From a virus (lineage: Duplodnaviria; Caudoviricetes), in IMG/VR virus record IMGVR_UViG_3300032237_000198, positions 1-36,833 of that record: 36,833 nucleotides of DNA; one strand, given 5' to 3'. The notes under the pieces were generated by a model, which was not told where the DNA came from, made no database searches, and was given only the letters and a program-made list of their open reading frames with translations. This document shows, in pieces, positions 1 through 36,833 of the stretch. Position 1 is the first letter of the stretch; each line of letters starts with the position of its first letter. Position numbers and translations under genes: made by a program.

Positions 1-123
1 AGCTGCCGTTACAATTGGCGCACCAGACCTAGCTTACGGAACAACTGCCAGCGCAATTGCAACAGTAACAGGCGGAACAGTATCTGGAGTTATTGTTACA
101 AATGCTGGATCTGGATATACATC
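1..123. repeat. Terminal direct repeat, copy 1 (circular assembly overlap)
   Basis: Bases 1-123 (agctgccgttacaattggcg...ctggatatacatc) are identical to 36711-36833. Confidence 0.97.
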
Positions 124-1372
124 AGATCCATCTGTTACAATAGCTGCTCCACCAGCTGGAGCTGGTCACTTTACGGCAACCGCAACAGCAAGTATATCTT
201 CGCTCTCTCCTGCTGGCCTTCGTCTAATCAAATCATTTACAAATAGATTATTCGCAGTAGGAACAGGCGAGGATCGCAACACTCTCTATGCCTCCGACAT
301 TCTTGATCCAGAGATATGGAAGACAACCAATTCAATCATTGTTGGTGGTGATGATGGAGAAGATATTATAGCAATTCAACCATTCTACGGATTCCAAATA
401 ATCGTGTTCAAGAGGAACAAGATCTACCTGGTTGATGTCACGCCAAGCACAACGACTACATCAGGAACGAGCGTGTTGTCGCTAACCAATAGCGCAGCGG
501 AATGGACAGTTCAGACAATTTCAAATAGGATCGGATGTATCGCTGGCAGGTCAGTTGCCCTTGTAAACAAGGACGTATTCTTTCTAGCCAATGACGGAAT
601 ACGATCAATTTCAAGGTCGATGGCGGACGATTTCTCAACAGTTGGCCTCACAATAAGCGAGCCAGTTAAGGACATCATCGCAAGGATCAATAGGAGTTAT
701 GTTGATACTTGCAACGCAACATTCCACAACAATCGATATCTCCTCTCCATACCACTAGATTCAGCAACCAAACCGAGCCACATATTGGTGTATAACTCAA
801 TTTTCAACTGCTTCGAAGGATTGTGGGAAATCGCAGCAGCAAGAATGGTCGAGACAAGCTTTAGCTCTGGATTCACTACAAACACAATTAAACTTTGCAT
901 AGGCACAACCAACTCAAGAGTTGGGCATCTTACGGATTACAAAGATTCAGACTCAGTTGACATCAATACAGGGTTTCAAGATTTTGGAACTGGCTATACA
1001 AGTAGGATAACAACAAAGGCATATGAATTTGATGATCGTTTTGCCTTGAAATACGGATCGCACTACGAGGTTGAATTCTTTAATTCTGGATCTACAAACG
1101 CAACGATAAGCATGCGCAGGGATACGGATGGAAATGATATTATTCTTGGAACAAATGTTGACACAACTTCTCCTGACGGATTGACGCTTCCGTTCACACT
1201 TCCAGCAACATTAAGTGCTAAGGTTGTTAAGCGCAGGGCAGACAGCCTTAGATCTTACGATAAATGGCGCAATATTAAGCTTAAAATTGAGGCTACCAGT
1301 AGGAAACTTTCCATTCGCGGAATCATAATGGCAGCCAATCCAGACACAATTCAGATTCAGCAGAATATATGA
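1..1372 (+). CDS. Tail nozzle / tail tubular protein B-like (P22 gp10-like), 3' part; gene starts at 36214 and wraps the junction (~622 aa)
   Basis: The frame is open from base 2 to the stop at 1372 and is in frame with ATG 36214. Nozzle-type motifs IGCIAGRSV, VFFLANDGIRSI, ITTKAYEF. Lies after the adaptor gene and before the internal virion genes. Confidence 0.8.
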   Translation, partial: AAVTIGAPDLAYGTTASAIATVTGGTVSGVIVTNAGSGYTSDPSVTIAAPPAGAGHFTATATASISSLSPAGLRLIKSFTNRLFAVGTGEDRNTLYASDILDPEIWKTTNSIIVGGDDGEDIIAIQPFYGFQIIVFKRNKIYLVDVTPSTTTTSGTSVLSLTNSAAEWTVQTISNRIGCIAGRSVALVNKDVFFLANDGIRSISRSMADDFSTVGLTISEPVKDIIARINRSYVDTCNATFHNNRYLLSIPLDSATKPSHILVYNSIFNCFEGLWEIAAARMVETSFSSGFTTNTIKLCIGTTNSRVGHLTDYKDSDSVDINTGFQDFGTGYTSRITTKAYEFDDRFALKYGSHYEVEFFNSGSTNATISMRRDTDGNDIILGTNVDTTSPDGLTLPFTLPATLSAKVVKRRADSLRSYDKWRNIKLKIEATSRKLSIRGIIMAANPDTIQIQQNI

Positions 1373-1755
1373 CCCAGATAGAGTTTCTTGAGCAAAGTGG
1401 ACTTGTTGAAACAATGTGGCCGACTTTTAAAGATTGGGTACATTGGTTTGAGAATAAAGGACTTATGGCAACTGCAAGATCAAAAGATGGGAATATTCAA
1501 GGAGTAATGTTGGCAAGATGTATCCCAAAAGGAACAAATCCAGATCACTATGTACACGATGAGTCAGGAGAGGACATATTTGTTGACTTGTGTGCTACTA
1601 GTGGTATTAGAAATGCTGAGTTGGTTGATCCACTCAAATGCTTGATATTGATCTTTTTTGATCGATTTGGACCCCGCAAGCGAATAACTTTTAAACGGCT
1701 AGGAAAACCAAAGGAGTATGATTATATGAAGTTTGTAAGAAAGGCGATGGTTTAA
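1369..1755 (+). CDS. Hypothetical virion-module protein (position where podoviruses often carry a GNAT-like gene)
   Basis: 128-aa ORF with an ATGA overlap with the nozzle gene; function inferred from synteny only. Confidence 0.55.
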   Translation: MTQIEFLEQSGLVETMWPTFKDWVHWFENKGLMATARSKDGNIQGVMLARCIPKGTNPDHYVHDESGEDIFVDLCATSGIRNAELVDPLKCLILIFFDRFGPRKRITFKRLGKPKEYDYMKFVRKAMV

Positions 1756-1756
1756 T

Positions 1757-2191
1757 ATGGGATCTGGCGGAACTCCATCTGCTCCTCCTGTTCCAAATCC
1801 AGTGGATGCAGCAAAGGCTAATAATCTTTATTATAGGTCATCTCTGGAAACATATCTTCAGACTCAGCCTGAAGTTGCGGATCTTGAACAGCGCATTAGG
1901 GAAAAATATGGCCCTCGCCAGCGCGCATTAGATAGGGAAATGGCTGCTCTTGACTTGCAAAAGTCTGCACTTGCACAACTCCAGGTTGAACGTGAACAGG
2001 GTCCGCAAAGGTCGCTTGAGCAAATGAGGAGACAATTTGAACTTTCTCCAAATGCATTTGCAACACAACAAGCCCTTGGTCAACAAGCTGCGCTTCAATT
2101 TCAAAGGTTATATGGCACTTCTCCGATGGAAGCTGTTCCACTTAATGTACAGAAGAATGCTGGCGTTCCTCCAATCGATTATATTTCTTAA
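1757..2191 (+). CDS. Putative internal virion/ejection protein
   Basis: N-terminus MGSGGTPSAPPVP; Gln/Ala-rich helical sequence; synteny. Confidence 0.6.
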   Translation: MGSGGTPSAPPVPNPVDAAKANNLYYRSSLETYLQTQPEVADLEQRIREKYGPRQRALDREMAALDLQKSALAQLQVEREQGPQRSLEQMRRQFELSPNAFATQQALGQQAALQFQRLYGTSPMEAVPLNVQKNAGVPPIDYIS

Positions 2192-2205
2192 TTTTAAATC
2201 ATAAA

Positions 2206-4044
2206 ATGAACGCAAAACAATTATTGGCACTTCAGAATGAATATTCAGCAGCAGGCGTTAAGGATGCTGCAACCTATAAAAATAAGGCTGATCTTGATAA
2301 AGCACTCATAACGCAAGTATATAAATTAAATCCATCTGATTATTCAGGTAAAAAGGGTTATGATGTTGCAGCAGCGCAAGCCCAATATCAATTTGACCTG
2401 CCTAAAATTGAGAAATCAACAAAGGCTCCAGAAACATTCTTTGAGGCTGTAAACAATTATTCTACTGCATTAGCCAATGCACAAAAACTTGGCGCACAGA
2501 ATATTGGCGCAGCAGATCTTGAGTACCTGCAATCCAAGGCAAAAGAACTAAGGGATTTCAAGTCAAAGGACTTGGGGCAAGCAGCTCTTGATATTATTGA
2601 TAATTCTCAACTTGCAATTGATGAAATTTTAAAAGTATCAAATCAAAAAAAATTAATAGATACAAAATCAAAGACTGCCAAGGGTAAAGCAGATATCGGT
2701 GTTCTAAATACTGAAAAGGAAAAGCTTTTAAGAATAACGCAAGAAGCCAATCAGCGCGCTCCAACGTACATAGAGTCTTTGTCCAGATTCAATCTTAGTG
2801 ACATTACTCCAAATTTAGGCAAGGCATCAACTGCTGCTACAGATGTTAATACTGCTCTTGCAAAGCTAAAAGCTGGTGGAGTTGTACCAACTGGCGGACT
2901 TGCTGGTGAACTTAATGTAAATGTAACAGATCAGCAAATTCTTGACGATATAAATACTGGCACAAAGGCTCAGTATAAAAGCTTTTACGATACTGCCACT
3001 TCAGCTGCAACCGATCTGCAAAGCCAGCTCACCCAGGCAAATCAATTCATAGCTGGATTACCAGCTGGAGATAGGCGAAAAATTGATGCGCAGAAAACAG
3101 CTGATGATTTATCATCTAAATTGGCGCAGGCCCAGAAAGATGCGCTTGAAGCAAAAGATCTTTACGATAACTATAAACCAATTTCTGGTGAAACAGCAAC
3201 AAAAGCTTTAGCAAATTTTAGAAAGACATTAGTCCTTCCTGAGGAAAGGACAATGAAGCAGATTGATGCAATTGATCCTACAATTGGTTCAACTGTAAGA
3301 ACTCTTTCCGATAAATACAAGGCAATGGCGGAAGCTCCAATTGGAGAAACCACAACCGCTCAAACTGAAGAACTTAGGAATACGATTGAGCAAGAAGCCT
3401 TAAATCAATTAAAGCTTGGATCTACCCTTGGTGCCGACGAACTCCGTCAATACCAACAGGCAGCTCGCGCTGCTCAAACTGCTCGCGGTAACATATTTGG
3501 TGTTGCACCTGCCGTTCAGGAAGCTGTGGAAACTGGTGCTGCTGGTGAAGCTCGCAAGCTTGCAAGGTTCGGAGCAGCATCGCAATTCCTTTCTTCAGGT
3601 GAAACAACTGGTGCTGCTCAGGCGAGAGATGTTGGCCTTCGCAATGCTCTTGAGCAGAGCAGGCTTGGTGCAGCACAGCAATTCATTGCGTCTGGTCCTA
3701 CCTTCTACAATCTTTCATCGCAAAGATTGAAAGATCAGCAGAACATGTTGAATAATTATTTGGCTGCATCAACTCCGAACACAACTGGTGGATTCACGAC
3801 AACTCCAACAGCAAATGCTGGATATCAATATGTAAATCCAAACGCAGGTTTCCAGGGAGCACAGAATGCTTCCAATATATATGGAACAATGGCTGATATT
3901 TACAAGACAGGCACTCAATATGCGCTTGGATCGCAAGGGCAATCTGGTGCATCTACATTCGCCCAGATCGCTGGTGGTGCTGGAAATATTCTATCTCCAT
4001 TTATGAGCGCATTTAAATCCTACTCTCTAGGTGGAGCTGTATAA
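2206..4044 (+). CDS. Putative internal virion/DNA ejection protein
   Basis: 612 aa, Ala/Gln-rich and helical, with a Gly-rich hydrophobic C-terminus; synteny. Confidence 0.65.
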   Translation: MNAKQLLALQNEYSAAGVKDAATYKNKADLDKALITQVYKLNPSDYSGKKGYDVAAAQAQYQFDLPKIEKSTKAPETFFEAVNNYSTALANAQKLGAQNIGAADLEYLQSKAKELRDFKSKDLGQAALDIIDNSQLAIDEILKVSNQKKLIDTKSKTAKGKADIGVLNTEKEKLLRITQEANQRAPTYIESLSRFNLSDITPNLGKASTAATDVNTALAKLKAGGVVPTGGLAGELNVNVTDQQILDDINTGTKAQYKSFYDTATSAATDLQSQLTQANQFIAGLPAGDRRKIDAQKTADDLSSKLAQAQKDALEAKDLYDNYKPISGETATKALANFRKTLVLPEERTMKQIDAIDPTIGSTVRTLSDKYKAMAEAPIGETTTAQTEELRNTIEQEALNQLKLGSTLGADELRQYQQAARAAQTARGNIFGVAPAVQEAVETGAAGEARKLARFGAASQFLSSGETTGAAQARDVGLRNALEQSRLGAAQQFIASGPTFYNLSSQRLKDQQNMLNNYLAASTPNTTGGFTTTPTANAGYQYVNPNAGFQGAQNASNIYGTMADIYKTGTQYALGSQGQSGASTFAQIAGGAGNILSPFMSAFKSYSLGGAV

Positions 4045-4045
4045 C

Positions 4046-5398
4046 ATGGCCGATCTAGTTCAGTTCGGACCATTTACTGTTTATAAAAGCCCAGCCTACG
4101 AAGAGGCTGTAAGGCAGAAGCAGTTGGATGCAGCTACAGAGCGAGAATATAATAAAGTAAGACTTGATTTAACTCGCAATGCGCTTGAGGAAGCCATCCG
4201 CAAGCAAGAATACGAAAAGAGTCCAGAAGGTCAAGCTGCACTAAGGACTGAGATTGATAAAGCAAATCTTGCTGTTGAGAATGCTAGACTTGATAAAGTC
4301 AAGAAGGAGCTGGAGCAATTAAAGGCATCTCCTGAATACGCACCTGTTGAGGCTGCTAGACTTAAAACATTGGAAAGCACGCTTGGACAAAATCTTGCAA
4401 CTCAAAGTGAGCTTGCAACTTCAGCAGGTGAACGAATAAAAAATCTTCAATCCGCATCAGCTACGCTTCCAGAAGGAGTTGCTGGTCCTGTTATGCAAAA
4501 GGATATGGCAACTCAAATGATGCGCCCTGCGCTAGAGCTTGAGGCCGACATGCGCAACAGAATAATTGGAACAGAGGCTGCCCAAGCAGCAACAAGCAAG
4601 CAACTTGGCGAACTTACTGGAACGCTTCCAATAGCAGCAGAATTTGGCGGTGGTACAGTTCCAGCGACATCCGATGTTGCGAGCATCTATAAAGAAAGAT
4701 TCAAAAAGCTTGCTCCAATGATGGAGGAAGGAGTTTCATACATTAACTCGCTTGAGCCTGGATCTCCCAAAAGAGTTGTGGCCGAAGAGCTGTATGGAAA
4801 GATGGTTGGATATGAAAAAGCAGAAGCAAAGAAAGCTGCTCAAAACGCATTAAAGATTCCTGGGCTAGAAGGAATGGCAAGTAGCGAACAAGCTGCAAAG
4901 GGATTGCGAGATAAATTGCCAGACTTTATATCCGCTGTAGGAGGAATCGATGAGCTTATGAGGATTGGCGAGGAGTCAAAAGTAAATTTTGACAGACCAA
5001 GACTAATGGCTCGCGCTGATGCAATAAGAAAATCACTTTTTGGCCAAATGAGAATTGCATTTGGTGGTGGTGGAGTTCAGACTGAGCAGGATGTTAAGAG
5101 ATTGGAACAAGCAATTCCAGATGCCACAGCGATTATTAATTACGCAGCGCAAGATAGGCTTGTGGAACTGAAGAAAATGATTGGCAGGAGAATTGCTTCA
5201 GATGCTCGCGTTGCTGGGTATGGAGTAAAATCAATTCAATCCATAATTGATGCCAATTCCGATCCAGAAGATGTTGGGTCATTTGGTGTAAAGAAAAAAA
5301 CTGATTTTGATAGCGAGGCAGAGGCTCGCGCTGCTGGATATGGGAATGGTGATATTGTGAGGGTTAAAGGCCAGCTCTCTAAATTAAAACCTGACTAA
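4046..5398 (+). CDS. Putative internal virion/DNA ejection protein
   Basis: ATG 4046 directly after the previous stop; coiled-coil character; synteny. Confidence 0.65.
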   Translation: MADLVQFGPFTVYKSPAYEEAVRQKQLDAATEREYNKVRLDLTRNALEEAIRKQEYEKSPEGQAALRTEIDKANLAVENARLDKVKKELEQLKASPEYAPVEAARLKTLESTLGQNLATQSELATSAGERIKNLQSASATLPEGVAGPVMQKDMATQMMRPALELEADMRNRIIGTEAAQAATSKQLGELTGTLPIAAEFGGGTVPATSDVASIYKERFKKLAPMMEEGVSYINSLEPGSPKRVVAEELYGKMVGYEKAEAKKAAQNALKIPGLEGMASSEQAAKGLRDKLPDFISAVGGIDELMRIGEESKVNFDRPRLMARADAIRKSLFGQMRIAFGGGGVQTEQDVKRLEQAIPDATAIINYAAQDRLVELKKMIGRRIASDARVAGYGVKSIQSIIDANSDPEDVGSFGVKKKTDFDSEAEARAAGYGNGDIVRVKGQLSKLKPD

Positions 5399-5399
5399 A

Positions 5400-7532
5400 A
5401 TGGCATTAGTACCAGTAAATAGCAAGGGCGAGGAAATCGCTGTTGGAGACATTGGGAAACCAGAACAGCCTCCAAGAAGCATTCCAGAAATTGTTGGCAG
5501 GCAGGCTGGCCTAATCGCGCGTGAGGCGATTACTCCTGGTACTGTTGGATTGGTTGGTGGAGCAATAGCAGGCGCACCATTTAGGGTTTCTGCACCTGCT
5601 GCTCGCGTTGGTGCTTCAGGAGCATTCTTGGCGGATATCGGAGCAAAGGTTTATAATTCACTCGTTGCACAAGGTGACGAGAAGAAAAAAGTACCAGAAC
5701 TCAGCACAGTTCTCGAAGACATCAAGAATCAGATTGGACTACCAAAACCAGAGACTCCGCTTGAACGGATCGAGTCCAGAATTGTTGGTGGGGCTGCAGA
5801 AACGCTTCCGCTCGTTATGGGTGGCCAAGCTATGGCTGGGTTAAAGGGTGCTCCAAAGGCAATTCAGAAAATAGGAGAGATACTTGGTGCTTCTCCAAAA
5901 ACTCAAATTGCTGGTTCTGTACTTGGATCTACTGCTTCTGCTGCTGCTGGAGAAGCTGGCGCAAGTCCGCTGGAGCAGGGGCTTGTTGGGTTGGCTGGAT
6001 CTGTTGCGCCTTCTCCAGTTTCTAGAATTGCACAAGTGGCATCTACCGCTAAGAAGTTAGGTGTATCCACAGTACCAGCAGCGATTGCTGGAACGGCTGG
6101 GGCTACAGAAACATCTAAGAATTTGATACTTCGTTTTCTGCGCGGAGGTAAAACGCAGGAACAGATAGCCAAAAATGTTGAGTTGTACGAAAGGGCTGGA
6201 ACGACACCTACCCTTGGTCAGGCAGTTGAAAAGCCATCGATTCAGGCTCTTGAAACTAGCGTTGGAAGATTCCCAAGCGGAATGGAAGCAATGCGCGAGA
6301 AGGGTATCGCACAACAGGCAGAGGTGGGTAAGAAAGTTGAAGAATTAAGAACTCAGCTGTCTCCAATCACTGAACCAGTAGAGGCAGGTAAGGCAATTCA
6401 AAAGGGATTCTCTGAGGTGTTTGTACCAAGGGCGAGGCAGACACAGAAGGCTCTTTACAATCGTTTTGATCAATACATGCCAGAACGGACACCTGTCAAT
6501 TCTGATGAGACAATGGGACAGCTATATCAATTTGCAAATAGGCTTAGTAATGCTGCCCCAGAATTGCAGGCTTCAATTTCCAATACGCAATTAACATCGC
6601 TTCTTGGTGGACTGGAAGAAACTAAAAGATTAAGTCCATCTGGACAAATTCCATTTAACGTCTTACGCGATTTGCGTTCTTGGGTTGGCGAAAAGATAGC
6701 AACAGTTGACCTTGCTCCAGACGTACCGAAAGCACAGTGGAAAAGCCTATACGGAGCATTGTCTAGAGATCTGGAGAACGCAGCAGCTCAACAAGGTCCA
6801 GAGGCTCAGGCTGCATTTAAGAAGGCTAATACATATACCAAGAAATTCCACGATACGATGGATTCGATTCAGTCTGTTATTCTGGATAAGAATCCAGAAG
6901 ATGCGTATCAAGCCGTAATCAGCGGTGCGCGTAATGGACCAACCAAGTTGCGCGAAGTATTTAATGCTGTACCAAAGGACGCTCAGAAAGCCGTATCGGC
7001 TGCATACATCTCAAGGATGGGCAAGGCTGTTGCTGGCCTACAAGACGAGACAGGCGATGTCTTCAGTACTTCAAAATTCCTGCAGAACTACGCCAAACTT
7101 GACAATGCGTCAAAAGATATTTTATTTGGTAGGTTTGGTAGCCAATTCAGAAAAGACATAGATGCGATTGCACAGGTTTCCAATAAGATCAGGGAAAGTG
7201 CAAGCATCCTAGCCAATCCATCAGGCACAGCAGGCGCAGTAGTTGGTCCTGCCACGATGGCGAGCGTAACTGGCTCTCTCGCGTCTGGTAAATTTGGTTT
7301 TGCTCAGGGTGTAATAGGAACAATGGTTGGAGCCAACCAGGCTGCTCGACTGTTCACCAATCCTGAGTTTGTTAATTGGCTGGCCAAGAACTCGAACAAG
7401 CCTGTGTCAAACACATCAGCTGCACTTGCGAATCTTTATCAAATATATAAATCAAATCAAGATCCAGACATCAAGGAAGTTCACGATGCTCTTCGCGATA
7501 AGGCGATTGAGCAAGAAATCAATAAGAAATAG
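5400..7532 (+). CDS. Large internal virion / DNA transfer protein
   Basis: 710 aa with Gly/Ala-rich hydrophobic segments and an ANPSGTA-type C-terminal region; last of the ejection-protein block. Confidence 0.7.
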   Translation: MALVPVNSKGEEIAVGDIGKPEQPPRSIPEIVGRQAGLIAREAITPGTVGLVGGAIAGAPFRVSAPAARVGASGAFLADIGAKVYNSLVAQGDEKKKVPELSTVLEDIKNQIGLPKPETPLERIESRIVGGAAETLPLVMGGQAMAGLKGAPKAIQKIGEILGASPKTQIAGSVLGSTASAAAGEAGASPLEQGLVGLAGSVAPSPVSRIAQVASTAKKLGVSTVPAAIAGTAGATETSKNLILRFLRGGKTQEQIAKNVELYERAGTTPTLGQAVEKPSIQALETSVGRFPSGMEAMREKGIAQQAEVGKKVEELRTQLSPITEPVEAGKAIQKGFSEVFVPRARQTQKALYNRFDQYMPERTPVNSDETMGQLYQFANRLSNAAPELQASISNTQLTSLLGGLEETKRLSPSGQIPFNVLRDLRSWVGEKIATVDLAPDVPKAQWKSLYGALSRDLENAAAQQGPEAQAAFKKANTYTKKFHDTMDSIQSVILDKNPEDAYQAVISGARNGPTKLREVFNAVPKDAQKAVSAAYISRMGKAVAGLQDETGDVFSTSKFLQNYAKLDNASKDILFGRFGSQFRKDIDAIAQVSNKIRESASILANPSGTAGAVVGPATMASVTGSLASGKFGFAQGVIGTMVGANQAARLFTNPEFVNWLAKNSNKPVSNTSAALANLYQIYKSNQDPDIKEVHDALRDKAIEQEINKK

Positions 7533-7540
7533 GCTGCATT

Positions 7541-8104
7541 ATGAGCGGAATAGAAGTAGATCCGCTCCTATTGGCAGCAATGGAGACAGTAAAGTTCGAG
7601 GGTAGGTTTGATCACAATGGTAATTTGACGATCTATAAGTTGCCTGATTGGGATGGTGGTGGAAGCTATGAGATAGCTGGAATCAATGACAAATATCACC
7701 CAGAAGAATTTAAAAGAATCTCGTCGTTGCCAGCGGAAGAAAGAGCGAAAGAAGCTGCGCAATATATCAAAGAATACACAAGTCCGCTCGTATCCAAACT
7801 GCCTGAAGTCATGCAAGCATTCACACAAGATCTCGCGTTCAATAGAGGGATGGGCGGTGCAACAAAGTTTATCCAAAAAGGGCTAAACGCACTTGGGGAG
7901 AAAGTTGATGTGGATGGGAAAATTGGACCACAAACATTAGAGGCTATAAACAAAGTTCACCCACGCTCGCTCATGCAGGCGATCAGTCAGGCTCAGTTAG
8001 ATTATGAGTACGACCTTGCCTACAACAACTCAAGCCGAAAGAAGTTTATCAGCGGACTTGAGAATAGAATCAGGAATCGGCAGGCGATGTGGGGGGTAGG
8101 TTAG
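7541..8104 (+). CDS. Endolysin, glycoside hydrolase family 108-like with C-terminal peptidoglycan-binding domain
   Basis: FEGRF...DGGG...AGI, DLAFNRGMGGA, VDVDGKIGPQTL, KFISGLENR. Confidence 0.85.
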   Translation: MSGIEVDPLLLAAMETVKFEGRFDHNGNLTIYKLPDWDGGGSYEIAGINDKYHPEEFKRISSLPAEERAKEAAQYIKEYTSPLVSKLPEVMQAFTQDLAFNRGMGGATKFIQKGLNALGEKVDVDGKIGPQTLEAINKVHPRSLMQAISQAQLDYEYDLAYNNSSRKKFISGLENRIRNRQAMWGVG

Positions 8105-8484
8105 TGCGGAATAAGAAGTGGGCGCAAGACAGTATTGCCAGCTCCAATGCTCGCGCCAGAAGAGCCAACAAGAATAAGATTTGGGCTATTGTTAACTCTG
8201 GCAACCGCACTGTCCGTTCCAACGTAACTACTGCCAGCACGGACGACTGCACCGCCTCCAGGCTTCAGAAAGCTATCGCCAACTTTGACGTAGGCTCCTT
8301 CAGGCGTAAGGAATGTGTCGCCTGCTCGAACGAGCGCGCCACCAGCACCCACAGCGGAATTCCCAGCAAGCACATGCGTGCTGTTTCCCCTGTATACAGC
8401 AGCAACAAATTCTTGGCTGATGTAGTCATTCGCAAAACATGTCGCGGAGCAAAGAAGCAATGCGAATATAGTTGTTGTTTTCAT
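8101..8484 (-). CDS. Secreted Gly-rich repeat protein (moron-like)
   Basis: Signal-peptide-like N-terminus MKTTTIFALLLCSATCFA; ~15-aa repeats (GGALVRAGDTFLTP / EGAYVKVGDSFLKP / GGAVVRAGSSYVGT); own candidate promoter. Confidence 0.7.
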   Translation of the reverse strand: MKTTTIFALLLCSATCFANDYISQEFVAAVYRGNSTHVLAGNSAVGAGGALVRAGDTFLTPEGAYVKVGDSFLKPGGGAVVRAGSSYVGTDSAVARVNNSPNLILVGSSGASIGAGNTVLRPLLIPH

Positions 8485-8491
8485 GTGAATA

Positions 8492-8520
8492 AATATCTAC
8501 CAAGGAAGGGTTCGTGTCAA
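8492..8520 (-). promoter_or_regulatory. Sigma70-like promoter for the 8484 gene
   Basis: Minus strand reads TTGACA-N17-GATATT-N7-ATG. Confidence 0.5.
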
Positions 8521-8522
8521 CT

Positions 8523-8912
8523 ATGAAAATTAAGTTATCCCCACGCCAAATTGGGGCCATTGGAGTCTCAAGGGTTGTAAGTTCACTTTTGAGATGTGGA
8601 TACAATGTGCTTGCCCCGCTGGAGGATTTTTCTGGATATGATTTGGTAGCTGAAAAGCATGGCAAGTTTCATCGCATTCAGGTAAAGGCAGCACAGAATG
8701 TCGAGCCTGGTCGAAGTAGGTATCGCTTCACCACTTCCTGTGGGTCTGGATACAATGCACCCAAGAAGGTCATTACTGGAGTAGATTATGTAGCCTGCTG
8801 GGGGATGCACGACGACCTTTTCTGGTTGTTACCAATTGCACGCTGTAAGAGCGTCACAACTTTGCTTTGCCCATCGACAGGTCAGAGCTGGCGTGTATTC
8901 CAAAACCTATGA
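8523..8912 (+). CDS. PD-(D/E)XK endonuclease (PDDEXK_5-like)
   Basis: GYDLVAEKHGKFHRIQVK and VDYVAC motifs. Confidence 0.8.
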   Translation: MKIKLSPRQIGAIGVSRVVSSLLRCGYNVLAPLEDFSGYDLVAEKHGKFHRIQVKAAQNVEPGRSRYRFTTSCGSGYNAPKKVITGVDYVACWGMHDDLFWLLPIARCKSVTTLLCPSTGQSWRVFQNL

Positions 8913-9088
8913 CCGAGAAAGAGGCGTGGGATTATTTTGAGAAAGGACTGAAAGACGTGCAGTCTTTCGATGAGGCCGTGGAGTGGGTTAAGAAGAATCA
9001 GAAGATGGTTAGGAAGCTCACGATGCAAGCAATGATTCGCAAGTTTGATCAAGATATTAGTAAAGCTAATAAAACTTGGCTTAATTAA
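8909..9088 (+). CDS. Small hypothetical protein
   Basis: ATGA overlap with the upstream gene; 59 aa. Confidence 0.6.
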   Translation: MTEKEAWDYFEKGLKDVQSFDEAVEWVKKNQKMVRKLTMQAMIRKFDQDISKANKTWLN

Positions 9089-9097
9089 AAATAGATC

Positions 9098-9127
9098 TCG
9101 ACGCACCTTGGGTTGGTCTGCTAAAAC
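9098..9127 (+). promoter_or_regulatory. Promoter with extended -10, probably leaderless
   Basis: TCGACG-N18-TAAAAC with TG two bases upstream of the -10; 6 nt before ATG 9134. Confidence 0.5.
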
Positions 9128-9133
9128 CAACAA

Positions 9134-9577
9134 ATGGGCAAAATTAACAGTAGGGCTAAAGGTGCAGCAGGAGAGCGTGAACTAGCAAATTACTTACGCG
9201 AGCAGGGATGGCAAAAGGCTCGCAGATCCCAGCAATATGCTGGTAATCCTGAAGGTGGATCAGGCGATGTTGTATGCGAAAACTTTCCATTCCATATCGA
9301 GGGGAAACGCTGTCAGGCTTTAAAGCCAGAAGATTGGATGGAGCAGTCGAAACGTGACTGCCCAGGGGGCAAGATCCCAGCCGTGTTCTTTCGCCGTAAT
9401 GGCCGAAAGGAATGGCTCGTTATTCTTACAGCAGATTCGGTCTGCGAATTAGCTCGACAACTCGCACCTGCCAATGTCACTATTGAATATGTTAAAAACC
9501 AACCAACCCAAACAGCGGTACAAGGATTCTATGTCAAACAACCATCCGATCTCACAATTGTTAATCCCAACAAATAA
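9134..9577 (+). CDS. Holliday junction resolvase-like PD-(D/E)XK nuclease
   Basis: NSRAKGAAGERELA...GDV...HIEGKR...PAVFFRRN. Confidence 0.85.
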   Translation: MGKINSRAKGAAGERELANYLREQGWQKARRSQQYAGNPEGGSGDVVCENFPFHIEGKRCQALKPEDWMEQSKRDCPGGKIPAVFFRRNGRKEWLVILTADSVCELARQLAPANVTIEYVKNQPTQTAVQGFYVKQPSDLTIVNPNK

Positions 9578-9649
9578 GAATCTGTTTTCAGTCCTAGTCA
9601 AACTTACCCCTGAAACAAAAACCAAAACCAAAAGAAAGGTACGAAATAA

Positions 9650-10294
9650 ATGAGCCTAACACTAAGTGAATCAGCAAAAGCAACAGAACGTCAACTGCCT
9701 GAAGCAGGGACGACGATGGGAGTATTGGTCAGCCTAGTTGATCTTGGCTGCCAGAAAACCAACTGGGATGGCGAGGAGAAGTGGTCGCCCAAAGTGCGAT
9801 TGACATTCGAATTGCCTGACCAGGTAATTGATGGTGAGGTGGTGGAGAATGGCAAAACCACAAAGGTTACCAAACCTATGATGGTCAGCCTTGAGTTGAC
9901 TCGCTCGCTGGGTGAGCGTGCGACGCTCCGTAAGCACCTTGAGTCTTGGCGCGGTGCAGCTTTCACAGCGAAAGAATTGGCCTCGTTCAGCCTCAAGAAT
10001 CTGCTTGGCAAGGCAGCTCTCCTGACCTTGATGCACAAAACATCGCAGGCTGGCAGGCAATATTGTGCGATCAATGCGATCAGCAAGTTGCCCAAGGGCA
10101 TGACTGCTCCGAAAGAATCAGTCAACTCGCAGATGTTCTACGAGATTGAGAATGGTCAGAACGATGTCTTTGCATCTATGCCAGAATGGTTGCAGGACAA
10201 GGTGCGAGCCAGCAAGGAATTCTTGATGGCAACAGGCAAGCCTGCGTCTACAAAGACTGAACTTGACGCAGATGGCAACCCAATGCCGTTCTAA
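9650..10294 (+). CDS. Putative single-stranded DNA-binding / replication protein
   Basis: LVDLG.Q...LTFEL...SLGERATLRKHLESWRG pattern common in phage replication modules; SSB-like acidic tail ELDADGNPMPF; AGAAAGG Shine-Dalgarno. Confidence 0.65.
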   Translation: MSLTLSESAKATERQLPEAGTTMGVLVSLVDLGCQKTNWDGEEKWSPKVRLTFELPDQVIDGEVVENGKTTKVTKPMMVSLELTRSLGERATLRKHLESWRGAAFTAKELASFSLKNLLGKAALLTLMHKTSQAGRQYCAINAISKLPKGMTAPKESVNSQMFYEIENGQNDVFASMPEWLQDKVRASKEFLMATGKPASTKTELDADGNPMPF

Positions 10295-10299
10295 ATTGT

Positions 10300-11121
10300 A
10301 TGGCTCTTACAATTAAATCAAAAGAGCCATCGACAGCTAGACTTGTTCAAACCGAGTCTAGCGGTCATTGGTATACCGCTGATGGCGAGTCCGCCCATAC
10401 TATTATGGGCAAGAATGGCAACTTCAGGAATACGACTGTTGCCGATGCTAGGAAGATGCTTCTTTATCCTAGCGTCACTTCGATTTTGTCTATTTTGGAT
10501 AAGCCCCAATTGACCAGTTGGAAAATTGAGCAGGCAATCATGGCATCGCTTACGTTGCCAAAGGAGGAAGGTGAAACACTCGAAGATTACTCTAGAAGAG
10601 TGGTTAAAGACTCTAAAGAGTCAACAACGAAGGCAGCTGAACATGGCACGAAAATGCACGAATGTATGGAGAACATCCTATTGGGAAGAGCCGTATCCAG
10701 AGATGAAGAACTTGCTCCGTTTATCGAAACATTCAAGAAGTGGGCAGAAGAAAACGTAGAGAAGACGTACTGGTGTGAGAAGGCTCTTGTTGGCGCAGGG
10801 TACGCTGGTCGCTGTGACGCATATGTGAAGTTGAAAGGAATTGGTGACGCGATCATCGATCTTAAAAACCGCAAGGTTAATCCCAAATATGATCCGTTCT
10901 ATGAAACTTCAGACTGTCCACAGCTCTGGGCCTATAGGACAGCGAGCGAGAATCCCAAGGCAGCGTGCGTATCCATCGTGCTCGCCTCGAATGATTCGAG
11001 CAAGCTGATGACCAGGGTGTGGGAAGATGATGAGCTGTATCAGGCTGGGATTGCGTTTAACGCGCTCTTGAAAGTGTGGGCTTGGGTTAAGGGCTACACG
11101 CCTCCTGGGATGAAGTTATGA
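10300..11121 (+). CDS. PD-(D/E)XK exonuclease (Cas4-like recombination nuclease)
   Basis: PSVTSIL, GTKMH, YAGRCD, IIDLK, QLWAY motifs. Confidence 0.85.
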   Translation: MALTIKSKEPSTARLVQTESSGHWYTADGESAHTIMGKNGNFRNTTVADARKMLLYPSVTSILSILDKPQLTSWKIEQAIMASLTLPKEEGETLEDYSRRVVKDSKESTTKAAEHGTKMHECMENILLGRAVSRDEELAPFIETFKKWAEENVEKTYWCEKALVGAGYAGRCDAYVKLKGIGDAIIDLKNRKVNPKYDPFYETSDCPQLWAYRTASENPKAACVSIVLASNDSSKLMTRVWEDDELYQAGIAFNALLKVWAWVKGYTPPGMKL

Positions 11122-11414
11122 CAGCACCAACAATCCAAGAGATGGGTAATGCTGCGCAGGAAATTGTGTGGCGTGTAATGGGCAAAGGATCAGATAAGTC
11201 TGGCTACGGAGACTGGTTGGAGAAGGATCGGCCTACGCACGATTACCATATCGCCAGAGCCATTCGCCACCTAGCCACAGCGCAGATGCAGTTGCACAAG
11301 TCAACTCCATGTCCAGATGTAAACGGCGAAACAAGTATTGACCATCTTGAGCGCGCTCTGGTAAGATCCCTATTCGTATTAGCACAAATTAAAAAGGAGG
11401 TTCCAAGATTATGA
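11118..11414 (+). CDS. DUF5664-like (dATP/dGTP diphosphohydrolase domain) protein
   Basis: VMGKGSDKSGYGDW...ARAIRHL...GETSIDHLERA..RSLF resembles the family pattern GAxKYG..NW...A.RH...ESG..HL.HA. Confidence 0.55.
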   Translation: MTAPTIQEMGNAAQEIVWRVMGKGSDKSGYGDWLEKDRPTHDYHIARAIRHLATAQMQLHKSTPCPDVNGETSIDHLERALVRSLFVLAQIKKEVPRL

Positions 11415-11683
11415 TGATGGAAGATGTGAGTGTTGATTTTGAGTTTAACGGAGAAAATTACACTGCGTATGGCAACGCAGAGATTGATACGATTACCGAG
11501 GATATTGGTCCAGTTGGATATAGGGAACATTACTATGCCAAGGTGGTCAATAATGTGACTATGTCAAAAATTGAGATCTCAACTGCCACTGAAGACATCA
11601 AGAACCCAAGCAAGGAATTGCTTGAAAAGGCTGATAATCTTTTGTCTATTCAGGCAACAGAAGATTTCGACGCTGGGCAATGA
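11411..11683 (+). CDS. Hypothetical acidic protein
   Basis: 90-aa ORF with ATGA overlaps at both ends. Confidence 0.6.
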   Translation: MMMEDVSVDFEFNGENYTAYGNAEIDTITEDIGPVGYREHYYAKVVNNVTMSKIEISTATEDIKNPSKELLEKADNLLSIQATEDFDAGQ

Positions 11684-12081
11684 AAACTTTGGCCGTATCG
11701 GCCATGCTTATATTGTCAACATCAGTGGCATCAAATGTCACTGTAGATGCACAGCCACCCAAGAAGAAGATCAAGGTTCGCGTCACTGGTTACTGGCCAG
11801 GAGAGGATAGTTACACCAGCAAGTTCCAAAGCAGCGAGGGAGTGCGCCTCAGGGCTGGCAGGCATTGTGCAACAGACCACAAGATCATACCAGCATGGAG
11901 CAAGGTTAAGATAGTCGGATCGCAGCAGGAGTGGGTTGTTGTGGATACAGGCACAGCGGTCATTCAAAGAAAAGCAAGTGGGTCAAGCAAATTACCTGTT
12001 TTAGATTTATTTTTTAAATCACAAAAAGATTACGAAAAAGCTAGACTACCTAAATACGCGACAGTAGAAATCAGCAAATGA
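11680..12081 (+). CDS. 3D-domain protein with signal peptide
   Basis: VTGY, CATDHKIIP, VVVDTG, LDLFF carry the three conserved Asp residues; hydrophobic N-terminus. Confidence 0.8.
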   Translation: MKTLAVSAMLILSTSVASNVTVDAQPPKKKIKVRVTGYWPGEDSYTSKFQSSEGVRLRAGRHCATDHKIIPAWSKVKIVGSQQEWVVVDTGTAVIQRKASGSSKLPVLDLFFKSQKDYEKARLPKYATVEISK

Positions 12082-12260
12082 CAATCCTATCGAAAATATT
12101 CTATCACTTGGGCGATCTTGTAAGCATCACGTTGTTGCCACTCGGAATGGGCTGGAGACTGTACCAGAAGCTAATGCTTATATCGGTGGACTTGGACAAA
12201 AACTTTGATGTGTGGAAGGAAGCCAAACCAAGGAAGAAAAGAAAGGCTAAAAAGAAATGA
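12078..12260 (+). CDS. Small hypothetical protein with basic tail
   Basis: Translationally coupled by ATGA overlaps. Confidence 0.6.
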   Translation: MTILSKIFYHLGDLVSITLLPLGMGWRLYQKLMLISVDLDKNFDVWKEAKPRKKRKAKKK

Positions 12261-12445
12261 AGCTAGGAAAAATAACATTTGGAAAATCAAGGCCAGCACC
12301 CAAACAGGTTCTTGTGGATGTGACCTACGATAAAAAGACAGGAGCGGAATTGTTTAGGATTGGAATGAAGCTTCTCAAGAAAGATAGGGAAGCTGTAATT
12401 GAATATGTAATAAAAAAATCGTTGGCATACGCTATTAAGAAATGA
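12257..12445 (+). CDS. Small hypothetical basic protein
   Basis: Translationally coupled by ATGA overlaps. Confidence 0.6.
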   Translation: MKLGKITFGKSRPAPKQVLVDVTYDKKTGAELFRIGMKLLKKDREAVIEYVIKKSLAYAIKK

Positions 12446-13107
12446 AGCAGGCATTAGTAACGCAATCGTTTGGTGATGACTGGCAGAAGATTCTGGATCT
12501 GACTAAGCCGAGGATGGAGGAGTACTGCAAGCGTCACAGCTGCGACTTCATTTTAATCGATAAACCTCTGACCCATCCGATGCAGTATTCCAAGTCTGCC
12601 ATTGGCAACATCATGGCAACCAAGGGCTATGACCAAGTGACATTCGTTGACGCTGATGTTTTGATTGCAGCCGATTGCCCCAAGCTATCCGATGACGCTG
12701 GCGTGTTCTGTGCATTTGACGAGGGGGCTTACTTGGATCGTAAGGCAGATATGGTAAAGCTGGCTAGTGCATTCGGTGGTATTATTGAGCCTCAATTTTA
12801 CGTCAATACTGGCGTTTTTATAGTTCATACCAAGGCGGTTGGTATATTGTCCATGCCACCTATTGGCCTGCATCCAAACCATTTTGCCGAGCAGACCTGG
12901 CTCAACGTGATGGCGCACCTGTGGAAAATTCCACTAACCGAGCTTGATCCATCGTTTAACTGCATGACCAGCGTCGAGGGGCATTTTGGATTGGATCGGT
13001 ACAAGGATGCTTACATTATCCACTACGCTGGACAGTCCAATGATATGGTTAAGTTGGCTGGCCAGATCAAGGAAGACGATGCCAAGCTGAAAGAGGCTGG
13101 GCGATGA
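12442..13107 (+). CDS. GT-A fold glycosyltransferase (GT8/GT34-like)
   Basis: YCKRH..DF, DxD motif FVDADV, VNTGVF, EQTWLN, IIHYAG. Confidence 0.85.
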   Translation: MKQALVTQSFGDDWQKILDLTKPRMEEYCKRHSCDFILIDKPLTHPMQYSKSAIGNIMATKGYDQVTFVDADVLIAADCPKLSDDAGVFCAFDEGAYLDRKADMVKLASAFGGIIEPQFYVNTGVFIVHTKAVGILSMPPIGLHPNHFAEQTWLNVMAHLWKIPLTELDPSFNCMTSVEGHFGLDRYKDAYIIHYAGQSNDMVKLAGQIKEDDAKLKEAGR

Positions 13108-13325
13108 CTTTCGTTAAGGTGGTTCCAGAATGTGGACGCTGGAGGATTCACACTCTTGCAGGCAACGTGATTGGTCCGCGCCTGCATGGTGCTGTTCCTC
13201 CAGGTGGGTTGCCTCCTCTAGAAGATTTGTTTGACAATAAGGATGACGCACAGGCTGCTGCCTTACTTTGGAACACATACGCGCATTGGGTTGCTTCAAC
13301 GCGCAAGAAGAAGAAACGTCGATGA
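13104..13325 (+). CDS. Hypothetical protein
   Basis: 73-aa ORF with ATGA coupling. Confidence 0.6.
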   Translation: MTFVKVVPECGRWRIHTLAGNVIGPRLHGAVPPGGLPPLEDLFDNKDDAQAAALLWNTYAHWVASTRKKKKRR

Positions 13326-13639
13326 TTTCAACTCAATTCACTAAGGGCGATTATGACGAAAGGCTGCAGCAGCTGGCAGGTGAAGTTGCCATACAAGCTA
13401 TCCGCGATTTACGCATGCTCAGGAGAAGGGGGATTGTTATGGGCATGAAGCTTGCACCTGGAGCCAAGCACAAGACGATTAACGATGCATGGGAGTATCG
13501 GAATACTTCCGAGATAAAACGATTGTTGCGAGACTTTAAGAATGGAACTGTTGGATGGTGGTGCAGGGCTGCTGGGATTAGGATTGACAATAAAACCTTA
13601 CTCCGAAGAATGAACGAGGAGAATTATGGGATTGCTTGA
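13322..13639 (+). CDS. Hypothetical protein
   Basis: ATG 13322 overlaps the upstream stop; LAGEVAIQAIRD helix. Confidence 0.6.
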   Translation: MISTQFTKGDYDERLQQLAGEVAIQAIRDLRMLRRRGIVMGMKLAPGAKHKTINDAWEYRNTSEIKRLLRDFKNGTVGWWCRAAGIRIDNKTLLRRMNEENYGIA

Positions 13640-13769
13640 AACTATAGGCGACATGATCTGGGTTGTGACTTGGCTGTTATTTATGCTGGCCGTACTTGTC
13701 TCGATTGCACTCGCTGGAGTTTTTATTGTTTTCAAGTTGATTGAATTCATTAAGGAAAATGTGCTGTGA
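13626..13769 (+). CDS. Small membrane protein (47 aa; below the ORF-track cutoff)
   Basis: MGLLETIGDMIWVVTWLLFMLAVLVSIALAGVFIVFKLIEFIKENVL; fills the gap and has a GTGA overlap with the next gene. Confidence 0.65.
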   Translation: MGLLETIGDMIWVVTWLLFMLAVLVSIALAGVFIVFKLIEFIKENVL

Positions 13770-14182
13770 GAAGTTCCAGCGGATTACACGAAACATATGA
13801 GGATATGGCAAATGAAAAGCGAATTGTGTTGGAGTTTGCCAAGCATTGTGGTGGCAAGGCAAAGCACATGCCGAAAGCTTACCCATTCGACGCGATGATC
13901 CTGAAGGGTGATAAGTATGCATTTGTTGATGTAAGGAAGACTGGATACGAAATAGGTAGGTTCCCAACGCGATGCCTGTCGCTGCAAAAGTATATATCCC
14001 TAAAGTTATATGCTGCATTTGCACCAACGTTTTATGTGATCGAGTGGGCGGATGCGATGGGGTATTACGAGATCAAGGAGAACAGCAAGCTTCAATTGTT
14101 CTACATGTCGAGGGATAGTGGAGATCCCCGCGATAATGAGCCGTGTGTTGAGATTCCAATTGCAGACTTTAAAAGGTTTTGA
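13766..14182 (+). CDS. PD-(D/E)XK-like protein with an atypical catalytic motif
   Basis: YPFDAM...AFVDVRK, EWAD, RDSGDPRDNEPCVEIP. Confidence 0.5.
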   Translation: MRSSSGLHETYEDMANEKRIVLEFAKHCGGKAKHMPKAYPFDAMILKGDKYAFVDVRKTGYEIGRFPTRCLSLQKYISLKLYAAFAPTFYVIEWADAMGYYEIKENSKLQLFYMSRDSGDPRDNEPCVEIPIADFKRF

Positions 14183-14400
14183 TGCTCCAGCTAAATCCAG
14201 AGTTATGGGTGATGACACCCAAGGGAGAGGGGTTGGCATTCATTGTCACCGACTACGGAATGGATCATAACAAAATATTCACTGTCATGCTGAATTGTGG
14301 TGACATCCTAGATTTTGACATTAAGGATTGTAGGCGATGCGAGAATCCATCATTCTGCATTAAGCCAAATAAGCCACCAATCCCACACTATGAGCCTTAA
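14179..14400 (+). CDS. Phage hypothetical protein
   Basis: LNPELWVMTPKGEGLA...DYG; coupled to its neighbours. Confidence 0.65.
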   Translation: MMLQLNPELWVMTPKGEGLAFIVTDYGMDHNKIFTVMLNCGDILDFDIKDCRRCENPSFCIKPNKPPIPHYEP

Positions 14401-14563
14401 TGAAAATCAGCATATCACAATTGACGGACACAATGTTGCTCCTGGTGATTGGTTCGCCTGTATTGACGATACTCCTGAATCGAGCGCGTTGTATTATATC
14501 GGCCAAGATGGAAGGCAGTATGCGTCCTATTTATCAGAAGCAGTCTTCGTCGGTAAACCATAA
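14390..14563 (+). CDS. Small hypothetical protein
   Basis: ATG 14390 lies within the 14315-14563 ORF; 57 aa. Confidence 0.55.
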   Translation: MSLNENQHITIDGHNVAPGDWFACIDDTPESSALYYIGQDGRQYASYLSEAVFVGKP

Positions 14564-14583
14564 ACAGAAAGGAAACTAAAACC

Positions 14584-14760
14584 ATGCTAGGCAAAGACGT
14601 ATCAAAGAACATGCATGAATTGGCGATGGACAACAAGAAGAAGGGTAAGGCTCGTGGTGCTGGTGGAGTACCTCGGTCCCGCAATCAGATGATTGCCATT
14701 GCCCTGTCGGCTGCTGGTAAAAGCAAGCCACGCAAGTTCAAAGCCAAGTCTGGAATGTAA
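14584..14760 (+). CDS. Small basic protein (58 aa, QMIAIALS motif; DUF6496-like)
   Basis: MLGKDVSKNMHELAMDNKKKGKARGAGGVPRSRNQMIAIALSAAGKSKPRKFKAKSGM; AGAAAGG Shine-Dalgarno; TAATG coupling to the next gene. Confidence 0.7.
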   Translation: MLGKDVSKNMHELAMDNKKKGKARGAGGVPRSRNQMIAIALSAAGKSKPRKFKAKSGM

Positions 14761-14945
14761 TGACTGAAGAGGCAAAATCACGCCTCCAGTGGTCGCGCGA
14801 TATCCTTCTCATTGCTCGCGGAAAGCTGGCAGTTGAGAGGGATCGCGTGAGCCATGGCCATGCCATAGATATGATTCAGATCATAACCATGGTTGATGCT
14901 GCTGCCCTGATAGCGAAGGAGATTATTGAAGATGAAAACAAATGA
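14760..14945 (+). CDS. Hypothetical protein
   Basis: 61-aa ORF with TAATG coupling. Confidence 0.6.
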   Translation: MTEEAKSRLQWSRDILLIARGKLAVERDRVSHGHAIDMIQIITMVDAAALIAKEIIEDENK

Positions 14946-15120
14946 TGAGCTTGCAATGCAGGTGAAGAAGGAGTGGGATGAGAAAGGATGGAGATGGAAG
15001 CTGTCCCTATCGGCTGGCGGATTTACCAGCGAGATATATTGTTATGGGACATCCGAGGAGGGGTACTTCAATTGCGTTAGGGAGCTGGTAAGCCATGCAT
15101 ACCAGATGCAGAGCGTATGA
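14932..15120 (+). CDS. Hypothetical protein
   Basis: 62-aa ORF with an ATGA overlap with the methyltransferase. Confidence 0.6.
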   Translation: MKTNDELAMQVKKEWDEKGWRWKLSLSAGGFTSEIYCYGTSEEGYFNCVRELVSHAYQMQSV

Positions 15121-16700
15121 AGTACCTATCCGTATGTTCTGGCATTGAGGCAGCGTCCAAGGCTTGGGAGCCTATCGGATGGGAGCCAGTTGCGTTTTCA
15201 GAAATAGAGCCATTTCCGTCAGCGGTGCTGAAGCATCATTGGCCGGAAGTACCAAACTTAGGAGACATGAGTAAATATGAACAATGGGAAATACAAAGCG
15301 GATCAATTGACATTCTGGTCGGAGGAACGCCATGCCAGTCCTTCAGCGTCGCAGGATTGCGTCAAGGACTCAAAGACCCCAGGGGAAACCTTATGCTTAC
15401 ATATCTTGCAATCGCTGAACGTCTCAAACCTCGATGGCTTGTCTGGGAGAATGTCCCCGGTGTCCTGTCATCCAACGGAGGAAAAGATTTTGGTTCCTTC
15501 CTCGGGGCGTTGGGGAACTTGGGGTATGTCGACTGGGCGTACAGAGTCCTCGACGCTCAGTGGTTCGGAGTGGCCCAAAGACGCAGACGTGTGTTCGTTG
15601 TCGCACATCTTGGAGAAGGGAACCTTGCCGCAAAGGTTTTATTTGAGTCCGAAAGCGTGTGCAGGAATTCTGCGCCGAGCCGAGAAGCGGGGCAAAGAGT
15701 TGCCACCAATGTTGAAGCAGGCGTTGGAGGCGGTGACAAAATAGACGCATTCAGAATGCAGGCTTTTGGCGAGTATGCCAACGATGGAACTGCATCAGCA
15801 ATGAAGGCTAGGGATTACAAGGATGCTACTGATCTTGTTGCGTCATCAATTGTAGGGTCATTATGTGCCAGAGACTTCAAGGGAGTTGGAAGCCAATATG
15901 TTGATGAAGGTAAATGCATACCTGTTGCCATTCCAATCCACGATCAAGCCACTCGAAACGCTGGTAAGCGTGGCAACAAGCAGGATGGCAAGGGCAACGG
16001 ACTTGGCGTTGGCAAGCCAGGTGATCCAGCTCCTACTTTGACCAAGGGAGATAAGCATGCGATTGCGTTTCAAACTTCCGAGCTTCGATTAACTGGCAAA
16101 CTGACCGAACAATCTGTTTGCCCTACGCTGAAGGCAAATACGAAGGCTGGTGATACTGAAGTTAAAGTTGTCTTATACGAAAACCATCCCAACGACAGCC
16201 GGGTAACTGGCCCGCACGATGTCGCTCCTAGTTGCGTATCGAGATACGGAACTGGTGGTGGGAATGTGCCATTGGTGCAGGAGGCGATTGCCTTTGAACC
16301 TGGCATCGCAACCAGAGAGGGTAACGAGAGCAGATTTGTTAAAGAACTATCTCCGACACTGCGTAAGGAGATGGGTGATAATCAGGTTGCGGTAGCAGTT
16401 GATTGCTATAACAAAACAATTGGAGACAAGTCGCAATCTATTTCATCTTCAGCGTCAGACATCAATCATACTGGTGGAGTCATAAATCCAGCAGATAGGA
16501 TGGCAGTACGCAGGCTCTCTCCAAGAGAATGTGAGCGACTCCAAGGCTTTCCAGACGATCACACGATGATCTCTTGGCGTAACAAGCCATCGGATCAATG
16601 CCCAGATGGGCCACGCTACAAGGCTCTTGGAAACTCTATGGCTGTGCCGTGCATGGCTTGGATTGGAAAAAGGATTGACGCGGTTGAGAAATCTAAATAG
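15117..16700 (+). CDS. DNA (cytosine-5)-methyltransferase with a long modular variable region
   Basis: Motif I SVCSGIEA, IV GGTPCQSFS, VI WENVPG, VIII QRRRRVF, IX RRLSPRECERLQGFPD, X YKALGNS. Confidence 0.95.
   Translation: MKYLSVCSGIEAASKAWEPIGWEPVAFSEIEPFPSAVLKHHWPEVPNLGDMSKYEQWEIQSGSIDILVGGTPCQSFSVAGLRQGLKDPRGNLMLTYLAIAERLKPRWLVWENVPGVLSSNGGKDFGSFLGALGNLGYVDWAYRVLDAQWFGVAQRRRRVFVVAHLGEGNLAAKVLFESESVCRNSAPSREAGQRVATNVEAGVGGGDKIDAFRMQAFGEYANDGTASAMKARDYKDATDLVASSIVGSLCARDFKGVGSQYVDEGKCIPVAIPIHDQATRNAGKRGNKQDGKGNGLGVGKPGDPAPTLTKGDKHAIAFQTSELRLTGKLTEQSVCPTLKANTKAGDTEVKVVLYENHPNDSRVTGPHDVAPSCVSRYGTGGGNVPLVQEAIAFEPGIATREGNESRFVKELSPTLRKEMGDNQVAVAVDCYNKTIGDKSQSISSSASDINHTGGVINPADRMAVRRLSPRECERLQGFPDDHTMISWRNKPSDQCPDGPRYKALGNSMAVPCMAWIGKRIDAVEKSK
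15277..15744 (+). CDS. Overprinted (+1 frame) MTase partner polypeptide, EcoHK31I-beta-like; true start may be ATG 15451
   Basis: 155-codon open frame inside the MTase ending in CSLSHILE...PQRFYLSPKACAGILRRAEKRGKELP. Confidence 0.7.
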   Translation: MNNGKYKADQLTFWSEERHASPSASQDCVKDSKTPGETLCLHILQSLNVSNLDGLSGRMSPVSCHPTEEKILVPSSGRWGTWGMSTGRTESSTLSGSEWPKDADVCSLSHILEKGTLPQRFYLSPKACAGILRRAEKRGKELPPMLKQALEAVTK

Positions 16701-16712
16701 AAAGGCAACACA

Positions 16713-17855
16713 ATGAAACTATGGAAAAACAACACACCAGCAGTCCACGTTGTGGACGACAATAAACTGTGGCCACGCTGTAGCTACATCCTACCAGACG
16801 AGCTGACAAACCCTCCGTTCAACGAGGCGATCCCTGTTCCGCACAAAATCAAACCATACTATCCAGGCAGAGCTGAGGGTGGATCGACTGCCTTATATCG
16901 AGCAGGAGCAATCGGTGACGCGATCATGGCTACTGGAATCGTGCGATACTTGGTAGACACCTCTGGGGGGAGCGTGGACATTTACTGTCCTGCTCGTAAC
17001 ATGTCGCTGTTCGCTGGCTTGGGTGCGAATGTATATCCGCTACCACCTACCGAGGAAGCATGGGATTCCTACGATGCGCACGTTGTGCTAGATGATTTGT
17101 TTTCAGGCAAGGTTGGTGGAACCGAGCTAGGCACTGGACCTGGTTGTCACTACGATAGGATCTATAACTGGATGGGGGCAGAGGGGATTGTGGCTGATAT
17201 CACTGGCAGGGCTGGAGATGTTAAGCTTGTTGATCCTAAGTACAAACGTCCGCACCTCTACGTTGTCCAGCCTGACCATGAGGAGCTGGTAAAGAGTGGA
17301 CGCTGGCCTTTGCCTAATCCTTACTTCGTCTACCACGTTTCATCCTCTGGTCCTACCCGCACCTATCCGCCTCAGTTGGGTAAGCTTGCGGTGCAGGCGT
17401 TGCTGGAAGAGTTTCCGAAACATCATGCGGTCATCATAGGACTGGACAGGTCAATTGACTTTAACATCCAGCATCCGCGCATATATGATTTGTTTAACTC
17501 CACTGCAAATGTTCGCACGTTATTCCCAGTCGTGAATGGTGCTGACTTTGTTGTTGCGCCTGACAGCTCGGTGAACCACATGGCAGCTGGTTTGGATACG
17601 GCGTGCATATCGTTATGGGGAGCGTACGACCCAATGGATCGTTGCAAGTATTATCAAAAGTCCTATCCAGTGTTTGCACCTGAAGTTTGTCCGCATGCTC
17701 CTTGCAGACCCCACGGCGCGCTACCACAGGCTAAGTGCAAGGACGCAAGCAATAAGACCAAAGGCACGCAGTACTGGTGCAACGCACTTCGCAACATCAC
17801 AGCTGAAATGATCGTGGAGAAAGCGAAGAAGGCGATGGAGGACGAGAAGGATTAA
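16713..17855 (+). CDS. GT-B fold glycosyltransferase family 9 (heptosyltransferase-like)
   Basis: RAGAIGDAIM, ADFVVAPDSSVNHMAAGLDT...SLWG, Cys-rich C-terminal CPHAPC...C...C. Confidence 0.85.
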   Translation: MKLWKNNTPAVHVVDDNKLWPRCSYILPDELTNPPFNEAIPVPHKIKPYYPGRAEGGSTALYRAGAIGDAIMATGIVRYLVDTSGGSVDIYCPARNMSLFAGLGANVYPLPPTEEAWDSYDAHVVLDDLFSGKVGGTELGTGPGCHYDRIYNWMGAEGIVADITGRAGDVKLVDPKYKRPHLYVVQPDHEELVKSGRWPLPNPYFVYHVSSSGPTRTYPPQLGKLAVQALLEEFPKHHAVIIGLDRSIDFNIQHPRIYDLFNSTANVRTLFPVVNGADFVVAPDSSVNHMAAGLDTACISLWGAYDPMDRCKYYQKSYPVFAPEVCPHAPCRPHGALPQAKCKDASNKTKGTQYWCNALRNITAEMIVEKAKKAMEDEKD

Positions 17856-17931
17856 TCAATCCCCGCATGGTGCGCAGGGAGATCCTGCGACTGAGGTCTG
17901 TTGTGGCTCACATGAAACAAAGGGGATGATT
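17856..17931 (+). ncRNA. Candidate structured RNA element of unknown class
   Basis: ATCCCC/GGGGAT closing stem, CGCAGG-GAGAT-CCTGCG hairpin, TGAG/CTCA and CATG/CATG pairings. Confidence 0.3.
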
Positions 17932-17944
17932 TAAAAGAATATTG

Positions 17945-17972
17945 TTGCACTTTCATTTTTTATCAGGACAAT
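17945..17972 (+). promoter_or_regulatory. Promoter for primase-helicase, probably leaderless
   Basis: TTGCAC-N16-GACAAT-N6-ATG(17979). Confidence 0.5.
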
Positions 17973-17978
17973 TCCGAA

Positions 17979-18920
17979 ATGATCACACCACAACAAAAAG
18001 CAGAATCGGTAGTCGGTAAGGTAGAATGGCAGTCTGAGAATCACGGATTGTGCCGATGCCCAGGGGAACACTTCCATACCAGCAACACGCGAGTCAGGGA
18101 TACGACTGTATTCGTTGACTCAGTCCCAACGATCTTCTGTTGGCACACCAGCTGTCAGGCGGTTCGCGGTGAGGCTAATTATAAGTTGCGGAAGCTAATC
18201 CTAAACGATCCGCTCTACAGGCCGATGCTTGCACCGATGTCGACGAGCGGAACTAACCCAATGAAACTCGTAATCGAACGCGATGTTGAGAGTGATATAA
18301 TCCAGCGAATTGGAGTGATTGCACAATCCAACCGAGCAAGATATCTGGCACATTATAAATGGGACCCAGCCGATATGTTCGAGCAATCTCCTGTTCGTAT
18401 CGGTGACGCACCATCCGATCAGTACAAAACTTTGTTGTCGCTGTTTAAGCCTGACGACATTGTCTGGATCGGTGCGGTCAAGGATAGTGGCAATCATCCG
18501 CAAAACTTCCGCGCTGCATCCGAATGGTTGGAGATGAGCGAGCCAGTCGGTCAATTCATTACTGGATCAGCATTCAAGGTTGGAACTATCAGCAGGGCGA
18601 ACGAGAACGTGGAGATGAGAAGATTCCTTGTCGTCGAGAGTGATGAGCTGTCGAAGGCTGAGATCGGCGCGGTGTTCCAGCTTATGCGCGATTTATTCAA
18701 GATGAGACTTTATGCGGTTGTCGACACGGCAGGCAAGAGTCTGCATGGATGGTTTGATCCGACGCCCAATCCAGAATGGGAGAAGCAATTGAAAGCATTC
18801 CTAGTTCCGATGGGATGCGATCCAGCGACATTTAAACCAAGCCAACCTGTGAGGGTAGCTGGAGCAATGAGGGAAGAGAAAACGCAAAGCCTACTTTGGT
18901 TTTGCAATGAGGGGAAATAA
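17979..18920 (+). CDS. DNA primase (AEP/RepB'-like) with N-terminal Zn-binding motif
   Basis: CRCPGEHFH...CWHTSC; RFLVVESD; VVDTAGKSLHGW; DPATFKPSQPVR. Confidence 0.8.
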   Translation: MITPQQKAESVVGKVEWQSENHGLCRCPGEHFHTSNTRVRDTTVFVDSVPTIFCWHTSCQAVRGEANYKLRKLILNDPLYRPMLAPMSTSGTNPMKLVIERDVESDIIQRIGVIAQSNRARYLAHYKWDPADMFEQSPVRIGDAPSDQYKTLLSLFKPDDIVWIGAVKDSGNHPQNFRAASEWLEMSEPVGQFITGSAFKVGTISRANENVEMRRFLVVESDELSKAEIGAVFQLMRDLFKMRLYAVVDTAGKSLHGWFDPTPNPEWEKQLKAFLVPMGCDPATFKPSQPVRVAGAMREEKTQSLLWFCNEGK

Positions 18921-18921
18921 T

Positions 18922-19938
18922 ATGATCGAGCCTGCTGTAGCATTAGGGCTGAAGCCTTCGGTTGACCAATGGCCACCGATTAAAACGTATAGTGAATTGC
19001 TGACCGATAACTTGAAGGAGCCTGATGTGCTTATCGATGGCATCCTGCACCAGGGGGGCAAGCTGCTTCTGGGTGGAGGGAGTAAGGCGTTTAAGAGCTG
19101 GAGTCTGATTGACCTCGCGCTGTCGTTACACTCAGGCACTCCATGGTGGGGTCAGAAGTGTACCAAGGCAAAAGTGCTGTTTATTAACTTCGAGATTCAG
19201 GAATGGTCGTTCCGCTCGCGACTTGCTGACGTAATCCACGCCAAGGAATTACAGGGAAAGGTGGATGACTTCGATGTGTGGACGCTCAGAGGTTATGCAG
19301 CCGACTTGACATTGATTCGACCAATCATCGAGAAGCATATCGAGGGGCGCGGATATCAGGCGATTATATTAGATCCAAACTATATGCTGATGGGTGACCG
19401 CGATGAGAATAGTGCTGGCGATATGGGCGCGCTTATGAATGAGTTTGAGTATCTTGCCACGCGCTACAATCTGTCCGTAATCCTGTCACATCACTTCTCC
19501 AAGGGTAACAAGTCCAGCGCAGAGGCGATTGATAGGTTCAGTGGCAGCGGTGTCTTTGCTCGAAATCCAGACTCGCTCGTAGTACTTACGGCACATGAGG
19601 AGGACGAGAAGACGTTCACATGTGAGATGACACTGCGCAACTTCCCACCTGTCGATCCTTTCGTAGTGCAATGGAAGTACCCCATGTTCAGCGTAAACTA
19701 TAACCTGAACCCTGATGAGCTGAAGCAGACTGGTGGAAAGAAGAAGTTGGTTGGCGATGCAAGGCTGCTAAAAGAGATGGGTTCACGCGAGTTCACGGCC
19801 TGCGACCTGTTCCGATTTGTGCAGGAAAAGTTTCAAGTTTCGGAGTCAACCGCCAAAAGACATGTAAAACGCATGTCTCAGGCTGGCAAGATACTGAAGG
19901 AGAATGGGTTATATACCGCTAACCAGTCGGTTTTTTGA
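18922..19938 (+). CDS. RepA-like SF4 helicase (AAA_25) with C-terminal HTH
   Basis: Walker A GGSKAFKS, Walker B IILDP, SHHFSKG, FSGSG. Confidence 0.9.
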   Translation: MIEPAVALGLKPSVDQWPPIKTYSELLTDNLKEPDVLIDGILHQGGKLLLGGGSKAFKSWSLIDLALSLHSGTPWWGQKCTKAKVLFINFEIQEWSFRSRLADVIHAKELQGKVDDFDVWTLRGYAADLTLIRPIIEKHIEGRGYQAIILDPNYMLMGDRDENSAGDMGALMNEFEYLATRYNLSVILSHHFSKGNKSSAEAIDRFSGSGVFARNPDSLVVLTAHEEDEKTFTCEMTLRNFPPVDPFVVQWKYPMFSVNYNLNPDELKQTGGKKKLVGDARLLKEMGSREFTACDLFRFVQEKFQVSESTAKRHVKRMSQAGKILKENGLYTANQSVF

Positions 19939-19939
19939 G

Positions 19940-20123
19940 GTGTCAATTCGCGGTGTCAAAATGGGTTCTTCTACACTAGTGTCATTCCTATATATATAAA
20001 GAACCAGAACCCACGGAGGAACCAAGGGAAAGGGGGACTCCTTAGTCCGTCCCCCTTCCCCTTTCACCTGCGGTGTTCCGAAGTGAATTTTCAAACGAGC
20101 GGGACCAGAAAATAAATGACACT
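19940..20123. other. Putative replication origin
   Basis: GTGTCA at 19940, 19953 and 19979; inverted copy at 20117; TATATATATAAA tract; GC-rich hairpin at 20024-20063; directly after the helicase gene. Confidence 0.5.
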
Positions 20124-20154
20124 TCACCGCTTCCACCGCCTCACCTGCCAAGGC

Positions 20155-20182
20155 TTGGTGCTGGGGTGGGATGTGGTACAAT
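20155..20182 (+). promoter_or_regulatory. Extended -10 promoter, probably leaderless
   Basis: TGnTACAAT-N6-ATG(20189). Confidence 0.55.
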
Positions 20183-20188
20183 CAGCAA

Positions 20189-20323
20189 ATGAACAAAGGT
20201 CTATATGCAAATATCAATGCTAGGCGTAAGGCTGGCACTAGTCGTCCTAAATCTAAAAGCACGATCTCCCCAAGGGTGTATCGAGTTATGAAAGCGAAAA
20301 AGGGTGGATTCGCGCCACGATAG
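20189..20323 (+). CDS. Small basic protein (44 aa; below the ORF-track cutoff)
   Basis: MNKGLYANINARRKAGTSRPKSKSTISPRVYRVMKAKKGGFAPR; the GLYANI motif recurs in aquatic phages. Confidence 0.75.
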   Translation: MNKGLYANINARRKAGTSRPKSKSTISPRVYRVMKAKKGGFAPR

Positions 20324-20579
20324 AGATCTTCTAAAGCAGGCGTATGTTTTCATTGGCCTGCTACAGAAAGAGAATGCCCAGCTGCACGCAGTGCTTAGGC
20401 AGTTGGGTCAGCTGGTGGATGACATGGATAACAATTGCTCATACGAGGTGTTTGAGCATGAGTGGGCTGAGATAGCTTTGTCTATGGCCAAGCTATCGAG
20501 ATTCTTCGCAAAGCATCAAGAAGACCTTGCTGCCCTAAAGGATTCCAATATATTCGAAGGAGAGATCGACGAGACATGA
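20304..20579 (+). CDS. Hypothetical coiled-coil protein
   Basis: 91-aa ORF with an ATGA overlap with the next gene. Confidence 0.55.
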   Translation: MDSRHDRDLLKQAYVFIGLLQKENAQLHAVLRQLGQLVDDMDNNCSYEVFEHEWAEIALSMAKLSRFFAKHQEDLAALKDSNIFEGEIDET

Positions 20580-20812
20580 GTACACAAGACTTGCCTTGCA
20601 ATAGTCCGAGGCGTACTCCAGGTGCGAACAAGAAGTTTGTGGTGAGAGCCTGCCAGAATGGGCAGTCCAAGACAATTAGGTATGGTGACCCAAAGATGAC
20701 CATTAAGAAGGGTAACCCAGACCGCAGGCGCAGTTTCAGGACTAGGCACAAGTGTGACTCAGAGAAGCCTAGCAAGATGACTGCTAGGTACTGGTCATGC
20801 AAGAATTGGTAA
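20576..20812 (+). CDS. Small basic Cys/His protein (DUF5754/DUF6321-like)
   Basis: IRYGDP.M...RRRSFRTRHKCD...ARYWSCKNW. Confidence 0.7.
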   Translation: MSTQDLPCNSPRRTPGANKKFVVRACQNGQSKTIRYGDPKMTIKKGNPDRRRSFRTRHKCDSEKPSKMTARYWSCKNW

Positions 20813-20816
20813 GTAT

Positions 20817-20975
20817 ATGAAAAAAGGCTTTAAAAGGCCACGCAATCGAGCGAGGATGCCTCTAAAACTAGTCGATGCCGACAACCAAGTAGAGGATAGC
20901 TGGATAGTTAAGAAAAAGACTATTATTGATCGTCCGCTTGGGAACAGGGCTTGTTGCTGTTTTATTGGCAAGTAA
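20817..20975 (+). CDS. Small basic hypothetical protein (52 aa)
   Basis: MKKGFKRPRNRARMPL...RACCCFIGK, starting 4 nt after the upstream stop. Confidence 0.45.
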   Translation: MKKGFKRPRNRARMPLKLVDADNQVEDSWIVKKKTIIDRPLGNRACCCFIGK

Positions 20976-21086
20976 TTTGAATTTCTATCCCTTATGGGAC
21001 ATAATTCAAAATTTGTAAATCCTAGATTTTGAATTTGGAATTTTTCATCCTTATGGACCAAATTCTGGATTTTCCATCCTTATGGG
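20976..21086 (+). repeat. Three imperfect ~23-bp direct repeats (core ATCCTTATGG)
   Basis: tttgaatttctatcccttatggg / tttggaatttttcatccttatgga / tctggattttccatccttatggg. Confidence 0.65.
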
Positions 21087-21260
21087 GGCTTTCTCGGATT
21101 CAGCAGACTCTTTCTTGGCGAGTCGGTATTTTTCCCACCGCGCATTCACCGCGCGCTGCGCTTGTTCACTAGTTCGAGCCTTGCTAACTCCCTTTACGCT
21201 TCCACCCTTCTTTCCCATTGCTGAGAAGTAGGCGCGCACTTGTTCGGTAAGTTCACTCAT
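21051..21260 (-). CDS. Small basic protein with KGG-type motif
   Basis: AYFSAMGKKGGS...ARTSEQAQRAVNARW; own promoter. Confidence 0.7.
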   Translation of the reverse strand: MSELTEQVRAYFSAMGKKGGSVKGVSKARTSEQAQRAVNARWEKYRLAKKESAESEKAPIRMENPEFGP

Positions 21261-21266
21261 ACGAAT

Positions 21267-21295
21267 ATATTAAGGATTGTATAGATTATTAGCAA
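21267..21295 (-). promoter_or_regulatory. Promoter, probably leaderless
   Basis: TTGCTA-N17-TAATAT-N6-ATG. Confidence 0.6.
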
Positions 21296-21300
21296 GCGCG

Positions 21301-21328
21301 AAAAGCCATAGGGGCTTGACCCCTTGGC
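21301..21328 (-). terminator. Candidate intrinsic terminator
   Basis: Minus strand GCCAAGGGG-TCAAG-CCCCTATGGC-TTTT just after the stop at 21333. Confidence 0.5.
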
Positions 21329-21332
21329 GGGA

Positions 21333-21515
21333 TTATTTAGAATTGAATAGGCTATTATCTATCAAATCACAAAAAGAATCCATCATCTTATTGTCTGCCC
21401 AATCCTTTTGCACGTATCCCATTTTTACCCCTACAATTGTAGCCTTAATTTGTTTAAGGCTTTCTTTCAAATAGTCCACCTTCCATTGCAATTCCTGCTC
21501 TTTACTCATTTTCAA
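21333..21515 (-). CDS. Small hypothetical protein
   Basis: GAGGAG Shine-Dalgarno upstream; ATG at 21509 is the likely start. Confidence 0.65.
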   Translation of the reverse strand: MKMSKEQELQWKVDYLKESLKQIKATIVGVKMGYVQKDWADNKMMDSFCDLIDNSLFNSK

Positions 21516-21520
21516 CTCCT

Positions 21521-21630
21521 CTTTCTTTCCCTTTCATTCGCGCAATCACTAGGACTGCGCTGCCGTTGTTTAGGTTCCGCTATCGCTTCACCTCTCCCTT
21601 CCCCTGGTTAAAGGGAAAGGCAAGGGGAAA
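21521..21630 (-). ncRNA. Candidate structured leader RNA of unknown class
   Basis: Three hairpins enclosed by TTTCCC/GGGAAA; one has a GAUA tetraloop. Confidence 0.35.
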
Positions 21631-21717
21631 CTAATCTTTTCCCAAGATGGCTACCATGACCAGGCTCAGGATTGAGCCTAGTACTATCCCGCAGCAGAAT
21701 GTATAAAGTTCACTCAT
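21631..21717 (-). CDS. 28-aa single-TM peptide
   Basis: MSELYTFCCGIVLGSILSLVMVAILGKD; ATGA overlap with the upstream gene. Confidence 0.55.
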   Translation of the reverse strand: MSELYTFCCGIVLGSILSLVMVAILGKD

Positions 21718-21854
21718 TTCCGAATATCCCTTTCCTTCTTAATAATCGCGGTCCACTCCATCCCATTGCGAATCGTCCACAAAGACGCTCGACGGAACGT
21801 AGTGAAACGTGCGAAAAATTGCCCTAACGAATTGTAAACCGCATAATATGTCAT
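21714..21854 (-). CDS. Small hypothetical protein (46 aa)
   Basis: MTYYAVYNSLGQFF...; ATGA overlaps on both sides. Confidence 0.6.
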   Translation of the reverse strand: MTYYAVYNSLGQFFARFTTFRRASLWTIRNGMEWTAIIKKERDIRK

Positions 21855-22555
21855 GACGCGCTCGCAATCTGCGCAACGCGCTTTTTCGACATGCCGTGAG
21901 GAATGAACCCCACGATCACTGAACGATCTCCACGCGAGCAAAGGCGACATGTAGCGCATGTCACCCCTTCACGCTTCTGCGCAGGACAAACTACAACGCG
22001 CCTACCTTGCGGGGTTTGCGTATTGTCTTCGACTCCCGCTGGTAGGATCGTGACGACTGGAGCCACATTTAAGGCTGCGAGCTTGTCGGCATGCGCCAAG
22101 CCATTAGCGGAAAGATTAATCACAAACCCTTCCCTATTCGCTGCGCCTATCGCGTCGCGATTCTTTTTTGCGTTCTTATCCTGCTCTTCCAATACTGGTT
22201 TATGCGTATAAGTGAACCCACGTCTTCCACGATTGGCTTTCGCAAGCTTGGCCAATAGATCGCTGTCAACGTAATTATTATCTCCAGGCAGATCTCCAAC
22301 CTGGTTATGTCTCCAAAGTTGACCGCTTGGCAGCCTTGCTATTGATTCACACAATCCGTCAAACGTGATACCACGATCCGCGCGGTTAACTGCGTTCCAA
22401 TGGAAGCGCAGGTTTCCGCCTAATCCATAGCAGCCCTTATCCTTTAAAGGGCATGCATCAGGACAAGTACTGCTTCCGCTTGTCGAGACTGGTATATGGC
22501 CAGTCTTAATATTTGAGGAAGATAGGGTGAGGTGAACTAAGGGGGGTAAGTTCAT
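21851..22555 (-). CDS. Cys-rich GP88-like (degenerate radical-SAM-like) protein
   Basis: SNIKTG...TCPDACPLKDKGCY, WRHNQVGDL, FTYTH, VVCPAQ...TCATCRLC. Confidence 0.65.
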   Translation of the reverse strand: MNLPPLVHLTLSSSNIKTGHIPVSTSGSSTCPDACPLKDKGCYGLGGNLRFHWNAVNRADRGITFDGLCESIARLPSGQLWRHNQVGDLPGDNNYVDSDLLAKLAKANRGRRGFTYTHKPVLEEQDKNAKKNRDAIGAANREGFVINLSANGLAHADKLAALNVAPVVTILPAGVEDNTQTPQGRRVVVCPAQKREGVTCATCRLCSRGDRSVIVGFIPHGMSKKRVAQIASAS

Positions 22556-22791
22556 TTCACATTCTCCTTAATCCAATCAATAATTTTTGACGCATAGTAA
22601 GGAGTGGTGAGTTCGTTCAAATATAATTCAACATTTAAACCGCATCTACCCAATCTATAAGAACGCATCGCCAAAGTTTGATTTTTTTCCCACGTTGAGT
22701 TCCTAATTCCAATCATAGTTTTATCTCGACTAATCCCAACTTGAATAATTCCTCCTATGCAATACTCGCCAAGTTTAAATGTTTTTTTCAT
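22552..22791 (-). CDS. Hypothetical protein
   Basis: Strong Shine-Dalgarno AGAAAGGAG upstream; 79 aa. Confidence 0.7.
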   Translation of the reverse strand: MKKTFKLGEYCIGGIIQVGISRDKTMIGIRNSTWEKNQTLAMRSYRLGRCGLNVELYLNELTTPYYASKIIDWIKENVK

Positions 22792-22811
22792 GGTATATAT
22801 ATCTCCTTTCT

Positions 22812-22892
22812 TTATTTGATCTTCCCCATAAGGAATCCAAAGCAGATTCCTGCGAAAAAGATAATGCCGATGGTTTGGGGTAGGTTGTTCAT
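22812..22892 (-). CDS. 26-aa single-TM peptide
   Basis: MNNLPQTIGIIFFAGICFGFLMGKIK; ATG abuts the upstream stop and AAGGAG precedes it. Confidence 0.55.
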   Translation of the reverse strand: MNNLPQTIGIIFFAGICFGFLMGKIK

Positions 22893-23114
22893 TTAGGCAT
22901 TCTCCTTTTTAATTTCTTCAAATTTTTTTGTAAAAAGATGAGTGGCAGCCTTCAATATTCCCAACGCGCGCACTACATCGACATCGTCTAAAATGTCTAT
23001 GATCTTTTTATAGTTTGGAGAAAAATGCGAATAGGAAAGAATCAGCTCTTTTGTTTTCGCATATGTTTGAACGTCTTGTACCGCGCTCGCTTCGGTTTGT
23101 GTTGTGTTGTTCAT
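22893..23114 (-). CDS. Hypothetical protein, first gene of the minus-strand module
   Basis: 73 aa; promoter immediately upstream. Confidence 0.65.
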   Translation of the reverse strand: MNNTTQTEASAVQDVQTYAKTKELILSYSHFSPNYKKIIDILDDVDVVRALGILKAATHLFTKKFEEIKKENA

Positions 23115-23120
23115 ACGTTC

Positions 23121-23148
23121 AACATACGCTAACGGCTTGTGATGTCAA
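23121..23148 (-). promoter_or_regulatory. Promoter, probably leaderless
   Basis: TTGACA-N16-TATGTT-N6-ATG with an upstream A-tract. Confidence 0.65.
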
Positions 23149-23171
23149 GGGGTTTTTTTAAAATATTTTCA

Positions 23172-23180
23172 TGCTAAAAT
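23172..23180 (+). promoter_or_regulatory. Extended -10 for the terminase operon
   Basis: TGC-TAAAAT-N6-ATG(23187). Confidence 0.5.
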
Positions 23181-23843
23181 ATGAGGATGGAAGCAATGCC
23201 AAGCGATGCGCCACTCGCGCAGGATAAGGGGAAGAATGGCAAATCTTCCCTATATAACGATCAGATTGCGCAGGAGGTGATCGATGCGTGCCGTAGTGGG
23301 TTTACGATAGAAAAGGCTGGCGCACTGGTAGGCCTATCGCCTAGCACGATCAAATCTTGGTGTACTCGCAAGCCTGACTTTGCGCGCAGAGTGGAGACTG
23401 CTAGAAAAAAGCACGAACTATCACTCTTGCGAGACATAGAGCTGGCAGGTCAAAAGAGCTGGCAGGCCAAAGCCTGGATGGCGGAAAGGATCTATCAATA
23501 CGCGCAGCCTAGCGCGCGTCTGCATGTCCAGGGCAGCGTCGAGCATGGTTTAGGCGCAGGCTTGGCGCAAATATTAGCAGGCTCTCTCTCAAAAAAAGAA
23601 AAGCCTGCACAAGTAATTGAAACGAAAGAAGTTAAGAAAGACATTAGTTCTCCTCATAGTAAATACATTGTTTATTGTGCGACAAATAAAGATGAGCCAA
23701 AGGTTGAAGCTGCCAAGCCTGAGGAGTCCGCCCTACCTTCCGCGCCAAAGCGCAGGCGACATGTTCCGATGAGAAGACGGCCTGCGCGCAAGCCTGGGGG
23801 AGTGGATACGACCACGCCCCTACCCACACCCCCATCCCCATAA
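23181..23843 (+). CDS. terS: Terminase small subunit (likely start 23187)
   Basis: N-terminal HTH (IEKAGALVGLSPSTIKSW), WQAKAWMAER; immediately upstream of terL. Confidence 0.75.
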   Translation: MRMEAMPSDAPLAQDKGKNGKSSLYNDQIAQEVIDACRSGFTIEKAGALVGLSPSTIKSWCTRKPDFARRVETARKKHELSLLRDIELAGQKSWQAKAWMAERIYQYAQPSARLHVQGSVEHGLGAGLAQILAGSLSKKEKPAQVIETKEVKKDISSPHSKYIVYCATNKDEPKVEAAKPEESALPSAPKRRRHVPMRRRPARKPGGVDTTTPLPTPPSP

Positions 23844-23898
23844 AAAAATCTCTATACCCCCCCAAGTATTTGCGACACAAAATAAAAAGAGGTCTATA

Positions 23899-25335
23899 GT
23901 GGGCAAAACAACAAAACCTCCAAAACGCACGCCAGAAGAGATTTTAGCAGAAGTACAATCACCAGCTGGATTCGCAAAACATGTACTTGGACTTGAGCTA
24001 TATGATTGGCAGCGAAAGGTTTTACGCGACTTGCAAGACAAAGATTGCCGAGTTGCACTCAAAGCAGCGAACGGATCAGGCAAGACCAGCACAGTCATTG
24101 CTTCCATTTTAATTTGGCATGCGTTCTGTTTTAAGGGAAGCATAGCTACGACAACCGCTGGCGTTTGGAGGCAGGTCGAGAAACAATTGTGGCCTAGCCT
24201 GCGCAAACACATTGCGCGAGTGGGCGGAAATTGGGAAGTCACATCAGGAGAAATCCGCTACATATTTCCAGATGGAACGATGAGCAGGATCGTTGGGTAT
24301 AGTGCGACAGACCCAGGTCGAGCGGAAGGATTCCATGCCGACGACCATGACACCATGCCATTGCTAATTGTGGTGGACGAAGCCAAGTCAATTCCTGATC
24401 CGCTCTTCGAAGCTTTGTGGCGTTGCCAACCGACTCGCGTATTGCTCGCCTCCAGCCCTGGTGCAAGCACAGGCGCATTCTATCGCGCATTCACCAAGGA
24501 ATCTGCGATGTGGAAGAAGCACACAGTGACAGCATTCGACTGCCCTCACATCACTAGGCAACAGATCGACGAGGTGCTACAGCGATATGGCGAGAAGCAT
24601 CCACTCACTCGTTCTATGGTATACGGCGAGTTCGTGGATATCGGATCGGAAAGCTTGGTCATTAATTATAACTCACTCCAAGGCTGCCAGAACAGCCCAC
24701 CTGACTTTAAGCCTGGTAGCAGGACCGCTGGTGTAGACTTTGCAGCAGGTGGCGATTGCAACGTCTTGTGCATTCGAGATGGAAACAAGATCCTGCCGAT
24801 CATCGCATGGCGCGATAAGGACACGATGGCAGCGGTTGGCAAGTTCATTGTGGAGTTCAAGAAGGCTGGATTAAAGGCAGAAGACATCTATGCGGACGCG
24901 AGTGGTTTAGGCATGCCTATGTGCGATGCTTTAGCCGAGGCTGGGTGGAGAGTGAACAGAGTAAACTTTGGTGGAACGCCGAACGATGCGGATGCCTATA
25001 CAAACAAGTCGGCTGAGATGTGGTTCAACATGGCCAAGAAGATTGGTGATCGCGAGATCATCCTTCCAGAGGACGACGACGAACTTATGGCTCAATTGAC
25101 CTGTCGCAGGACTGTGACCAACAGCAGGGGTAAGCTTGGGGTGGAATCTAAGGATTCTCTGCGAAGCAGGGGTATTGCCAGCCCTGACCGAGCGGATGCA
25201 TTGGCATTGTGCCTAGATGGTGGTAATATCCGCTGGGACTTGACTTTCCCTACAGAACGTCCAACTTGGAGGACGTTAAACCAAATGATGGAGTCACACG
25301 ACCCTGTCATGGCAGGTTTTGACGCAGGAGGATAA
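23899..25335 (+). CDS. terL: Terminase large subunit
   Basis: Walker A AANGSGKT, Walker B IVVDEA, nuclease motifs GVDFAAGGD, ADASGLG, SPDRADA. Confidence 0.93.
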   Translation: MGKTTKPPKRTPEEILAEVQSPAGFAKHVLGLELYDWQRKVLRDLQDKDCRVALKAANGSGKTSTVIASILIWHAFCFKGSIATTTAGVWRQVEKQLWPSLRKHIARVGGNWEVTSGEIRYIFPDGTMSRIVGYSATDPGRAEGFHADDHDTMPLLIVVDEAKSIPDPLFEALWRCQPTRVLLASSPGASTGAFYRAFTKESAMWKKHTVTAFDCPHITRQQIDEVLQRYGEKHPLTRSMVYGEFVDIGSESLVINYNSLQGCQNSPPDFKPGSRTAGVDFAAGGDCNVLCIRDGNKILPIIAWRDKDTMAAVGKFIVEFKKAGLKAEDIYADASGLGMPMCDALAEAGWRVNRVNFGGTPNDADAYTNKSAEMWFNMAKKIGDREIILPEDDDELMAQLTCRRTVTNSRGKLGVESKDSLRSRGIASPDRADALALCLDGGNIRWDLTFPTERPTWRTLNQMMESHDPVMAGFDAGG

Positions 25336-25338
25336 ACT

Positions 25339-25509
25339 ATGAATATTTGGAACTGGATTACCGCAAACTGGACTAGCATCGTTGCTGCTATTGGTGGCAT
25401 CGTTTTGTCCGCTCGTATTATTGTTAAGCTGACACCAACCCCAGCTGATGATTCGATTCTCGAAAAGATTGTAAACTTCTTAAAGTCTGTCGGTTTAAAA
25501 ATCGACTAA
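25339..25509 (+). CDS. Putative holin (56 aa; below the ORF-track cutoff)
   Basis: MNIWNWITANWTSIVAAIGGIVLSARIIVKLTPTPADDSILEKIVNFLKSVGLKID; TM segment plus TPTPxDD motif; GGAGG Shine-Dalgarno. Confidence 0.65.
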   Translation: MNIWNWITANWTSIVAAIGGIVLSARIIVKLTPTPADDSILEKIVNFLKSVGLKID

Positions 25510-25515
25510 TTATTT

Positions 25516-25704
25516 GTGCTGCGTGCGCTCCTTGAGATCATCGCAGCTGTGTTTCGCCTCATTCCAAGTTGGAAAGAAAAGCGAGTTCAAAACATCGAGG
25601 GTGAATGGAAGCATAACCGCGATGCTATTGAGCGTGATCTTCGCGGTGAATCTTGGTGGTTGCGCAACAACGACACCAGTAACCCACACGACAGGGATAG
25701 TTGA
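25516..25704 (+). CDS. Putative i-spanin-like membrane protein
   Basis: Hydrophobic N-terminus then a charged helix; overlaps a lipoprotein ORF in another frame. Confidence 0.45.
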   Translation: MLRALLEIIAAVFRLIPSWKEKRVQNIEGEWKHNRDAIERDLRGESWWLRNNDTSNPHDRDS

Positions 25705-25834
25705 GGAATTGATGAAAGATCCTACCTATACTGAAATTCGTCGCGGTACTCCTGGTACTCGCGAATGGGCGAGGAAAGCCTTGAATGCTGTGAATGATCT
25801 TTCATACGAACTGAAGACCGAGAGGAACAAATAA
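25601..25834 (+). CDS. Putative o-spanin-like lipoprotein (start GTG 25601 or ATG 25622)
   Basis: MLLSVIFAVNLGG-C lipobox; Rz/Rz1-like overlap. Confidence 0.55.
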   Translation: MNGSITAMLLSVIFAVNLGGCATTTPVTHTTGIVEELMKDPTYTEIRRGTPGTREWARKALNAVNDLSYELKTERNK

Positions 25835-25835
25835 G

Positions 25836-27713
25836 ATGCCGATCACTGAAGACAAATACAATCGTCGCGCGGATTACCACAAGCGGATCATTGACTGCTT
25901 GAACCAGCGCGAGACTTGGGAGAACCGTCAGCGGTTGTTCTACCAAGCTCGCTACTTTGGTGTTCGTCGCAAGACCAAGCCATGGCCTACAGCTGCCGAC
26001 CTGCACGTTCAGTTGATCGACACAGCTATCGAGCGTCTCAAGCCATCTTTCGTAAACAGCGCGATTGGCAACGACATTCTTTCCAGCTTCGTTCCAATGC
26101 GCGCACAGCTGACTCCGATTACTGTCACTGCCGAGCGTTGGTTTGATTACAAGATGCGCGAACAGACAAATTTCCAGAAAGAGATTGTTTCAGTCATCGA
26201 CAACCTACTGCTCTATGGTCGCGGTGTTGCAAAAGTAATTTGGGACGATCAAACCAAGCGGATCAGCTTCGAAGCAATTGATCCTTTTCATTTGATCGTT
26301 CCCCAGTACACCAAGGAATTAAAAGATGCTGACTTCATTGTCCACATCATCTCGACATCCGTCGACACCTATAAGACCAATCCTCTCTACAAGCAGGACG
26401 AGAACTTCATCAAGCGTATCGCTGGCAAGCCCAACAACTCGGTTGGACTACGCAGCGAGATTCAAGATGAGATCTATCGTCGCGAGGGAATCACGCAAGA
26501 AGCCGAGAATGATCGGATCATCCTGTGGGAAATGTACACTCCGTCGAAGGACGGATGGTTGGTTGAGACGTTCTCACCTCTCGCGGTTGACGAGAACGTA
26601 AGGAAACCATTCACTCTCCCATACGAACACGGAGAACCTCCGTTTGTTGACTTCCCATATGAAATCACAGGTGGCGGTTGGTATAGTCCAAGAGGCGTGG
26701 CCGAGATCCTGCTCCCCAGCGAGAACCTCTGTAATAAGCTCAAAAATTCCCTAAGCGACTACGTGGAGCTTGCCAACCGCCCTGTTTTCGAAGCGCAGAA
26801 TCCGATCTCGCTCAACACAGCGAATCTGAAGATGCAACCTGGCCAGATCCTTCCGCAAGGATTGAAACCTGTCCAGTTCAGCCAACCTCCATTTGACTTC
26901 CAGCGATTGATGCTCGAAGAGCGTCAGCTGGCAGACAATCGGATGGGAAGCAATGATTTCGGTTCTGGTTCGCAGTTTAATTCTCAAGACAGGAAGACAG
27001 CTGCCGAGATTCAGGCGATGCAGGGTCAGGCTGCTGCTTCTGGTGATTTGAGGAATCGCATATTCCGCATGAGCTTGGCTCATCTGTTCCGCCAGTGCTG
27101 GTCGCTTTACGTCCAGTACGCGAAGGAAGATTTGATGTTCCGCTATGCTGACGATACTGGCCAGATGGTTCCTGAGGGAATTCATGAGCAGTACTCGATT
27201 GAGCCAAAGGGTGGATTGGACTTTGTAAATCGCCAGTTCGCATTGCAGAAATCTGTGGCGCGGATGCAGATGTTCCAAAATAATCCTTACATAAACCAAG
27301 GCGAACTGGTAAAGTCGGTGCTTGAACAGGACGATCCGAGTCTCGTCAGAAAGCTATTTACAGACCCGCAAGCTGGATCAGGCGATCAGGCTGAAGATCA
27401 GGCGACAGAAATTGCGACCATGCTGGCCACAGGATTCCCTGTCGCGATTAAGCCTAGCGATGATCACAAGGCGCACATATCAGTTCTGTTTGCGTTTAAT
27501 CAGGCTGCACAAGTTAGACAGCAGCCAGTAGACCAGAGCGCAGTGCAGGTTCTCATGGACCACTTGCAACAGCATTTAGCTGCGCTAGAACAAACTGATC
27601 CGAATACCTCTAGGGCTATTCAGAAACAACTTCGCGATGCAGCTGCTGGACAGGTCAAACAACAACAGCAACAGGCAGCACAAGAACAACAACTCCAACC
27701 ACAGGTAATGTAA
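25836..27713 (+). CDS. Portal protein
   Basis: 625 aa after the terminase; LLYGRGVAKV, RGVAE, RKTAAEI, Gln-rich C-terminal barrel-like region. Confidence 0.88.
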   Translation: MPITEDKYNRRADYHKRIIDCLNQRETWENRQRLFYQARYFGVRRKTKPWPTAADLHVQLIDTAIERLKPSFVNSAIGNDILSSFVPMRAQLTPITVTAERWFDYKMREQTNFQKEIVSVIDNLLLYGRGVAKVIWDDQTKRISFEAIDPFHLIVPQYTKELKDADFIVHIISTSVDTYKTNPLYKQDENFIKRIAGKPNNSVGLRSEIQDEIYRREGITQEAENDRIILWEMYTPSKDGWLVETFSPLAVDENVRKPFTLPYEHGEPPFVDFPYEITGGGWYSPRGVAEILLPSENLCNKLKNSLSDYVELANRPVFEAQNPISLNTANLKMQPGQILPQGLKPVQFSQPPFDFQRLMLEERQLADNRMGSNDFGSGSQFNSQDRKTAAEIQAMQGQAAASGDLRNRIFRMSLAHLFRQCWSLYVQYAKEDLMFRYADDTGQMVPEGIHEQYSIEPKGGLDFVNRQFALQKSVARMQMFQNNPYINQGELVKSVLEQDDPSLVRKLFTDPQAGSGDQAEDQATEIATMLATGFPVAIKPSDDHKAHISVLFAFNQAAQVRQQPVDQSAVQVLMDHLQQHLAALEQTDPNTSRAIQKQLRDAAAGQVKQQQQQAAQEQQLQPQVM

Positions 27714-27714
27714 T

Positions 27715-28257
27715 ATGGCAACCAAGAAAAATCTTAAATTAAGCAAACCACAATTGAAACAGCCTGATATGGCTCCGATTGATGCAGTGCGGAATCCTAA
27801 TTTTCCAACAGCATTGGCACAGCAGGATTATTTAAATAACCTTGCTCAATCGCTCGCAAATTATCAGGCACAGACATATCCGACTGGAGGAACTGCAGAA
27901 TTCGCACCCAATCCAAATGTTCCAAACTTAATGCCAATTGGCGGACTTGGTATCCAACAAGGCTCAGAAGAACAAAGAAGGATGGCATTGAATCCAGGGA
28001 TACCATCAGGTAGCGGAATGGGCGGACAAATTCCAACTCCAAATATGCCACAAAACAAAATGGCAGATTTTAATAACCTCCTTCAACATGGCATGCAACG
28101 GAATCAAGACATGAACCAAGCAGCTCAAAACTTTGCAGGCATGGGCGGACCACAGAAAAGCTTCTCTCAGGTCGCAGGCGGAATTGGCAAGCTAAACCGC
28201 ATGCCTAAGCAGCCTCGTCCGAATTCAATTGCTCCCAGCAATCAGAAGTTAATTTAA
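27715..28257 (+). CDS. Low-complexity Pro/Gln/Gly/Asn-rich protein
   Basis: 180-aa ORF starting 1 nt after the portal stop. Confidence 0.6.
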   Translation: MATKKNLKLSKPQLKQPDMAPIDAVRNPNFPTALAQQDYLNNLAQSLANYQAQTYPTGGTAEFAPNPNVPNLMPIGGLGIQQGSEEQRRMALNPGIPSGSGMGGQIPTPNMPQNKMADFNNLLQHGMQRNQDMNQAAQNFAGMGGPQKSFSQVAGGIGKLNRMPKQPRPNSIAPSNQKLI

Positions 28258-28294
28258 GCTTTGACTTTGTCGGTATAGTCGCTTGTATTGCTTC

Positions 28295-29095
28295 ATGGAA
28301 ATGAAGCAATTTGAATTTAAGCTTCCGTCTTGCAATAATGAGAAATCCGTAAAATTTGTATTGGATTATTCTCAATTCAGCCAAAAGCACATAGGCGTGC
28401 ATTTTGAGCATGGGCAAATGTATGAGGGAGAAACATTTGATTTTATATCAAAAAATCTAAGAAATGGAGACACCTTTCTTGATATTGGGGCGCACATAGG
28501 ATTTTTCAGCATTGTATCCTCAAAAATAGTTGGAGATTTTGGTAAAGTTTATTCATTTGAAATGAATAATTTTAATTACTCTCACTTGCTTGCCCACATA
28601 AGAATAAATGAATCAAAGAATATTGTTCCACACAATTGGACTGTATCGGATAAATCTGGTGTTATTGAATTTTTTAATAATATAGACAATGACGGAGGAC
28701 ATTCATTGTGGGATTGCGGTAAGCATGAATTCAATATTAAAAGCAAGGAAAATCCTAAAAGCATAATTTCTTATTCAATTGCAATTGATGATTATTTTGA
28801 CAGCAATCGCAAGGTAAATTTAATGAAAATTGACACAGAAGGTGCAGAAGTACTTGTTTTGAAAGGAATGCAGAATTTACTTAAAAGAGATCATCCAATT
28901 GTAGTAGCAGAAGTAAATGAATTTGGATTAAAACAGATGGGATTTAGCTATAGTGATTTACGTAAAATTATGTCTGATATTGGGTACAGATGCTGGAAAC
29001 TTGATCTTCAAAAACCAATTGAACTCAAAGATGATGAAAAAGTTGAAAGCGACTATATTTACAATATTGCGTTTTCTATTGAAGATATAAAATGA
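28295..29095 (+). CDS. FkbM-family SAM-dependent methyltransferase
   Basis: FLDIGAHIGFFS, VYSFE, LMKIDTEGAEVLVLKG; visibly AT-rich. Confidence 0.92.
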   Translation: MEMKQFEFKLPSCNNEKSVKFVLDYSQFSQKHIGVHFEHGQMYEGETFDFISKNLRNGDTFLDIGAHIGFFSIVSSKIVGDFGKVYSFEMNNFNYSHLLAHIRINESKNIVPHNWTVSDKSGVIEFFNNIDNDGGHSLWDCGKHEFNIKSKENPKSIISYSIAIDDYFDSNRKVNLMKIDTEGAEVLVLKGMQNLLKRDHPIVVAEVNEFGLKQMGFSYSDLRKIMSDIGYRCWKLDLQKPIELKDDEKVESDYIYNIAFSIEDIK

Positions 29096-29415
29096 GAAAA
29101 CTACGCGCAATCCTTGCTTTTATCCGCCACCAGGAGTGGATTGACGAGCCTAAGTGGGAAGCGGAGGACGAGCGAGCATTAACAGGATTCCTTAGCACGC
29201 TTGCAGGAAAGAAACTTAGCCTTATCCTCCTTAACCTTACTTTACGCCAAAATGCCTCCGCTGTAGAGAAAGACACGAACTCACTTGCAGAGGCTTGTGG
29301 ATATGCTAAAGGTTTCCGTGGTTGTGTTGCGACGATTGAGTCGTTATGCAGCCCCAAACAAAACTCGCCCATCCTCGACAGCAGGGATGGGGTCGATGAA
29401 TCTGCTGTCAATTAA
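29092..29415 (+). CDS. Hypothetical head-module protein
   Basis: Between portal and scaffold; GYAKGFRG motif. Confidence 0.65.
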   Translation: MRKLRAILAFIRHQEWIDEPKWEAEDERALTGFLSTLAGKKLSLILLNLTLRQNASAVEKDTNSLAEACGYAKGFRGCVATIESLCSPKQNSPILDSRDGVDESAVN

Positions 29416-29464
29416 CCTGCGCCATAGAATGACTCCCTGTGGCGCGGTGTAGGAAAGGGTCAAC

Positions 29465-30430
29465 ATGGCTGATTCCAAAGAACCGACTGAACTTGATATG
29501 CTGAAGATGGCTGCAGCATTTGACGCTGGGTTAACTGAAGTACCAGAAGATAATGCTGAAACTACTGAGGCGGTTGAGCAGGAGGTTGAAAGCAGTGATA
29601 ACTCGGAGACACCTGCGACTCCAGAAGATGCCGAAACTAAATCCTCATCGAACGATGAGGTTGTAGATGAAGTCCCTAAGACTGAAACTACATCAACAAG
29701 CTCTTTAACAACGCAATCTGATGAACCCAAGTCAGAGTCAGCTTCCGAAAAGAAGCAAAGCAAGTACCAAAAGGCACAATCTCGACTCGCAAAAGAGTGG
29801 GAAGATGTCAAAGCGGAACGTGCAAGACTCCAAGCTGAAAGGGAATCTATTGAAGCAGCCAAGACTGCAAGGTCTAGTCAAGAAGCTGCTCCAACAGAAG
29901 CAAAGGCAAGTTCTAGCAAGTTTAGCGCGGATGACTATCGCGAAGCCGCAAAAAGCTATCGTGACGAAGGCCGTGATGATCTTGCAAAACTCGCTGAAAG
30001 CAAAGCCGAAGAGATTGAGACTGCTGGCAGGAAAGAGAACGAGCATAAGGCGCAGGCAGAATGGAAGAATGCCTGGGATCAAAACCTTTTGCGAGAAGTC
30101 GAGGCGAATCCAGAATTAAAGGATTCTTCGACAAATCTCTATAAAGCTGTCTCAACCTTACTACAGCAACACGCGATTCTTAGGAACTATCCTAACGGAA
30201 TCAATGATGCGGTAGGTTTGGCAAAGCTTAAACTCAAAGCGGACGCTGCCTCTGACTTGGAAAAGAAGATTGCAAAGTATGAGTCCGAAGTGACTCAACT
30301 TAGAAAGGCAACGACACCTGCAAGCGGTCAACCTTCTGGCCCTGCTCGCGTCAAAGCTTTTCACGAACTCTCCTCGGAGGAGCAAGGACGTGAACTGCTT
30401 CGAATGGCAGCAGAAGCCGATAGATCGTAA
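29465..30430 (+). CDS. Capsid scaffolding protein
   Basis: Acidic low-complexity N-terminus, coiled coils, directly upstream of the capsid gene. Confidence 0.8.
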   Translation: MADSKEPTELDMLKMAAAFDAGLTEVPEDNAETTEAVEQEVESSDNSETPATPEDAETKSSSNDEVVDEVPKTETTSTSSLTTQSDEPKSESASEKKQSKYQKAQSRLAKEWEDVKAERARLQAERESIEAAKTARSSQEAAPTEAKASSSKFSADDYREAAKSYRDEGRDDLAKLAESKAEEIETAGRKENEHKAQAEWKNAWDQNLLREVEANPELKDSSTNLYKAVSTLLQQHAILRNYPNGINDAVGLAKLKLKADAASDLEKKIAKYESEVTQLRKATTPASGQPSGPARVKAFHELSSEEQGRELLRMAAEADRS

Positions 30431-30461
30431 CAGACTAGTTGTTTAAAAGGAAAATAAAACA

Positions 30462-31496
30462 ATGGCTTATGTAACTACTGGCGGATCTGTGTCCTCACAG
30501 TTCCAGACGTACTTCTCCAAGATGCTCTTGGAACGTGCGCTCCCCCTGCTCCAGATGGAGCAGTTTGCAATGAAGGTGGCGTATCCTTCGAAAACTGGCG
30601 GAGATAAAACTATCAAATTCTTCAAATTTGATAATCCCGCTATTGACAAGATTGTTTCTTTGTCTGAGGGAACCACGATTAGTGACGGATCTGATCAGCG
30701 TCAGCTGACTCTGTCCACTGTTGGTGCGACCCTCCAGCAGTACGGCAGTCAGATCGTTCTCACGGACGTTCTCTTGGCCACCGAATTGTTCAACCACCTC
30801 GCCCAGGCCACCAAGCAGTTGGGTGAAGATGCTGCTCTGCACGCCGACACTCTGTGTCACCGCGCGCTGATCCAAGACTCTTCCACATCGACTGGAACCA
30901 ACGTAGCCACGAAGAGCTATGCTCGTTACGCCCAAAACGGAACGAACGGAACTACCTTTGCTGCAGCAACTGGAGCAGCTAACAGCGCAATCACTTCCAC
31001 CGACTTGCTCGATGGCGTGACTGCATTGTTCATCAGCCGTGCGCCTAAGATCAAGGATTCTTACGTCCTTGTCGCTCACCCTGCGGTCATTCGTGACCTC
31101 CAGCAGGATGACGATTGGTTGAAGGTTTCGAGCTACTCGAATCCTGATGCCATCTTCAAAGGTGAAATTGGTTCGCTGTTCGGCTGTAAAGTCGTTTCCA
31201 GCACCAACGTCCAGACGTTTGCAACCGCTACTGCGGGTGTGGCCTCTGCTTCGACTGCTGGTCAGGCTGTATACGGAAACTTGCTCTTGGGTGGAAACGC
31301 TTTCGGCGTTCCTAGCCTCAGCTCAATCGTTGCAAATGGATCGCCCTTTTCGCCGAAGGTCACGATCCTTGATGCTGCCGATAAATCCGATCCGTATGGA
31401 CAGCGCGTTGTTGCGTCCTTCAAGACGTTCTACGCTGCCAAACAATTGGATACTACGTTCTTCCGCGCGATCTTCGCGAAGTCGAACTACAGCTAA
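30462..31496 (+). CDS. Major capsid protein (N4-gp56-like)
   Basis: LSEG, QYG..LTD, YVLVAHP...DL, KGEIG, DKSDPYGQR. Confidence 0.9.
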   Translation: MAYVTTGGSVSSQFQTYFSKMLLERALPLLQMEQFAMKVAYPSKTGGDKTIKFFKFDNPAIDKIVSLSEGTTISDGSDQRQLTLSTVGATLQQYGSQIVLTDVLLATELFNHLAQATKQLGEDAALHADTLCHRALIQDSSTSTGTNVATKSYARYAQNGTNGTTFAAATGAANSAITSTDLLDGVTALFISRAPKIKDSYVLVAHPAVIRDLQQDDDWLKVSSYSNPDAIFKGEIGSLFGCKVVSSTNVQTFATATAGVASASTAGQAVYGNLLLGGNAFGVPSLSSIVANGSPFSPKVTILDAADKSDPYGQRVVASFKTFYAAKQLDTTFFRAIFAKSNYS

Positions 31497-31504
31497 ACAA
31501 TTAA

Positions 31505-31876
31505 ATGGGAACCCTAGTAATCGCTATGGGTCCTCGGAAAGCTGGGGAGGATAAAACCTCCCCAGCCTCTTCCAACGGAGGTCAAATGCACGAAGGAATG
31601 GATAATGGTGGTGAGATGAAGATGCCAAAAGGCATGGTCATGTTGCCTGTATCGATGCTTGAAGTTAATGATGGCGGAGATGCTGTTCCTCCTTCTGAAG
31701 GTGATCACGTTGAACTCAGTGGTGTTGTTCATATGGTTAAAGGTGGAGTCGCTCACATCAAAGTTAATGACGCTATGATGGAAGGCGAATCCGACAATAA
31801 TCAGCAAGACAACATGTCTGAGGAGGATAAAATGCGCGCTTTGGCTCAGAAGGCCGACGAGGAGAACTACAGCTAA
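31505..31876 (+). CDS. Hypothetical acidic head-associated protein
   Basis: Directly after the capsid gene; TAATG coupling to the next gene. Confidence 0.65.
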   Translation: MGTLVIAMGPRKAGEDKTSPASSNGGQMHEGMDNGGEMKMPKGMVMLPVSMLEVNDGGDAVPPSEGDHVELSGVVHMVKGGVAHIKVNDAMMEGESDNNQQDNMSEEDKMRALAQKADEENYS

Positions 31877-32157
31877 TGCCGATTTACCAGTACACCGATA
31901 CCAGAAATGGTTCAGTCGTTGAACTGGAAAAGTCAGTAGCTGAAAGGGACTCAGTCCCTAAGTATCTCAAGCGGTTTACCGTACCACAGCGTTTGGCTCT
32001 TGTTGGTGTTGGCGAACCCCTCGACAACCCACTTGGGACAAATAAAACAAATATTATGAAGGGGTACTACAAACAAGAACAAAAGCTTGGGAGTAGATTT
32101 AAAAGCGAGTTCAGCGCGGATCAGGTGAAACGTGCCTGGAGTCGAAAAGGAGATTAA
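31876..32157 (+). CDS. FmdB-like protein lacking the Zn-ribbon cysteines
   Basis: MPIYQYTDTRNG...E N-terminus. Confidence 0.5.
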   Translation: MPIYQYTDTRNGSVVELEKSVAERDSVPKYLKRFTVPQRLALVGVGEPLDNPLGTNKTNIMKGYYKQEQKLGSRFKSEFSADQVKRAWSRKGD

Positions 32158-32161
32158 AAAT

Positions 32162-32356
32162 ATGGCTAATGAATTTGTACGCAGCACAAGAAAGGCCAAG
32201 AACAAAGCTTTGCGCTTTGACACTCAAGGCTTCACGAACGTATTTGAAATCACAGCAAGCTCCAGCGGTGGCACTGTTAATACCAATGCTACATCGCCTG
32301 CGTCCTTGAACGTGACTCTTAACGGCACTTCCTATCGGATTGCCCTACACAGCTAA
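32162..32356 (+). CDS. Small virion protein (short fibre/spike-like)
   Basis: C-terminus LNVTLNGTSYRIALH; GGAG Shine-Dalgarno. Confidence 0.6.
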   Translation: MANEFVRSTRKAKNKALRFDTQGFTNVFEITASSSGGTVNTNATSPASLNVTLNGTSYRIALHS

Positions 32357-32595
32357 TGTCACGCGCATTAGATAAATTCCAAGCTCAATACGGATTTTCC
32401 GTAGGGACGCAAGGAACAGCTGCTGCTGGCTACTGGGCAATCCAGATGCTTTCAGATACCACATTTAGCGCGATTAGCGGTAGATATGATGGAACTCTGA
32501 CTGGAGTTACGATTGGCTCAGGAAATATCATCTATGGCGAGTTCGACAGCTACACGGCTGGAACTGGCAAGGTGATCGGCTACATAGCTGGTTAA
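32356..32595 (+). CDS. Small beta-rich virion protein
   Basis: 79 aa; IYGEF...GKVIGY; TAATG coupling. Confidence 0.6.
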   Translation: MSRALDKFQAQYGFSVGTQGTAAAGYWAIQMLSDTTFSAISGRYDGTLTGVTIGSGNIIYGEFDSYTAGTGKVIGYIAG

Positions 32596-32603
32596 TGATT
32601 CAA

Positions 32604-32646
32604 GCGACCACACCGCCAAAGGTTCTATCCCTTGGCGGGTGATTGC
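32604..32646 (+). promoter_or_regulatory. Intergenic hairpin (terminator or processing site)
   Basis: CCGCCAA...TTGGCGG core stem extended by GCGACCAC/GTGATTGC. Confidence 0.45.
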
Positions 32647-32657
32647 ATTGTGATTTT

Positions 32658-33029
32658 ATGCCAAGATTGTCTTTAGGCTTGGGCGCGCAAAACATCCGCA
32701 AGGTTGGTGGTAACGGAACTATACCTAGTGGGATTCCTGTGGCGAGTACAACCAATATATTAATTACCTGCCCATCTCAAGGACTGGTTAGTTTTCCATT
32801 CACAAAATTTGCATTTCAAACTCCGTATTATGTGCCATCAATGCCATATTATACCGATACTTTTCTTGTATTTGATAATCCATCCACAGGATCTCCAGGA
32901 TACTGGGAATTTCTACAACCAGATGGAGATGGTGGATATAACACCATATCAGCAAATGTATCAACAAATGGAAATTACATACCTACAAGCGGATGGGCAG
33001 GACAATCCATAACCATCACTGCTGCGTAA
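32658..33029 (+). CDS. Putative virion decoration protein with RLSLGLG leader
   Basis: MPRLSLGLGAQNIRKVGG N-terminus shared with the next gene. Confidence 0.65.
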   Translation: MPRLSLGLGAQNIRKVGGNGTIPSGIPVASTTNILITCPSQGLVSFPFTKFAFQTPYYVPSMPYYTDTFLVFDNPSTGSPGYWEFLQPDGDGGYNTISANVSTNGNYIPTSGWAGQSITITAA

Positions 33030-33033
33030 TAAT

Positions 33034-33810
33034 ATGTCAAGATTATCACTAGGACTAGGCGTGCAGACCACTCGCAAGGTTGGTGGAACAGCTGCACCAT
33101 TCTCGCCATCCAGCTTATCTGGCCTATCCTTATGGCTAAAATCTAATGCAGGCGTTACTCTTTCTGGGTCAAACGTAACAGCTTGGGCAGATCAGAGCGG
33201 AAGTTCAGCATATTGCTCACCATATGATTCAGCACCAATTTTTATATCGAATAGTTTGAATGGATATCCAGTAATAAACCTTTCGCCATTAGACGAAAGC
33301 TCAACAAGAGCATTTAACATTCTAAATTCTGGTTCTATTGTTGGTGAAACAGGAACAACTGCATTTGCTGTTATGTACGTTGATGATGTTTGTAATGAAG
33401 GAAATGGTAACGGACCTATTTTTGGTGATTTTGGAGGTGCTGGTGAATCAACTCATATGCCGTATGGACCAAATTGCTCTGTTTATGATGGTTTTTGTTC
33501 AGCAAACAGAAAAGGTCCTCTTACGGCTCCAAATGATATTGTTAATTTCTGGACTGTTTATTCCGTGGTAAGTGCTGATAATGATTGGAGAAACTACATT
33601 AATGGAGATTTAATGCATTCCAACAATACAAATGTATACAGCAATTTTCCATATGATGATGATACTTTCCGTATTGGTATTGCAAGTCCTGGTGGGCCTT
33701 ACACATTTAAGGGCAAGGTAGCCGAAATTGTTATGTACAACAGAGTCCTTACAAATCCACAACGCCAACAAGTCGAGACGTATCTAAACACTAAATATGC
33801 GATTTATTAA
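33034..33810 (+). CDS. LamG/concanavalin-A-like lectin domain virion protein
   Basis: LSLWLKS, VTAWADQSG, FKGKVAEIVMYNRVL, VETYLNTKY. Confidence 0.8.
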   Translation: MSRLSLGLGVQTTRKVGGTAAPFSPSSLSGLSLWLKSNAGVTLSGSNVTAWADQSGSSAYCSPYDSAPIFISNSLNGYPVINLSPLDESSTRAFNILNSGSIVGETGTTAFAVMYVDDVCNEGNGNGPIFGDFGGAGESTHMPYGPNCSVYDGFCSANRKGPLTAPNDIVNFWTVYSVVSADNDWRNYINGDLMHSNNTNVYSNFPYDDDTFRIGIASPGGPYTFKGKVAEIVMYNRVLTNPQRQQVETYLNTKYAIY

Positions 33811-33928
33811 CCTAGCCTTAGCCTGCATAGCTTTATCTTCCTGCTCGCCACGCAATGTTGACAACAATCCACTTCCTGTATATTCAGACATGGGTGCAGC
33901 ATCCGACCTTGGAGCCACCAGGCCATGA
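33797..33928 (+). CDS. Small lipoprotein (43 aa; below the ORF-track cutoff)
   Basis: MRFINLALACIALSS-C lipobox; ATGA overlap with the next gene. Confidence 0.6.
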   Translation: MRFINLALACIALSSCSPRNVDNNPLPVYSDMGAASDLGATRP

Positions 33929-34149
33929 GCGAAGAACAGGTTTGGAACATGGAAGTTAGGCTGGCGAGAATGGAAGAGCGTCAGCTTCAGCTTTACGCAA
34001 TGGTAGAAAGGTCACTTGCAAACTACGCAGACATTGCTAATAAGGTTAATGCGCTGGAGCATCTAAGGACTAAGATACTAGCCCTATCTGGCGTTATTGG
34101 ACTTATATGCTCAATGGCTTGGGACGTAATAAAAAATAGGAATAACTAG
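33925..34149 (+). CDS. Coiled-coil plus C-terminal TM protein (XhlA/holin-like)
   Basis: RLARMEERQ...KVNALE then ILALSGVIGLICSMAW. Confidence 0.6.
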   Translation: MSEEQVWNMEVRLARMEERQLQLYAMVERSLANYADIANKVNALEHLRTKILALSGVIGLICSMAWDVIKNRNN

Positions 34150-34157
34150 GAGAAAAT

Positions 34158-35252
34158 ATGCCGAATTTTACAGCAGGAACAAGTTTTGGTGTAAACGACA
34201 CAGTAACCAATACAAAGCTTAACGCTTTGATTGCGGATGCCACTATAAATCCAGAGTATGCATTAAGCATAAATACTGGAACAGTTGGAACGCTTTCTTC
34301 TACCAAGGGGACAATTGCTACATTCAATAGCACTACTGGAACTGTTGCTACGCTCAATACCACTACTGGATCTGTCCAAACATTAAGTGCTGGAACATTG
34401 GCAACCAACCTAACTGGTGGCACTTATTCTGGTCTAATTAACTCAAGTACTGGAACATATTCTGGCCTAATTAACTCAAGCACTGGAACATATTCTGGAT
34501 CAATCGGAACAGCCAGAAGCCTAACTGCTGGAACAATTCAGACTCTTACTGCCAGCACGTTGACAGGCGTTTTAACAGGAGGAACATATACTGGATCATT
34601 TTCACTTGGAACATCGTGCAATTTTACAGCTGGAACTATTAATAATTTTACATCTTCAAGCAATGCAAGAATAGCTGGGATTACAGTTGGATCTGGAGCA
34701 GGACAGGCGAATGTTGCAATTGGAGATACTACTCTTGGGAGCAATAATACTGGAACATTAAACACTGGTGTTGGAAATTATTCATTGCAATCAAATACAA
34801 GCGGAAGTTTTAATAGCGCATTTGGAACCTTATCTCTTACAGTAAATGCTGGTGGATCATTTAATTCTGGATTTGGAGTTGGATCAATCGATTCAAATAC
34901 TTCTGGAGATTACAATAGCGCATTGGGATATAACGCATTGGCAGATAATACAACTGGAGCAAGAAATACAGCAATTGGATTTTCTGCTGGAGGTGCAATT
35001 ACAACTGGAACAGCAAATGTTTGCATTGGAGCAACATCAGGTGTTAGTGCTGGAACAATATCAAACTCAATTTCAATTGGATATGGAGCAACTTCTCAAT
35101 TAAGTGGAGAAATTGCCTTTACATCAAGTCTTTCAACAAAAACAAATATTGGAGCAAATGGTGCAGCAACTGCGCTTACAGCACTTCCAGTAGGATATAT
35201 TAGAATTAGGATTGGATCTACTGCATATCAAATTCCATATTATAATGTATAA
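34158..35252 (+). CDS. Tail fibre / spike protein
   Basis: N-terminal VTNTKLN anchor, Thr/Gly-rich repeats, 14-aa N-x-A/G-x-G repeats, C-terminal GYIRIRIG...IPYY. Confidence 0.8.
   Translation: MPNFTAGTSFGVNDTVTNTKLNALIADATINPEYALSINTGTVGTLSSTKGTIATFNSTTGTVATLNTTTGSVQTLSAGTLATNLTGGTYSGLINSSTGTYSGLINSSTGTYSGSIGTARSLTAGTIQTLTASTLTGVLTGGTYTGSFSLGTSCNFTAGTINNFTSSSNARIAGITVGSGAGQANVAIGDTTLGSNNTGTLNTGVGNYSLQSNTSGSFNSAFGTLSLTVNAGGSFNSGFGVGSIDSNTSGDYNSALGYNALADNTTGARNTAIGFSAGGAITTGTANVCIGATSGVSAGTISNSISIGYGATSQLSGEIAFTSSLSTKTNIGANGAATALTALPVGYIRIRIGSTAYQIPYYNV
34422..34499 (+). repeat. 33-bp tandem repeat encoding TYSGLINSSTG (~2.4 copies)
   Basis: acttattctggtctaattaactcaagtactgga / acatattctggcctaattaactcaagcactgga / acatattctgga. 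Confidence 0.85.
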
Positions 35253-35258
35253 AAATAA

Positions 35259-36209
35259 ATGACGCTCACAGAAATAGCTCAATTTGCAGGCGAGAAGATT
35301 GGCAAGACCGATGCTGATACGCTTACGTTTCTACAAAAATCAGCAGCCCTAAACTATCGGCGTGTTTGGAACTTTGCCCCATGGCGAGAGACGATTACAA
35401 ATTCGACGTATGGGATTACGGATGTCGCACAAATTGTTATTTCTGGAGCAGGAACTCCAACTTCAAATGGAACTTATTCAAGAACATCTTTTGGAACAAA
35501 TACATTTAACTCAACAAGCGGAAATGGAAACTATATAAATTATTATGCTGGCACATGGTTTCTTTATGATGCAAGTCAAGATTTGGATACATATAGAAAT
35601 AGTTTAAGCACATCAACAAGTTTTGACACATGGTATCAACAAGATGGAAACTTTCCTCCACCCAATTCAGCGGTAACCCTCAGCAGGACTGTTACCTTAG
35701 GAACAAACGTTGAAGCTCCTCTTTCCGTAGCATTTGGGGACGACGAGCTTACTCCAATGGATTTGGCAACAATCATATCGCAGGATGCAGATCTTCTTGA
35801 CATAAGTAGGACAGGCACGCCACAGGCATATTATTTCAAGGGTCGCAATTCTTCAGGAATTGCAGAAATTGACGTTTACCCAGGTCTAGATACAGCAAGT
35901 ACAACCACTCTTAAGGTAATCGAAAAACTCCAATGCCTAACTCGCTCAAACTACGTTGTAGACTTCCCTCCATCAACAAATGCCCTTGGCGACGAACTTC
36001 GCCTTCCGCATGTAAGTCATGTTGTATTGGCCTTAACACATGCAGATGCACTCGAACGCGAACGTCAATATGGGAAGGCACAGCTTGTTGTTCAAACAGC
36101 GAATACCGATCTTTCGTCTATGGCGAATTACGAATTGAGCCAGGTTGGTGGAATGAAGCAAATCACTCCATCTCCACTTGGTGAACTTGGTTTAGAAGAG
36201 ATCATCTAA
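35259..36209 (+). CDS. Head-tail adaptor / tail tubular protein A-like, with a probable inserted domain
   Basis: MTLTEI, WNFAPW, GTPQAYY, IDVYP, LRLP...HVV; directly upstream of the nozzle gene. Confidence 0.7.
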   Translation: MTLTEIAQFAGEKIGKTDADTLTFLQKSAALNYRRVWNFAPWRETITNSTYGITDVAQIVISGAGTPTSNGTYSRTSFGTNTFNSTSGNGNYINYYAGTWFLYDASQDLDTYRNSLSTSTSFDTWYQQDGNFPPPNSAVTLSRTVTLGTNVEAPLSVAFGDDELTPMDLATIISQDADLLDISRTGTPQAYYFKGRNSSGIAEIDVYPGLDTASTTTLKVIEKLQCLTRSNYVVDFPPSTNALGDELRLPHVSHVVLALTHADALERERQYGKAQLVVQTANTDLSSMANYELSQVGGMKQITPSPLGELGLEEII

Positions 36210-36213
36210 AGTC

Positions 36214-36833
36214 ATGCCGTACTTCACGGATGCAACAGATGATGTTTTGTCAGTAGCCGTCACTCCAAGTTTTGATGGTGGGCAGGTATCAGGAATTACT
36301 CCAAACCTAATTGCTGATAACGCAGCTTCCGAGCTGCTTAACATGACCATTTCGCCCAATGGCAATCTTCAGACTCGCCAAGGTATTGAGACAGTTTCGA
36401 CAAGCTTTTCTACGGCAAACACAATTCAAGGCATGTTTTATTTTGATACACCTGATATTGAAACAATTATTTTAGCCACAAATGGAACTCTTTATAAGTA
36501 CAACACTGGTTCAACCACATTTTCCACAACTGGTGGGACAGTAGTAAATTCATCAGCTCAAATAGAATTTGCACAGTTGAACAATAAATTGTTTTTTGCA
36601 GACGGAACAAGCAATCTTCAGTTTACAAATGGAACAAGTTCCTATAGGCAGGGAACAAGCATTCTTTCAATAACTGTATCAACGCAGGGAAAGGGGTATA
36701 CTGGATCAACAGCTGCCGTTACAATTGGCGCACCAGACCTAGCTTACGGAACAACTGCCAGCGCAATTGCAACAGTAACAGGCGGAACAGTATCTGGAGT
36801 TATTGTTACAAATGCTGGATCTGGATATACATC
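36214..36833 (+). CDS. Tail nozzle protein, 5' part (continues at the window start)
   Basis: Open frame MPYFTD...SFDGGQ...NMTISPNGNLQTRQG with no stop before the window end. Confidence 0.8.
   Translation, partial: MPYFTDATDDVLSVAVTPSFDGGQVSGITPNLIADNAASELLNMTISPNGNLQTRQGIETVSTSFSTANTIQGMFYFDTPDIETIILATNGTLYKYNTGSTTFSTTGGTVVNSSAQIEFAQLNNKLFFADGTSNLQFTNGTSSYRQGTSILSITVSTQGKGYTGSTAAVTIGAPDLAYGTTASAIATVTGGTVSGVIVTNAGSGYT
36711..36833. repeat. Terminal direct repeat, copy 2
   Basis: Identical to bases 1-123. Confidence 0.97.

What the first reader, a model, noticed from the sequence alone, without database searches (positions are those of the whole stretch)
15243..16202. CCGG is purged from the genome except inside the MTase gene
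Seen by manual scan: only three CCGG sites, at 15243, 15457 and 16199, all within the 1.6-kb MTase ORF. CCGA, CCGC and CCGT are common everywhere. At mid-40% GC, chance predicts roughly 90 sites. Inference: long-term selection against a CCGG-targeting host system (HpaII/MspI-like or modification-dependent). The MTase gene is then either a recent, un-ameliorated arrival or keeps the sites because of dual-coding constraint or autoregulation; two of the sites lie at or within the overprinted region.
Basis: partly seen in the sequence, partly recalled or inferred. Interest (0 to 1): 0.75.

Follow-up and report, generated by a model that had tools for sequence, protein, structure and literature searches.

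The report
Imported phage methylase carries forbidden sites
An uncultured phage lacks the four-letter site CCGG everywhere, as its close relatives do, except for three copies inside a DNA-methylase gene that its closest relatives lack and that was likely picked up recently from a sister phage that tolerates the site; the gene is predicted to make a two-chain enzyme with seven swappable DNA-reading modules.

Summary
The count is right: CCGG occurs only at 15243, 15457 and 16199, all in a C5-cytosine methyltransferase gene (15117-16700); 34-103 are expected. CCGG is one of more than a dozen purged motifs, and three complete relatives lacking this gene hold 0, 0 and 1 sites, so the purge is clade-wide restriction-site avoidance, independent of the gene. 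The gene fills a swappable slot: 17 of 19 close relatives spanning it lack the gene. Its nearest homolog (L046, 93% DNA identity, distant backbone, CCGG-tolerant flank) shares two of the three sites and a module seen nowhere else. A relative (L008) shows the same tracer effect in a non-methylase block. Autoregulation is rejected: 12 of 15 homologs in purged backbones have no site. Only one site lies in the overprinted frame. The gene itself is the better find: a conserved hidden second chain (open in 68 of 68 homologs, predicted to bind) plus seven shuffled target-reading-like modules, likely multispecific. Both features have precedents (M.EcoHK31I, Bacillus phage enzymes, P1 dmt), and this scan noted a similar enzyme on other DNA (e1-6146734). 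Host, donor and target motifs remain unknown.

The parts
15117..16700 (+). C5-cytosine DNA methyltransferase, large chain, 527 aa; catalytic motifs I-VIII, variable region, motifs IX and X
   Evidence: PF00145 E 8.9e-52; phrog_116; TIGR00675 over cut-off; aligns to M.HaeIII at residues 48-169 and 464-517; fold matches M.HaeIII/M.HhaI
15277..15744 (+). Overprinted +1-frame ORF, 155 aa, predicted small second chain; preceded by an AGGAG ribosome-site-like motif
   Evidence: phrog_16143; frame open for at least 150 codons in 68 of 68 homologs, raised third-position conservation; 1373 relatives; predicted complex 0.79 vs best control 0.00
15738..16505 (+). Array of seven 26-47 aa modules resembling target-recognition domains (residues 208-463)
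   Evidence: Breakpoint clustering over 33 proteins; TL-like core enrichment; module 1 shared with P1 Dmt; module 2 found only in L046 among 125 loci
15243..15246 (.). CCGG site 1, single-frame region, shared with 5 of 31 homologs, all from CCGG-tolerant backbones
15457..15460 (.). CCGG site 2, in motif VI and in the overprinted frame; shared with 12 of 31 homologs (10 tolerant, 2 purged backbones)
16199..16202 (.). CCGG site 3, in module 5; shared only with the distant L065
15627..15631 (.). GCCGC, one of two GCSGC sites in the genome; a true two-frame lock, invariant in 30 of 30 homologs that cover it
16713..17855 (+). GT9-like glycosyltransferase gene; conserved right border of the swappable slot
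   Evidence: PF01075; DNA match to closest relatives resumes at 16695-16709

Best explanation
The phage's lineage has no CCGG, likely because hosts cut that site with a type II restriction enzyme, and the three surviving sites sit in a methyltransferase gene that likely entered recently by recombination from CCGG-tolerant sister phages and has not yet been cleaned. Shown: the purge is clade-wide and covers many motifs; the gene occupies a variable slot and is missing from the closest relatives; two sites and one rare module are shared with L046. Inferred: restriction as the cause, the direction and recency of transfer, and that the gene is a mosaic of several alleles. The gene itself likely makes an orphan anti-restriction enzyme: a large chain plus a small chain read from a second frame, with seven modules each predicted to read one DNA motif (untested).
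For: Complete relatives G003, G006, G007 hold 0, 0, 1 CCGG in about 37 kb each and lack the gene. 23 close loci (307 kb) hold 12 sites, 10 of them in one block. 2 of 19 slot-spanning close loci carry the gene; others hold a small gene, a different two-frame C5 methylase, another methylase type or nothing. Primase tree (quick mode) groups the window with L001, L002, L003, L019, all lacking the gene; the gene tree pairs it with L046, 98/91 support. L046 is 92.9% identical over 15117-16060, against 66% at the primase. CCGG density in the gene tracks that of its backbone, Spearman 0.81, n = 31, kin not independent. Second tracer: 5 of 20 CCCG/CGGG lie in the gene, p = 0.0013; 3 of 18 not overlapping CCGG, p = 0.04. 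Independent case: all 10 CCGG of L008 lie in a 2.15-kb non-methylase block 95.4% identical to CCGG-rich L053. Site avoidance is a documented phage strategy (PMC6286503, passages).
Against: The donor is not pinned: at columns separating purged from tolerant homologs the window sides 21 to 20 (14 to 18 without the GC-rich clade). L046 is still 5.5% different in the core, lacks site 3 and lacks module 4, which is commoner in purged backbones. L046's flank is only 2.8 kb with 3 sites, and most of its primase clade is purged. Other purged motifs are not enriched in the gene, 2 of 13, p = 0.11, though most of those are purged in the tolerant lineages too. Two other close relatives (L016, L037) carry the gene with 1 and 0 sites, so carriage in this clade is not new. 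No host or CCGG restriction enzyme was identified.
Confidence: 0.75

Rival explanations
1. Self-licensing cassette: one module of the enzyme (candidate: module 2) methylates CCGG, so a phage that gains the gene tolerates the sites it brings and may start to regain others.
For: Module 2 occurs only in the window and L046 among 125 loci, and both genes carry CCGG. Site 3 is a rare variant, consistent with a new site arising under relaxed selection.
Against: No CCGG in the other 35 kb. 17 of 33 carriers sit in purged backbones, and no module-CCGG association survives 28 tests, lowest p = 0.010. Tolerant backbones without this gene have 46 CCGG per 10 kb. n = 2 for module 2.
Confidence: 0.12
2. 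Dual-coding constraint keeps the sites.
For: At 15457, 0 of 12 single changes are silent in both frames, and it is the site kept by 2 of the 3 site-bearing genes in purged backbones. GCCGC at 15627 shows that such locks exist here.
Against: Two of three sites are outside the overlap and have 3 and 5 silent exits. 19 of 31 homologs lack site 2.
Confidence: 0.05
3. The purge is mutational: a host CCGG methylase without a nuclease drives C-to-T loss at the inner cytosine.
For: In 192 aligned contexts the commonest counterpart of CCGG in purged loci is CTGG/CCAG, 90.
Against: 50 of 192 counterparts are inner transversions; the comparison is not polarised and codon position favours inner changes. 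Near-total absence over whole genomes, for many motifs at once, is more than mutation bias normally gives (established knowledge). It would not change the import explanation for the three sites.
Confidence: 0.05
4. Autoregulation: the enzyme methylates or binds CCGG in its own gene.
For: Site 1 lies 34 nt upstream of the second chain's start.
Against: 12 of 15 homologs in purged backbones have no site; no position is conserved; no promoter-like element above chance near the sites.
Confidence: 0.02

Closest known systems
Restriction-site avoidance in dsDNA phages (Rusinov et al. 2018, PMC6286503; abstract and passages read)
   Same: Near-complete loss of short, mostly palindromic type II-like sites across a phage genome.
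   Different: Host and enzymes unknown here; leftover sites mark imported blocks. The passages read do not discuss that use.
Multispecific C5 methyltransferases of Bacillus temperate phages (described in PMC12707154, passage; TL motif in PMC2413257, passages; enzyme names M.SPR and M.phi3T are recalled)
   Same: Orphan phage C5 methylase with several short modules arrayed between motifs VIII and IX, most with a TL-like core.
   Different: Seven modules drawn from at least 28 types in one phage population; has an overprinted second chain; no listed match of the module region to a Bacillus phage (60 of 64 rows seen); specificities untested.
M.EcoHK31I (PMC2836561, passages)
   Same: Second chain encoded wholly inside the large chain's gene in another frame.
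   Different: There the small chain carries motif IX; here motif IX is in the large chain and the small chain is predicted to pair with residues 138-146 and pack on motif IX. That enzyme is monospecific (YGGCCR).
Phage P1 Dmt, C5 domain (NC_005856.1)
   Same: 44% identical over residues 3-248; shares module 1 (62.5% over 40 aa); has the same hidden +1 frame (163 codons, 59% identical over 66 aa), which the record does not annotate.
   Different: P1 Dmt is fused to a Dam-type domain and has a shorter module array; this gene has no such fusion.

Membership tests
C5-cytosine DNA methyltransferase (PF00145) | Motifs I-X in order with catalytic PC and ENV | tested here: met
   177 bits vs cut-off 22; alignment to M.HaeIII; P72-C73 and E111-N112-V113 invariant in 62 rows
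C5-cytosine DNA methyltransferase (PF00145) | Methylates cytosine C5 in DNA | not testable with these tools
   needs an assay
Multispecific phage C5 methyltransferase | Several discrete modules between motifs VIII and IX that vary as units among homologs | tested here: met
   7 modules in the window; about 3-10 per gene in 33 proteins, exchanged as units
Multispecific phage C5 methyltransferase | Each module has a TL motif | tested here: inconclusive
   A short core pattern that I chose after seeing the modules matches 20 of 28 module types vs 32 of 143 background windows and 5.6 on average in shuffles. The full published consensus was not scored; module 3 fits its core by eye. The region is unresolved in the model, pLDDT under 50.
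Multispecific phage C5 methyltransferase | Methylates more than one motif, one per module | not testable with these tools
   module-motif association gave nothing after 28 tests
M.EcoHK31I-type heterodimer | Small chain wholly overprinted in the large chain's gene | tested here: met
M.EcoHK31I-type heterodimer | Small chain carries motif IX | tested here: not met
   motif IX is at residues 464-480 of the large chain; so it works like, but is not filed as, this type
M.EcoHK31I-type heterodimer | Both chains associate and are needed for activity | tested here: inconclusive
   Predicted only: score 0.79, best of 3 controls 0.00; mark reached by 116 of 157 solved and 2 of 215 mismatched pairs; runs agree in at least 87% of contacts; partner pLDDT 81-82. 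Halves of a split enzyme can pass by likeness to solved methylases.
Type II restriction-site avoidance | Specific short motifs nearly absent genome-wide and in relatives | tested here: met
Type II restriction-site avoidance | Host encodes a nuclease for the avoided site | tested here: inconclusive
   no host found

The most novel reading that the evidence does not exclude
This phage group keeps a shared, recombining library of at least 28 target-reading modules that are plugged into one two-frame methyltransferase; each allele is an anti-restriction key ring, and the window's allele carries a CCGG-reading module (module 2) that licenses the forbidden sites it brought in. Module content and site avoidance would then be two alternative answers to the same host enzymes, readable from sequence.
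Probability: 0.15. Interest if true: 0.62.

Novelty: new variant of a known kind. Interest (0 to 1): 0.36.

Why it matters
The CCGG pattern is ordinary biology with a practical use: in a purged phage clade, leftover sites flag recently imported DNA (shown twice here). The methylase matters more. If its modules are target-reading domains, the natural series of shuffled alleles is a ready set for mapping short peptides to DNA motifs, a question so far studied on a few Bacillus phage enzymes. The hidden second chain is missed by the P1 annotation and would be lost in codon-optimised clones of the large chain, a likely cause of inactive enzymes.

Tried and rejected
Host search: capsid protein against genome contigs found nothing; a primase alignment found two pieces, a 1-kb contig in a Verrucomicrobia bin and an 8.9-kb contig in bin G002, whose methylase loci range from 29% to 61% GC and look like mixed phage contigs; neither is accepted as host. 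Capsid search of cultured phages gave only matches of about 30% identity. Chimeric assembly: not supported in run X1, which may be the source. A test of variant sharing (p = 6e-6) was biased by construction and is not used; the symmetric versions are reported instead (21:20, and 40 vs 22 minority positions). The 0 of 192 retention follows from choosing purged loci and is not evidence. Module-to-CCGG association: nothing after 28 tests. Small chain against solved structures: no significant match; no Pfam or NCBIfam family. Promoter, terminator and repeat scans of the slot gave nothing above chance. The careful primase tree did not finish; the quick tree is cited. L062 dropped out of the module clustering (33 of 34 proteins used). 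The primary paper on multispecific domains (PMC450048) was not available, so module sizes were not compared with it. Searches that returned no paper on a hidden chain in the P1 dmt family or on leftover sites as import markers; the library lacks most subscription journals. The supplement of PMC2413257 (motif tables that might predict targets) was not read.

Full report
Observation. CCGG occurs three times in 36,833 bases, at 15243, 15457 and 16199, all within ORF 15117-16700. Expectation is 103, 90, 74 or 34 by model, and CCGG is the most depleted tetramer (z = -8.8). The clustering is unlikely by chance (8e-5 for this ORF, about 0.006 for any equal span). The window is a phage (terminase, portal, capsid, primase, endolysin) with a 123-bp terminal repeat. 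Contigs of run X1 match without differences across both gene junctions and all three sites at even depth; this run may be the source, and 16414-16591 lacks an identical listed piece. Only site 15457 is inside the overprinted ORF.

The purge is broad and belongs to the clade. GCSGC and ACSGT occur twice each; GGATCC, CGATCG, CTCGAG, CCTAGG, GCTAGC, RGCGCY, GAGCTC, CACGTG, ACGCGT and GCTNAGC not at all; GRCGYC and GGYRCC once; CCCG/CGGG 20 times against 72 expected. Three complete relatives that lack this gene hold 0, 0 and 1 CCGG. Twenty-three close loci (307 kb) hold 12. More distant sister lineages are tolerant, at 31-46 per 10 kb, with or without the gene. This is the pattern described for avoidance of type II restriction sites (PMC6286503, abstract and passages). 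That restriction is the cause here is inference: no host was found.

The gene sits in a swappable slot. The closest relatives L001, L002, L003 and L019 match the window at 86-89% upstream and 93-95% downstream, and break off at 14936-15121, resuming at 16695-16709. In the slot they carry a small unknown gene or a different two-frame C5 methylase; other relatives carry another methylase type or nothing of the kind. Of 19 close loci that span the slot, 2 carry this gene. The quick primase tree places the window with those four gene-less loci; the gene tree pairs it with L046 (98/91), whose primase region is only 66% identical.

The sites came with the gene. Of 31 homologs, 5 share site 1 (all in tolerant backbones), 12 share site 2 (10 tolerant, 2 purged), and 1 shares site 3. 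L046 shares sites 1 and 2, and is the only one of 125 loci with module 2. Density inside the gene tracks density outside (Spearman 0.81, n = 31, related sequences): 3 sites in 22.3 kb of genes from 15 purged backbones, 67 in 23.3 kb from 16 tolerant ones. CCCG is enriched in the gene as well (5 of 20, p = 0.0013; 3 of 18 without overlap, p = 0.04), other purged motifs are not (2 of 13, p = 0.11). L008 repeats the pattern without any methylase: its 10 CCGG all lie in a 2.15-kb block 95.4% identical to tolerant L053.

Limits of that reading. The donor is not identified. At diagnostic columns the window sides 21 to 20 with purged and tolerant homologs, it differs from L046 by 5.5% in the core, and it has module 4, which L046 lacks. 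The allele is best read as a mosaic with L046-like parts. L016 and L037 show that the clade has taken up this gene family before, with 1 and 0 sites left.

Autoregulation and dual coding. No site is conserved, and 12 of 15 genes in purged backbones have none, which rejects autoregulation. Sites 1 and 3 have 3 and 5 silent exits; site 2 has none silent in both frames, yet 19 of 31 homologs lack it. A real two-frame lock exists at GCCGC 15627: no silent exit of 15, invariant in 30 of 30 covering homologs, in a genome that otherwise has one GCSGC.

What the gene is. The large chain is a C5-cytosine methyltransferase with motifs I-VIII, IX and X. The +1 frame 15277-15744 is open for at least 150 codons in 68 of 68 homologs, has an AGGAG upstream, and third-position conservation of the large chain rises to 0.95 under its second half against 0.77-0.83 outside the overlap. 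A complex prediction supports binding: 0.79, best of 3 controls 0.00; the mark was reached by 116 of 157 solved and 2 of 215 mismatched pairs; runs agree in at least 87% of contacts; partner pLDDT 81-82; the pass may come from likeness to solved methylases. The small chain is placed against residues 138-146 and motif IX, so it likely supplies the segment that follows motif VIII in one-chain enzymes (inference). M.EcoHK31I has the same gene layout, but its small chain carries motif IX (PMC2836561, passages). Phage P1 dmt has the same hidden frame, unannotated in its record, and 535 plasmid records match the small chain, so the layout is widespread.

The module array. Residues 208-463 split into seven units of 26-47 aa that are gained, lost and exchanged whole among 33 proteins; at least 28 types were distinguished. 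A TL-like core pattern, chosen after seeing them, matches 20 of 28 types against 32 of 143 background windows. The TL motif marks target-recognition domains (PMC2413257, passages), and Bacillus temperate phages array several such domains in one enzyme to block many restriction systems (PMC12707154, passage). Multispecificity is therefore likely but untested; the model leaves the region unresolved, and no module is tied to CCGG tolerance. Acquired orphan methylases that protect phages are known (PMC4190342, passages).

Verdict. The purge is a known strategy and is independent of the gene; the exception is most likely a footprint of recent import (0.75). The enzyme is a new variant of known kinds: a two-frame, many-module orphan C5 methylase of the P1 Dmt family. 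Interest 0.36.

Noticed in passing
L008:1-2148: A CCGG-purged relative carries a 2.15-kb block 95.4% identical to CCGG-rich L053; all 10 of its CCGG lie there.
   Followed up: yes
L013:7830-8734, L014:4455-5348, L002:7972-8738, L003:6484-7386: The same slot holds a different two-frame C5 methylase. In L014 the second frame carries a motif IX-like segment and WPTP repeats, as in the M.EcoHK31I layout; in L013 the two frames appear crossed over, with motif X in a separate ORF.
   Followed up: partly
L142:1959-2447 (phage P1, inside dmt): An unannotated 163-codon +1 frame in P1 dmt is 59% identical over 66 aa to the window's small chain.
   Followed up: partly
window 15627-15631: GCCGC locked by both reading frames; invariant in 30 of 30 homologs despite genome-wide GCSGC purge.
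   Followed up: yes
window 28283-29095: FkbM-type methyltransferase gene in a low-GC (36%) stretch between portal and capsid genes, absent from the four relatives that cover it; a second likely import, with no CCGG.
   Followed up: no
L004, L006, L007, L009, L010: A sub-lineage that purges CCGG but not RGCGCY, GRCGYC, GGYRCC or ACSGT; avoidance profiles differ by sub-lineage and may mark host shifts.
   Followed up: no
window 8514-8912, 9134-9577, 13766-14182: Three PD-(D/E)XK nuclease genes; the one at 13766 is also in relatives lacking the methylase, so it is not its partner.
   Followed up: partly
G002 (L126, L128-L141): A genome bin with 14 C5 methylase matches on loci of 29-61% GC, several phage-like, including a relative of this phage; looks like a mixed bin.
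   Followed up: partly
window 16713-17855: GT9-like glycosyltransferase conserved beside the primase in nearly all relatives; its identity to the window (about 64-99%) does not always follow the primase's, a sign of block exchange.
   Followed up: no
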